Shown: one piece after another, positions 1 to 64,000 of the stretch
How the letters are laid out: every line of letters starts with the position of its first letter
Numbering within the stretch: position 1 is the stretch's first letter
From: Octopus vulgaris
Taxonomy: Eukaryota
Direction: 5' to 3'
DNA length: 64,000 bases
Assembly: GCA_951406725.2 (NCBI GenBank)
Contig: OX597815.1
Span: 186,062,001 to 186,126,000, forward strand
Made by a program: the position numbers and the translations under genes
The notes under the pieces: generated by a model
Told to the model about the DNA's origin: nothing
What the model saw: the letters and a program-made list of their open reading frames with translations, nothing else
The model's database searches: none

Positions 1-147
1 CGAGGTTGACTTTGCCTTTCATCCTTTCGGGGTCGATAAATAAAGTACCAGTTATACGCACTGGGGTCGATATAATCGACTTAGTCCCTTTGTCTGTTTT
101 TGTTTGTCCTCTCTCTGTTTAGCCCCTTGTGGGCAATAAAGAAAAAT
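1..147 (+). mobile_element. SINE family B, 3' portion (truncated by window edge)
   Basis: cgaggttgactttgcctttcatcctttcggggtcgataaa...agccccttgtggg matches the fuller copies at 46470-46697 and 47532-48179. Confidence 0.85.
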
Positions 148-1100
148 ATTTTGGCAGTCCTATTATTTTTAAGTCCTTTTAATCGTAGATAACTTTTTGA
201 TTCTTATACACTTCGCAGTTTAATATTTTTAATTTTTGCTACTTTACAGTACAGCCAGCAATTTAACTTAGATTAGGCATAAAATGCCTGAGCAAAAACA
301 TGCTGATTAAGAACATAATAATGAATAGGATACATAATTATGAAATATATCGTAAAGTTCAGAAATGTACTACATCTACACTAATCCTCATTAAGATACG
401 AACATAGTTACATGTAGTAACGCTTTCATATCTTAATTAGAAATATTTCCAACACGACGTACATAATCATTAACATTCATCAATAATTTAAACAAAGAGC
501 AGATCATATTATTGGCACCATAATATAATATTGTGTCAATATCTCTTAATGTCAATTAAAGCAAACGGACAACGATGCCAGCAATAAACAGCTGCGCTGA
601 CAAATTTCTCAAACTTGACAGACGCTTTCACACAATTCTAAATAGTAATTTGTATCGACAAACGACCCCAATCAAAGGTCTTTTGCTGTTTAAAGCAAAC
701 TCTTCGACTTCTTTTCATGGCTTGTATACAGTTTTTAGTCTTTGATACATAATGCAAGATTTACCAACCAATTAGATGTTCCATATCGAAACTGTATACT
801 TCACGGTAAAGATGCAGCGGAAAGGAACCAGGTTATGCAGTCAGAGTAAGAATGGAATTGAATTCGACAATAACAATGGAATTTGATTCTATAGATATTT
901 TATAACAGTTTTCTAATCAAAAATCTAGAAGCAAAATTCTAGTTAGAAACACACTGTTTTCGTGTTACGGAAATTTGATTCTACATATAAATGCTATTTC
1001 GAGTTGATGACTGGATATATTTTGTATGATACAAAGTCTTCCTAGCAGCATTATTTACATTATTTACATTGAATGGATATGTGTTCTCAGCTTGTTTGTT

Positions 1101-1146
1101 GTTACCACAACGTTTCGGCTGATTTACTCTCCAGCCTTCATCAGGC
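1101..1146 (-). ncRNA. Minimal type I hammerhead ribozyme motif
   Basis: Minus strand reads CTGATGA-a-GGCTG-gagagtaaat-CAGCC-GAAACGTT-gtgg: CUGANGA core, 5-bp stem II, GAAA, palindromic ACGU stem III. The 5' half of stem I is lost at the inversion point. Confidence 0.65.
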
Positions 1147-1165
1147 TGGGTTCAAATTTCTACCA

Positions 1166-1213
1166 GGACACCTGATGAAAGCTGGAGAGCAAATGAGCCG
1201 AAACGTTGTAATA
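1166..1213 (+). ncRNA. Minimal type I hammerhead ribozyme motif (stem II partly decayed)
   Basis: ggacac-CTGATGA-aagctg...tgagcc-GAAACGTT-gt. Confidence 0.55.
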
Positions 1214-1460
1214 ACAACAAACAAGATGAAGATACATATCCGCCCAATGTAAATAATATAAATAATGTACAGAATTCTTCGTCTCTAAAATATAGAACAG
1301 TTTTCCTATCGAGTTTTGCTAATTTATTCCGCTTCTTTAGAGTAGTGTTATAACTACAAATTGATGCTGAAGTAGCGAATATTATTATTTTGTAATACTT
1401 TAGTATGTATATATAAATTTAATTCTGCTTTTAGATAACAGTCCAATGCACCTATAATTT

Positions 1461-1663
1461 ACTTACTCTTTTACTTGTTTCAGTCATTTGACTGCGGCCA
1501 TGCTGGAGCACCGCCTTTAGTCGAGCAAATCGACCCCAGGACTTATTCTTTGTAAGCCCAGTACTTATTCTATCGGTCGCATTTGCCGAACCGCTAACTT
1601 ACGGGGACGTAAACACACCAGCATCGGTTGTCAAACAATGCTAGGGGGACAAACACAGACACA

Positions 1664-1755
<92 letters not shown>
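1461..1755 (-). mobile_element. SINE family A (tRNA-derived, CORE-like), 3' half, split by LINE insertion
   Basis: Matches the 3' half of intact copies (e.g. 12148-12552) and ends in the internal (CA)n(TA)n tract. Confidence 0.9.
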
Positions 1756-1758
<3 letters not shown>

Positions 1759-1843
1759 CTTAGAATAACTTAGAAAGGTTTTTGGTCAGTATTGGCCCAG
1801 GCCATGTCTAACTTAATAGCACCACCTGGCGAAGTCTTTCAGT

Positions 1844-4800
1844 TCAGGATTTGGGCACCAAGGCCCATTCGAGCAGAGAGTTATTGTTTGCGAAGACATA
1901 TCCGGGTGTGGGTGGTTTGTCCGGTACTGTTTGAAGGAATTTGTCCAAAGACTTCTTGAATTTTGTGTGGTCAGTTTCTTTTTTGACGTGTCCTGGTGTA
2001 ATGTTGAAGAGAGCGGGTCCAATTGAGGTGAAATAGTTGTGCCGTATTGTCGTTATGTGATGCGATTTAGATTTTTGTTGTGGACGGATGGCACGTGGTC
2101 CAAGCCTTGGATGCATTTTGAAGGTGATGCCAACATCATTCGGACAGTGCTGATGGAATATTTTCCACATCATACAGATAATGTAGCGTTCACGGCGTCG
2201 TTGGAGTGAATACAATTTCAGCTTCTCTAGTCTACCCCAGTAGTCAAGGTCTGACATGCCATCTATCTTTTTTGTGATTGACCTTTGGGGAGCTTCAATT
2301 CTCATAATATTTTGTTTTGTGTAGGGAGACCACAGTGGACAGCAGTATTCAAGGTGGGGTCGGGCAAAAGTGGAGAAGAGAAGGATAATAGCGTGGGAAT
2401 CTCTCGACTGGAAGGTTCTGAGAATCCAGGAACACATTCTGCGGGCCATGTCAACTTTGCTGCTTATATGTGTAGCCCAGCTTATGTTGTTGTCCACTGT
2501 TACTCCCAGGTCTCTGATGTTGTTGGATGCCATGAGAATTTCTCCAGAAGGAAGAGAGTATGGGAGTTTCAGAGCGTCCTCCCTTCCAAAGTGGATCAGT
2601 TCGAATTTGTCTTCATTTAGCAACATGTTATTCTTTTCCGCCCATTGGACAACAGCCAGTAGGTCTGACTGAAGGTTTATTCGGTCATCCACGCCATTGA
2701 TGACCTTCTGGAGCTTGGAATCATCAGCGAAGGTTCTGATGTTACTGTGTTTGATGGTGTCAGTAATATCATTTATGTAGATGATGAAGAGAAGTGGGCC
2801 CAACACAGTGCCTTGTGGGACACCACTGCTGACTTTGGCTGGGCTGGATTTGACTCCTTCGACTACAACATGTTGGGTTCTGTTAGACAGGAAGCACTTG
2901 ATCCATTGCAGCAGCTTTCCAGTGACACCAATATTGGACAGCTTTCTCAGAAGGATCTTATGATCAACCCTGTCAAAGGCCTTGCTGAAATCAAGGTAGA
3001 TGACATCAGTGTTGGAACCTTCTCCCAAGGCTCTCAAAATGTCATCAAAATGATGCAGTAGCTGCGTCAGGCAATCTCTCCCATTACGGAATCCATGCTG
3101 GTTGGGGTTCAGCATATTATGACTCTCAAGGAAGTGAGTCATACGCGATCTCAGCACCCTCTCAAATACCTTGATGATATGAGAGGTGAGTGAGATTGGA
3201 CGGTAATTCACGGCAAGCGATTTGTTTCCTTTTTTGAAAACTGGGACAACAGACTGGGATAGAAGGTCTTCTGGTATATATCCAGCATCCAGTGAGTTCC
3301 GCCACAGATTGGCTAGAGGGGGTGCAAGTTGGTTTTGACACATCTTCAAGACACAAGCAGGGAACCTATCGGGACCTACTGCTGAATTATGCTTCATTTC
3401 CTTTATTGCTGCTAAGACATCAGGAGCGCCAAATGTTATGTCCGATAAAGTGTATTGGGGAGTAACATCACTGATACAGCCCAGATCAGTCATATCAGGA
3501 TTGCTGAAAACAGAGCAATATTGTTTCTGCAATATCTCTCCCATGGTTTTGGCATTGTCTTGAAGAGTACCATTTTCATCAATCAGAGGGCCAACAGTAG
3601 AACCAGTGACTCTGTGTTTTTTTGCAAATGAAAAGAACACTTTGGGATTGAGTTTGATCTTCTCAATGGCCCAGGCCTCTTCAGCTCTTCGCTGACTATT
3701 GATGATAGACATCATGTTGTTTTGGAGTTTATGTTTTTTAATCTCTAGCGACGAGATGGCAGTCAGGTTGGTGTGTTGCTGTTGACAGTATTTCAGCATG
3801 TTGATCTTTTTGTTGATTCTTTTAATTTTCCTTATGAGAGATTTTCTATTTCTAGGGATTCGACACTTAGATTTGTTTGCAGATCTTAATGGGGTGTGTC
3901 TTGCACATATGTTCGTGATGGTGTCTACAAGTGACTGCCAGGACTTTTTGATGTTAGTGGGTGTGTATGTGTGCGTGAAGGACCAATCGACTTGTGCAAG
4001 ATCATTATTGATCGCTTCCCAGTTTGCATTGTGGAAATCCATAGTGTCAAATGGATGAACAGGAGGGATGACATTTGTTTTGCATTTTGGCCAGTGAAAT
4101 CTCAGATCACAGAGAACCATGTCATGGTCGGAGAGTAGGGTTTTCTCCACTGCAACATTGTGGATAGTATCAGTGTGATTGCTGAAAATTAAGTCTAAGA
4201 CGTTTTTGTGACATCTCGTTGGTTCGAGTACCAGTTGGGACAAGAAGAAGTCATCCATGAAGTCAAGAAGCGATTCCACTGCCTCCCTGTCAGGGGTTGA
4301 GAGAGAAGAACCTGGCGGCAGACTGTTTGTAGACCAGTCAACCCCGGGAAGGTTGAAGTCTCCCATCATTAAAATGTTGTCAGGTTGACACTGCTGAATG
4401 AAACACTTTATGCTGTTGAGGCATTCCTTGAAGCATGGTAGGGGCGTTTGGGGTGGTCTGTAGAGCCCAACTACTGTTAAGTTGTTGGTTTGACTGAATA
4501 CAGCGACTGCTTCGCAGTATCCATTGGAAAATATGTTCATGGCTTCTGTTGAGAATGAATCATGGACATAAATGGCAGTCCCACCCTTTCTTCTGCCAGC
4601 ACGATCAGCACGAATGGTTTTGAAATTTTTGACTTTCACCTCGGCTTCCAAGTGGAGGTCACTAAGATGGGTTTCAGTGAGGACGAAGAAAGGGATGTGG
4701 TTTGGATGGGCCTCGACCCAGTCCTCCAGGAATCTTATCTTCCATTTTTGTGTATTGGTGGAAGGGCTGATGCCTTGGGCATTAAGCAGAAATGTTGAGG

Positions 4801-4951
4801 CGAGAGTGGATGGTTTTAATTGTTTTGGTGATTTGTTTATTTGATTGCTTTTTAATGGTATGTGCAGTGGGGTAATAGTGGTGGATGGTGGTGGGTGATA
4901 GCTCGGATGTTTTTTTCCAGTTCTTTTGCTAGATTCATTATAGCTAAAAAA
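1844..4951 (-). CDS. LINE ORF2: AP endonuclease + reverse transcriptase
   Basis: 935-aa track ORF has APE motifs (RADRAGRRKGGTAIY, YRPP, GDFN, LDLIF, SDHD) and RT motifs (NYRPISL, QHGFR, YLDFSKAFD, GVPQG, FADD). The frame stays open upstream to 4975 and includes the APE N-terminus (FLLNAQG...FVLTETHL) with no in-frame AUG there. End given at the putative slippery site. Confidence 0.93.
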   Translation of the reverse strand, partial: FFSYNESSKRTGKKHPSYHPPPSTTITPLHIPLKSNQINKSPKQLKPSTLASTFLLNAQGISPSTNTQKWKIRFLEDWVEAHPNHIPFFVLTETHLSDLHLEAEVKVKNFKTIRADRAGRRKGGTAIYVHDSFSTEAMNIFSNGYCEAVAVFSQTNNLTVVGLYRPPQTPLPCFKECLNSIKCFIQQCQPDNILMMGDFNLPGVDWSTNSLPPGSSLSTPDREAVESLLDFMDDFFLSQLVLEPTRCHKNVLDLIFSNHTDTIHNVAVEKTLLSDHDMVLCDLRFHWPKCKTNVIPPVHPFDTMDFHNANWEAINNDLAQVDWSFTHTYTPTNIKKSWQSLVDTITNICARHTPLRSANKSKCRIPRNRKSLIRKIKRINKKINMLKYCQQQHTNLTAISSLEIKKHKLQNNMMSIINSQRRAEEAWAIEKIKLNPKVFFSFAKKHRVTGSTVGPLIDENGTLQDNAKTMGEILQKQYCSVFSNPDMTDLGCISDVTPQYTLSDITFGAPDVLAAIKEMKHNSAVGPDRFPACVLKMCQNQLAPPLANLWRNSLDAGYIPEDLLSQSVVPVFKKGNKSLAVNYRPISLTSHIIKVFERVLRSRMTHFLESHNMLNPNQHGFRNGRDCLTQLLHHFDDILRALGEGSNTDVIYLDFSKAFDRVDHKILLRKLSNIGVTGKLLQWIKCFLSNRTQHVVVEGVKSSPAKVSSGVPQGTVLGPLLFIIYINDITDTIKHSNIRTFADDSKLQKVINGVDDRINLQSDLLAVVQWAEKNNMLLNEDKFELIHFGREDALKLPYSLPSGEILMASNNIRDLGVTVDNNISWATHISSKVDMARRMCSWILRTFQSRDSHAIILLFSTFARPHLEYCCPLWSPYTKQNIMRIEAPQRSITKKIDGMSDLDYWGRLEKLKLYSLQRRRERYIICMMWKIFHQHCPNDVGITFKMHPRLGPRAIRPQQKSKSHHITTIRHNYFTSIGPALFNITPGHVKKETDHTKFKKSLDKFLQTVPDKPPTPGYVFANNNSLLEWALVPKS

Positions 4952-5866
4952 GAGGAAGAAGAGGTGGTTTCCTGTCTAGGGAACCGCAGGTGACTGTGGC
5001 CGCGGCTATTTTTATGTGAGTGGTTATCTTTAAATGTCCGACGAGTCCCCGGGAGATGGGTAAAGGGGCAATCCCTGTGCAAACACAATCTGTCTCGCTG
5101 GGAATAGCGGCAGATTTGGGGATTCCTTGTTTGAGATATTGGTGGTTGTGGTGATGTTGTATTATGGTGGTTGCTGTTGTAGTTTGTGGGGATAGAGCGT
5201 TTTGTTCCAGGTAAATGGGTGAATTTGCAGTCTCTATCAGTGCACAGTCTATGGCGAAGAGAATATCGGCAAATGATGGGGTTTCGAGTGGGTGTGTAGG
5301 TGCGTGTGTGAGTTGTGAAAGGTGTAGATGATAGTTTGTTGAAGTTTTGGCGACCTTTGTGACCTGTAGGAGGTAAATTCCTTGAGATAGCATTAGTAGT
5401 AGTTGTAGTAGTAGTAGGTAGAAGAGATGTTGACAGTGGTAATGATTGAGGAGGTCGATTCCAAGACAAAGATGTTTGTCGATACATAGTGGGTGTAGTA
5501 CTAGTAGTAGTAAGCAGAGGAGATGGTGTTGACAATGATGATGATTGAGCTGCTGGGGCAGTGAAAGGAAGGGGTGGTGCTTCCTGCTGTGTGACCCTGA
5601 TGACTGGGGGGGTCAATCGTTTCGTTTAGCAAATCGGCCATTGTAGATGAATCAAGGAGTGGTTCAACCTGTTGTTGTTGCTGTATCTGTTGTTGTTGTT
5701 GCCGCTTAGTTTGTTGTTGTTGTTGTCGCTGAGGTTGTTGCTGCTGAAGTTGTTGTTGTTGCTGTAGCTGTTGTTGTTGTTGCCGCTGAGTTTGTTGTTG
5801 TTGAGGTTGTTGTTGTTGTTGTTGTTGTTGTTGTTGCGCCGTGATGCGTTCGAAGAGAAAACACAT
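4852..5866 (-). CDS. LINE ORF1: poly-Q / S-T-P-rich N-terminus and two CCCH-type zinc fingers (1-bp frameshift in C7 run at 5606-5612)
   Basis: CRYSLRHRLCTDRDCKFTH and CRYSQRDRLCLHRDCPFTH (C-x8-C-x4-C-x3-H) lie in ORF 4852..5616. Removing one C joins it to the upstream frame MCFLFERITA-polyQ-...MADLLNETIDP. Confidence 0.75.
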
Positions 5867-5903
5867 CTCAGTTTATCGAAGTGTTTATTTATTAATTTAA
5901 AAG

Positions 5904-6090
5904 CATATATATATATATACATATATACGACAGGCTTCTTTCAGTTTCCGTCAACCAAATCCACTCACGAGGCATTGGTCGGCCCGGGGCTATGGTAGAA
6001 GACACTTGCCCAAGGTGCCACGCAGTGGGACTGAACCCGGAACCATGTGGTTGGTTAGCAAGCTACTTACCACACAGCCACTCCTGCGCC
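5904..6090 (-). mobile_element. SINE family A, 5' half (tRNA-like head)
   Basis: ggcgcaggagtggctgtgtggtaag (A-box-like), ggttcagtccc (B-box-like), accttgggcaagtgtctt (CORE-like). Confidence 0.9.
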
Positions 6091-6386
6091 TATTACATAA
6101 ATTTTTATGTAATTTATATGTGTGGTTTTTCAGTGTAATTTGTAAGTTCTGAAATATTCTTAAGTCTGCCGGCGACCATATTTTCTTTATCTCTTTTTCT
6201 TTTTCTCGTTGTAATCTCAAGATATTTGTGTGTGTTTTTATCATTAATTTTCGCTTTTCCAAGAGTATCATGGCGCGTATTTGTTAGCCCAACGTTTTAG
6301 CAATTCTTTTCGGAAATATATGCACGCTCTGTAAAAAGAGTCTCTTGTTGGTTATCATCTCATCTGCAATGTACAACTAGAGGCCG

Positions 6387-6714
6387 TATGTATGTATGTA
6401 TGTATGTATGTATGTATGTATGTATGTATGTATGTATGTATGTATGTATGTATGTATGTATGTATGCATGCATTGTATGTATGTATTGTATGTATGTATG
6501 TATGTACGTATGCATGCATGCATGCATGTATGTATGTATTGTATGTATTGTATGTATGTATTGTATGTATGTATTGTATGCATGTATTGTATGTATGTAT
6601 TGTATGTATGTATTGTATGTATTGTATGTATGTATTGTATGTATGTATGTATGTATGTATTGTATGTATGTATTGTATGTATGTATTGTATGTATGTATT
6701 GTATGTATGTATTG

Positions 6715-6745
<31 letters not shown>

Positions 6746-6905
6746 GTATGTATGTATGTGTATGTATGTATGTATTGTATGTATGTATTGTATGTATGTA
6801 TGTAAGTATGTATGTATGTATGTATTGTATGTATGTATTGTATGTATGTATTGTATGTATGTAGTGTATGTATGTATGCATGTATGCATGCATGTATGTA
6901 TGTAT
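6387..6905. repeat. Compound (TATG)n / (TATGTATGTAT)-type microsatellite
   Basis: Visible directly in the sequence. Confidence 0.95.
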
Positions 6906-9269
6906 TTCCCCATAACCTTATGCCTACCTGTTACATCTATAATGATAAGCACGAAATTCTGTTTGTCCGGGATCCCTGTATCGCAGTCTACATTCGCTCT
7001 ACATATTATACCTTTTTTGGAATCAGGATGATCCCGGGATTGAAAATCTATCCTTCATTTGGTTCTTGAACATCCAGCATTGGAATATGATTTAAAAGCA
7101 TTTGGGTTACTATTTCTAGCAGGTAAAGAGTGGCTGATTCACGCCATTTTGGTTTACGTTTGTCAAATGACGTCAGAGATCAAAGGGGAGATAAATGACA
7201 TTCGCTTCGTTAATTTTACGTTGAGACAAGAACTTTGGTACAAATTGGCCATCTCCTGGCATCCAACTTAGGACCGGAACAATAGAATGATTGTATTACA
7301 GAATCGATCGTCATCTGTCCTTAACCTCTGATCAAACACCACCGGAGCATAGAGTCATTAGACACGTATTGTAGTCATGTAATTTATCTTCTGGACCGCA
7401 GCCCCAATTAGCCCTTTGTATGAGCCAACTAAAAAGTTCGCATGGTGTTCGGCCTTTAAGCAAGTACTTCAATAAATCTGGTATTTTATCATTTCTTCAT
7501 GCTTTCCACTTTTTCATCGTTTTCTAGCCTCTGCGCGCTTTCCTGGTAATTTCTCTGAGCATACAGCAGCCATACTAGCTTCAGGTGTTCCAGTTCCTTA
7601 CGATTCTTTCATCATCCACTGCCTTCCCCCGCAAATATTTCTAATTCTGTGGATGTTGGGTTTGCATTGATTTCAGGGTTTAGAACATGGGTTTTGATGG
7701 AAGTCACTTTGCTCCTGCGAAATCTTTCTCAATTTTACGAATAGAAATTTTGTGATTTAGCGCGGATCTGTTGTTTCCCACGTTCTTAGTTGCCAATGAT
7801 TTCCTTTATTTTTGTTATAATTGCCGCAGTATTTGTCACTCTACCTTTCTTGTTCCTTTGTATATTTTTGTTATCGATTTTTAAGGAGTGATGGAATTTT
7901 AAAGCTTCCTTTTATATTTATTTCCTCAATATTGCCTTATTTTATATTTATTTTCCTCAATATTTTCTTCATTTTATATTTATTTTTCCCAATATTTGCT
8001 TAAGTATTTATATTCCTATATAAATAGTTTTCATGGAACACACTTCTCTTTGTAACTACTATGGTTGCTGCATATATAATTTACTTTTTCCTAGTAATGT
8101 TCACTATTAAATCTTTCTCATACTGCTTTTTTACTTATATTTTAGCTTGTGTACTTCTGTTTCGCTACTTGCTATTCTACAGAACACCTACAGAATACTG
8201 AATAACAAGTGCCGACAGAGAACTACACATTTTTAAAAAGCTTTTTACTTTGTTTTGTACATGTAAAGTCTATCTTTGATGTTTACATTCTCAATGCTTT
8301 TAACTAGACTGTTTTAAATATCTTTATTCGCTTTTTTTTGCTTCTTAAATTTTTGTTCGTTGTTTATATATTTACAATGTTCTCGATCTTTTAAATGTTC
8401 TTTACCTATGTTTGATAACGTTCTCTTTTCAAGAATATTCTTTCTTGAATTAGCTGATCTATTTCGAGCCATATAAATGTCAGAAGAAGGCTTGTTTTAT
8501 GCTAGGTATTTCATATGTAGTATGGTGTGGTACTTTTATATTGGTGCTAGAGCGTAGTTACGAACTATGCATGTAAAACAGAAGGATATATATCTCACGT
8601 GAAGGCGAGTGGTTAAGGTGTCGCACTCAGGATCTAGTGATTCGGGTGTAGGAAGCCAAATTATTCCCTGCCCAGATGAAAACCGGCAATAGTTTGGCCC
8701 AGGAGAGAGTATACCCCTGGAGATAAACTATCCTAGGCCAAACTATATTTGTGGGTATAGAATAGCCTAGGCCAGAATATACCCATCTAACATGGTAGTC
8801 AATCACAAACGATGCTCATTAATGAATGTGAATCAGCAGAGTTGTGAACTGTGACTTGATTTTAACAGTAAATTGGTTGACTTTTCAATTTGTTATCAAG
8901 ACATGACAAATGTTTGCCATTTTTGTTTCGCTAAACGACCAATAACCGAGGATATTCGCCCCATTTAACTGAATCGGGGGTTCAAAATGGCGGCCACCAG
9001 ACAATAATGCAAGCAGGGGAGCAGAGTTTGCTGGTGCAAGTTGGGACGGGCAATTTTACAAGTTTTACATATTGCTTTTTATAATAAACATATTTACACT
9101 ATTTTATGAGCTCAAAAAATGGTTTCAAACCATTCCTGATATTCTAAATGCTATTTCTTAATAACTTAAAACAGATTTATTTAAAAATTATGCAACTTCA
9201 AGTTTGCCCACCAGGGGCAAAATAATTTAACATACTCAGACACACATCTGCTGGTTCTAACACCAAACT

Positions 9270-10411
9270 TTTTAGTAGAGATCCTACAATCACTGGTACT
9301 GTAGTCGCCTTGAGATGCCACATTTTTTCAATTTCTATTAACAAGCCTTTATATTTACTGATCTTGTCAAATTCTTTCGCCGCTATATTGTGATCGCAAG
9401 GAATACTCATGTCAATTAATAAACGCACCTTTTTTCTCTGATCTTTTATAATGATATCCAGTTTATTAGCTTTTATAGTTTTCTATGTATGTTCGGGGAA
9501 TTCCCAGAGAATCGACACATTTTCTCCCTCAATAACACCTTATTATATGCATTCAGCTCAGACTTCAGGACTGCTCGAACTCTTCTGTAACATTCCTTCC
9601 TAACCTTCTCTTTCATGCCTGTATGCTGGATACCAGAGCCTTCATGTATTCCTAGGTATTTATAGGTTTGTTCCTTCTCAAGTTCCTTTTTTACTGTTTT
9701 GGCATCTAATGCGATCGAACTTGAATTTACCAATTTCCCTTTCTTAAAAGTAGCTTTGGCACACTTTTCAAGGCCAAACTCCATCCCGATATCATCACTG
9801 AATCATTTTCACAGTTGTAGTAGTCCTTCAAGCTCTTCATCATCTTTGCCATATAGTTTTAAATCATCCATATAAAATAGATGGCATATTTTCCTGTTGT
9901 CAATTTTGTAGCCATACCCTGTTCTATTCAGTTCATTTGAGAGTGGTATTAGTGCTATGCAGAAAATGAATGGTGAAAGTGAGTCACCTTGGAAAATGCC
10001 ACAGTTTATGCTAATATTGTTTGGGCGCAATAATCCATTAGAATGATATAATTGGAGTTTCGTGTTCCATAGTGAAATATTATACTTTAAAAAACCTGAA
10101 ATCACAGGAGAAATTTTGAAAATTTCCAGCGATTTCAGAATCCACGAATGTGGTATGCTGTCAAAGGCTTTTTTATAATCAATCCATGAAGAGCTGAGAT
10201 TTCTGCACGTGTTATGGCTGTTCTCGAGGATGATGCGATCAATTAGGAGCTGATCTTTGCATCCGTATGAACCTCGTCTGCATCCTTTTTGTTCAGTGGG
10301 GAAGAGGTTATTCTCTTCCATAAACATCTATGTTTTCTCCACTAGAATAGGTGTCAAAATCTTATAGGTAGTAGACAAACGTTATAGGCCGGTAGATTTT
10401 TGGGTCTTTGG

Positions 10412-10412
<1 letters not shown>
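9270..10412 (-). pseudogene. R4/Dong-type RLE retrotransposon, second subfamily, RT and endonuclease fragments with deletions
   Basis: YRPIT, EQKGCRRGSYGCKDQL, WIDYKKAFDSIPH, GIFQGDSLSP, HLFYMDDLKLY, FGLEKCAK, YKYLG; C-terminal IDMSIP...ISKYKGL. Confidence 0.85.
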
Positions 10413-10487
<75 letters not shown>

Positions 10488-10490
<3 letters not shown>

Positions 10491-11196
10491 TAGTTTTATT
10501 TTTATAACGTGCTTTCACTTCACTACCGAGCACAGCTCTGTGTGCCTTGGGTACGTGCTGTGATTTGTTGTGATGCTCTGATGGTTATTGTATGGAAAGT
10601 GTTCTGCGTAGAATGTGTGCAGTGCCTAGTAGTGCAATTTTCTGTATGTTATATGTGTTTGTAAGTCCTGGTGTTTTTGTTATGTATTTGTCTGAATATT
10701 TTTTTATCATGCCTAATGCACCTACTATGATAGGAATTGTTTCTGTTTTCAGATTCCGCATTCTAGTTACCTCTATTTCCAGGTCTTTGTATTTTGAGAG
10801 TTTCTCCATTTCTTTTAGAGACACGTTGTCATCAGCCGGTATTGATACATCAATTAGAAAGCATTTTTTTTCTTCATGATCTCTGACAACTATATCTGGT
10901 CTGTTGGCCTTAATTTCTCTATCTGTGTGTATCGGCATATCCCAGAGTATGGTTGCTTTCTCGTTTTCTGTGACCTTTTCTGGTGTGTGCCTATACCATC
11001 TTTTTTCTGTTGTTATTCCATAATGTTGGCATAGCTTCCAATGTATGTAGGTTCCAACTCTGTCATGTCTGTGAATATATTCCTTCTTAGCCAAGACTGG
11101 GCAGCTAGAGATAATATGATTTATTGTTTCTTGTCCATCTCCACATATTCTGCAGTTACTTGTAATATTTCTTTTCATTACATGTTTTTGGTAATT
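10488..11196 (-). mobile_element. R4/Dong-type element, 5'-truncated (zinc knuckle, PD-(D/E)xK endonuclease, 3' UTR), in (AAT)n
   Basis: CRICGDGQETINHIISSC, RHD, RPDIVV, IDVSIP, KLSKY; nearly identical to 44577-45280; (TTA)n on both sides. Confidence 0.9.
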
Positions 11197-11440
<244 letters not shown>

Positions 11441-11596
11441 TTTGCCTTTCATCCTTTTGGGGTCGATAAATGAAGTACTAGCTACTGGAGTCGATATAAT
11501 CAACTTGTCCACGCCCCGAAAAATGGCTGATTTGTGGCAAAATTTGAAACCATTATTATTAGTAGTAGTTGTAGTAGTAGTAGCAGCAGCAGCTGC

Positions 11597-11647
<51 letters not shown>

Positions 11648-12147
11648 TGCAAGCTTTCACTGCAATATTGAGCACAGCTCTTTGAGCCTTGAGCATGTGC
11701 AGTGTTCTGCTTTAGATTCAATTTGTTTTCGCTTCTTTTCTATCGAAGATACACTACGGAATATGGGTTCAGTGGAAAGGTGGTATGTTATTTTATGCAT
11801 TTTGTGTATACACGCATGTCCTGAGGTTTATTATGTATGTTTCATTAATTTTTTTCTTTTTTTAGCATACATACGCCCACTGTTGAGCGGTTGCTTCTCT
11901 CTTCAATCTCCGCAGTTCAGATGTCGCTATTTCTAGATATTTTTTGTTTGGATGGTTTTGTTTTGATATATTTGAAAGATGAAATATCATCTCTTGGCAC
12001 TGGCACTAAGATGACGTTACATTTCTTTAGTTGTCCTTGGCAACTATATTTGATTGATGAACTTCGAACTCCCTGCTTGTATGAATTGGCATATACTTAC
12101 GTTTGTTCGCTGTTTCCTTCTATGAGATCTTTTCAGATGTATGCCTA

Positions 12148-12552
12148 TACTCTTTACTTGTCTCAGTCATTTGACTGCGGCTATGCTGGAGCACCACCTT
12201 TAGTCGAGCAAATCGACCCCGGGACTTATTCTTTGTAAGCCTAGTACTTATTCTATCGGTCTCTTTTTGCCGAACCGCTAAGTGACGGGGACGTAAACAC
12301 ACCAGCATCGGTTGTCAAGCGATGGTGGGGGGACAAACACAGACACACAAACATATACACACACATACGTATATATATACACATATATACGACGGGCTTC
12401 TTTCAGTTTCCGTCTACCAAATCCACTCACAAGGCATTGGTCGGCCCGAGGCTATAGCAGGAGACACTTGCCCAAGATGCCACGCAGTGGGACTGAACCC
12501 GAAACCATGTGGTTGGTAAGCAAGCTACTTACCACACAGCCACTCTTGCGCC
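12148..12552 (-). mobile_element. SINE family A, full length
   Basis: Head, CORE-like segment, internal (TA)/(CA) tract and tail all present. Confidence 0.9.
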
Positions 12553-12601
12553 TATACCGCTTCTTTAAAGACGGTACTTCACAATGCTAGAATAATCTCC
12601 A

Positions 12602-13017
12602 GTCGTAGGAGTGGCTGTGTGGTAAGTATCTTGCTTACGAACCACATGGTTCCCGGTTCAGTCCCACTGCGTGGCACCTTGGGCAAGTGTCTTTTATTAT
12701 AGCCTCGGGCAGACCAAAGCCTTGAGTGGATTTGGTAGACGGAAACTGAAAGAAGCCCGTCGTATATATGTATATGTGTGTGTATGTGTGTGTGTATACG
12801 TTTGTGTGTCTGTGTTTGTCACCCCAACATCGCTTGACAACTGATCCTGGTGTGTTTATGTCTCCGTAACTTAGCGGTTCAGCAAAAGAGACCGATAGAA
12901 TAAGTACTAGGCTTACAAACAATAAGTCCTGTGATCGATTTGCTCGACTAAAGGCGGTGCTCCAGCATGGCCACAATCAAATGACTGAAACAAGGAAAAG
13001 AGTAAAAGAGTAAAAGA
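12602..13017 (+). mobile_element. SINE family A, full length
   Basis: Same consensus; ends in (gtaaaaga)n. Confidence 0.9.
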
Positions 13018-13204
13018 ATATGTAAGTGCTAACTCCCGTAATATCTGTGGACAGAGTGTGCTGGTTTTATTAAGACTGGTCACCTAGAGATGAGGTGGTT
13101 GCTTCGTTCCTATCGATACACTGTCTGCTGTTACTCACTGCACTATGTTACTTAATAAGCTGTTGATAGTTAATAAATGTCCAATTGCATTTCGTTCGAC
13201 TTTA

Positions 13205-13582
13205 CATTCTCAGTTCAAATGCCACCGAGGTCGCCTTTTCTTTTTCACACCTCTTGGGGGTCAATAAAGGCAAAATACCAGTCATATACAAGGGTCAATT
13301 TCAATCAATGCCCCCCATCCCTTTTTCTTTCTCTACTCCAAAGTTGCCGGCCTTGTGCCAAAATTAGAAATATTACTATTTGTTATTATTATTATTATAA
13401 CTATTACTACTACCATACTATTAGTGTTGTGTTAAATATGGCTCCCTTTGAAAGGAGTGCACTCCTTTCAAAGGGAGCCTTTCTGGGTCGATAAAATAAG
13501 TACCAGTTGAACACTGGGGTCGATGTAATCGACTTACCCCCTCCCCGAATTTACTGGGCGTGTGCCAAAATTTGAAACCAAT
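13205..13582 (+). mobile_element. Two decayed SINE family B fragments
   Basis: tcagttcaaatgccaccgaggtcg...; gggtcgataaaataagtaccagttgaacactggggtcgatgtaatcgac. Confidence 0.7.
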
Positions 13583-14064
13583 ATACCGCTGATAGTTTCC
13601 GTGATATTACCTTGTCGCAATTTCAAGCCCTGCATTCCTCATCAAATGCGGCGAATTTTCCTCAGCTACCACCACCCTATTTAGATATATGCAAGAAAAG
13701 ATGATTTTTATAATTTAGAATGACGTCATATCATATCTATTTCAGCTAAGAATTTAACCTTCTTTCAATTTCTGCTGTCTCTTCATTTCTTCTTTACAAC
13801 ATTTTGTCGTTTCAGCTTTCGTTTTGTATTTGAAGATAGAAAGCAGTTTTTTCTTTTGTTCATATTTTCTAGCTCTTTCCATTCACTTTCTATAACTTAT
13901 TATCTGGTAGTTTTCTAATCCTCCATTCATTACTTAATAATAATTTTCTACTAGAGAAAATAATAGATATCTTCATTCTATATTAGATTTCGCCTGCTGT
14001 ATTACAAATGCTGACATTCTTTCTTGTTTTCCTTCGCACATCTTTCTTGGTTATGATTATGATT

Positions 14065-14065
14065 A

Positions 14066-14140
<75 letters not shown>

Positions 14141-14214
14141 CATCATTATTATTATCATTATCATTATTATTATTATTATCATGATTATTGTCATCATCAT
14201 CATCATCATCATCA

Positions 14215-14252
<38 letters not shown>

Positions 14253-14258
14253 TTCATG

Positions 14259-14329
<71 letters not shown>

Positions 14330-14385
14330 CATTATTATTATTATCATGATTATTGTCATCATCATCATCATCATTATTATCATCA

Positions 14386-14450
<65 letters not shown>
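14065..14450. repeat. (TTA)n/(TCA)n compound microsatellite
   Basis: Visible directly in the sequence. Confidence 0.95.
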
Positions 14451-14453
<3 letters not shown>

Positions 14454-14618
14454 TAGTTTTATTTTTATAGCGTGCTTTCACCTCACTACCGAGCACAGCT
14501 CTGTGTTCCTTGGGTATGTGCTGTGATTTGTTGTGATGCTCTGATGGTTATTGTATGGAAAGTGTTCTGCGTAGGATGTGTGCAGTGCCTAGTAGTGCAA
14601 TTTTCTGTATGTTATATG

Positions 14619-14620
<2 letters not shown>
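14451..14620 (-). mobile_element. R4/Dong-type element, 3' terminal ~170 bp, in (AAT)n
   Basis: Same 3' end (cagtagttttatttttatagcgtgctttcac) as 10488 and 45280. Confidence 0.9.
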
Positions 14621-14654
<34 letters not shown>

Positions 14655-14856
14655 TGTTATTATTTTCATTAGCATCTTCTTACACTTCTGTTTCCATTTC
14701 TTGCCGAGCCTCTTCCTAACACCTAGCGCAGAGAAATGTACTGTATACATTGGTAAGCCATTAAAATAAATATACCAGATTGCTCATTTACAAAATCATG
14801 TGAGAGAGAGAAAGCGGAAACGGAGGAAGAGGAAAATATAAATATATAAATATATA

Positions 14857-15272
14857 GGTGCAGGAGTGGCTGTGTGGTAAGTAGCTTGCTAACCAACCAC
14901 ATGGTTCCGGGTTCAGTCCCACTGCGTGGCATCTTAGACAAATGTCTTCTGCTATAGCACCGGGTCGACGAACACCTTGTGAGTGGATTTGGTAGACAGA
15001 AACTGAATGAAGCCTGTCGTATATATGTATATATATATATATATGTGTATGTGTGTGTGTTTGTGTGTGGGGGTTTGTCCCTAGCATTGCTTGACAACTG
15101 ATGCTGGTGTGTTTACGTCCCCGTTACTTAGCGGTTCGGCAAAAGTGACCGATAGAATAAGTACTGGGCTTACAAAGAATAAGTCCCGGTGTCGATTTGC
15201 TCGACTAAAGGCGGTGCTCCAGCATGGCCGCAGTCAAATGACTGAAACAAGTAAAAAGAGTAAAAAAAAAAG
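14857..15272 (+). mobile_element. SINE family A, full length
   Basis: Matches consensus. Confidence 0.9.
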
Positions 15273-15843
15273 AGTATATAAACGTAAACAAATAAAATAA
15301 GGGGGGAAAAAGAAAAGAAAATTCACAGCGACAATGCTCTTCTCAATACGTCTGAACCATCAATACGTGGCTTACCATCCAGGCACTTCCTGCATGGATG
15401 ATAAGCCAGAGATCATTCTTAAATAATTTTCAGCTCCTTAGATCCTTTTTTTTCAGTTCCATTGTTCCTCAATTTGTTTCTGCCCGTTCTATTTTGCAGT
15501 CTGCTTGATCCGTTTTGCTTATTTTGTTGCAGTGGTTAATGCCATGTTCCCTGGCGAATTTGCAAGCTTCCTTATCATCATCATCATCATTATTATTATT
15601 ATTATTATTTTTATTTTTATTATTATTATTATTGAGTGAGAGAGCAGTTCATGCCATCAAAGTGACACTGGGGTAAAATATACGAAGCCCAATATACCCA
15701 TCATGACTACCCGTCTGATAAAGGTACACCAGGCACATGCATCACAACCATATGTGCGCGACATGGTGATCTCATATCAAGATAAACAGCACATGACCTT
15801 GCAGGTGGGGCCCAGTTAGAATTTTCTTCAGGTTGAGTAGCCC

Positions 15844-15905
<62 letters not shown>

Positions 15906-16218
15906 CAGTAGCTTTATTTTTATAGCGTGCTTTCACTTCACTACCGAGCGCAGCTCTGTGTGCCTTGGGCATGTGCTGTGATTTGTTGTGATGCTCTGAT
16001 GGTTACTGTATTGAAAGTGTTTTGCGTAGGATGTGTGGAGTGCCCAGTAGTGCAATTTTCTGTATGTTATACGTGTTTGTAAGTCCTGGTGTTTTTGTTA
16101 TGTATTTGTCTGAATATTTTTTTATCATACCTAATGCGCCTACTATGATAGGAATTGTTTCTGTTTTTAGATTCCACGTTCGGGTTACCTCTATTTCCAG
16201 GTCTTTGTATTTTGAAAG
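15906..16218 (-). mobile_element. R4/Dong-type element, 3' terminal ~310 bp, in (AAT)n
   Basis: Matches the reverse complement of 44970-45280. Confidence 0.88.
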
Positions 16219-16225
16219 TTTATTA

Positions 16226-16256
<31 letters not shown>

Positions 16257-16349
16257 CATTATTATTATTATTATTATTATTATTGTTGTTGTTGTTGTTG
16301 TTGTTGTCGTTGTTGTTGTTGCTGTTGTTGTTGTTGTTATTATTACTTT

Positions 16350-16930
16350 CTCTTCATCACAGGTTTTGTTGGAGCTCCTGGAGTCTTGCATGCGTAGCGG
16401 GTTTACTACATGAAGCCTACAATACCATGCTATCCGTTCCTTTCAGCTATTTAATACTTTCCTGATTATTCTGGCCATGCCCATGAGGCTAACCTTTTAT
16501 AACAATTCTACTGGGCCCTTTATTCCAATTTCCTTTATATTCCACTTGATGCCTTCTGATACTGTTACCAAGGATCCAACAATAATTGGCACCTACTTTA
16601 TTTACCATAGCCGAGCTATTTCGTAAATAAGAAGGTTGTATTTATCTATCTGTCTTTTCGCCTTCCTTCTTGACTATTTGTGGGTCAAAGGGGCATGCAA
16701 CATCAACTATATAGTATATATAGTGCACCTTGACCACCACTAATAGTTCCTGTCTGTTATGCTCTAGCACCTGATCTGTTTGGATTGGGAAATCTCAGAG
16801 GATTTTGCTAGCCTCCAACTCCGCCACTCTCTGCGGTTTATGTTTATACCGTGTCTTGCATCTCTCTAACCCCAACTTTTCGCACAGTTTTCAATGTAGC
16901 ACGTTCGCTGCCTGGTCGTATTTCATTTTT
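16350..16930 (-). pseudogene. Older RLE-type (R4-like) endonuclease relic
   Basis: Minus-strand translation YKHKPQRVAE..KIL*DFPIQTD..HNRQELLVV..VDVACPFD..VPIIVGSL parallels the Dong C-terminus. Confidence 0.7.
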
Positions 16931-17049
16931 CTGTTCTCTCTGGACACGTTCTCTGTTGTGGAATTATCTTTTCTATCTTCTGCTTTACTTTTTATCTTTT
17001 CTATTTCCATGTCTGTTAAGCAACCATTTGTTTAACCTTCTACTTTCCT

Positions 17050-17176
17050 TTTCATTATCATTATCATCATCATCGTCATCGTCATCGTCGTCATTATCAT
17101 CATCAAAATCGTCATCATTATCATTATCGTCATCGTCATCATTACCATCATCAACATCGTCATCATTATCATCATC

Positions 17177-17258
<82 letters not shown>
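17050..17258. repeat. (CAT)n microsatellite
   Basis: Visible directly in the sequence. Confidence 0.95.
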
Positions 17259-17259
<1 letters not shown>

Positions 17260-17699
17260 TTTTGTTGTTTTTCTTTTGCTCTCGTTTACACAAGTTGCAC
17301 GCAAGCCTCAGCTAGAGACGTCAAGAGACAATGTTTTGCATGAAAAGATGCAAGCAAGTGAGATGCCAAGCAACTGGAAAACACTGTTTCCTGAGTGTAA
17401 AAAAAAATCTCTTATAACATTATAAACTGAATGGATATGAATGTATTTGATTATAGAATACTTAACGTGAAATATGTGAGCTAATCATAAGTATGCTCGC
17501 TTGCAATTCACTTATTCTAGGTCTGCCAGTTATTTGGTCTACGTATATGTTTCTTCCGTTTCATATCATTGCAAGTGCCACAATAACAATGTTATGTTGT
17601 TAAGATGCTACATTCCTTTGATTTCTAACAATATTTGATTAATTTCCAAACGCTTTCAGTGATATGATTTAGTCAGCAGGTCAGGTAACGCCCATCAAT

Positions 17700-18250
17700 A
17701 AGTATTTTCAACACAATTTTTCCCACTGCTTTTAGGTTAGTTAACTTGGATTTCCTGACAAGTCTGTGCATTGAAAGCGGAAAGGATGGTAAATTCAGCA
17801 CTCTAGATTAGCTTTAATATCCAGTCGTTTACTTGTTGTAGTCAGGTAGAAAATCTTATGGTTGTAAATGAGAGTTGAGGTTGCTATAACCCCCGACTGT
17901 CTTCTATTCTTCGAACTTATATTCAATTTGTATCCGCTTTTGGGACAGGATGTTTTGTCACCAACTTTAGGATTTTGTCATCAACGCCGCTGATCCCAGA
18001 GAAGGAACAAGTATTAATAATAACGTTGAAGCTATATGCGATTACATATATGGATAACGTGTTTAAGGTCTCAATTTTGTTTCTGGAATTCGTCTTAGTT
18101 TTCAGACAAGCTCTTACTCTGCGATAGCATTCCTGTCTTTTATTTTTTCCCATTTGAGAGAGTTTAATTCCTTCTTCGTGCACACTTAAATATTCATAAC
18201 ATTGCTGTGTCTCTAATTTCTTGATTCGATATCTGTCTAACAACACCTTT
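17700..18250 (-). pseudogene. Decayed R4/Dong-like RT thumb-region fragment
   Basis: YEYLSVHE...ECYRRVRACLKTKTNSRNKIETLNTL resembles YKYLGIHE...EYYRRVRSILNTELNAKNKIIGINTL. Confidence 0.7.
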
Positions 18251-19811
18251 TAGGATCGCTAAATTAAATACTTGTCATGCACCGGAATCTATGTAATCGA
18301 CTAGTTCCTTCTTCCAAACTTTCAGAATTTGTACCTACATTATAAACAATTGTTGTTGCTGGTGTTTTAGTGGAGTAACTGAACATAAAAATTGCCACAT
18401 CATATGTTAGTACAAATAAGTCGCGTCCCCCTTGGATTCAATATTCACACAGTTCGCTCTTGTTTTTAATAACGCAGCGATCATTTAAATTAAAAAATGA
18501 GTTAATTCATCATTGAGTACAACCCGCTAAGAAACAAATTTGCGACCTAATAAGTAAAATCTTACTATTATTTATCAAATCAGGACTGTCAGTTTTTCAT
18601 CAATACTAGTTATAAAATACTAGTCATAAAATACTAGGTATAAAATAAGAGGAACAGTTATAATAATGGTACGAAGGACATTAGAGGAAAAGAGAAAATA
18701 TCAAAGAAAAAAGATTTTGACAAACCTCTAATTACAAAACTATCAAAAAGCCAAGCAAAGTAATTGTCAACCTAGATACACTGAAGAGAGACTGATCGTT
18801 GGTAAAGTTCGTAATGGATTTGATGGCGCCTACAAACACGCTAGGCCAATGAAGAAATGACCACTAGCCTAACTAGAATAAAGAGGATTAATTACCTTCT
18901 TATTTATGGAGATGTGAAAACTTGACAGTGAACACGTAATATTGAAATAGAACCAGTCATTAATATCATGGAAATATCTAGTGTATACGTGTCAGCTGCT
19001 TTTCTACCAAGAGAATAATGAAATATAAGTGTGAATTATTACTGCATCTTTGTTCGATGCTGCGTGATGCTAGCCTTTCTATGCTGCTTATTTCTTTGTT
19101 GGTATCTTGTGGGTGTTTCCTGATTCTGCTTATTTCTCTTCTTCAAATTACGTGCTGGAGACATTTATTTTACTTCTTGTCAAAGATCTGTTTAACGTGT
19201 CACAGACAATTTTTTTCGGGCAATTGATCCCATCAATCTCACAAAATACTGTAATCCGTACGAATAAAATAGTACCACCTCAATATCAATCATTGAATTA
19301 AAGAGCTTCTTCATCCGTTTGATACCATAGTGTTGTTTAGACTAAAATATTTCGATATATACTCAGTTACGTGATTTTGCTACTACATTCTGTATATTCA
19401 CGGTGATATTGTCATGTCTAATAATATTTGATAGAGGAAAAAGATTATATTTATTGTAAATTATTTATTTCAATGTACTAAAGATTCTGTGAAAAATATC
19501 TAATATCTTTCTAAATATATATATATATAAATTTAGAATTATTTGATGTAAAAATCACTAAGCAACGAAAAAGCAACCATGGCGGTTGACTTTTAATTAC
19601 AGTTTTAAATTTGCCAAGTGATTCATGTAGAAATGCAGCGTAAACTAATAAAATATACCTAAAATAATCACATTTATTTGCCGTTACACGAAAAGTATTT
19701 TTAGCCTGAATAGCTAAAAGTATGTCTAATTAACTAAGAGTACTAATATAACGCCATTAATTACATAGTTAAGAGGAAATGCAGCATTTTTTGGCTAACT
19801 AGAACATTATA

Positions 19812-20101
19812 TTTCGTTTTTGGATTTGGTTTGCAAGATATTTTATGTGAGTTCGTGTGTTGTAGCATATTCTGTTATGTCTGAGGAGAGTCATTTTCTT
19901 TTTGTGCCTTATAATATAACACACTCACCGGTAAAATTTTCACTTTTTTATTTTTATTTTCCTAAAATTTTCCTTGCTTCTTGCAACCTTTTCAATAATT
20001 TTGAAGGAAAATAAAAATAAGAAAAAAGTGTAAATTTTACCGGTGATTGTGTTACATTATAAGGCACAAAAAGAAAATGATTCTCTTCAGACACAATAGA
20101 A
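19812..20101. mobile_element. Fold-back element family E, copy 1
   Basis: 19860-19965 is reverse-complementary to 19995-20101; family recurs at 30441 and 39220. Confidence 0.8.
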
Positions 20102-20873
20102 CATTATAATTATTTTTCACTAATTTAGTTAGAAGGAATGTGAACTAATGTAACCGATGCACGTCTAAATCCTTTGTCCAGTGTCCGTACTTGTTACCTA
20201 GCATGATGTCAAATAAATAAAAATCCAGTTTTGTGATATAGAAAAATTACTTAGCTATCAAACTGTTAATCATAAATGCCTGATTCTCACGGCGTTCTGT
20301 TTATATAATGTAATCATTATGTTACTAATTCTATGGAAACTCGTTTGTTAGATGGCGATATTAACTGAAGCAGAAGTTGAAAAAAAAAACAGAAACATAA
20401 TTAGATGTTTTTAGACAATATTCATCGCTTTACCGAAATTAAACCCCATGAATAAAGTTCCTAACTGAAGACAGCAGAGCATCCTATAGGCTGTTCTATC
20501 AGAATCTAGAAGTTTAAACATTAAACCACGTTTACACTTGTATGCTTTAACCAAGCGGAAAGCTAAATGTTTATTTTCACTAATATGATATTTATGATTC
20601 TGAATTCTTTCATTATATGTAGTTTCGTGTACTATTATTCGATTTCTAATCTGTATCTCATACTTTTGAATACTTGCTCATGTTTAAGCTATACTATGTG
20701 GATACTTAAGCTAAATATTAATATCAAATCCATTCAGCCATTACCACTTTTCAAACGGATTAAAATATCAAAGACATTTAGATTCAGAGAATATTTTCAA
20801 CGTATCTAAAAAATTTATGTTAAGTAATTATAGATTGCTTGAAATGTAAATGTGGAAAAAAAGCACCGTTTGT

Positions 20874-21800
20874 AACACAGGCCAACAAAAATTGTTTCTT
20901 TTCTCTGCTGCCACAAGGTTTGGAGTTTAACAAGGCATTTTTTGACACAGAATCTGAAAATTACATATGTTTATTACCATCTTGTCAAAATTTTAACACA
21001 TTGGATCCAGAGATTTCATTGTTTTTTCAATAACACAGCCCATGAGGAACAAGGCATAACATACACTCATACATAGAAATTTGTTTGTACGCAAGAGCAG
21101 AAGGTTTCTTAAAATTCTATTGAAAAACAAATAGTAAAAGATCTAAAAATTTCTTCAGGAAACTTACATCATTGTTTAAACCTAATTTCCCATGAATTTG
21201 CGTTTGGATGATTCTCTTGAGTGTTGAACCTGGAAAAGCTCACAAGTCATGTTCCAACAATAGTCCGCTGTCATATGCAAGTCCCTTAATGTTCTGCTAG
21301 AAACGTTTTCACTGCTCATTACTTGAATCACTAAAATTTTCAAGAAATTTATCAACGTGACTCTGGCGATAGTGCTGCTTTGTGCTCATATTTGCTCCCA
21401 ACCATTGAAAGTTCCCCACCATGTTATCAACTATTTTTTCATGGTTTCCTTTTCGTTCCCAGAAGTTATTTACAACTACTATAAATGAATTTTCTGTTGT
21501 TTCTTCAATGAAATTCATTCAATCTAGAAAGTTTCCATTTTTCATAAAGTTTTTGATATGAAGTCCATCAATGCTTGTATCTTTCCACTGCTTAGACCGG
21601 CAAATTTGCAACTCATACAGTGAAAGTATGGTTCAACTTTATTTAGAGCTTCAACAAATTGTTTCATAATGTGATGTTTAATATGGAGTGAAGGTCGGAT
21701 GATTTTTTCTCAGTTGAATTAAAGGCTCTTCAACCATATTAAAAGAATCCAGAAATAATGTTGGCTGCGCCGAATCTTTGACCACATGCTGTTTTCCCTA
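20874..21800 (-). pseudogene. Chapaev3-like (CMC superfamily) DNA transposase relic
   Basis: Minus-strand KIIRPSLHIKHHIMKQFVEAL...VVNNF...NFQWLGANMSTKQHYRQSHVDKFLENFSDSSNEQ resembles the LPPLHIKLGLMKQFVKAL...NMSxKxHFLHSHLDxFPENLGxxSDEQGERFHQ signature; family assignment from memory. Confidence 0.65.
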
Positions 21801-23269
21801 GTTTTCTTTCCCCACATACATAAGGGAAGCCTGGATATTTGGTTAATCAACTTGTCCACCGAGATCGACTTTGCCTGTCATCCTTTCGGGGTCGATAAAA
21901 TAGTACCAGTTAAATACTGGTGTCTATTTAATCGACTCTTTTCCTCCCCTGCAATTGCTGGCCTTATGCAAAATTTGAAACCATTATTATAAATTAAATT
22001 TTTGTAGATAATATTCAAAGCTTTACCAAATGTGGACTGCATTGGAAGAAATTCATAACAGGAAACAATAAAGTATCCAATTAGTGGCTGTGCCGTTAGC
22101 TCATAGATTAAACCAAATTTGAAATTCTTCAGAACTTACAAATGAAAGTCATTGTTGATTACTAACGTGGTTTGTGAAGGAAGAAAGGAAATACATGTGA
22201 AAGGAGCGGCAGTGAAAGAATAGTAATTTGTGAAAGGGATGGAGAATATTTGATAATATTATCTTTTGAATATATATTATAAAATGTACGACACAGCAAA
22301 ACTCACTTTAAGAAAACGGTCGAATTTATATTTGAAAATAAGTTCGTCAAAATTGAATTTTGATAAAGGAAATTTAAACATGCGTACGCCAGCTAACAAC
22401 TCAAATTTTAAGAGGAAATTCATTTTCAAATGACTAACTTTCAAAATTTAAAAGGTGAGTAAGTTAAGATTACAGCTAACGGTTTCGCCCGATATTTGCT
22501 TTTAAAATTTGAATGTTAAAAAACTTATGTTAAATAGTTGATAAGAATTGTTTTATTTGCTGGATTTCAAAAGCAATTAGAAAGACCCCCCACCACCACT
22601 ATTGCAAACTTCCTGAAAGAGTCGAACTTGTTGCGGTGAAGCTTCGTTTAAATTGCTGCAGGTCAATCCCTGCAGAATATACATGAACAAAGAGTAGAAT
22701 TAAAAGGATCGATATTCTAAGGAGGAGAGAATAAGCATGATGGCAGATGCAAAGCCTGTTTTGTGGTTAAAGATGTAACCAAAATTTGTGCAAATATATT
22801 GTAATGTTACTAACACCCATTCTGATTTTATGCATTTGCTAAAACAGCATACACCGCCATTCATAGGAATGACTCCGTTGAGTTAAATTTAGAAAACACC
22901 GACATTATTGAATAAATGCGTGTATATCAATTCAAGGCAAATGCATCCTGGTGAAACATAGCTTTAAAAACTCGCACAATGTATGAGATAACCTGGCATA
23001 TATATTTGTGACATGAAAGGAAAATGATATTGAGTTACAGAGATTATATGTCTTGTAAATGGAAACATCTCTTTCGCGATCCGTGTGAAATTTATTCACC
23101 GACCACTGCTTTGAAAATCGATTCTTCTCTTCCGAGGCAACGAATCTACATGTGTATGGAAAATTTTTAGAGCACTACGTTAGTAAATATTTAAGTGACG
23201 GTATCGAAAATCTATGATTTTCTCTCAAAGGAAATTTAGAGATAACATGCACTTTATACATATAATGTG

Positions 23270-23630
23270 CGGAGATGCAATGGCTAGGGCAGGGACTCGC
23301 GGTCGCAGGATTGCAGTTTCGATTCCCGGACCGGGCGATGTAAGTGTTTATTGAGCGAAATCACCTAAAGTTCCACGAGGCTCAGGCAGAGGGTGGTGGC
23401 AGACCCTGCTGTACTCTTTCATGACAACTTTCTCTTACTCTTTCTTCCTGTTTCTGTTGTATCTGTCTTTCAAAGGGCCAGTCATTTGTCACGCTGAATC
23501 TCACCCGAGAACGTTAAGGACACATGTGTCTGTGGAGTGCTCAACCTTTTGCACGTTAATTTCACGAGCAAGCTGTTCCGTTGATCGGATCAACTGGAAC
23601 CCTCGTCGTCGTAACCGACGGAGTGCCACG
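23270..23630 (+). mobile_element. SINE family C (tRNA-derived)
   Basis: tRNA-like head (gtttcgattccc B box) and 3' end gtaaccgacggagtgccac; copies at 32416 and 51369. Confidence 0.85.
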
Positions 23631-24517
23631 ACATATAATGTATAAACAGAACAGTAAGAGTATGTATGTCCTATCTAATGTTCAACATAAAACACTCTTA
23701 AACACACATGTGTATGCAAATACCAACCTACACGCAAACACGCATACAAAATATGTACTTATTTCTAAATATAAATGCATCCATCCTTTCCTATACTTCA
23801 ATGCACAGACATTTATTTACAGTTAAGAGTTCAAATAAATAGTGTGAGGGCAATGAAGTGTAATTGAGGAGAATAATAAGATGCTGCAAAAATATGAAAA
23901 TTATAAGCAGATAAAATGTATAAATAATTTATATATTTTATCCAAATACATCCAGATTGGATAGTTTTATGCTGTAGAAAACTCGGTTTAAAATGATAAC
24001 AATTGCGAGTATTTTTTTTTGTAGCCACACGACCTCATTATCCACATAAAAACGACGTACATTAAATCCGTTCCGAAACAGAATTTGAAAAAAAAAAGAA
24101 GACATAATTAGATATATTCAGATAATATTCAGCGCTTTATCGAACTTAAACCTCATGAATAATATTCATAACTGAAGACAGCACAAGCAGAACATCAGAT
24201 AAGCGGTTCTATCAGAATCCAGTAGTTTAAACATTAATCCATATTTACACTTGTATGATTTTTCCAAAAAAAGGGAATTGCATGACTACATTAGGAAAGT
24301 GAATGGACATTCTGTATAAAGACGAGCAGATAGTAAAAGTTGGAAGTCAAGTTGTGGTCGGAAAGAATGGATTTAACGTGTGTCTTGTGCTGTATGCATA
24401 ATGAGTTTGTCGAGCTACAGCAAAGTGTTACCTATCGTGACGTATGCTTAAAGAGCATTCAAGGTCTTTGTAACCAATATATTTTCATTGTGGAGCTTCA
24501 GTGTATTGCTAGTTTAC

Positions 24518-24800
24518 TCGTTTACTTGTTTCAGTCATTTGACTGTGGCCATGCTGGAGCACCGTCTTTAGTCGAGCAAATCGACTCCCAGGACTTATTC
24601 TTTGTAAGCCTAGTACTTATTCTATCGATATCTTTTGCCGAACCGCTAAGTTACAGTGACGTAAACACTCTAGGATCGGTTGTCAAGCGATGTTGGGAGG
24701 ATAAACACAGACTCGCAAAAATATACACGCACATAGATATATATATACATATATTTACGACGGGCTTCTTTCAGTTTCCGTCTACCAAATCCACTCAAAA
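24518..24800 (-). mobile_element. SINE family A, 5'-truncated
   Basis: Matches the 3' part of the consensus. Confidence 0.85.
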
Positions 24801-26651
24801 GGTAAACTATGTTCGTAGTTGTCCAATTAGAATTAAGAGACTAGATATAAGCTTTTTACAATTGTAATTGCTTATAGTTATGTGAATGCTTGGTTAGTTT
24901 AATTTAGATAGAGTTGGCGAGGATGGATTTAGTCTTCGTCTGCAGAAGCGTTCCATTTGTGGTCTCTTATCAAATATAACCATCATGAGCTGGTTTCAGC
25001 CGTCGTGTCTCTCTCCTTAATTGCTTACTCCAGTTCTGCTGGAAACAGTGCAAGGAGCTAGCTGGAAACCTGCCGCAGCCGACTTCACTATGGAATGAGG
25101 CCACATGCTATGCTTTCAGAAGGACTTCATTGACCATGTCTTGATACTTGATTTTCTCTAACTGGTGAGTAATATCAACTGTGTCCTTCCAGAGTTCTGT
25201 ACGTTCTGCCATGATGTTTGCTTTTATACTCCCGAAGGGCAGTGTTAAACGAAAAAAGGTTTGATCTGAGGATCGGTGAATGTTACATTGCAAGGTAGAG
25301 TAAACTAAATAGCAGTCGTTTCGAAAGCTTTCACTTTTAACTTACCAGAATGACTTTTTGTTGTATTCAATTTTATCATTAATATCACACCCCAAGAATC
25401 ATTAAAGAATCATTACAGAATAATATGTTAGCTGGATTCTAAGAGAAATGTTACATGATATTATTATTATTAATATTATTAAGGCGGAGAGAATTGTTAG
25501 GGATGGCGCAAATAGTTTGAGGTGTGGAGAGAAAATTTAAGTTAACAATTGCGAAGTCGCTATCGTTATTGAAAATCTAATATTCCTATGAAAATATAAA
25601 TTTTCCCCAGGTTTGTCAGTTCACTGGGGATCAATATTGAGACACATAATTCCTTCTGTGCATTCCACCTTCAATACAAGGAAACAGCTGTAAAATTTCG
25701 AAAGTGGAAATAAACCTAAGACATCACTAATTTCCACCGAATCGATTCCTCATAGGGTTGCCAAAATGAAGCATTAGACTGTATTTTTTGTCATATGTGG
25801 CAATAGTTTTCCTGCCTATTTCAGAAATAGTATCGTTTGTAATTTATGTACGACTTTGAAGAAAATAATGCGTAAAAGTGACATAGTAATGCTTAATGAA
25901 GCGGGGGAATTAAAGCTAGTCTACAGGTACATAAATATTGTTACATGTGCAAAGGCCTGCCCCTTTAAATTTTGGTACATCATATAATGAATGCTTGCTG
26001 ATGTTGGTCTTATTGGGGTTAATCATTTAATATGGGGTTTATTTTCGAAATTTTCTTAATGGCGTATGAAGTAAAATAACGTCGGTGAACGAGAAGGGGC
26101 TAGGTTATTTTTTTTATAAATGTGAAGATGTTATTTATTGGTAGGTAATAATAACATAGTTAAGTGTATTATAATTGATTTCCTTTGAAGATTTATGTTT
26201 AAAGGAAAGGAATCTGTGACAAACTTTAGAGTCTATTTGCTATAGACTTTAATTCTAGTTGATTGCAATTAGAAATGGATTGAATGTTAATTTCATCCAA
26301 CATTGAGTTTCATTTCGCCGGGGGTTATTTCTCAATATTCCGAATTAAAGTTTTTATTTTAATTAAAAGAAAATAAGTCTTCTTTAAGAATTATTAATGG
26401 CTTTAGAACTGTTAATAGCTGGTGGAAAGATTTCCATTTGAACTTCCCAGACTTTTCTTTCTTTATTTTTTTTCCTTTACATTTTGAAAAAAAATTTTAG
26501 TTCCCAAAACATACAATTTTAAGTAATTCCTGAAGAATGAAAGAAATTTATAATTCTGTAGACATACATAAAAATAAATATCTCTAAATAGTATATGACG
26601 CTGCACACACACACATCTGTGTGTATGCATATGCTTTTTCCTGTGCATAAT

Positions 26652-26685
<34 letters not shown>

Positions 26686-26687
26686 CT

Positions 26688-27020
26688 GAGACCCCCTTCG
26701 GTCACGAATGACCATGGGATTGAACCTAGAAAGTTACCCTCTGAGGTACAAGTCCGGGCAAGGTTGATTATGGAAGGCCAACAGTCACCCATGACTACCA
26801 GCCTCCCCTCTCCACGCCACCAGTCTTATCCAAGGGAAAGGCAAGGGCCGATACAGCTTGGTATCTGTGACGTTGCAACTCATTTCTACAGCTGAGTGAA
26901 CTGGAGCAACGTGAAATAAAGTGTCTTGCTCAAGAACACAACACACAGACCGGTCCGGGATCCGTACTCACAGCCTCACGGTCGTAAGCTCGACGCTCTA
27001 ACCACTGAGCCATGCGCCTT
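26688..27020 (-). mobile_element. SINE family D (tRNA-derived)
   Basis: Reverse complement of 50464-50802; head ggcgcatggctcagtggttagagcg. Confidence 0.85.
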
Positions 27021-27109
27021 CACACACACATGCACACGCACACACACACACACTCTCTCTCTCACACACACACATATATAAATGCGTGTGTTATTTGGTG
27101 CATAGTTAT

Positions 27110-27118
27110 GTATATATG

Positions 27119-27173
<55 letters not shown>

Positions 27174-27349
27174 TATATATGCCTGTGTATATGTATGTAT
27201 ATATGTATGTATATATATATATGTATATATGTATATATATATATATATGTATGTATATATATATGTATATATGTATGTATATATATATATATATGTATGT
27301 ATATATGTATGTATATATATATACATATATATATATATGCCTGTGTATG

Positions 27350-27407
<58 letters not shown>

Positions 27408-27410
27408 CAC
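27110..27410. repeat. (TA)n/(TATG)n microsatellite
   Basis: Visible directly in the sequence. Confidence 0.95.
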
Positions 27411-28630
27411 CCACCCATACCTAGAGAATGATATATACTTCTCTTTCTAAGTATGGGCGTATGTGTGCTCGCGCATGTTCCTGTGTACGTACACACCTCG
27501 TATATATTCGCATGCAAACACCAATCTCAGAATGCACATTCAGCAACATTCTTTCAGCTATTCATAATGACTCTAAATTATTTCAATAATTTTGAATAAT
27601 TATTTCATTTCAATAATTATTTTAATTGTTTGAGCATTTAAAATTACTGCTTTAATTATACACCTATTTGTATGCCTGTCACATATTTCTAGAAACACTG
27701 TTTCGATGATTAGTTTTTATATTCCTATTAGGTATGTCTCAATAACTATTTTTTTTTCTGTTCTCCACCTTCCCTCTCTTCGCTTCTACCCTTTCCTTTC
27801 AAATAATAATTGCTGTCGGACTTCTTCAAATTGCTTCTCAGCCTCCTCAGTTTCTGCTTCACCTCATTTCTCTTCCTCACACCTCTTTCCCTTTAAACCC
27901 ATTCGACATATATCTCACCTTCTCTGTCTGCCTCTTTCTTCATCAACCATCTTCTCTTTCACTGATTCATTTCGTCTCCATACCTTACCCAGTCCATCAC
28001 ATGTAATTGCTGGCCTTTTTTTTTTGTTTTGTATTAGTCTTACCATAGATCATCTAATTATTGCTTCTCTCCCTCCCCTTCTTTTCCCCTCCCTCTGTCC
28101 CTCCCCCCTCTCTCTCTCTCTAGTATATCCAACTATATTCCATATGCAATCAAAACTTCTCTTCACACTCAGCCTCATTTTTTACTCGTTTCTTTTTCCT
28201 AATTATCGTCTTATCGTTCTTATATATCTTTCTACGTTCGTCTCCATTTTCTGAAAATTCATCTCCTCTTTCTTTAAACTAGCGATGTAGTACCTGCATC
28301 GTAGCTTCTACAAGACAACTCTGGGGTAAGATAAACCAAAACGTCCTTATGAGAGTTAAAAAGAATTTATAATTTTTATCATACATCGTTTCAACGTTTA
28401 AATCTTTATTTGTCGATCATATCTATTGTACGTAAGTATGAATGTGCGTGCGTACAGGCATGTGTGTGTGTATATATTATATTTTACTCCTCTGGTTATG
28501 ATCAATTATCGATTTCGTCTTTGTAATTTTGTGATTTAAAATTATTTTGTATGTTGGTGGTTGATGTAAACTGCTCGTGATTGAGAAAACCAAATGAAGT
28601 CGTTTTCGTTGCACAATTTGCAACCATTTA

Positions 28631-28805
28631 TGGTCACAGATTTTATGGTGCTGATGTACTCTTTTCTGCGTGTCTGCTTAACACCCGCGTTGTCCATCAT
28701 CTTTCTCCTTCTGTACCGAGGAACTGCTACAAGATACTTCTCCGAGTCATTCGGTAATCTGTAAAACTATGCCTCACAGTTCTGAGATTGGAGGTTCTGA
28801 GAATG

Positions 28806-28891
<86 letters not shown>

Positions 28892-29405
28892 CGATGTTGT
28901 TATGTTAAACTGTGGTATGAACAAATTAGGGCAAATGCGGGGGTTTTTTTTCAATATTTAGTTTTGCTCGCAGTGGCCGGTTCTTTTAGTCAAACTATCG
29001 TATTTCCAGCTGCTTTAGACGCTAGCATGTCAAAAGTAGTACAGCGGTTTCGCTATGGAATGGTGAAATAATGTTTTCGTATTCTGAAAAAGCAACGTTT
29101 TGGACTCACGGCACTTTTGTATAATAGTAACGATATATGAGTATATATATAAATTTATTTATATACATACACACACACACATATATATAAACGTTGCTTT
29201 TTCAGAATACGAAAACATTATTTCACCATTCCATAGCGAAACCGCTGTACTACTTTTGACATGCTAGCGTCTGAAGCAGCTGGAAATACGATAGTTTGAC
29301 AAAAAGAACCGGCCACTGCGAGCAAAACTAAATATTGAAAAAAAAAAACCGCATTTGCCCTAATTTGTTCATACCACAGTTTAACATAACAACATCGATA
29401 TATAT

Positions 29406-29485
<80 letters not shown>

Positions 29486-29664
29486 TCGTGTTGAATTCCC
29501 TACAAGTGGATTCCTTATGTGTTTAAATATACACTATATCGTATGACTAATATATAGTCTTCTTAACTAATTTTTTTTGCACGTTAGAGCACTGGAAATG
29601 TAAATTTTGATTGAATGTTTTAATTTTAATTAAATTCCATTTCCCTTTGACATGATTATATATA

Positions 29665-29721
<57 letters not shown>

Positions 29722-29909
29722 TATTATTATTATTATTCTCAGAACCTCCAATCTCAGAACTGTGAGGCATAGTTTTACAGATTACCGAATGACTCGGAGA
29801 AGTATCTTGTAGCAGTTCCTCGGTACAGAAGGAGAAAGATGTTGGACAACGCGGGTGTTAAGCAGACACGCAAAAATGAGTACATCAGCACCATGAAATC
29901 TGTGACCAT
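28631..29909. repeat. Large nested inverted repeat (A-B-B'-A')
   Basis: 28631-28804 pairs with 29735-29909; 28890-29099 pairs with 29189-29398. Confidence 0.9.
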
Positions 29910-30440
29910 ATATATATATATATATATACGCACACGCGTGCATACCCACAAACGACGAGAAAGCGATAGTAGTTTACACAGTGAGTCAAATACGTGAGTT
30001 TAAACACAATGAGTTTAAATACGTATATGGGGGGTGTCTTTGTGGCTGTGTGTGTCTGCGTGTATGATTCTCACAAGCATGTATATCTCATTTTTAGCTA
30101 TGGTTGCAGTTCATATCTGAAAAGATACGGAGATAACTTTCTCGGCGCAAATCGATGTGATATACAGATCTTTTAGGAATTGTAAAATTCTGACAGAAAT
30201 ACTGCAAAATGACACCGACCGAAATGGATATACGTTTCATGATATGCATATAACTTCTTGTAATCAATATTTCCGGCTCCAAAATTATTGCGATAACGTG
30301 TAACTCGCCATCTTTCTATTGAATTCTTGTAATGGTACATGATCGAAATATTCGTAATTTGTTATATTACAAACCAGAAAGAGTAAAAATGCTTGGCAAA
30401 ATTATTTGTAAGCTTTTTCAAATAAACTATTGTTGCACAA

Positions 30441-30710
30441 TTCGTTTTTGGATTTGGTTTGCAAGATTCTTTATATGATTTCGTGTGTTGAAGCATATTC
30501 TGTTGTGTCTGAGGAGAGTCATTTTTCTTTTTGTGCCTTATAATGTAACACACTCACCAGTAAAAAGAGCCAAGACTATTGAAAAGGTTGCAAGACGCAA
30601 GGAAAATTTCAGGAAAATAAAAATAAGAAATAAGTGTAAATTTTACCGGTGAGTGTGTTACATTATAAGGCACAAAAAGAAAATTATTCCCCCCAGACAC
30701 AACAGAATAT
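30441..30710. mobile_element. Fold-back element family E, copy 2
   Basis: 30495-30563 is reverse-complementary to 30640-30710. Confidence 0.8.
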
Positions 30711-31904
30711 TGTTGTGCAAATAGATGGTTTATACTCACATAATTGATTCCAGTTTAACAGGACACAAAGATAACGTCGGCAGAATTTGAACTCTAAATA
30801 CTCCAATAGATATTATTTTAACGTGTGCAATGTTGGTAAATTTATATCATAAGAATACAATTCCTAAAAAATATTTCTGAAGGAGCATATCTTTTATATG
30901 CCAAATTATCTCATGTAGGATGTTAACACTATATGCAGATGTGCAGCAGTCATACTGTTGGCAGAGAACAAGTAACTAAAATCGTGTCAAAAGTTTTATT
31001 TTAGTTAAACTTTATACAATATTAGAGATCCCCGAACGTTTGTGATGAGAATGGCGTTTTTATTAGCACTTTTATTGTTAATTATCGGAGATATGGTAAC
31101 ATTTAATGCATATCTTGCTCGGTTAATCTCTAGGTCTCAAACTCTTAATTAACCTTTTTTATTCTTTCTTTGCTTGTTAAAACTGATTGGATATAAACTG
31201 ATGTCCTTAGCTTGTCCCTTTCTCTCATAAATACGGCAATGAACTAGAACAAGCGGAATGAGCTCTCGGTGACTGTATTTGATATCAGAATTAATGCTCT
31301 GGTTGAAAATCATTAGAAGTTTTTATGGATAATTCCATCTCTACCGGAACAGACATACAAAAGAGCATGGTCGACGGAATAATATAAAAGGCCATCTGAA
31401 TTGGAATACCCTTAACTTCATCCAATGCGAATCCAATATTTCGCCTAATTTGCATTCCATTGTTTGTAGTCTTAACTTGAGATCTGTAAATATCTTTACT
31501 GTTCAACGAACTTAACCTATTCGCTTATCCTGAACATGTTATACAGTTATCATTTGCATTCGTTTGGTCTGTTATCATTTTACCTTTCACTGTTGTTCAT
31601 CCGAAATCTATTCATAGATCTGTACTCAATAATTTTGCAGTTTGAATCCAGTTAATTATTCCTGATTAGGATGGAGCAGGCCCATGATTAAAAGCGTTCA
31701 AGTCGGACGTGACAATCCACTACCTTCTGTCAATTTGATTATAATAATGTTTATAAAGTTGGAGTTAGTTTGTTGGAAATTTTATATATTTGTGTAATTT
31801 ATTTTCAGACTTTGAAGTCTCTTACTTTATATGCATAGTCGATGACGTCGTCCTTTTGTAAAGATAATTCATTCTTTTTTTTATTAATATTAAATCATTT
31901 TTAA

Positions 31905-32390
31905 AGCAGCGAGAGGGCAGAAATATTTGCACGCCGCGTAAAATGCTTAGCGGCATTTGCCTACTTTTTACGTTCTGAGTCCAAATTCCGCCGAGGTCAT
32001 CTCTACTTTTCATTCTTTGGAAGTCTATAAAATAAGTGAGAGTTGAGTACAGGGGTCGCTGTTGTTGACGTACTATCCCCGCAGCCGCCACACCAGCACT
32101 GAAGTTGCCAGCGTGGACCAAAATTTGAAACCGATATTAATAAACTCCCTCTCGATCTCCTGTCTTTTATTTTTTAAGGTGGTGCGCCGGCAGAAACGTT
32201 AGCACACCCGGCAAAATCATATGTGGTATTTCACTCATCCTTATATTTTGAGTTCAAATTCCGCCGAGGTCGACTTTACATTTCATCATTTAGGGGTCGA
32301 TAAAATAAGTACCAGTTGAGTACAGTGGTCGATTTAATCAACTAGTCCCTCCCCCAAAATTGCTGGCCTTGTGCTGAAATTTGAAAGCAA
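31905..32390 (+). mobile_element. Two tandem SINE family B copies
   Basis: Head ggcagaaacgttagcac, gagttcaaattccgccgaggtcgac core. Confidence 0.8.
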
Positions 32391-32415
32391 TATTAAATTA
32401 TTTTACTATGTATTC

Positions 32416-32780
32416 GTGGCACTCCGTCGGTTACGACGACGAGGGTTCCAGCTAATCCGATCAGCGGAACAGCCTGCTTGTGAAATTAACTTGTAAGTGG
32501 CTGAGCACTCCATAGACATGTCTACCCTTAACGTAGTTCTCAGAGAGATTCAGCGTGACACAGAGTGTGACAAGGCTGGCCCTTTGAAATACAGATACAA
32601 CAGAAACAGGTAGAAAGAATGAGAAACGTTGTGGGGAAAGAGTGCAGCAGGGTTCGCTACCACCGCCTGCCGGAGTCTCGTGGAGCTTTAGTTATTTTCG
32701 GTCAATAAACACTCATGACACCCAGTCTGGGAATCGAAACCGCGAGTCCGCTGCCCTAGCCACTTGGCCATTGCGCCTCG
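32416..32780 (-). mobile_element. SINE family C
   Basis: Reverse complement of 23270-23630. Confidence 0.85.
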
Positions 32781-33668
32781 AGACTGTGTTTTATGTGGCA
32801 TCATCTATCCCTTCGTTTTTCCATTTGTTTTTTCTTTTATTTGTCATCTTTTTTAATATGCCGTTTAGTTATTATCTTGTTATTAGCTTTCAGTTTATTC
32901 AGATATTTCCTTCACCTGCTTTTCAATTTATTTTACTTTATTGCTAAAACCAAATTTTTACGCTTGAATGTAATTAAAAATTGAAAATATTTTTTTAAAT
33001 GATGGCTACTTAACCACAAGTAAACACGGAAAGGCAAAGAAGATCAGAGGAAAGTAATGTACAGACACAAATATTTAAACTATTTAGAATTGTTCGATAA
33101 ATACAACCTCAAAATATTGTAAGCGCTTTGTGAAGTGACACATTAAAAATGGTGTTTAATTAATGTTAACAAACATTCGGCAAACTGATTTAATATAAAG
33201 TGATAGCGAGAAAACTTAGGATATACGTACTATCATTTGCTTTTATCTTTCAAAACTCAGTTAATTGCATTAAGCATTAATATTTATTTGAAATTATTTT
33301 TGTGGTGTACGATATCAAATCTGCAAATGCATTTTTTTATTCATTTAATTAAGCAACTAGAAAGATTCAAGTTAATTACAATATATAAAAAGGTTGCATC
33401 TAATTAATTAATAATATCGATTACTAACACGCGGACAAGGCCACGTGTTTCAGGGAGTTTATATCTTATCAGATTAACCCAAGTACTTTGGAGTATCGAT
33501 CTCAGACGAAGAAAGTCACCCCTAATAATATTTGAATGCAGGACGTAAATAGTCGCAAGTAATACTAGAAGGGGTTTTCTCTTTAACCTCGATTTTGCCG
33601 TATAACACACGACATTATTGGTTATTATTCTAAAAAGGATAACAAATTATCTAAAATATTTCTCCATA

Positions 33669-33833
33669 GGCATAGGAGTGGCTGTGTGATAAGTAGTTTG
33701 CTTACCAACCACATGGTTCCGGGTTCAGTCCCACTGCGTGGCAACTTGGACAAGTGTCTTCTACTATAGCCTAGGGCAAACCAAGGCCTTGTGAGTGGAT
33801 TCGGTAGACGGAAACTGAAAGAAGCCCATCGTA

Positions 33834-33907
<74 letters not shown>

Positions 33908-34107
33908 TGTGTGTGTGAGTGTGTGTATGTATGTTTGGGTGTCTGTGTTTGTCCCCCCAACATCACTTGAAAACCTAGTACTTATTCTGTCGGTGTCTTT
34001 TACCGAACCGCTAAGTTACGTGGACATAAACACACCAGCATCGGTTGTCAAGCAATGCTGGGGGAGGGGACAAACACAGACATACAAACATACACACATA
34101 CACGCAC

Positions 34108-34151
<44 letters not shown>

Positions 34152-34330
34152 TTATATATACATATATACGACGAGCTTCTTTCAGTTTCTGTCTACCAAA
34201 TCCACTCAGAAGGCTTTGGTCGACCCGAGGCTATAATAGAAAACACTTGCCCAAGGTGCCACGCAGTGGGACTGAACCCGAAACCATGTGGCTGATAAGC
34301 AAGCTACCCTCCACACAGCCATTCCTAGGC
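33669..34330. mobile_element. Two SINE family A copies fused in inverted orientation (+ 33669-33972, - 33974-34330)
   Basis: Both heads point outward; both lack the 3' tail at the junction. Confidence 0.85.
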
Positions 34331-34567
34331 CTTACAAAATTATCTCACACCTAACTCTCAGATACAATGCTCTAGCTACGAAATACAACCCTGTCAAAAC
34401 ACTGTGTTTAAAGATTGGAAATCCAAACGAGTAAACCGAAACTTCAAATTCACAAAATTCACGGTCAACCACTTCAATATAAAAAATAATAATGAATATC
34501 ATACTTTTAGTAAAAAGAAACTCTTGAGTGGTCTTCCAATTTAAGTATCAGCTATTTGTCCACTCAT

Positions 34568-34876
34568 ATGTATGTATGTATGTATATATGTTTGTATGTA
34601 TGTATGTATGTATGTATGTATGTATGTATGTATGTATGTATGTATGTATGTATGTATGTATGTATGCATGCATGCATGTATGTATGTATGTATGTATGTA
34701 TGTATGTATGTGTATGTATTTATGTATGTATATATGTATGTATGTATGCATGCATGCATGTATGTATGTATGTATGTTTGTATGTATGTATGTATGTATG
34801 CATCCATGCATGTATGTATGTATGTATGTATGTATGTATGTATGTATGTATGTATGTATGTATGTATGTATGTATG
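34568..34876. repeat. (TATG)n microsatellite
   Basis: Visible directly in the sequence. Confidence 0.95.
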
Positions 34877-34912
34877 TGATTATTTGTGTATCTTGTGATC
34901 GTGATTATTTCG

Positions 34913-35050
34913 GGTAAAGGTTTTAGCTGCCAATTCTGCACAAGACATTGTAGATCTTTAGCTGGGCTAAAAAGCCACATTCCATCACAGCACCGATAAC
35001 AGTTAAGACCTCGTGCAATGGCCATAGTCGATAACGAGGGGGCAGACATC
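34913..35050 (+). mobile_element. 3' end of an RTE-clade LINE (C-terminal C2H2 finger and short tail)
   Basis: 34913-34999 translates to GKGFSCQFCTRHCRSLAGLKSHIPSQHR*, the CxxCxRxCxSxxGLxSH pattern typical of RTE ORF ends. Confidence 0.6.
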
Positions 35051-36108
35051 ACATGTGTGCATATTTCTATGTGTCTTGTGGTCGTGATTATGTGCGTTTA
35101 TTTCTACTGTCTCACTTTACGTGTCCTATCCTGAAGAGGAGTGGGGACCCCTACCTCAGACTTGTTTCTCGGATGATTTCTTTTCCAAGCCAGATGAGTT
35201 TAGAAACAAAAATTGAAGTACGAAAATAAAGCTGTCATCAATGGAATCGTTCAACGACAGCCATTTTGTGAGATGCTACACTAGATAAGAATATAGCGAT
35301 TCGCTATTTAATTACGAACATTTTCAATAGAAATCATATAATCAAAGGTTTGGCCAGCAATGTCATAATTCTGGTCTCTTTAAAATCACGTTATTGTTTA
35401 CAGGCTAACGAATTTAATCAATTAAAAGTGATTAGAGTTGACCTGCGTGTTCATATACCGGAAGCATTCATTAGTGAATCGTAAATGAATAGATTTTGTC
35501 CCAACATCAATGACTTTTACACTAGAATAGCATTTGTTTCCCTATAGAATTGTTGTTTTTTTTTAATTAGTATAAGTAGAGTATCTCTTTATATCGTTCG
35601 AGTCGAACTTAATTTATTCGGATGTAACTGACAGATACACAAAAGTGTATGTCTGTGCTATAAGTATGTGTCTGTGTCTGTGTCTGTATGTGTATAACGT
35701 GGTGCATCAACATGCGTATTAGAGGTAGGATGAAAGTAATTTAAACAACAAGAAAGCTGTAAAATTATATTATGATATTACGACATAACTTTCTATATCA
35801 AGATGATTTTTTCAGAATAATTTAATTAATTTCTGTTGCTTCGGAAAAAAAAATAAATCTGTTACTTGACGATAAAGCCAAACAGAATATTAGTAACTTT
35901 ATATTTTACTGAGAACATTATTTGTGTAACTGAAGTAACCTGGCTTCCGGTATCGAAATCCACATTACAAACTCGGCTTTCTAGAAACTTAACTTTTGGC
36001 CACCAATGTTACGTCATATTGTGGTATTGTTTTTATGTCATTCAGTTGTGTCTCTGTCGTCTAATAGCACACAATGTTGCTTTTTTTAATTTCATTTAAA
36101 TATATCTA

Positions 36109-36273
36109 GGCGCAAGAGTGGCTGTGTGGTAAGTAGCTTGCTTACCAGCCATGTGGTTCCGGGTTCAGTCCCACTGCGTGGCATCTTAGGAAAGTGTCTT
36201 CTGCTATATCCCCGGGCCGACCAATGCCTTGTGAGTGGATTTGGTAGACGGAAACTGAAAGAAGCCTGTCGTA

Positions 36274-36325
<52 letters not shown>

Positions 36326-36545
36326 TGTGTATATGTTTGTGTGTCTGTGTTTGTCCCCCTAGCATTGTTTGACAACCGATGCTGGTTTGTTTACGTCCCC
36401 GTCACTTAGCGGTTCGGCAAAAGAGACCGATATAATAAGTACTAAGCTTACAAAGAATAAGTCACGGGGTCGATTTGCTCGACTACAGGCGGTGCTCCAG
36501 CATGGCCGCAGTCAGATGACTGAAACAAGTAAAAGAGTAAAAGAG
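36109..36545 (+). mobile_element. SINE family A, full length
   Basis: Matches consensus. Confidence 0.9.
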
Positions 36546-38015
36546 AAAAAAAGAATGTGATATCGCAATCTAACGTATAATGCGATTATACATGAGGCAA
36601 TATTCAATGGTGGAATTTCCATAATCAATTAAATCGAACCCATTGTAACACTTATACACAATCCCTCTCGGAATAATGACAGGCAGCATAATCGTAAGTA
36701 ATTGCTTATAGTGTCTTATGTAATAACTGCACAGAGCCGTAGAATCAGCGCTTAGCGAGCGGGGTCCTGTTTCACTCAATATCTGAATTTGTCTTGCTTC
36801 TACGCGGCCACTAATGCACTAGCTAATTGTACGGACATCTACGTATAAAATTTCCCTCATCCATAAATCTGAGATACTATATCTCGTCAGAAGATAACCA
36901 CATTATAAATATCAATCATGTGGAGGAGATAAATTTTCAATACTTCATAAAAGAAAGCTCCAAATATTCATTGAAACTACGTTGCATAAAATTCATCACA
37001 TTTTATGGCATCAGACCGGCAGTCATTTAAATAAGTTAAAAGAATTAATCTGAATAAGTGGTCAGAATAGGTATAGTATTGCATTGAAAGGAGAGAAATA
37101 AATATATGATATTGGCATAAGAATTTCAAAATTTATAGCTATAGCATGGTTTCGGAAAGGACGTTTAGTTGCTAGCTGACGTCTTTTCATCAGAATGCAA
37201 TTTAGTATTGTAGTATTTCTTTAATAAACTATTTGGAAACATGAACAGCTATATTGAAGCAAAATGTAGCAAATATAGTCTTAAGAATGAAATGTATGCT
37301 TACTGAGAGATTATTTCCGAGAAAATACAATGGGTTTTCAAACAACGTATTCATAATAAAAGAATCTGTTTCAAACACACTTTGGACGTAATGTTCTAAT
37401 ATCTTTTAGAGTTCATTGTGACAGACAATAGCATATGAGAAGGAAGCTGGCACAAAAGGTAAAATTTAAATGTAATAGTCTTTCACACTTTCACTCACGA
37501 TACAATAGAAAATTATTTAAGTGAGTTGAAAACTACATTATAGATGATAGATAAAAAAAAAGGAAGATCTCAGAAAAGCTAAAGTTCACTTTATACGAGT
37601 CAAAGAAACATGTCGTCGCTTCACAATTTCCTATGCTTTTCGAATGCGCAGGTTAAACAAAACATGGTACATACAAATGTGTTGTGGAAATATATGAATG
37701 CTGGCATCTATATAGGTGTATATACAAGCACGTATAGTGGTGAATCTATATCTCCTCCTCTTCATACATCCTATATATACATACACACACACATACTCGC
37801 ACGTACTCAGGCGCGCACATACACACATGTATGCAGACGTAGAGTGCAATGAAGATTTGCTTTAATATGTTGTTTTCGTGCATCTTAAAGGTCGACGTTT
37901 TGTTATGCAACCTGGTGGACCAGTTAGATCGACATTTGTGCTTATGTGTATGTATATATACATATATGCATATACATAAACATACATATATATATATGTG
38001 CGTATATGTGTTTAT

Positions 38016-38385
38016 TATTACCTCTGCCTTCGCTAAGGCGGAGGTATTGTCTTCAGTCGTGTTTGTTTGTTTGTCCGTGGACAAGATATCTCAAGAACTG
38101 CTGGATGGATTCGGATGAAATTTTCAGGGGTGTGTGACCTCGTGACTGACACGAACTGATTCGATTTTAGGATCGATCCGGTACCGGACAAGGATTCTGG
38201 ATTATTTTTCCGGTCTTTTTACTTAATTTTTGAGAGCGATCGGGTTCATTTTTAGTATTATCGTTTTTGAGAGAAGTCAAATTTATTTCAGATATTCTCA
38301 TTTTAAAATTCATCTCCGGCTAATCGTTGAGAGGAAGTCAGTGTTGCCTTGATGGAGGTTTGCGCTCTCTGAGTGCTCTTGATTA
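38016..38385 (+). mobile_element. Non-autonomous Helentron-associated (HINE/DINE-1-like) element
   Basis: 5' hairpin tacctctgcctt-cgct-aaggcggaggta, (GTTT)n tract, 3' subterminal repeat tggaggt followed by stem-loop gcgctc-tct-gagtgc. Confidence 0.65.
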
Positions 38386-38399
38386 TATTGCTTTCGAAA

Positions 38400-38605
38400 T
38401 TTTGCACAAGGCCAGCAAGTTTGGGGCAGGGGATTAATCGATTGCATCGACCTCAGTGTTCACCGGTACTTATTTTATCGACCCCGAAAAGTTGAAAAAC
38501 AATGGTGACCTCGGCAGAATTTGAACTAAGAACATAAAGACGAACCTAATTCAACTAAGAAGTTCGCACTGTTCGCTAACGATTCTGTCAATTCACCGCC
38601 TTCGT
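38400..38605 (-). mobile_element. SINE family B
   Basis: Reverse complement of consensus. Confidence 0.75.
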
Positions 38606-38763
38606 ATAAATGCAGTTCTTCTCCCTTCTTGTTTGGAAACTTGTATGTCTGTAGTAGCGTGCTTTGTAATACATGAAATGTGTCATGCCATCTGGTTTGC
38701 CTCTCAAGTGCAACTGTCTCAAGCTTATTGAAATGTCTGAAGATAATATCCTGAAATCTCAGT

Positions 38764-39033
38764 TTGACAACAGGGACGATCTCATTGAAATTTGGAAAAA
38801 AGGCAATAGAATATTCTCGTCTTTGTGAACATGCACGCCGACTAATTTCCTGCTTTTCTACAACATACTGTTGCGAATCCACATTGTCGTACTTGACACA
38901 AATCAAGAATTCACTGAGAACACAGTTGACAGATAAGCATTTAGAGGACCAATTGACGCTAAGAACCACTATTTTAGAACCTGATATCAAAATGCTTTCT
39001 GGAAAAAAAAAGCAAACTCAAAGAAGTCATTAA
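38764..39033 (+). pseudogene. hAT (Charlie/SPIN-like) transposase C-terminal dimerisation-domain relic
   Basis: FSTTYCCESTLSYLTQIKNSLRTQLTDKHLEDQL...EPDIKML...QTQRSH*; possible terminus aaaggttcccctg near 39600. Confidence 0.8.
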
Positions 39034-39219
39034 TTTGAAGAAAGAGTAAATACATGCCTAAAGGAAATATTTCAAAATTTCATATTCTTGACTTTTTTTA
39101 AAAGATTATTATTCATTTACTTATTTAAAAAAAAAAGTTCCTACTTAAGTAAAATATTTTAAAATGTCATATTTCCAATTTTTATTCACCTGTCTTTGTT
39201 TTATGGCATTATTATTAAA

Positions 39220-39478
39220 TTATTCTGTTGCGTCTGGGGAGAGTCATTTTATTTTTGTGCCTTATAATGTAACACACTCACCGGTAAATTTTTTCCTAAA
39301 AGTTTTGTTGCTTCTTGCAACCTTTTCGATTGTTTTGACTCGATATTATATTATATTATATTATATTACATTATATTATATTATATTATAAGAAAATGAC
39401 TCTCCCCAGACACAACAGAATATGCTTCAACACACGAACTCATATAAAGAATCTTGCAAATCAAATCCAAAAACGAAA
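39220..39478. mobile_element. Fold-back element family E, copy 3, with (TATAT)n spacer
   Basis: Arms 39220-39342 and 39390-39478. Confidence 0.75.
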
Positions 39479-40087
39479 TATTATTAAATTACTTAGCGGC
39501 CTAAGCTTAGGGATAAAATGACAAAAAATATTTGTTCAATGCGGCCTCTATGAGGAGCGATGAATTGTAAGGTGACCTTCATGACCAAAAAGGTTCCCCT
39601 GTAGTCTGCTGTGACGAAGCTTTCGAACGCTAAGAGTTCATTTGCTTAAGTGGTGATTACGTTGTCATGGTCGTTGTTACACTGGTGACGGTGATTTTGT
39701 TTCTACTGGCAGATTTCTCTGCTTTAGCTGTTGTGATGCAATTATAGTATTAATTGCTTTAGTAGAATTAACACCTATACCAATGTTATATGTGTCAAAA
39801 ACAAATAGAAAAATGTTTAGAAAATAACACTTTTTTAAAAAAAATTTGACAGACAAATATTTCAGAGAAACTTGTTATGGTTATCTCATTGATTTTGTTA
39901 CTCTTCGTATCCGAGACGCTTCATGTGAGCGACTACAATGGCTGTAATTTCTATAGAAAATCTATAGAGATAGTCTTAATAAGTCATGTAAGAGTACTGC
40001 TAATACAATAGAGCACGGTCATGACGTTTAATATAGTCTTTATTAGTAACATTATGCCTGCGTAGCGAAATACTGTGTCACTATAAG

Positions 40088-40478
40088 TACTCTTTTACTC
40101 TTTTACTTGTTTCAGTCACTTGACTGTGGCCATGCTGGAGCACCGCCTTTAGTCGAGCAGATCGATCCCAGGACTTATTCTTTGTAAGCCTAGTACTTAT
40201 TATATCGGTCTCTTTGGCCGAACCGCTAAGTTACAGGGACGTAAACACACCAGCACCGGTTGTGAAGCGATGTTGGGGGGACAAACACAAACATATACAC
40301 ACATATACATATATACGACGGGCTTCTTTCAGTTTCCGTCAACCAAATCCACTCACAAGTCTTTGGTCGGCCCGAGGCTATAGTAGAAGACACTTGCCCA
40401 AGGTGCCACGCAGTATGACTGAACCCGGAGCCATGTGGCTGGTAAGCAAGCTACTTACCACACAGCCACTCCTACGCC
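40088..40478 (-). mobile_element. SINE family A, full length
   Basis: Matches consensus. Confidence 0.9.
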
Positions 40479-40513
40479 TTAAAAGGAATAAAGGCGGCGT
40501 TAACCGTTAACGT

Positions 40514-40585
40514 CTCCCCGGCGGGGAATCGAACCCCAGTCTCCCGCGTGACAGGCGGGGATACTTACCACCATACTACCGACAA
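40514..40585 (-). tRNA. tRNA-Asp(GTC), probably a pseudogene (acceptor stem G:G mismatch)
   Basis: TTGTCGGTAGTATGGTGGTAAGTATCCCCGCCTGTCACGCGGGAGACTGGGGTTCGATTCCCCGCCGGGGAG is close to the metazoan tRNA-Asp sequence; GTC anticodon; T4 about 30 nt downstream. Confidence 0.85.
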
Positions 40586-40994
40586 CCAGCATTAATATTT
40601 CAGAGAAAATGGCACCTCTTTAATTTGACTGGCACCATATCGGTCAAAATTCCCTTCCACCGACTGCCCTTTCCCTAAGACTTGTTAATTTTATAAATAA
40701 CAATGTTTCCTTCATGCCAGCAAATGGTGGGGCTAAATAACTGTGTTTAGAGGAGGAGGGACAGCTAATTTTGACATCCCATCATTTTGGTGAGAACGTC
40801 TTAAACAACTATAATGATCAAAATTCCACCTTGCATTTGGAGAAATTCGTGAAACGCTGTCAATGCCTAAGATCAGAGAAAATTCAGTGTGAATAACTAT
40901 TAACAGCTACATAAACAAGAGAAAACAATAAAAAATAACGACAAAAACAAACAGTACGAATAGTAGCTTTTGCGGTAGTATAAGCCCCAGTGAC

Positions 40995-41020
40995 AGCAGC
41001 AGCAGCAGTAGTAGTAGCAA

Positions 41021-41093
<73 letters not shown>

Positions 41094-41180
41094 GGTAGTA
41101 ATAGTAGTAGTAGTTGTTGTTGTTGTTGTTGTTGCTGTCGCTGTTGTTGTTGTTGTTGTTGTTGTTGCTGTTGTTTTTGT
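40995..41180. repeat. (GTA)n/(GTT)n microsatellite
   Basis: Visible directly in the sequence. Confidence 0.95.
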
Positions 41181-41984
41181 TATTGTTAATGAATGCAACG
41201 ATATCAGTTACTGTACGTTCCTTATTAATAAATTGGTGTTTACCCAGTATTTCTTTTACCTTTTTTCTTTATAATTCAGCGTGAAAGACGAGTGAGAGAA
41301 AGATCGTTAGGTCAGCAGAAATCTGATATTTCTCGACTTATTTAAACCTGCGGGCAATTTGAATATCATTATATAATTTGGAATAAATTTCTGTCACTTG
41401 ACGGTTTGGAAAAGAAAAATGTCTTCTTTAAATTCAATTCTTGTAATACAAGTTGTAATTTAAAGCCATTTGCCATTAGTTGTTAGTTGCTATATTTATT
41501 TTTAAAAATCAGTTTAGTGTGGATATCAATTTGAAAAGTGACGTGTTTTCTTCAGCTGCTGGGATTATTTAAACTTCTTTACGAGTAAATTTTCTTTTTG
41601 GAAGCTTTTTTATTCTTTCTTGTTGATAATAAAAACAAAAAAACAGTTGTTGTAGAGATGTGCTATGTATGTAAATATGGAGAGAATTTGCTTTTTCAAT
41701 GAATCATTCTGTTTCTTCGGTCAGTTTTTGACTGAAACGAGCAACCACTGTTGGTATAAGTGAAATTTAAAGCGGTATGGTGTATATTCGTCGTTCCTAG
41801 TTGAATGATTTGCTTGCACACTAAATACCACCAGTTCAGCTCAGCTCTAGAAACGCTTTCACGATTATTGCACATGACATGAGTCTGAGACCTTCAAAAC
41901 ACACACACAGCTGTTATATATGTACCAAAACTCACCTGTGAAAAAGCAAGTACTGTTTGTATGTGCCTATATAATAATCTTTTT

Positions 41985-42318
41985 TACTCTAAGCACAAGG
42001 CAAGAAATTTTGGGGGAGGGGGCCAGTCGATTAGATCAACCCCAGTACGCAACTGGCACTTAATTTATCGATCGCGACGAAATTTGAACTCAGTAAGTAG
42101 CGACGGGTGAAATGTTCTTTCTTTTTCCCCAACTCTAGGCACAAAGCCCGAAACTTCTGTGGAGAGGGGACCAGTCGATTAGATCAACTCCAGCTATGCA
42201 GCTGGTACTCAATTTATCGAATCCGAAAGGATGAAAGGCAAATTCGACATCGGTGGAATTTGAACTCAGAACATAAAGATAGACGTCGTGCTAACGTTTC
42301 TGCTAGCTCGCCGCCTTG
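41985..42318 (-). mobile_element. Two SINE family B fragments
   Basis: Reverse complement of consensus. Confidence 0.75.
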
Positions 42319-42456
42319 TACCATAATGATATTGTAATGTACCATTATGATATCATGACGAAACGCTTCTGTCTCACTTCTCAAAGTAAGGACACATGAA
42401 CGGGGATATTAACAATAAGCTATAATATAAGAAAGTTATACAATTAATAAGAGAGA

Positions 42457-42935
<479 letters not shown>

Positions 42936-43049
42936 ATAATAATAATAATAATAATAATGATGAGGATGATGATGATGATAATGATGATGATGATGATGAT
43001 GATAATAATAATAATAATAATAATGATGATAATAATAATAATAATAATG

Positions 43050-43103
<54 letters not shown>

Positions 43104-43105
<2 letters not shown>

Positions 43106-43280
43106 GGCGTTTGAAAGCATCCCCCAAGGCGTTTGATAGCATCCCCCAAGGCGTTTGATAGCATCCCCCAAGGCGTTTAATAGCATCCCCCAAGGCGTTT
43201 GATAGCATCCCCCAAGGCGTTTGATAGCATCCCCCAAGGCGTTTGATAGCATCCCCTAAAGGCGTTTGATAGCATCCCCC
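43104..43280 (+). repeat. 8 x 22-bp tandem repeat (aaggcgtttgatagcatccccc) at the 5' junction of a Dong-type element
   Basis: Counted directly; the last unit runs into the RT frame KAFDSIPHTWIL. Confidence 0.95.
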
Positions 43281-45277
43281 ACACATGGATCCTCGAAACA
43301 CTAGCCATTAACAAAGTAGCACCAACAATCATAAAATTCATAGAGCACTCTATGAATAAATGGCAAACAGTCCTACACCTCCAAACAAAAGAGGAACTCA
43401 TGAAAACCAAAGACATCCCCATTAGAAGAGGAATATTCCAGGGAGACACGCTCTCTCCACTCCTTTTCTGCTCGGCACTGTCACCTCTATCTGATATACT
43501 AAATAGAACTGGATACGGATATAAATGTTACGGCAAAACGATCAGCCACCTTTTATATATGGATGACCTAAAACTATACGCTGCAAATGACAAACAGCTG
43601 GAAACACTATTAAAGACAGTTCATGGATTTACCAAAGAAATAGATATGAAATTTGGATTAGAAAAATGCGCCAAAGTAACCATGAAAAGAGGAAAACTAG
43701 TTAAGAGTAACAACTTCACACTAGATAAAACCAATGAAATAAAAGAATTAGACCAAAGCTAAACTTACAAATACTTAGGAATCCATGAACTAGATAAGAC
43801 ACAACACACACAAATGAAAGAGAAAATAAAAAAAGAATATTATAGACGAGTTAGATCAATATTAAACACAGAGCTCAATGCTAAAAACAAGATAATAGGT
43901 ATCAACACTTTAGCTGTCCCAGTTATAAGTTACAGCTACAATATCCTTAACTGGACACGAAATGAACTGACCAAAATAGATAGGAAAACAAGAAAAATAA
44001 TGACAGGATCTAGGATGCATCACCCAAAATCTGACATAGAAAGACTATATATACAACGTATAGAAGGTGGTAGAGGCCTTATACAGCTGGAAAACTACTA
44101 TAAAATAACCACCATAGGACTGCAAAAATATCTACTTCAGAAGGAAGGAAAACTGATCCAGATAGCGGCAAAACACGAGCAAAACAAAAAACTGTACTCA
44201 GTATTTAAGGAAGCTGACAAATACAAACAAGAAATCATACCACCTAATAAACATGAAGAAGAAGAAGAAGAAGAAGAAGAAGAAGAAGAAGAAGAAGAAG
44301 AAGAAGAAGAAGAAGAAGAAGAAGAAGAAGAAGAAGAAGAAGAAGAAACAACAAAAGCTATAAAACAAATGAAATCCAAACTAAAAATAGAACAGCAACG
44401 AACCATGATAAAACGATGGCAAGAAAAGCCCCTTCATGGTAAATACTGGACTAAACTAAACGCAAAAGAAATAGACAAAGAAAAATCCCAGCAATGGTTG
44501 AGAAGCTCAGGACTCAAAGCAGAAACAGAGGGATTTTTAATTGCAGCACAAGACCAAAGCCTCCCCACCAGAAATTACCAAAAACATGTAATGAAAAGAA
44601 ATATTACAAGTAACTGCAGAATATGTGGAGATGGACAAGAAACAATAAATCATATTATCTCTAGCTGCCCAGTCCTGGCTAAGAAGGAATATATTCACAG
44701 ACATGACAGAGTTGGAACCTACATACATTGGAAGCTATGCCAACATTATGGAATAACAACAGAAAAAAGATGGTATAGGCACACACCAGAAAAGGTCACA
44801 GAAAACGAGAAAGCAACCATACTCTGGGATATGCCGATACACACAGATAGAGAAATTAAGGCCAACAGACCAGATATAGTTGTCAGAGATCATGAAGAAA
44901 AAAATGCTTTCTAATTGATGTATCAATACCGGCAGATGACAACGTGTCTCTAAAAGAAATGGAGAAACTCTCAAAATACAAAGACCTGGAAATAGAGGTA
45001 ACTAGAATGTGGAATCTGAAAACAGAAACAATTCCTATCATAGTAGGTGCATTAGGCATGATATAAAAATATTCAGACAAATACATAACAAAAACACCAG
45101 GACTTACAAACACATATAACATACAGAAAATTGCACTACTAGGCACTGCACACATCCTACGCAGAACACTTTCCATACAATAACCATCAGCGCATCACAA
45201 CAAATCACAGCACATACCCAAGGCACACAGAGTTGCGCTCGGTAGTGAAGTGAAAGCACGCTATAAAAATAAAACTA

Positions 45278-45280
<3 letters not shown>
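43259..45280 (+). mobile_element. R4/Dong-type RLE non-LTR retrotransposon, 5'-truncated, disabled
   Basis: RT (GIFQGDTLSP, YMDDLKLY, FGLEKC, YKYLG), CCHC knuckle, RPD..ID..K endonuclease; stop at 43760, frameshift in A-run near 44900, stop near 45064; (AAT)n both sides. Confidence 0.92.
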
Positions 45281-45352
<72 letters not shown>

Positions 45353-45482
45353 AAGAAGAAGAAGAAGAAGGAGGAGGAGGAGGAGGAGAAGAAGAAGAAG
45401 GAGGAGGAGGAGAAGAAGAAGAAGAAGAAGAAGAAGAAGAAGAAGAAGAAGAAGAAGAAGAAGAAGAAGAAGAAGAAGAAAA
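45281..45482. repeat. (AAT)n-(AAG)n-(GAG)n compound microsatellite
   Basis: Visible directly in the sequence. Confidence 0.95.
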
Positions 45483-45486
45483 AATA

Positions 45487-45622
45487 CCTTAGGAATGAAA
45501 ACCCAGGTCCAAAATTCCCGCAAGGCATCTGATCAAGGCTGGAGGGTATATCAGCCGAAACGTTGTGTTTACAAACAAGATGAGGACAAATATCCATCAA
45601 ATGTAAATAATATAAATAATGT
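45487..45622 (+). mobile_element. Hammerhead-bearing element copy (core mutated to CTGATCA)
   Basis: ggcat-CTGATCA-aggctg...cagcc-GAAACGTT-gtgtt; direct repeat of 42800-42935. Confidence 0.7.
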
Positions 45623-45898
45623 TAAGATAGAAATGTTTGATAAAAAGACAATCACGCCAATCCTACAATTGTTCTGATTTAAGAAAGTACAGGGTTGGTT
45701 GACATTAGTGTGTAATATATTTTATTAACGTTTAAATTCGCTATTACAAAATACATATCTCACATAAGAAAACCCAGTTCATCGTTTAACTGCAATGAAG
45801 TTTTGATTCTACAGGAAACCTTACCGTTTACCAACATTTCACATTGACCATTGCCATGCAAGTGGAATTGGCAACAGATATTTTCCGATATCCAATCG

Positions 45899-45938
<40 letters not shown>

Positions 45939-46469
45939 CAAAATAAGCAACAAAATATCAAGATGTGATGCCCTACGACCGTTTCAAGCGGCTCCATTTA
46001 ATTGACCAATGCAATCAACATATGTATATCTATGAATGTACGCATGTATATGTATATATGTGTGTGTCTGTCTCTGTGTGTGCTCATACATACATGCATA
46101 AGGCGGTAAATATGAATAGTATATCTAAGGAACTGATGCTTTTCCGAACGACTTATCCTAAATGATATTCATTCTACACCAAGTTACACATGAATATCCA
46201 ACGTTTCCACAAAAAGTCTGTCAATAGAAAGGATATCATAAACTTACACAAATGGCTGTTTACTTCTCTTACATCAAAGTTATCGTCAGAAAGTAAAGAG
46301 ACTGTAACCTTGTCTCCATGCCATTGTGTTAATCCTCAATTCTAATCACAAACTGAGCTTTATATTCATCTTATTAATCTGGTTCTATTATAACTTTTGA
46401 GAAAATTCAGTAGTGAGAGTTATTAATATCTCCATCTGAAATTTACTTTTAATGATTCTTCATCGCTAA

Positions 46470-46697
46470 TTGATGGCAGAAACGTTAGCACGCCGGGCGA
46501 AATGCTTAGCGGTTTTTCGTCTGCCGTTACTTTCTGAGTTCAAATTCCGCCGAGGTCGATTTTGCCTTTCATCCTTTCGGGGTCGATTAAATAAGTACCA
46601 GTTACGCACTGGGGTCGATATAATCGATTTAATCCGTTTGTCTGTCCTTGTTTGTCGTCTCTGTGTTTAGCCCCTTGTGGGTAGTAAAGAAATAGGT
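46470..46697 (+). mobile_element. SINE family B, near full length
   Basis: tggcagaaacgttagc (A-box-like), gagttcaaattcc (B box), core and tail. Confidence 0.88.
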
Positions 46698-47531
46698 ATT
46701 ATGTGGGTAAATTCTAAACTAATATTGAAATAGAAAATGACTCTCAGGTAGAAATCAGGGAAACAGAGCTTATCGTAACGATATAAATATTTGGTTTTCG
46801 AGTGTTTAACTATATATAAAACGAAATATATGAAGAATGCTCTTTTGACATAAGCCGGTGAGATTTATTAATGTGTCACGTAGACTTAATTGCGTTAAGA
46901 TACTTTAATTTTCACTCGGAGATGCCAAAGTGATACGATGCATAAACAATAGTTTGAATGGTTTATAGAAAAGCCTAAATTTATTGATCGCGAATAGGTT
47001 TTATGTCAACGTTAAATATTAATGAAATTCTATAAGGTTTATGGCAATGGGACGTATGAAGGCTATCACCCAGGATGGCACACGACATATTAATGATCAT
47101 CAAGAAAGTATAAATTATATTAACATTTTGGCTGTTATGAATCCTCAGAAATTTCTATCTGTGCAATAATACTTAACGATCGACCTGAGCAGTTACGTTA
47201 GTAGCTTTTTTATATTATTTGTAAAACATATGAAGTTCGATAAAAAGTTATAATATTGATAATATTATATACGATTTTATTTCATAGTTTAGTACTAATT
47301 ATATTCAGTGAGTGTTACGCAAATGATCATTTCCATACATTATCAAACATTTGTATTGCCCTAACAATTGTCACATTCTTGACCAACTTTCAGTATTTAC
47401 TTTATACAAAGGATAACCTCGGCCGCCATCTTCCTTCCCACATAAACAAAATAAATAAAATTAGGAGCAGAATGCTTTTGCATAACTTCCTGTTTAATTT
47501 TTTCATGGACATAATATTGAAACATCAATAA

Positions 47532-48179
47532 GGGCAGCGAGCTGGCAGAATGGTTAGCACGCCGGGCGAAATGCTAAGCGGTATTTCGTCTGCCGCTACG
47601 TTCTGAGTTCAAATTCTGCCGAGATCGACTTTGCCTTTCATCCCTTCGGCGTCGATTAATTAAGTACCAGTTACGCACTGAGGTCGATGTAATCGACTTA
47701 ATCCCTTTGTCTGCCCTTGTTTGTCCCCTCTGTGTTTAGCCCCTTGTGGGTATTAAAGAAATATATATATATTTTAAGGCGGCGAGCTGGCAGAAACGTT
47801 AGCGCACCGAGCGAAATGCCTTGCGATATTTCGCCTGTCGTTACGTTGTGAGTTCAAATTCCGCCGAGGTCGACTTTGCCTTTCATCCTTTCGGGGTCGA
47901 TAAATTAAGTACCAGTTACGCACTGAGGTCGATATAATCGACTTAATACCTATCTCTGTCCTTGTGTGTCCCCTCTGTGTGTAGCCCCTTGTGGGTAGTA
48001 AAGAAATACGTATTTCGCCTGTCTTTATGTTCTGAGTTCAAATTCCGCCGAGGTCGACTTTGCCTTTCATCCTTTCGGGGTCGATTAAATAAGTACCAGT
48101 TACGCACAGGGGTCGATATAATCGACTTAATCCGTTTGCCTGTCCTTGTTTGTCGTCTCTGTGGGTAGTAAAGAAATAT
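47532..48179 (+). mobile_element. SINE family B trimer flanked by an 18-bp direct repeat
   Basis: atattgaaacatcaataa at 47514-47531 and 48180-48197. Confidence 0.85.
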
Positions 48180-49139
48180 ATATTGAAACATCAATAAATG
48201 CCACTCTGAGTAATATCAATATATCCAAATTCTTTGTTGCTCTGTAAGTTACCATTTGATGTGACTTGATTATATCATACAGTGCTTCCTACGCAATAGA
48301 AGAAAATATTTCTTGCAACCGTATGTCTTTGTTATTCGTTTTCCAATTTTAGTATTTACATTGAGGAACATCCATCTGAAACATTAAATTTCTTCAGCCA
48401 CAGAAAATTATTTTCTCACTATAAACACCGAAGCTGGTGAAGAGGAATGGGTAAAACCAATATCCCTCGGAATTATTACATTTTAGATTATAATGTTTAA
48501 CTGCCAAGAAGAATATATAAATCATATGCTAAACCGATTTAAAATTATAACATTTATCATTCTTATGTCGATTTGATAGTCTTCATATATACAAATATAT
48601 GCCACAATCGCCTCTATTGCTTATCCAGACACATTTTTATTACTGCACCAGAAAATAAATATATTCAGCAAATTTGTGTTCTTCAAAATACCTCACTTGC
48701 TTAACAGAGAGCTCATAAATGATAGGTTTAATGTAACTTATTTTGAAAGCTAGATTAATGTTGGTGGAATGTGAATATAGCTCTGTAAAACTTATTGTGA
48801 AATAAAATCAAAATAACATTTGAGATAGACATGTCTTCTGAATCGGAAACTATTCCAGGGAAAAAAAATAAAAAAGAAAACCAATATGAAATTGGTTAAA
48901 TACAGACACAAAAATTATATTAAATATATTTTGCTTACTTTTGAGTTCAAATGTTGTGGTTTAAGGTGATTCATCAAAATATTAAATACAAATCAATCAA
49001 GCAATAAAGTGAATTCAAATTAGCTGTAATAGCACTGTATCTCAATACAAAATATATCGCACACAAAAGTAGATTCCATAGCGTTATAAACCTAAAAGTA
49101 CACGAAATAAAATCTTTGCTGGAATAATAGTCATTATTT

Positions 49140-50255
49140 GAACTCATATTTGAACTCAGAATGTAAAGACAGACGAAATACCGCTTAGCTTTTTGCCCAG
49201 CTTGCTAACGTTTCTGCCACCTCGCCACCTTAAAAACAGTTAAATATTCTTTTCTACTCTAGGTAAAGGCCCAAAATATTTAGAAAGGGGACCAGTCGAT
49301 TAGATCGACCCCAGTACGCAACTGGTACTTAATTTGTTGACCTCGAAAGTATCAAAGGCAAAGTCAACCTCGGCGAAATTTGATCTCAGAATGTATCGAC
49401 ACGAAATACCTTAAAGCATTAGATCGACCCCAGTACGCAACTGGTACTTAATTTGTTGACCCCGAAAGGATGAAAAGCAAAGTCGACCTCGGCGAAATTT
49501 GATCTCAGAATGTATCGACACGAAATACCTCAAAGCATTAGATCGACCCCAGTACGCAACTAGGTACTTAATTTGTTGACCCCGAAAGGATGAAAGGCAA
49601 AGTCGACCTCGGCGAAATTTGAACTCAGAATGTAAAGACAGACGAAATACCTATTTCTTTACTGCACACAATGGGCTACACACAGAGGGGACAAACAAGG
49701 ACAGACAAACGGATTAAGTCGATTACATCGACCCCAGTGCGTAACTGGTACTTATTTAATCGACCCCGAAAGGATGAAAGGCTAAGTCGACCTCGGCGGA
49801 ATATGAACTCAGAACGTAGCGGCAGACGAAATACCTATTTCTTTACTACCCATAAAGGGGCTAAACACAGAGGGGACAAACAAGGACAGACAAAGGTATT
49901 AAGTCGATTACATCGACCCCAGTGCGTAACTGGTACTTAATTTATCGACCAAAAGGATCTAAGGCAAAGTCGACCTCAGCGAAATTTGTACCCAGAATGT
50001 AAAGACAGACGAAATACCTATTTCTTTACTACCCACAAGGGGCCAAACACAGAGAGGACAAACAAACAAGGACAGACAAACGGACTAAGTCAATTATATC
50101 GACCCCAGTGCGTAACTGCTACTTATTTACTCGACCCCGAAAGGTTGAAAGGCAAAGTCGACCTCGGCGGAATTTGAACTCAGAACGTAACGGCAGACGA
50201 AATACGGCTAAGCATTTCGCCCGGCGTGCTAACGTTTCTGCCAGCTCGCTGCCTT
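49140..50255 (-). mobile_element. Tandem array of SINE family B units
   Basis: cgaccccagt recurs at 49306, 49425, 49544, 49729, 49914 and 50100. Confidence 0.88.
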
Positions 50256-50463
50256 AAGAACAGTTAAATATTAACAGCAGTTTCTCATCATAAAAGAATA
50301 TGTATTAGTAGTGATTCTTTCTTTAAGTGATTTTAGCCACTGTACAACGGCTCAGCTGGGACACCGTCGTCTAGGAATTTGTCACTCAGTCGTGTCTCGC
50401 AATTTATTTCAGTATAGTATATATCTTATCGACCTCGTTTTTTGAACCGCTATAATAGCATTG

Positions 50464-50802
50464 AAGGCACGTGGCTCAGTGGTTAGAGCGTCGAGCTTAC
50501 GATCGTGAGGTTGTGAGCTCGAATCCCGGACCGGGCTGCGTGTTGTGTTCTTGAGCAAGACACTTTATTTCACGTTGCTCCAGTTCACTCAGCTGTAGAA
50601 ATGAGTTGCGACGTCACAGGTGCCAAGCTGTATCGGCCCTTGCCTTTCCCTTGGACAACATCGATGACGTGGAGAGGGGAGGCCGGTATGCATGGGCAAC
50701 TGCTAGTCTTCCATAAAACAACCTTGCCCAGGCTTGTGCCTCAGAGGGTAACTCTCTAGGTGCAAACCCATGGTCAGCGTCTGACCGAAGGGGGTCACCA
50801 CC
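50464..50802 (+). mobile_element. SINE family D, full length with 12-bp TSD
   Basis: ataatagcattg at 50452-50463 and 50803-50814; tRNA-like head. Confidence 0.9.
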
Positions 50803-51368
50803 ATAATAGCATTGTTTAAGATGATATCAAGCAACTGAGCTAATGCCTGATGATTAAGTAAACGCTGCTGCTGATGTTAATACAACATTTGTAAAATAAG
50901 CAAAAAATTAGACTACAAATTGGTTAGTGTAACTGGGATTTACCTAAGTGTTCAGAACACTCCAAACATTTCTTCTCATTGGATGCACACAAAATTTACT
51001 CTACGTCAACATTCTTACAGTGACCATTGCTGACAAGTTTACATGGCCTCAACGTTCTACATGGGCTCTGCACAACTAACACGCTTCACTAGCATAAATG
51101 GTCGTCTCTCACAATTGCTTTTCCTCAGAGGTGTTTACCAGCCAATAAGCGAGGTCGATATGGACACTTTGTGTTTATACTTACGTGAACACATTCATAA
51201 ACCTTCATCCACACACGTATAACATTTATAATTTTATTCTACACTGCGATGCTGTATGGCATATACACAAAAGCTGCACTTTTATAACTCTCACGGAAAG
51301 TATCAAAACCAATGGTCTATGGAGAATTACTAGAGTGCAAAGGATTTTTCAGAATATCTCAGTAAATT

Positions 51369-51750
51369 GTGGCACTCCGTCGGCTACGACGAGGAGGGTT
51401 CCATTTGATCTGATCAACGGAACAGACTGTTCATTAAATCAACGTGCAAGTGCCTCAGCATTCCACAAACACGTGTACCATTAACGTTGTTCTCGGGGGA
51501 GATTCAGCGTGGCGCAGAGTATGACAATGCTGGCCCTTTGAAATACAGGTACAACAGAAACAGGAAGAAGGAGTGAGAAAAAGTTGTGGTGAAAGAATAC
51601 AACAGGGTTCGCCACCATCCCCAGCCGGAGCTACGTGGAGTTTTTTAGGTGTTTTCACTCAATAAATATTCACAACGCCCGATCTAGGAGTCGAAACCGC
51701 GAACCTAAGACTGCGAGTCCACTGTCCTAACCACTGGGCCATGTGCCTCC
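51369..51750 (-). mobile_element. SINE family C
   Basis: Reverse complement of 23270-23630. Confidence 0.85.
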
Positions 51751-52819
51751 ATCTCAGTAAAAATACAAGAGCAACTTGACAGCAATAAAGACAATTTATC
51801 TCCTCAATCTTCTTGACCCAGGAAAGATATCTCGATTCACAGCATCTTGAAATATTGTTCAACTCAGAGTAGAAAAGACGCACAGCATATGGGAAATATA
51901 TGGAAAATGCATGGTGTTTGATGCAGATGCTTTCCTTTGGAATATAAAGGAGGTCACCTGTGAGAGAAATCAAGCAAATTACAAGATAAATCAGAGATAG
52001 GAGATAGAGAAGAATGATCTGGTGTTAAGCGGATGATATAAAGCAAGACAAAGCAAGAAGATTGTCAGATGAAAGAGGATGGAAAGAATACGACGTATAG
52101 TAAATAATTGAATTGACAGTGCCTGAATGTAATGTGTAGCGATAGAAATCAGTGAAAAAGGAGGTGCGGGAGGGAAACGAAGGTACGTGGCTAGACATTG
52201 AGAGTTGAAAATATAGTATATCTGGTGAACGGCTTAAAAGATCAGCAAGTAACGACGTAATACGGCTGAAAATGATTACGTAAGAAATGAAAGACAAACT
52301 TAATATCTTTCATATTGCTCAGCTAATCAAATAAATACTCCATCAAAGATGAATTTGTAGCAACGAGAATTTAAATAAGAAACCTGATCGCCAGAATGAG
52401 TGAAAAGGAAATATTCCATTGGCCATTATGCATGTAATAATATTTTGTGAATATGAAATAAGGTCTGTAAGCAGGCAGATTGAATCGGTCTGTCTGGGAA
52501 TAAAATATATGAGGAGTCACTATATTCCATATATTTGGCATGAAGTATACCATTATTTCTGTTATACAGAGACCCACAATAAGTGAACAAAGAATTCTGT
52601 CACTATTCGAAACTTGCTTGATTTGTTGTATGATTTGCAGAAAGACTCATGCGACAAACACTTCAATATAGAATTAAAACAAAGAAGTAAAATGATGCTA
52701 ATGAAATATTTTTCCTGGCCTTTACAAAGAAAAGGAATTCAAAAGCTTCAAAACTGGCTCTTTCTGAGACTAATCTTCTCAAATACCTGTCAAAGACATC
52801 TGGCAACGCCGATTTGAAC

Positions 52820-53284
52820 TTCTGGCACAAGGCTAGCAATTTCTTTGGGAGGGATTAAGTCGATTACATCAACCTCAGTATTCAACTGGTACTTATTTTA
52901 TCGACCCCGAAAGGAGGAATTGCGAAGTCGATCTTGGCAGAATTTGAACTCAGAGCGTAAAACCGGACGAAATACCGCTAAGAATTTTGTCCGGCATCAT
53001 AATAATTTGCCGGTTCGCTGCCTTGACATCAGGTAATCTCAAATGTAAATTCACCAAAGAATTTCTTCAACTGAAAATATGTGGTGATTTAAAAGTGTTT
53101 GTCTTAACCAAAGTTTTCAGTTTATATTAAGTACCAGTGCGTAACTGGTACTTAATTTATCGACCCCGAAAGGCTGAAAGGCAAAGTCGACCTCAGCGGA
53201 ATATGAACTCACAACGTAACGGCAGACGAAATACGGCTACGCATTTCGCCCGGCGTGCTAACGTTTCTGCCAGCTCGCCGCCTT
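52820..53284 (-). mobile_element. Two SINE family B copies (about 52820-53025 and 53128-53284)
   Basis: Reverse complement of consensus. Confidence 0.8.
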
Positions 53285-53408
53285 ATTTTACAGAATAATC
53301 TTAGCATTTATGTAACAGCTTACGAAATTAAGATTGGTAATGTAACAATGTAATAATGCTCAAACAAATGAGTATCTCCTACGTTGCCATTCGATCAGCG
53401 AGAAATAG

Positions 53409-53573
53409 CAGCTGTGGTAAGTAGCTTGCTTACCAACCACACGATTCCATGTTCAGTCCCACTGCGTGGTACCTTGGGCAAGTGTCTTCTACTATAGCCT
53501 CGGGTCGACCAAAGCCTTGTGCGTGGATTTGGTAGACGAAAACTGAAAGAAGCCCATTGTATATATGTATATG

Positions 53574-53639
<66 letters not shown>

Positions 53640-53832
53640 TGTTTTTCCCCGCTACATCGCTTGACAACCGATGCTGGTGTGTTTACGTCCCCGTAACATT
53701 AGGGGTTCGGCAAAAGAGACCGATAGAATAAGTACTATGCTTACAAAGAATAAGGCCTGGGGTCGATTTTGTCGACTAAAGGCGGTGTTCCAGCATGGCC
53801 AGAGTCAAAATACTGAAGCAAGTAAAAGAGTA
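53409..53832 (+). mobile_element. SINE family A
   Basis: Matches consensus. Confidence 0.88.
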
Positions 53833-54589
53833 ATTATCGTCCAAACGGAAAGAGCTTGTGAGACATTTGTTAATGTAGGTCTAGGCCCACAACCTCTTAA
53901 GTAAAATACGAAGTGGATGCCATTGGACCGTCTTTGGTTTTAGTTCTGCTACATCAGGGTTTATCTGAGGCTAGCTAACACGACCCCATCAACAAGATAA
54001 TGCTATGCTTATCATACAAACGTGTAATAGGCTTGGGAGTGGGCAGCATCATAATAAATTGACTATGGAATACTGATCAACAAAAGTTTAAATTCCGTTC
54101 ACAATAAATTGCTCTTATTAGAACCACATTATCAAAATTCTTGCTGCTATTAGTGAGATTTAGTAATTAACAAAAAAAAAAAAGAGAAAAACTAGAAGCT
54201 AATCATGATGAAATCATTGAAAATTACTATTAGAATAGTTCGAATCGAGCCCAAAGATACAGCGATTCGCATAACTATAATTTCTTCTAAACCGAATGGA
54301 AAAAAGTTATAGGAAATCAGCGGATTAAATCACAAAATTTAAATATGTTGTTTTGTTACATGAAACGCTTTATAGATGAGTGAATGAAGTCGATAAATAA
54401 ACATCTCGAGGGAAACTGGAATTGGTTCTCAATCACCAATAATAAAGTTATTAAAGCCAAATTAAAAAATACAAACGCATTACAAATGTTGAGAACGAAA
54501 AATAAGATATGTTGATATAACCACACACAGTACCATGCATGCATGCATAAACGTACACACGCATATACTTGCACACAAATCCACACATA

Positions 54590-54648
54590 TACATACATAT
54601 GTGTATGTATATATACACATATATATACATATATATATATATATACAC

Positions 54649-54725
<77 letters not shown>

Positions 54726-54800
54726 TATATATACACATATATATATACATATATATATATATGCATACATATACATATATATATACATATATATATATAC

Positions 54801-54845
<45 letters not shown>
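54590..54845. repeat. (TA)n microsatellite
   Basis: Visible directly in the sequence. Confidence 0.95.
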
Positions 54846-54847
<2 letters not shown>

Positions 54848-55589
54848 GAAATGTATCTCTGTACTATTACACGATTCACTGAATAGGAAAATTTTCTAAT
54901 TTTAGTGAGATAGCCACTTGATAAATAATCGGAAAATTGCCAATCATGTAACTCCGAGAACGACGATGCATTTAACACAACTTTACAAGATTGAAATTGA
55001 AAACAAAATAAAAAATAAAAAATAAAAAATTGCATAAGCTTTAACATTCTGAAGTTGGAAAAGTTTTGATATTTTTATGTGGTTCTTATTTTCGAATGCT
55101 GTAACGCCCGAGGCACGGGTAGAATGATTGCTTTGCAGGAACGGCGTTCATTGATGTTGTATTCTGAATTATGCAATCATGTAAATGTTTTTTTCGTGTC
55201 AACTCTTGTACAAATAAATGGCAACTGACGTGAGTGTGAAATAATTCTTTCTGGAACAGAATCAAGAAATACATAATAAAGCTGTAAATAATAGCAGGTA
55301 AATATTGATTTGAAAAATCCTTTTGCATAGAAAGAAAGGGAAGTTTGTCTTGGAACTCGAACCAACACCTGTAGATACAACAGTCGCTCTACCATTGACC
55401 CAAAGGAAGCCTTTGAAATTCTCTGTCCATTTTAGAAATTTATTTTTTTACAAATGACGACTGTATGCTGTTGATGCTATAAGAATTCATAAAACTTTGA
55501 GAGAACATAAAACAATTCTTTTTGGAACTGAATCTCGAAGTACATATAAAGTTATAAATAACAGCATGTAGTTGTTTGATGATTGGTTA

Positions 55590-55748
55590 TGGCGTGGCTG
55601 TGTGGTAAGAAGTTTGCTTTCCAACCATATGGCTGGTTCAGTCTAGGTTCAGTCCCACTGCGTGCTATCTTGGATAACTATAGCTTCAGGCCGACCAAAG
55701 CTCTGCGAGAGGACTTGGTATACGGAAACTGAAAGAAACCTTTCATTT

Positions 55749-55820
<72 letters not shown>
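55590..55820 (+). mobile_element. SINE family A, decayed 5' half
   Basis: ggcgtggctgtgtggtaag...cggaaactgaaagaa followed by (TA)(TG)n. Confidence 0.75.
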
Positions 55821-55824
<4 letters not shown>

Positions 55825-56523
55825 CATCTTTTCTGTTTGGCTGCCAAGGTTTCAAATGTTAAAGTTTATCAAAAATTTTAATTTTTGGTACATTAATGTA
55901 GTTTTCCGAGCTGAATTGCTGGAGTTATATCACGTTTTCCAGAAAATTGTTTTTAAAAAGTTATAAAGGTTTAAATTTTGATTGATTTTCAGCCAGTCTG
56001 GAAACAGGATTTTGAAGCTGTCGTTTTGTGTGTGACAGCACATTTTGTCAACATCCTGAAAACAGCATGTATTGTCAATATTTGTATCCTGCACGCAAAA
56101 GATGAGAAAACAATACGTCTTTTGTAGTTTTAAGCATTCAATATGCATTTAATACGATAAACAACACATTACAAATTAAATACTAAAAAAAAAAGCATTT
56201 AAGTATTCGATATGCTTTTCATGCGATAAACAACACATTACAAATTAAATATTTTTAACATAGAGTCAATAATTAGTTTCAATATATTTGCCAACTCGTG
56301 CTTTCTCGCAGACAATATAATTCTCATGTTTGGCTTGTTACTATGGAAACAGATATGAATGTGTCTGGCTAAAATTACCACAAATTTTCAAATTTTAATA
56401 GCAAATAACTCTTTATTTATTGACTTATAGTGAAAATGATTTTCATGGCGTTGATTAGCCAATAAAAGTGTCTCATTACAGTGAATATAAAATGAATTCG
56501 AATATAAATTGAAACTGTCTGTC

Positions 56524-56578
<55 letters not shown>

Positions 56579-57265
56579 AGACCAGATTACACACTGCTAT
56601 CTTAAGAAAGGAAATTCGTCACACTGAAGATTGTCGTTCACTGGATGGGTACGGCTAAATTGTCCTGAATATTTGGGTATAATCAGGGCTGGGCTTACTA
56701 CACAGAAGAATAGATTGGTCAGAAAGTTTAATCATAGTTCACAATTAGGGCTCGATCCGGGGTTGGAGAAAAACTATGAAGAACTCTCTGGTAGATTGCT
56801 TAAATTGCATCCGAATAATCTTCAAATGAAAACGCCTGCCTTCAAATGGGATATATAGATAATGTGATAATTAGTACAGTTTGGAAATAATGATATATTT
56901 GGCACGAGAAGTGTATATCACTAAATAATTCGCAGAAGCAAGGCGGCAGGAAAGAGAAAAATATAAAAGAGACGAGATAATCGAAAGCCTGTGTACTGAC
57001 TCACTTGACAGATCATTAAAGCTGCACTGCCAGTAAGCGACAATACATTTCATTTCTATACATCCTTTAATTCACCATGTATTAAATTTCAAGTGAACGT
57101 GGGCAGAAATATTAAGCCATAACTTTAGATTGTCAACTTAATGCAGCACCGTATAACGCCTACATATCCTGGTTTTGTTACTGCTCTCTTTTAAATTTTG
57201 GTTAATTTAAGAGAAAAGACATTTGAAAAATAAATTGTTAAAGATATTATAAATATATACATATA

Positions 57266-57444
57266 GGCGTAGGAGTGGGTGTGTGGTAAGTAGCTTGCTT
57301 ACCAACTACATGGTTCCGAGTTCAGTCCCACTGCGTAGCACCTTGGCCAAGTGTCTTTTACTATATCCTCGGGCCGACCAAAGCCTTCTGAGTGGATTTG
57401 ATAGACGGAAACTGAAAGAAGCCCGTCGTGTATATGTATGTATG

Positions 57445-57498
<54 letters not shown>

Positions 57499-57725
57499 TG
57501 TGTGTGAGTGTGTGTATGTTTGTGTGTCTGTGTTTGTCTCCCCAGCATCGCTTGACAACCGATGCTGAAGTGTTCATGTCCCCGTAACTTAGCAGTTCGG
57601 CAAAGGAAACCGATAGAATAAGTACTAGGCTTCCAAAGAATAAGTCCTGGGGTCGATTTGCTCGACTAAAGGCGGTGCTCTAGCATGGCCGCAGTCAAAT
57701 GACTGAAACAGGTAAAAGAGTAAAA
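57266..57725 (+). mobile_element. SINE family A, full length
   Basis: Matches consensus. Confidence 0.9.
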
Positions 57726-57909
57726 AAATAGACATATATACTCACCCACACACATATTAATGTTTTGAACTAATTGGTATACGTTCATTGGTGTGTTGAA
57801 GTGTTGAGTAGAGCATAGGCATTGTTTGGGCTACATAGGGTCATCTGCATTCGGGGTATATTTCCGTTGGATCTCAGTCAGGAATTCTGCAGTGTTAGTT
57901 GGGATGATA

Positions 57910-57933
57910 ATATTAGTAGTAGTAGTAGTAATA

Positions 57934-57991
<58 letters not shown>

Positions 57992-58059
57992 TGATAATAT
58001 TAATAATAAAGATAATGATAAAAATAATAATAACGATGATGATGATGATATTAATAATG

Positions 58060-58147
<88 letters not shown>

Positions 58148-58185
58148 TAGTAATGATAATATTAATAATAATGATGATGATGATT
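57910..58185. repeat. (AAT)n compound microsatellite
   Basis: Visible directly in the sequence. Confidence 0.95.
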
Positions 58186-58339
58186 TCTTAAGTAACAAAA
58201 AGATGGATTTGGCATTAATCTTCATTTCGTACATCGGTCGTTTCTACCCATCCTGATACTGTCCTTTATGGGCGGGACTCCGTTCAATATCTTGCAATCT
58301 GGCTCTCATCAGCTACATCCATACTTAAAGTTGTGCCTC

Positions 58340-60997
58340 GCTAAAGATCAACACATAAGTGTACTTCTTATGGGAGACTTCAATCTGCCCAATGTCAGAT
58401 GACCCGAGAGCCTTTCTCTCCCAGGAATGACTAGATGTGAACGAGGACAGGCGAGGTCCCTCCTGAACCTCATCAACACCCTGTACATGGAGCAGGTAAT
58501 ACTCCAACCAACCAGGGCAGGTAACACACTGGATCTCTGCTTCACAAATGACAATGATCTCATCCATAATGTGAAAGTGACACCGACACTACTCTCGGAT
58601 CACAACATGATAGAGCTGACCATGTACGGGCCAAAAGAGAGCACGGACATGCAGCCTACAAGAAACCCCAGAATCTTTCCAGCTTGAACTACCATAAGGC
58701 AAACTGGAAACAAATTGAGAAAAAGATCCTCAAACAAAACTGGCCTAAATGTCTCTCCTCGCCAGACATCGACGTGAAACTTCAACAATTCATGTCTGTA
58801 ATGCAAGCCATATGCTACAAATGTGTCCCAGAGAGAAAGGCCACTGTACACAAGAACAAAATCCCCAGAGAGAGGAAAATTTTAATGAGACGGCGTACAA
58901 AATTTTCAAATCGCCTAAACAAACAGATTGAAAGCAGTGAAAAGTCCCGCCTAAAAATAAAACTGTTGGAAATCGAAAAATGTCTGCAACTCTCCCATGA
59001 AAAGGAAAGAGCAGACAAAGAAGCCTGGGCTATAGACAACATAAAATCTAACCCCAGAGCTTTCTACAGGTATGCCAAAGAAACAGCTACGGTGCACTGT
59101 AGAATAGGGCCACTCCTCGAAAAGGATGGCACACTTACAGGAAAACCAATGAGGGTAAGTGAAATACTGAATGAGCAATTCAAGAGTGTTTTCACTCCAC
59201 CCCTTGGGCATCTCCAAATCACCAATCCAACTGACTTCTTTACCACTGCAGATATAAAATCAGAGGCGGCGACGATAGATTACATCGATATAAAGGAAGA
59301 CGATGTAATCAAGGCTATAGATGAAATGAAAACAGACTCAGCTACTGGCCCCGATGGATTCCCGGCAATCCTCCTAAAAGCATGTAAGAGAGTCCTAGCA
59401 AGACCACTGCAGTTCCTCTTTCAGAGCTTCCTTGCAGCTGGCAAACTTCCAAGAAAACTGAAGGAAGGTAAAATATGCCCCATTCATAAAGGAGGTAGCA
59501 GAGCGGAAGCCAAGAACTATAGACCTATCTCTCTGACCTCACACATCAGCAAGGTCATGGAACGAATAGTCAGAAGGAAGCTGATCACCTTCCTTGAAGA
59601 GAATGACTTGCTGCCCGACACCCAACATGGTTTCCGACCAGGAGAAGCTGTTTAACTCAGCTCCTACAACACTATGACTGGGTGCTGAAACGGCTGCTCA
59701 ACCACTCAAATGTGGAAGTGATATATCTCGACTTTGCAAAGGCCTTTGATAAAGTCGATCATGGAATGATATGTCACAAACTGCGTGATCTCAACATAGT
59801 TGGAAAACTGGGAGAATGGCTTCATGACTTTCTGAAAGATAGAAGTCAGGTGGTAGTGGCCAATGGGGCCACTTCCATTAACACGCAAATAGTGAGCGGT
59901 GTTCCACAGGGCACTGTTCTGGGACCACTACTGTTCATAATGGCCCTCTCAGACATGCCCTCAGCCACGCAGAGAGCCACGATCACAAGTTATGCAGAAG
60001 ATACAAAAGTTTCACAGGCAATACAGAACCCTGAGGACACTAAACACCTGCAATGTGAGCTAGACAAAATATACAAGTGGGCCGAAAAGAATAGCATGCA
60101 GTTCAATGCTGAAAAGTTTCAAGCTCTATACTATCAGCATGCAAAACTAAATGCAATACCCAATCAATACACTGGACCCGGAGGAATAGCAATCCCAGAG
60201 GCACAATCAGTGCGTGACCTAGGTATTTACATGAGTGATGACGCGACCTTTCGTGTACATGTTGCTAAATTGGCAATGAAATGTAGACGACTGGCCGGAT
60301 GGATCCTCAGAACCTTTAGAACAAGAGAACAAGAAACCATGATGGTCCTCTGGAGGACACTTGTCCTAAGCCACTTTGACTACTGCTCTCAGTTATGGTC
60401 ACCATCCAGTGTCAAGTTGATCACAGAGCTCGAGGCGATCCAACGTAGCTACACGAAGAAGATAGCCTCTATGCAGAATGTAAGCTACTGGGAAAGACTC
60501 AAGAGATTAAAACTATATTCCCTGGAGCGTAGGCGGGAAAGATATGCCATAATATACATCTGGAAGATCCTGGAGGGAAGTGTCCTGAACTTTGGCATCG
60601 AGAGTTACGCAAATGCCAGAACTGGGCGCCACTGCGTGGTGCCTAGGACTCCAAACTTGCCATCAAGATGTAGGACAAGATTCTGTGATAGCCTGGGCTT
60701 CCGAGGCCCACAGCTCTTCAATATCCTCCCGAAGAACCTGAGAGACCTGCATGGGGTGGATGCAGATGTCTTTAAAATGAAGCTGGATCTCTTCCTGTCA
60801 GGTGTCCCAGATGAACCAACTTCACGGCAGGAGGGGCAGATGAGGGCAGCTGCATCGAACTCTCTCATGCACCAAATGGCAGTTGCTAGAAAGCTTTCGT
60901 GAAGTGAAACCAAGTAGCAACACCAAATGGCGGTGCCCCAGCATGGCCACAGCTCATAAGCTGAAACTAGAATCAATCAATCAATCAATCAATCAAT
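58340..60997 (+). mobile_element. CR1-group LINE, 5'-truncated, disabled ORF2 (APE+RT), (AATC)n tail
   Basis: MGDFNLP, TLDLCF, SDHN, NYRPISL, YLDFAKAFD, GVPQG; YADD changed to YAED; frameshifts near 58680 and 59645; clearly homologous to ORF 1844..4651. Confidence 0.92.
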
Positions 60998-61098
60998 CCT
61001 GAGCTTTTGGTTGTCATGTTTTTTTATATGCCCGTCTGGTTAGGGAACGCAACATCGCTACAATATATATATATATATATATGGTGATGATAGATTTC

Positions 61099-61256
<158 letters not shown>

Positions 61257-61338
61257 AAATTAATTAAGGGTAGAAATTGATATTTATCAATTAAGACCAG
61301 TGGTCTAGCATATTAAAAAAGAATCCGAAGATTAAAAT

Positions 61339-61670
61339 ATTTATATATACCAATTAAGGACTGAACACGAAAAGTGGACAGTCAACATGCTAGATATAGA
61401 CGTCAAATCGCCATTCACCACAAAAGATTATGTTCTCAGATCAAACTCAACACAAAACCATAGCAATAAACAAGTGAAAAATATACGAAATAAAATAATT
61501 ACCCATTTCGTATATTTATTTCGTATATTTTTCACTTGTTTATTGCTATGGTTTTGTGTTGAGTTTGATCTGAGAGCATAATCTTTTGTGGTGAATGGCG
61601 ATTTGACGTCTATATCTAGCATGTTGACTGTCCACTTTTCGTGTTCAGTCCTTAATTGGTATATATTTAT
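61339..61670. repeat. Near-perfect ~155-bp inverted repeat in a (TA)n context
   Basis: 61345-61495 is reverse-complementary to 61515-61665, spacer about 20 nt. Confidence 0.92.
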
Positions 61671-61823
61671 ATATATATATATATATATAATAATAATATT
61701 ATTAGGGAATAAATCCAAACTTACAGGGAAAAATTAGATTTACAGGGAATTTTAAAATTAATTTTATGTATTGGCTTATGTTTTTCACTGTTTGATTTGC
61801 CTAATAGTGGTTTTATCTCTAAT

Positions 61824-61916
<93 letters not shown>

Positions 61917-62101
61917 TGTATGTATGTATGTATCTATATAAACACACATGTGGAGACGATTGCCAACGCACCTGGGTAGTAGGTTTGAAATTGCTAAGGT
62001 GTACCTTTTTTTTATATGAAACCCTTGGTCACCTTGTTAAAACAGAAAAAAAAATTTCTATCTACCAATGTTGTGTCGAGAAATCATTCTTCGATAATAC
62101 A

Positions 62102-62184
<83 letters not shown>

Positions 62185-62349
62185 TACGTCTCTGTGTGTG
62201 TACATGTGAGTGTGTGTGTGCATAGAAAAGTTATTATTTCTAAATCTCTGAACGAGAAACATTAAGTAACAGTACTTTCTCCCTCCCTCTCCCTCCCACT
62301 CCCTCCGTATATATATATATATATACACATTCATGCACATACATCTGTC

Positions 62350-62380
<31 letters not shown>

Positions 62381-62614
62381 TACGAAAACCCAAAATGGCT
62401 ATATTTTTACATCGTATGATTGAGTAGGATTTTTTTCTCTTTTGACAAAGCTCTTTGCTAATGACATTAGACGTTACTATGTGCTACATCAATAATATAT
62501 ATTTTGTTTTAATTGTAGCCTGCCAGTTCTAGTAAATATGCTTATAATTTATATGATGTAACCTTTCCGAATGTCATAAGGCCCCAACACTTCTGAGTTA
62601 GGATTTATATTTAA

Positions 62615-63011
62615 CTAGCAGTATCGCCCGGCGTTCCTCGGGTTTGTAAGGGAAATAACTATATAAGCATTTTTAGAGAGTTATAGCCAAATATAGCAAA
62701 AAAATGCATTAAAAATGGAAATAAAATTATGGTAATTTTTTTTTTAAATCGTTGACTCATCGTAGACGTTTTTAGAGGGTTACTTCCCTTATATAATAGC
62801 GAAAAAAGGCATTAAAATGGAAAAAAATTATGGTAAATTATTTTTAAAATCGTAGACTCATCGTAGACGCGCGCTAATACCCAGAAGGGCTCGATATGAA
62901 TCACGACTATAAGATACCCGGTTTTGGTTAAACTGCACCGCAAAATGTGGGAGTAGTTAGGAATCTAAATCGTAGGAGACAGACACACAACTTCTCTTTT
63001 ATATATAAAGA
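62615..63011 (-). mobile_element. Non-autonomous Helitron
   Basis: Minus strand: A|TCTTTATATATAAAAG...CCCG-aggaacgc-CGGG hairpin...CTAG|T; internal ~115-bp tandem duplication. Confidence 0.85.
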
Positions 63012-63154
63012 TATGGGTTTCAATGTAAGAAGAAATTCTGCCAAAACATGATTCCTGCTTGAAACAATTGACTTATCTTCTTTCGTCAGTTCTATAGAGA
63101 AATGTATCAGTAAACCCGATCATTATACATTTCACTTACATAATCTTTTCTATT

Positions 63155-63330
63155 GAAGGCACAAGGCCCGAAATTACATCGACTCCAGTATGCAACTGGT
63201 ACTTAAGATATTGAGCCTGAAAGGATGAAAGGCAAAGTCGATGTCGGCGGGATTTGAACTCAGAATATAAAGATGGCTGAAATGCCGTTAAGCATCTTAC
63301 CCCAAGTGCCAACGCTGTTGTCAGCTAGCC
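63155..63330 (-). mobile_element. SINE family B, decayed
   Basis: gaaaggatgaaaggcaaagtcga...gaactcaga. Confidence 0.75.
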
Positions 63331-63375
63331 AAATAATGAAATAAGAAAACTATTTCATACACACACACACACAAA

Positions 63376-63465
<90 letters not shown>

Positions 63466-63544
63466 TAAGTACGCTGTAAAAATCCTCGGAGAGAATAAAA
63501 AGTTTATTAATACAATTTGTCACTTCTAAATTTTTCCATCACCG

Positions 63545-63900
<356 letters not shown>

Positions 63901-64000
63901 TGGAAGAATAAGAAACTGTGATAGAGGGAGGGGAGCAATTATCTTGGTGAAGCGGTGGATACTTGGCTTGCTCAACTGGAAAGTGAGGGAGAGGTAGAAA

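Follow-up and report, generated by a model that had tools for sequence, protein, structure and literature searches.

The stretch of DNA shown above is the ORF1 of a young LINE of the CR1 clade. The reading that we favor as a whole, with moderate confidence, combines an ORF1 in which a duplicated CCCH zinc finger (finger 3 of an ancestral array) is likely to bind RNA with an ORF2 that is likely to be produced by -1 slippage at a U_UUU_UUA heptamer. The conserved frameshift signal inside ORF1 is the stronger result; a CAA/CAG tract with the potential to encode poly-Q is a local add-on and matters less. The CCCH ORF1 type itself is almost certainly real; it is apparently undescribed and apparently confined to one RT clade. 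With it, the catalogue of LINE ORF1s gains a CCCH-based type, which, being tied to one RT clade, supports the modular-capture view of ORF1, while the candidate slip site bears on the long-open question of how LINEs translate ORF2.

Table 1. Features of the LINE copy, its reading frames, and the SINE that it interrupts (positions in the window, i.e., the whole 64,000-nt stretch of DNA analyzed; "-" denotes the minus strand).
Feature	Positions	Strand	Remark
5′ half of host SINE	5906..6093	-	11 further matches in the window
Whole LINE copy, CR1 clade, 4,149 bp	1757..5905	-	interrupts the SINE within its internal (TA)n/(TG)n tract
5′ leader, AT-rich, 39 nt	5867..5905	-	stops close the Q frame upstream of ATG 5866
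First AUG of the element, Q frame (G at -3, T at +4)	5864..5866	-	
CAA/CAG tract, 55 codons, higher-order duplication	5670..5836	-	poly-Q if translated
Second in-frame AUG, strong context (A at -3, G at +4)	5639..5641	-	alternative start skipping poly-Q
C7 run	5606..5612	-	one extra base splits ORF1 in the window copy
Thr/Pro/Ser-rich low-complexity linker	5287..5605	-	pLDDT 42-61
CCCH finger copy 1, C-x8-C-x4-C-x3-H + GTKR	5197..5286	-	pLDDT 85-93
CCCH finger copy 2, duplicate of copy 1	5038..5127	-	low model confidence
ORF2 frame (APE endonuclease + RT), -1 to ORF1, 1,043 open codons	1844..4975	-	124-nt overlap with ORF1
Predicted C-terminal amphipathic helix of ORF1p	4894..4953	-	helix 225-244, model m096539734fac; dual-coded with ORF2-frame linker
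U_UUU_UUA heptamer, ORF1 frame, conserved xFL motif	4945..4951	-	candidate -1 site
Second in-frame heptamer, A_AAA_AAC	4909..4915	-	altered in one diverged X4 contig
ATA in the window copy, ATG (ORF2 frame) in 4/4 runs	4859..4861	-	7 nt before ORF1 stop
ORF1 stop, TAA	4852..4854	-	
3′ UTR	1757..1843	-	short tandem tail at its end (TTCTAAGTTA-like unit)
(TA)n(TG)n + 3′ half of host SINE	1460..1756	-	

The two halves of the SINE that flank the LINE copy adjoin each other in other copies within the window (self-search), and both element flanks are (TA)n, which would mask any target-site duplication. LTRs were not found, as the element ends gave no second match in the window self-search. CR1 LINEs have 3′ ends in short tandem repeats and no LTRs; three relatives of the window element (L001, L005, and L007) likewise end in short tandem units. 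ORF2 presented Pfam matches to RVT_1 (E = 1.6e-30) and Exo_endo_phos_2 (E = 8.4e-14), and its RT segment was identical, by eye across the ~160 displayed residues, to that of O.sinensis_33_LINE from Octopus sinensis, a cluster of 69 members classed in the available text of Martelossi et al. 2023 (PMC10294476) as Jockey superfamily, CR1 clade. Because the window RT matches a cluster classed as CR1 in a published reference tree, the window element was assigned to CR1, and Proto2 as its clade was dropped once this assignment was made. The available sections of PMC10294476 class the RT of this cluster and contain no description of its ORF1 or of the ORF1/ORF2 junction.

ORF1 is interrupted in the window copy, where the Q frame closes at 5501 and the fingers are encoded in a different frame (5625-4852). 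We compared contigs of four sequencing runs (X1, X2, X4, and X5) with the window across 4700-5680, a range that stops short of the CAA tract; X1, X2, and X5 are each one base shorter at 5606, at full depth, and ORF1 is therefore continuous in the family. X4 consisted of short contigs with no call at the C7 run, and one diverged X4 contig presented another gap pattern there, with a net difference of -3 relative to the window. No gap was present at the ORF1/ORF2 junction in X1, X2, or X5, and we therefore rejected the reading that ORF1 and ORF2 were originally one ORF that an indel at the junction had disrupted. More broadly, 77-85% of the window's words were present in 20 of the 24 listed sequencing runs.

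The CAA/CAG tract contains 36 CAA and 8 CAG among its 55 codons, with no stop and with an interrupted unit that is repeated twice. Whether this tract is part of the protein depends on the start codon; we give its translation from AUG 5866, with leaky initiation at AUG 5641, slightly better than an even chance. The alternative, that the tract is a 5′ UTR microsatellite and that ORF1 starts at AUG 5641 and encodes a 263-residue CCCH protein without poly-Q, falls a little short of an even chance and is independent of how ORF2 is made. A coding role is favored by the position of AUG 5866, which is the first in the element and opens 75 codons without a stop in the Q frame, and by a weak coding signal, an excess of A>G changes at codon position 3 over position 2 (11 vs. 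3 raw, p = 0.03; 7 vs. 2, p = 0.09, with the tract duplication collapsed by hand), as well as by a control CAA tract elsewhere in the window that holds a TAA. The 3′ end of the tract is, furthermore, common to X1, X2, and X5, whose contigs extend beyond 5680 by 15 nt (X2), 23 nt (X5), and 244 nt (one X1 contig), the window itself having 225 nt from 5680 to the 5′ end of the element; the 3′ end of the tract therefore belongs to the family. The microsatellite alternative, on the other hand, draws on the context of AUG 5641, which is better than that of AUG 5866, and on the abundance of tandem repeats in the window (78 rows, other CAA-type tracts among them). It also gains from the homologues described below, as none of the 92 presented an N-terminal Q-rich segment (maximum of 9 Q per 30 residues). 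That the tract interruptions all keep triplet phase carries no information, because substitutions never shift phase in any microsatellite.

The original prediction had described a duplicated CAA/CAG tract in frame from ATG 5866 through ATG 5641, and this description was confirmed. One qualification is that the Q frame and the finger frame are split in the window copy by the extra base, which X1, X2, and X5 lack. The pairing of poly-Q with CCCH as the defining property of the type was not borne out, given the 0/92 count; the Q/P-rich part of the homologues is located in the C-terminal tail. The poly-Q is thus an N-terminal extension specific to the octopus family and only possibly translated. 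If translated, it would give the protein a low-complexity and possibly condensate-prone tail in the place taken in relatives by a folded region of helices and a PHD finger.

The homologues comprised 28 proteins found by phmmer with the finger region and 65 found by a profile search, one being shared (total = 92). Full-length members include, from the N terminus, an optional MBT/Tudor domain, a helical region, a PHD-like finger, and a linker, followed by three CCCH fingers, a low-complexity stretch, a helix, and a Q/P-rich tail; the usual N-terminal partner of the fingers is thus the helical region with the PHD-like finger, and a PHD finger was found in the relatives L001, P0101, and P0113. The finger-3 pattern was present in 85 of the 92 homologues and in two copies in none, with P0089, P0093, and P0001 looking like degenerate two-copy relatives. 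In two alignments, of 23 and of 66 proteins, the Cys/His ligands presented little or no variation, and 42 of the 66 aligned members matched Pfam zf-CCCH (E ≤ 0.01). Against the PDB, the best matches of the clade profile were MBNL1 (E = 1.2e-6), CPSF30 (E = 2.8e-5), and TTP (E = 4.3e-4), in each case via finger 1. The ORF1s of L001, L005, L006, and L007 presented no Pfam match to RRM, CCHC, Tnp22, or esterase domains at E ≤ 0.001; their helical N-terminal region may still contain a remote RRM. The three-finger module was modeled at a pLDDT of 87; a fold search with this model returned no significant match (best, CPSF30; Z = 3.3, rmsd = 3.6, 46 aligned), which says nothing about fold novelty, and ESM Atlas matches were all <0.9 and serve as leads only.

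Since the finger alignment gave no conserved stretch for a locus search, 112 loci were fetched with ORF2 alignments; a search of viral contigs for related loci found nothing. Among these 112 loci, the finger profile (E ≤ 0.01) matched only L001, L005, L006, L007, and L082, in each of which the fingers are encoded by the ORF directly upstream of the APE-RT ORF. Upstream ORFs of other loci (30 upstream ORFs scanned) encoded a GDSL esterase, a PHD finger, or no Pfam match. Together with the window and L002, the five finger-bearing loci group on one side of a branch whose SH-aLRT is 100 in an RT tree obtained by a quick search (62 rows, with L064 and L066 left out, hand-picked proteins, and no named references); L002 was called CCCH from its clade and helix only, as its contig starts after the fingers. 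ORF1 domains given in the available text of Metcalfe and Casane 2014 (PMC4120745) are RRM, CCHC, Tnp22, PHD, esterase, and zf/lz, with CCCH having no occurrence in the main text and none in Table 1 of that paper.

Two RNP.IC-x8-C-x4-C-x3-H repeats, reported in the original prediction, are present on the minus strand of the window at 5286-5197 and 5127-5038. The proposal that they mark a distinct LINE ORF1 is upheld by the conservation of the fingers and of their Cys/His ligands, by the co-occurrence of all finger-bearing loci in one RT clade, and by the domains given in PMC4120745; in profile searches the clade matched CCCH domains, whereas the window fingers alone reached no Pfam cut-off (best, Nab2-like zf-CCCH; E = 0.79). 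Both window fingers are homologous to finger 3 of the three-finger array of the clade, and fingers 1 and 2 are missing here. The two copies (RNP.IC-x8-C-x4-C-x3-H-x5-R) are identical at 23 of 30 residues and at 60% of bases, and their codons carry 16 synonymous and 7 non-synonymous differences; the duplicate has therefore been kept under protein-level selection. Judged from these comparisons, the tandem pair is best described as a family-specific duplication of finger 3 of an ancestral three-finger array. Finger copy 2 was modeled with low confidence because the alignment holds no second copy, and the ORF1 model as a whole presented a mean pLDDT of 59; its fold searches returned MBNL1 and CPSF30 only as weak matches, besides generic matches to helices. 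The first 113 residues of the finger frame include 28 T, 17 P, and 14 S. The C-terminal helix is also kept in P0089, P0093, and P0001. No Pfam match to RRM, CCHC, Tnp22, esterase, or PHD domains was found in the window ORF1 at E ≤ 1.

The heptamer U_UUU_UUA is present in the ORF1 frame in six of seven clade members (the window, L001, L002, L005, L006, and L007), and L082 has A_AAA_AAC. It is kept letter for letter at an ORF2 identity of only 30-42% among these members. The ORF2 of L001, L002, L005, L006, and L007 occupies the -1 frame and overlaps ORF1 by 214-415 nt, and this frame opens 3-9 nt before the heptamer (24 nt in the window). The heptamer encodes the conserved FL that heads the ORF1 helix. 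When synonymous codons were resampled under an unchanged amino acid sequence, a heptamer was expected in 0.33 of the seven members (observed, 7/7) and an open -1 frame in 0.78 of seven. These odds, like those of the wider sample below, are overstated because the loci are kin and not independent, and an open -1 frame in the window, taken by itself, is unremarkable (P = 0.54). The exact TTT TTA codons with the upstream T have a probability of 0.01-0.04 each, given the amino acids. A wider sample started from 113 sequences, of which 41 were kept and 72 dropped (49 short of APE, 13 with <450 nt upstream, 9 without a 130-residue ORF1, and 1 with no match); a -1 overlap was present in 32 of the 41 loci, and 28 of these 32 contained an in-frame heptamer, as compared to 4.6 expected. 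Counting against the slip, no more than 24 of the 92 homologues have FL after the fingers. No variant was listed at the window heptamer across the four runs.

In four of the five relatives (L001, L002, L005, and L007), the first ORF2 Met follows the first APE Asn; L006 has an ORF2 Met upstream of it. The heptamer, the open -1 frame, and this lack of an AUG before the endonuclease in four of five relatives together suggest that ORF2 is likely a frameshift fusion. Going by these sequence patterns, we consider it quite likely that the -1 slip is used in the clade and somewhat likely that it is used in the octopus family itself.

Termination-reinitiation of the SART1/L1-like kind is another route to ORF2, and reinitiation at AUG 4861 is the main rival in the octopus family, where it may operate alongside slippage. 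Here, ORF2 would be translated separately from AUG 4861, which the window copy would have lost, and the heptamer would be either a remnant or a side effect of the FL motif. An AUG that is present in 4/4 runs and overlaps the ORF1 stop region is consistent with this route, as is the failure to find elements that would assist slippage: a conserved 3′ stimulator was not detected (z < -1.65 in 4 of 28 downstream windows, as compared to 2 of 28 controls, with z = -1.05 in the window; MFE of pseudoknot-free folds), and base pairing between the slip region and the 3′ end did not exceed that of control windows in any of the four loci having a 3′ end. ORF2 homologues with a Met before the APE motif (8 of the top 21, by eye and dependent on gene callers) also fit. 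However, the AUG at 4861 has a weak context (C at -3), four of five relatives are without any Met before the APE Asn, and the exact codons of the heptamer are improbable by-products of the amino acids; we thus consider reinitiation as the sole route unlikely. Five variants lie between the slip site and AUG 4861; three are silent in the ORF2 frame and none in the ORF1 frame (a weak signal in favor of slippage).

Under the -1 slippage reading, most ribosomes would finish an ORF1p with a low-complexity N terminus, the fingers, and the C-terminal helix; this protein would coat the element RNA via its fingers, and the helix may allow it to oligomerize. A minority of ribosomes would shift frame at the FL codons and read on through ORF2, giving a CCCH-APE-RT fusion in which the fingers (plus the PHD finger in relatives) are kept on the APE-RT and a -1-frame linker replaces the helix and tail. 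Because such a fusion would carry the fingers on ORF2p, cis-preference would be favored, and an ORF1-ORF2 fusion would thus explain cis-preference in the clade. The window fingers probably bind the RNA of the element. That they are instead a protein-interaction or structural zinc module (e.g., a decoy for host CCCH/ZAP-like restriction factors) is improbable, since the non-canonical C-x8-C-x4 spacing of finger 3 (the least canonical of the three), the absence of the two canonical fingers from the window, and weak Pfam ZAP-like (3/66 members) and PARP12-like (2/66 members) matches are set against closest solved relatives by profile that are RNA binders, aromatic and basic residues that are kept in the window finger (CRYS, F.H, and GT[KR]R), and a window ORF1 in which no other RNA-binding domain was detected.

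A tentative and more inclusive reading, which we put somewhat below an even chance, is that a deep, widespread CR1 sub-clade combines an undescribed ORF1 type with gag-pol-like -1 frameshifting at the FL heptamer and that the octopus poly-Q is translated. If so, the RT of the sub-clade would be made already fused to RNA-binding fingers, and the octopus family would have duplicated finger 3 and replaced the chromatin-reader N terminus with a translated poly-Q. CR1-group LINEs would then commonly reach ORF2 by -1 frameshifting (28 of the 32 overlapping loci).

The HIV-1 gag-pol -1 frameshift heptamer is U_UUU_UUA. Retroviral gag-pol thus shares the heptamer, and there too a structural gene and an enzyme gene overlap in the -1 frame; in contrast to gag-pol, no conserved downstream hairpin was found here, and there is no protease to release the enzyme. 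With MBNL1, CPSF30, and TTP, the clade shares CCCH ligands and a near-canonical C-C-C-H spacing; the differences are that these matches rest on finger 1, which is absent in the window, that the spacing of fingers 2 and 3 differs, and that the fold matches are non-significant. The window element resembles the Jockey-superfamily LINEs with ORF1 types I-V (Khazina and Weichenrieder, extended in PMC4120745) in having its ORF1 upstream of APE-RT; types IC, IIC, and III, as described in the available text, contain a PHD finger as do relatives of the window, whereas the window ORF1 itself is without one. Unlike types I-V as described there, the clade has three CCCH fingers, and the window two copies of finger 3, with no RRM, CCHC, Tnp22, or esterase domain detected.

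For the Dictyostelium elements TRE5-A and TRE3-A (L1 clade, APE-type), a -1 frameshift is said to be necessary for ORF2 in the available text of a review (PMC5911963); these belong to another clade and have another ORF1, and that text contains no slippery heptamer or direct test. The available text of Atkins et al. 2016 (PMC5009743) names HeT-A, TART, and mammalian LINEs and no CR1 case, and the parts of PMC1965478, PMC5753468, and PMC11835228 that were available held nothing further. In a search of mostly open-access literature, with few of the older CR1/T1/SART1 papers, we found no CCCH ORF1 and no CR1 slippery site among the papers listed; a search on poly-Q ORF1p likewise returned no description of a CCCH ORF1. 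By the same count, made by eye on gene-caller models, the remaining 13 of these 21 ORF2 homologues begin only past the first APE motif, which speaks for slippage and suggests that gene callers truncate these ORF2s.

In four of the LINE loci with CCCH fingers in the ORF upstream of ORF2 (L001, L005, L006, and L007), ORF1 ends at a TAA made by codons at or just 5′ of the first endonuclease motif; because ORF1 remains open up to this TAA, 68–135 codons are dual-coded. An ORF1/ORF2 overlap with ORF2 in the −1 frame was also found in distant CR1-group LINEs with other, non-CCCH ORF1 types (L008–L070), in which heptamers (candidate −1 frameshift sites) are embedded in conserved ORF1 motifs.

ORF1 ends, example overlaps, and motif-embedded heptamers (locus:position)
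Feature	Loci	Position	ORF1 motif	Heptamer
ORF1-terminating TAA	CCCH	L001:2751, L005:1684, L006:531, L007:2554		
−1 overlap with heptamer	non-CCCH	L015:908, L031:890, L013:1346, L012:1541		
Heptamer in motif	non-CCCH		AKN	A_AAA_AAC
Heptamer in motif	non-CCCH		TPL	C_CCU_UUA
Heptamer in motif	non-CCCH		GN	G_GGA_AAC
Heptamer in motif	non-CCCH		LN	U_UUA_AAC

The 916-residue ORF1 of L001 (L001:3–2750) appears to repeat a helical-plus-PHD module N-terminal to its three fingers. Two ORF1 homologues (P0090 and P0112) present an N-terminal MBT/Tudor-knot match ahead of the PHD-like finger, giving a single ORF1 two predicted chromatin-reader modules.

An abundant SINE (parts at window 5906–6093 and 1460–1756) hosts the CR1 LINE under study in its internal (TA)n tract; the LINE may favour TA microsatellites, although this is based on a single insertion. 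SINE-like units of 119–245 bp form tandem arrays at window 47533–50205. Another RT element survives as decayed fragments (window 9198–11448, minus strand; RVT_1 and zf-RVT matches), and the (AAT)n tract that splits them would read in frame as poly-Asn, indicating that microsatellites can mimic low-complexity coding in this DNA. The LINE sequences L081–L112 lie within genome bins of bacteria and archaea, where they most likely represent host contamination.

What the first reader, a model, noticed from the sequence alone, without database searches (positions are those of the whole stretch)
4852..4978. LINE ORF1/ORF2 junction built like a retroviral gag-pol -1 frameshift
Seen: on the minus strand the ORF2 frame opens after TAG at 4978-4976 and overlaps the last ~124 nt of ORF1 in the -1 frame. 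It has no AUG before or within the endonuclease N-terminus (FLLNAQG...LTETH). Inside the overlap, correctly phased in the ORF1 frame, are U_UUU_UUA (4951-4945) and A_AAA_AAC (4915-4909). Known: these are the HIV-1 gag-pol and MMTV gag-pro slippery heptamers, whereas L1 and SART1 make ORF2 by termination-reinitiation. Inference: this family makes an ORF1-ORF2 fusion protein by programmed -1 frameshifting. Caveat: only a weak downstream hairpin (gcta...tagc) is visible.
Basis: partly seen in the sequence, partly recalled or inferred. Interest (0 to 1): 0.8.

Follow-up and report, generated by a model that had tools for sequence, protein, structure and literature searches.

The report
Conserved frameshift site in CR1 LINEs
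A jumping gene (a CR1-type LINE matching a published octopus family) and 17 distant relatives all keep a retrovirus-style slippery sequence at the same spot where their two genes overlap, so the second gene is likely made as a fusion when ribosomes slip back one base, although other copies of the octopus family also carry an ordinary start codon that this copy lacks.

Summary
The overlap and both heptamers are at the stated places and in phase. The element is a CR1 LINE; its RT matches published family O.sinensis_33_LINE. Two corrections. The missing AUG is private: all 4 runs laid read ATG at 4861-4859, 7 nt before the ORF1 stop. A_AAA_AAC is not conserved. No junction indel was seen. The first heptamer is strongly conserved: all 26 related loci with this ORF1 end on the contig (17 families; the 11 compared by APE are 33-49% identical to the window, with saturated 4-fold sites) carry U_UUU_UUA, G_GAU_UUU or G_UUU_UUA in phase at the same Phe. 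Only 1 of 449 other Phe codons does so. ORF2's frame opens 0-72 nt upstream and stays open to the endonuclease; 12 of 17 relatives have no AUG ahead of it. No conserved stimulator was found. Best reading: low-level -1 frameshifting makes an ORF1-ORF2 fusion (0.72, untested). Rivals: restart at the family AUG, or a splice acceptor. Precedent: Dictyostelium TRE5-A. The scan noted similar CR1 junctions on other DNA (e1-9568866, e1-8041403).

The parts
1757..5904 (-). CR1-clade LINE copy, about 4.15 kb, inserted in the (TA)n stretch of a SINE; ends approximate
   Evidence: 68C; RT identical by eye over about 160 shown residues to O.sinensis_33_LINE, classed Jockey/CR1 with 69 RT members
4852..5641 (-). 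ORF1 (ATG 5641-5639, or possibly ATG 5866 with a poly-Gln leader). This copy has one extra base near 5606 and lacks 6 bases near 5303 relative to other copies, so its ORF1 is frameshifted
   Evidence: indels seen in 4 of 4 runs (table 4)
5215..5271 (-). ORF1 C-x8-C-x4-C-x3-H finger 1; the last finger is invariant in the ORF1 alignment
5056..5112 (-). ORF1 C-x8-C-x4-C-x3-H finger 2 (near-duplicate of finger 1)
4976..4978 (-). Last stop (TAG) in the ORF2 frame, 24 nt before the heptamer
4945..4951 (-). U_UUU_UUA heptamer in ORF1 phase (codons Phe-Leu): the predicted -1 shift site; homologous to the heptamers of 17 related families
4909..4915 (-). A_AAA_AAC heptamer in ORF1 phase; not conserved, judged incidental
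4855..4944 (-). ORF1-only tail (likely helix MNLAKELEKNIRAI, then Pro/His-rich), overlapped by the open -1 frame (linker of the predicted fusion)
   Evidence: helix is inferred from the sequence pattern
4859..4861 (-). ORF2-frame codon 39: ATA in this copy, ATG in other copies; 7 nt before the ORF1 stop and 24 codons before the endonuclease LLN
4852..4854 (-). ORF1 stop TAA
1844..4975 (-). ORF2 frame, 1043 codons: APE endonuclease (FLLNAQG from 4792; Pfam PF03372, PF14529) and reverse transcriptase (PF00078, about 3229-2498)
5905..6093 (-). 5' half of the interrupted SINE
   Evidence: 89% identity to the intact SINE at about 57263-57451
1466..1755 (-). 3' half of the interrupted SINE
   Evidence: 91% identity to about 57431-57720

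Best explanation
This is a CR1 LINE whose ORF1 and ORF2 overlap in the -1 frame, with a slippery heptamer conserved at one site across 18 families, and ORF2 is likely translated as an ORF1-ORF2 fusion when a small share of ribosomes slip back one base there (U_UUU_UUA, 4951-4945, in this family). Shown: the overlap, phase, conservation and open -1 frame. Inferred: most ribosomes would finish ORF1 (zinc fingers plus a C-terminal helix); a few would shift and make fingers + linker + endonuclease + RT, roughly 1,270 aa if ORF1 starts at 5641, with predicted trans-frame peptide ..SSF(L/F)SYNESSKR... With no conserved RNA stimulator the rate is predicted to be low, which would suit the small amount of ORF2 protein a LINE needs. 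The family's AUG at 4861 is likely either an incidental linker Met or an added second route.
For: Heptamer in ORF1 phase at the homologous Phe in 26 of 26 loci whose contig shows this ORF1 end (L001-L019, L023-L027, L031, L081; 91 loci fetched), forming 17 families. The Phe is invariant in an untrimmed ORF1 alignment of 10 sequences and shares one column in 12 of 12. Control: 1 of 449 other Phe codons in ORF1/ORF2 of 12 families lies in one of the three heptamers (DF 1 of 38, FL 0 of 47; 29 of 449 under a relaxed definition). APE 4-fold sites among those 12 are saturated (median identity 0.31, top 0.44). The codons covary as a shift site would: with G_GAU_UUU the codon after Phe is free (CTG, CTC, CTA, CGG, TAC), with x_UUU it is always TTA; the type changes several times on the APE tree, which has weakly supported nodes. 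Given its amino acids and codon use, the window's heptamer has P=0.033. The -1 frame stays open 30-174 codons to the ORF1 stop (P 0.006-0.13 per relative, 0.46 for the window), while its last upstream stop is only 0-72 nt before the heptamer in all 18. 12 of 17 related families, including the 10 nearest on the tree, have no AUG between heptamer and first APE strand. No junction indel in 4 of 4 runs.
Against: Other copies of this family have an AUG 7 nt before the ORF1 stop, the geometry of coupled termination-reinitiation. 5 of 17 relatives (L019, L026, L027, L031, L081) also have an upstream AUG. No conserved downstream structure: mean z -0.3 to -0.5 over 12 families, only L017 clearly structured (z -3.9) and L001 weakly so; the window has none. 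The review PMC5009743 says high-level frameshifting generally needs a stimulator. The window's site is also a textbook splice acceptor. Families are related, so the products of P-values overstate significance. No translation data.
Confidence: 0.72

Rival explanations
1. In this octopus family ORF2 is made mainly by termination-reinitiation at the AUG at 4861-4859, 7 nt upstream of the ORF1 stop (SART1-like coupling); the heptamer is an inherited relic or a minor route.
For: ATG in all depth of 4 of 4 runs. It lies 24 codons before the APE motif, a plausible N-terminus. SART1 and L1 ORF2 depend on ORF1 translation (PMC2881922; PMC10275272). This family's overlap (124 nt) is shorter than most relatives'.
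Against: The 10 nearest relatives lack such an AUG. An in-frame ATG within about 12 nt of the ORF1 stop is expected by chance in about 1.6 of 18 families; 2 are seen (this family at -7, L031 at +5), with L026 at -13. The heptamer survived a branch of about 1 substitution per site although it needs codons this element rarely uses (P=0.033). The AUG context is weak (C at -3 and +4; sequence).
Confidence: 0.15
2. The U-run marks a 3' splice acceptor: a spliced RNA joins a 5' exon to ORF2.
For: The window has 15 of 15 pyrimidines then TAG right at the site. In all 9 U_UUU_UUA families and L026 the first AG is a TAG in the same phase.
Against: The other 8 families have AAG, GAG or CAG in other phases or no AG within 24 nt, mostly with purine-rich upstream sequence. 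TAG arises from Leu-Glu/Asp/Ala codons. No joint or loose end at 4944 is listed in 3 DNA/unknown runs or 1 probable RNA run, and X17 record 9 spans the site; 41 loose ends were not shown and a donor beyond 5720 was not covered. Spliced RNA would be expected to leave internally deleted genomic copies (inference).
Confidence: 0.06
3. AUG-independent reinitiation, near-cognate start or IRES makes ORF2, and the heptamer only reflects a conserved Phe or another RNA signal (pause or protein-binding U-tract).
For: L1 ORF2 initiation is unconventional. ORF1 stops lie 26-71 nt before the APE motif in most close relatives. A few have NTG near the stop (L004 GTG overlapping TGA).
Against: Amino-acid constraint does not fix codons (1 of 449 control). 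It does not explain 60-170 codons of open -1 frame that begin at the heptamer. No shared near-cognate codon at the ORF1 stops.
Confidence: 0.05
4. The family has one fused frame and this copy carries a private indel or assembly error at the junction.
For: This copy does have private indels elsewhere in ORF1. Two distant database proteins run from the FL helix into APE in one frame (P0014, P0017).
Against: No gap between 4852 and 4978 in 4 of 4 runs. 26 of 26 related loci have two frames. P0014 lacks parts of the RT core and looks like a spliced gene model (inference). Searches for longer fused proteins found none, which the tool rates as weak evidence.
Confidence: 0.01

Closest known systems
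O.sinensis_33_LINE, Jockey superfamily, CR1 clade (Martelossi et al. 2023, PMC10294476, supplements 19 and 23)
   Same: RT identical by eye over the roughly 160 residues shown; classed CR1 with 69 RT members.
   Different: What I saw of the paper classifies by RT only; I saw nothing on the ORF1/ORF2 junction or translation.
Dictyostelium TRE5-A and TRE3-A
   Same: [quoted passage not shown] 1 legend; overlap also in PMC5633606).
   Different: Amoebozoan, tRNA-gene targeted. I did not see the primary papers, so I do not know whether a heptamer was defined or tested. No sequence comparison was made here.
Retroviral gag-pol -1 frameshift (HIV-1 U_UUU_UUA) and G_GAU_UUU sites of RNA viruses (assignments recalled)
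   Same: X_XXY_YYZ-type heptamer in phase, -1 overlap, RNA-binding protein fused to RT, upstream-protein tail replaced in the fusion.
   Different: No conserved stem-loop or pseudoknot 5-9 nt downstream; no protease; non-LTR element.
SART1 and L1 ORF2 (termination-reinitiation)
   Same: Bicistronic LINE; this family has an AUG close to the ORF1 stop.
   Different: SART1 uses UAAUG plus a downstream structure. Here the overlap is long, and most relatives have no AUG.
HeT-A gag frameshift; Paramecium LINE groups 1-2
   Same: Recoding proposed in non-LTR elements (PMC5009743; PMC5405496).
   Different: HeT-A shifts within gag and has no RT; the Paramecium case is +1 and undecided between shift and reinitiation.

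Membership tests
APE-type non-LTR retrotransposon | ORF2 with APE endonuclease followed by RT | tested here: met
   PF03372 E 8e-10, PF14529 E 8e-14, PF00078 E 2e-30
CR1 clade (Jockey superfamily) | RT groups with CR1 references | tested here: met
   By proxy: by-eye identity to O.sinensis_33_LINE, which the paper's tree places in CR1. No tree with references was built here.
CR1 clade (Jockey superfamily) | ORF1 of a described type (PHD, RRM, CCHC, esterase) | tested here: inconclusive
   Window ORF1 has two CCCH-like fingers and no Pfam hit above cut-off; 3 of 7 relatives have weak PHD hits below cut-off; 'CCCH' occurs 0 times in PMC4120745 main text
-1 programmed ribosomal frameshift site | Downstream ORF overlaps in the -1 frame and is open from the site | tested here: met
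-1 programmed ribosomal frameshift site | In-phase X_XXY_YYZ-type heptamer conserved beyond protein constraint | tested here: met
   18 of 18 families; control 1 of 449 Phe codons
-1 programmed ribosomal frameshift site | Stimulatory stem-loop or pseudoknot 5-9 nt downstream | tested here: not met
   window z -1.1 to +0.3; mean z -0.3 to -0.5 in 12 families, L017 the exception; crude pseudoknot search gave no shared fold
-1 programmed ribosomal frameshift site | [quoted passage not shown] | tested here: not met
   This family has ATG at 4861-4859; met in 12 of 17 relatives
-1 programmed ribosomal frameshift site | Measured frameshifting or trans-frame product | not testable with these tools
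   needs a reporter, Ribo-seq or mass spectrometry
SART1-type stop-start coupling | AUG overlapping or within a few bases of the ORF1 stop | tested here: met
   7 nt upstream in 4 of 4 runs; not UAAUG; absent in the 10 nearest relatives
SART1-type stop-start coupling | RNA structure downstream of the stop | tested here: inconclusive
   4908-4800, which covers only the first 52 nt after the stop, is unstructured (-0.6 kcal/mol); sequence further on was not folded

The most novel reading that the evidence does not exclude
Gag-pol-style -1 frameshifting is a standard, ancient way for animal CR1-group LINEs to make their polymerase, kept or evolved in several lineages with different heptamers (U_UUU_UUA / G_GAU_UUU in the CCCH-finger clade; A_AAA_AAC in a second lineage, 7 of 8 loci) and without a structural stimulator. 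The active endonuclease-RT would then be an ORF1-ORF2 fusion carrying its own zinc fingers, and annotated 'ORF2' N-termini of these LINEs would be wrong.
Probability: 0.5. Interest if true: 0.85.

Novelty: new variant of a known kind. Interest (0 to 1): 0.72.

Why it matters
How LINEs translate ORF2 is called an open and important question (PMC3894237), and the worked cases (L1, SART1) use reinitiation. A shift site conserved across 18 diverged CR1 families, with codon covariation and a second lineage using another heptamer, names an exact 7-nt target and a predicted peptide, so the question can be tested in one reporter assay. If true, LINEs share the retroviral way of setting the Gag:Pol ratio, their enzyme is an ORF1 fusion, and repeat annotators should not treat such AUG-less, out-of-frame ORF2s as dead. 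The octopus family, with both heptamer and AUG, would be a natural test of a switch between frameshifting and reinitiation.

Tried and rejected
No whole genome is held for this window; the only other related copy in the window (58.3-60.8 kb, 35-40% aa identity) is 5'-truncated and has no junction. No RNA holder is on record; X17 is only guessed to be RNA, so nothing is claimed on expression. Folding found no stimulator. Searches for fused proteins with the window ORF1 and with the ORF1 alignment returned nothing, which is weak evidence; cluster members of P0014/P0017 could not be looked up. The viral scan gave 1 uninformative locus and the genome scan 10, of which L081 was usable. Loci left out of the 26: L020, L021, L022, L044, L051, L055 (match too near the contig start, site not on contig) and the remaining loci, which have other ORF1 types or no anchor. 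L027 dropped out of the tree through a wrong anchor. A_AAA_AAC was rejected as a second site (not conserved). Transcriptional slippage was set aside because G_GAU_UUU has only four U (inference). Proto2 and the 'unknown I clade' were considered and dropped. Ten literature searches listed no paper whose title or abstract start describes a conserved slippery site in CR1 LINEs; the one hit (PMC11835228) was not read. The library lacks most subscription papers and Repbase reports, so absence from print is not shown.

Full report
Observation. The window holds a 4.15-kb LINE on the minus strand, about 5904-1757, inserted into the (TA)n stretch of a SINE. The ORF2 frame runs 4975-1844 (1043 codons) with APE and RT domains. 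On the window alone this is weak: shuffles give one in-phase heptamer in 18% and two in 1.9%, equally long open -1 stretches occur elsewhere in ORF1, and nothing downstream folds better than shuffles.

Other copies of the family. No genome is held, so I laid contigs of 4 of the 24 listed runs, with four organism labels, on 4700-5720. The overlap has no indel in any run; single contigs span it in three runs and two overlapping contigs do so in X1. Position 4859 differs from the window in the whole depth of all four runs, which makes ORF2-frame codon 39 (4861-4859) ATG. That AUG lies 7 nt before the ORF1 stop and 24 codons before the endonuclease LLN. The window copy also has one extra base near 5606 and lacks 6 bases near 5303, so it is a slightly decayed copy (or carries assembly errors) with a frameshifted ORF1.

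Distant relatives changed that reading. A profile of the APE region fetched 80 metagenome, 10 genome and 1 viral locus. In 26 of the 91 the contig shows an ORF1 end of this type (CCCH-like fingers and/or the FL helix): L001-L019, L023-L027, L031, L081, forming 17 families. All 26 have ORF2 in the -1 frame and an in-phase heptamer at the Phe that begins the ORF1 tail. By family: U_UUU_UUA in the window, L003, L011, L012, L017, L024, L025, L027, L031; G_GAU_UUU in L001, L004, L007, L010, L018, L019, L026, L081; G_UUU_UUA in L009. The Phe is invariant in an untrimmed ORF1 alignment of 10. For the 12 families analysed in depth (APE identity to the window 33-49%), 4-fold sites are saturated (median 0.31; 22-60 sites for the top pairs), and only 1 of 449 other Phe codons sits in one of these heptamers. 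The codons covary: after G_GAU_UUU the next codon is free and need not be Leu, while the other type always uses TTA, a codon making up 2-18% of Leu codons in these elements. The type changes more than once on the tree, though several nodes are weak and long branches meet. The -1 frame's last stop is 0-72 nt before the heptamer in all 18; after it the frame is open for 30-174 codons to the ORF1 stop, with synonymous-resampling P of 0.006-0.13 for relatives and 0.46 for the window, whereas upstream ORF1 has a -1 stop about every 10-20 codons. The families are related, so I do not rely on the multiplied P-values.

Start codons. 12 of 17 related families have no AUG between heptamer and the first APE strand; the Met found in many of them lies just after the conserved Asn of LLNxxG (in L017 just before it), and starting there would cut off that strand (the importance of this Asn is recalled from APE enzymes). 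Five (L019, L026, L027, L031, L081) and the window's family have one or more upstream AUGs at scattered distances from the ORF1 stop. About 1.6 of 18 would have one close to the stop by chance; 2 do within 12 nt. The 10 relatives nearest the window on the tree have none, so the octopus AUG is a derived exception.

Mechanism. Shown: overlap, phase, conservation, open frame. Inferred: tandem slippage at U_UUU_UUA yields ..SSF(L/F)SYNESSKR.. and a fusion of fingers, linker, APE and RT; unshifted ribosomes add a short helix and stop. No conserved stimulator was found (mean z -0.3 to -0.5; L017 z -3.9; a crude pseudoknot search beat most shuffles in 4 of 12 but gave no shared fold), so I expect a low rate. 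That fits the small need for ORF2 protein argued in PMC3894237, but PMC5009743 notes that high-level shifting needs stimulators. Confidence 0.72 for this family, about 0.8 for the clade. Rivals: reinitiation at the family AUG (0.15); a splice acceptor (0.06), since the window site is a perfect pyrimidine tract plus TAG and 10 of 18 families have a same-phase TAG, but the other 8 do not and no joint at 4944 was listed; AUG-independent start (0.05); private indel (0.01).

Identity and prior knowledge. The RT is identical by eye, over the roughly 160 residues shown, to O.sinensis_33_LINE in supplement 23 of PMC10294476, which supplement 19 classes as Jockey/CR1 with 69 members; the host is therefore likely an octopus (inference). 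Papers seen: PMC10294476 (passages, section 9, searches in supplements 1-12, 19, 21, 23; the other supplements unseen); PMC3894237 (first third and passages); PMC5009743 (passages from the first 300,000 of 449,034 characters; its only non-LTR passage concerns the Drosophila telomeric elements HeT-A and TART); passages of PMC5911963, PMC5633606, PMC5405496, PMC10275272, PMC2881922, PMC4120745. Marschalek 1992, Kojima 2005 and Alisch 2006 were seen only as references. A review states that TRE5-A and TRE3-A need a -1 frameshift, so a frameshifting LINE is not a new kind. Ten searches listed no description of a conserved slippery site in CR1 LINEs, but Repbase reports and most subscription papers are outside the library. 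The HIV-1, MMTV and G_GAU_UUU assignments are recalled. The scan's own notes report similar junctions on other DNA (e1-7350016, e1-9568866, e1-8041403); e1-7350016 gave me the TRE5-A lead alongside my own recall. They are unchecked and not counted as support.

Wider reach. Among the more distant loci a second lineage has A_AAA_AAC at a homologous Lys-Asn in 7 of 8 loci with 69-129 open -1 codons, and four single loci, three with esterase ORF1s, show heptamers near the ORF1 end. This suggests, without proving, that -1 shifting is common in this group of LINEs.

Verdict. The feature is real. New variant of a known kind; interest 0.72.

Noticed in passing
L037, L040, L045, L046, L059, L069, L073 (exception L047): A second LINE lineage (PHD/RING-like ORF1, no CCCH fingers) has A_AAA_AAC in phase at a homologous Lys-Asn in 7 of 8 loci, followed by 69-129 codons of open -1 frame (P at most 0.013 each). 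Control: 3 of 21 other KN pairs. APE identity 40-82%. 4 of 7 have a Met 4 codons after the site.
   Followed up: partly
L054, L056, L068, L065: Single loci with an in-phase heptamer (GGATTTT, TTTTTTA, TTTAAAC, AAAAAAC) near the ORF1 end in a -1 overlap; ORF1 of the first three is a GDSL/SGNH esterase. No chance control was run.
   Followed up: no
window 1466-1755 and 5905-6093: The LINE sits inside the (TA)n stretch of a SINE and splits it in two; an intact SINE lies at about 57263-57720.
   Followed up: partly
window about 58325-60970 (+): 5'-truncated, frameshifted copy of another related LINE family (35-40% aa identity). Its 3' end shares 18 of 20 bases with the SINE's 3' part, a hint that the SINE borrows this LINE's tail.
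   Followed up: partly
window 4739-4800, loose ends in runs X1, X2, X6, X17: A sister family aligns only over the APE start. The 30 letters shown upstream of 4800 keep the ORF2 frame open, put a TAA in the ORF1 frame just before the APE, and begin with TG in a position where an ATG could stand; the deciding base is not shown (table 7).
   Followed up: no
window 9473-11448 (-): Broken fragments of a different non-LTR element with RT and a C-terminal CCHC/RPD motif, like R4/Dong (label recalled).
   Followed up: no
L081-L090: Eukaryote-type LINE sequences lie in contigs of prokaryote MAGs (e.g. L081 in a 'Mycoplasma sp.' MAG), most likely host contamination.
   Followed up: no
P0017, P0014: Two distant proteins run from the ORF1 FL helix into APE in a single frame; their DNA could not be fetched, so indel, gene-model artefact and true fusion are not told apart.
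   Followed up: partly
15-30 nt after the heptamer in L001-L018: A recurring ATGAAAGCAGAC-like stretch (MKAD) follows the site in many relatives but not in the window; whether it is conserved beyond its protein coding was not tested.
   Followed up: no
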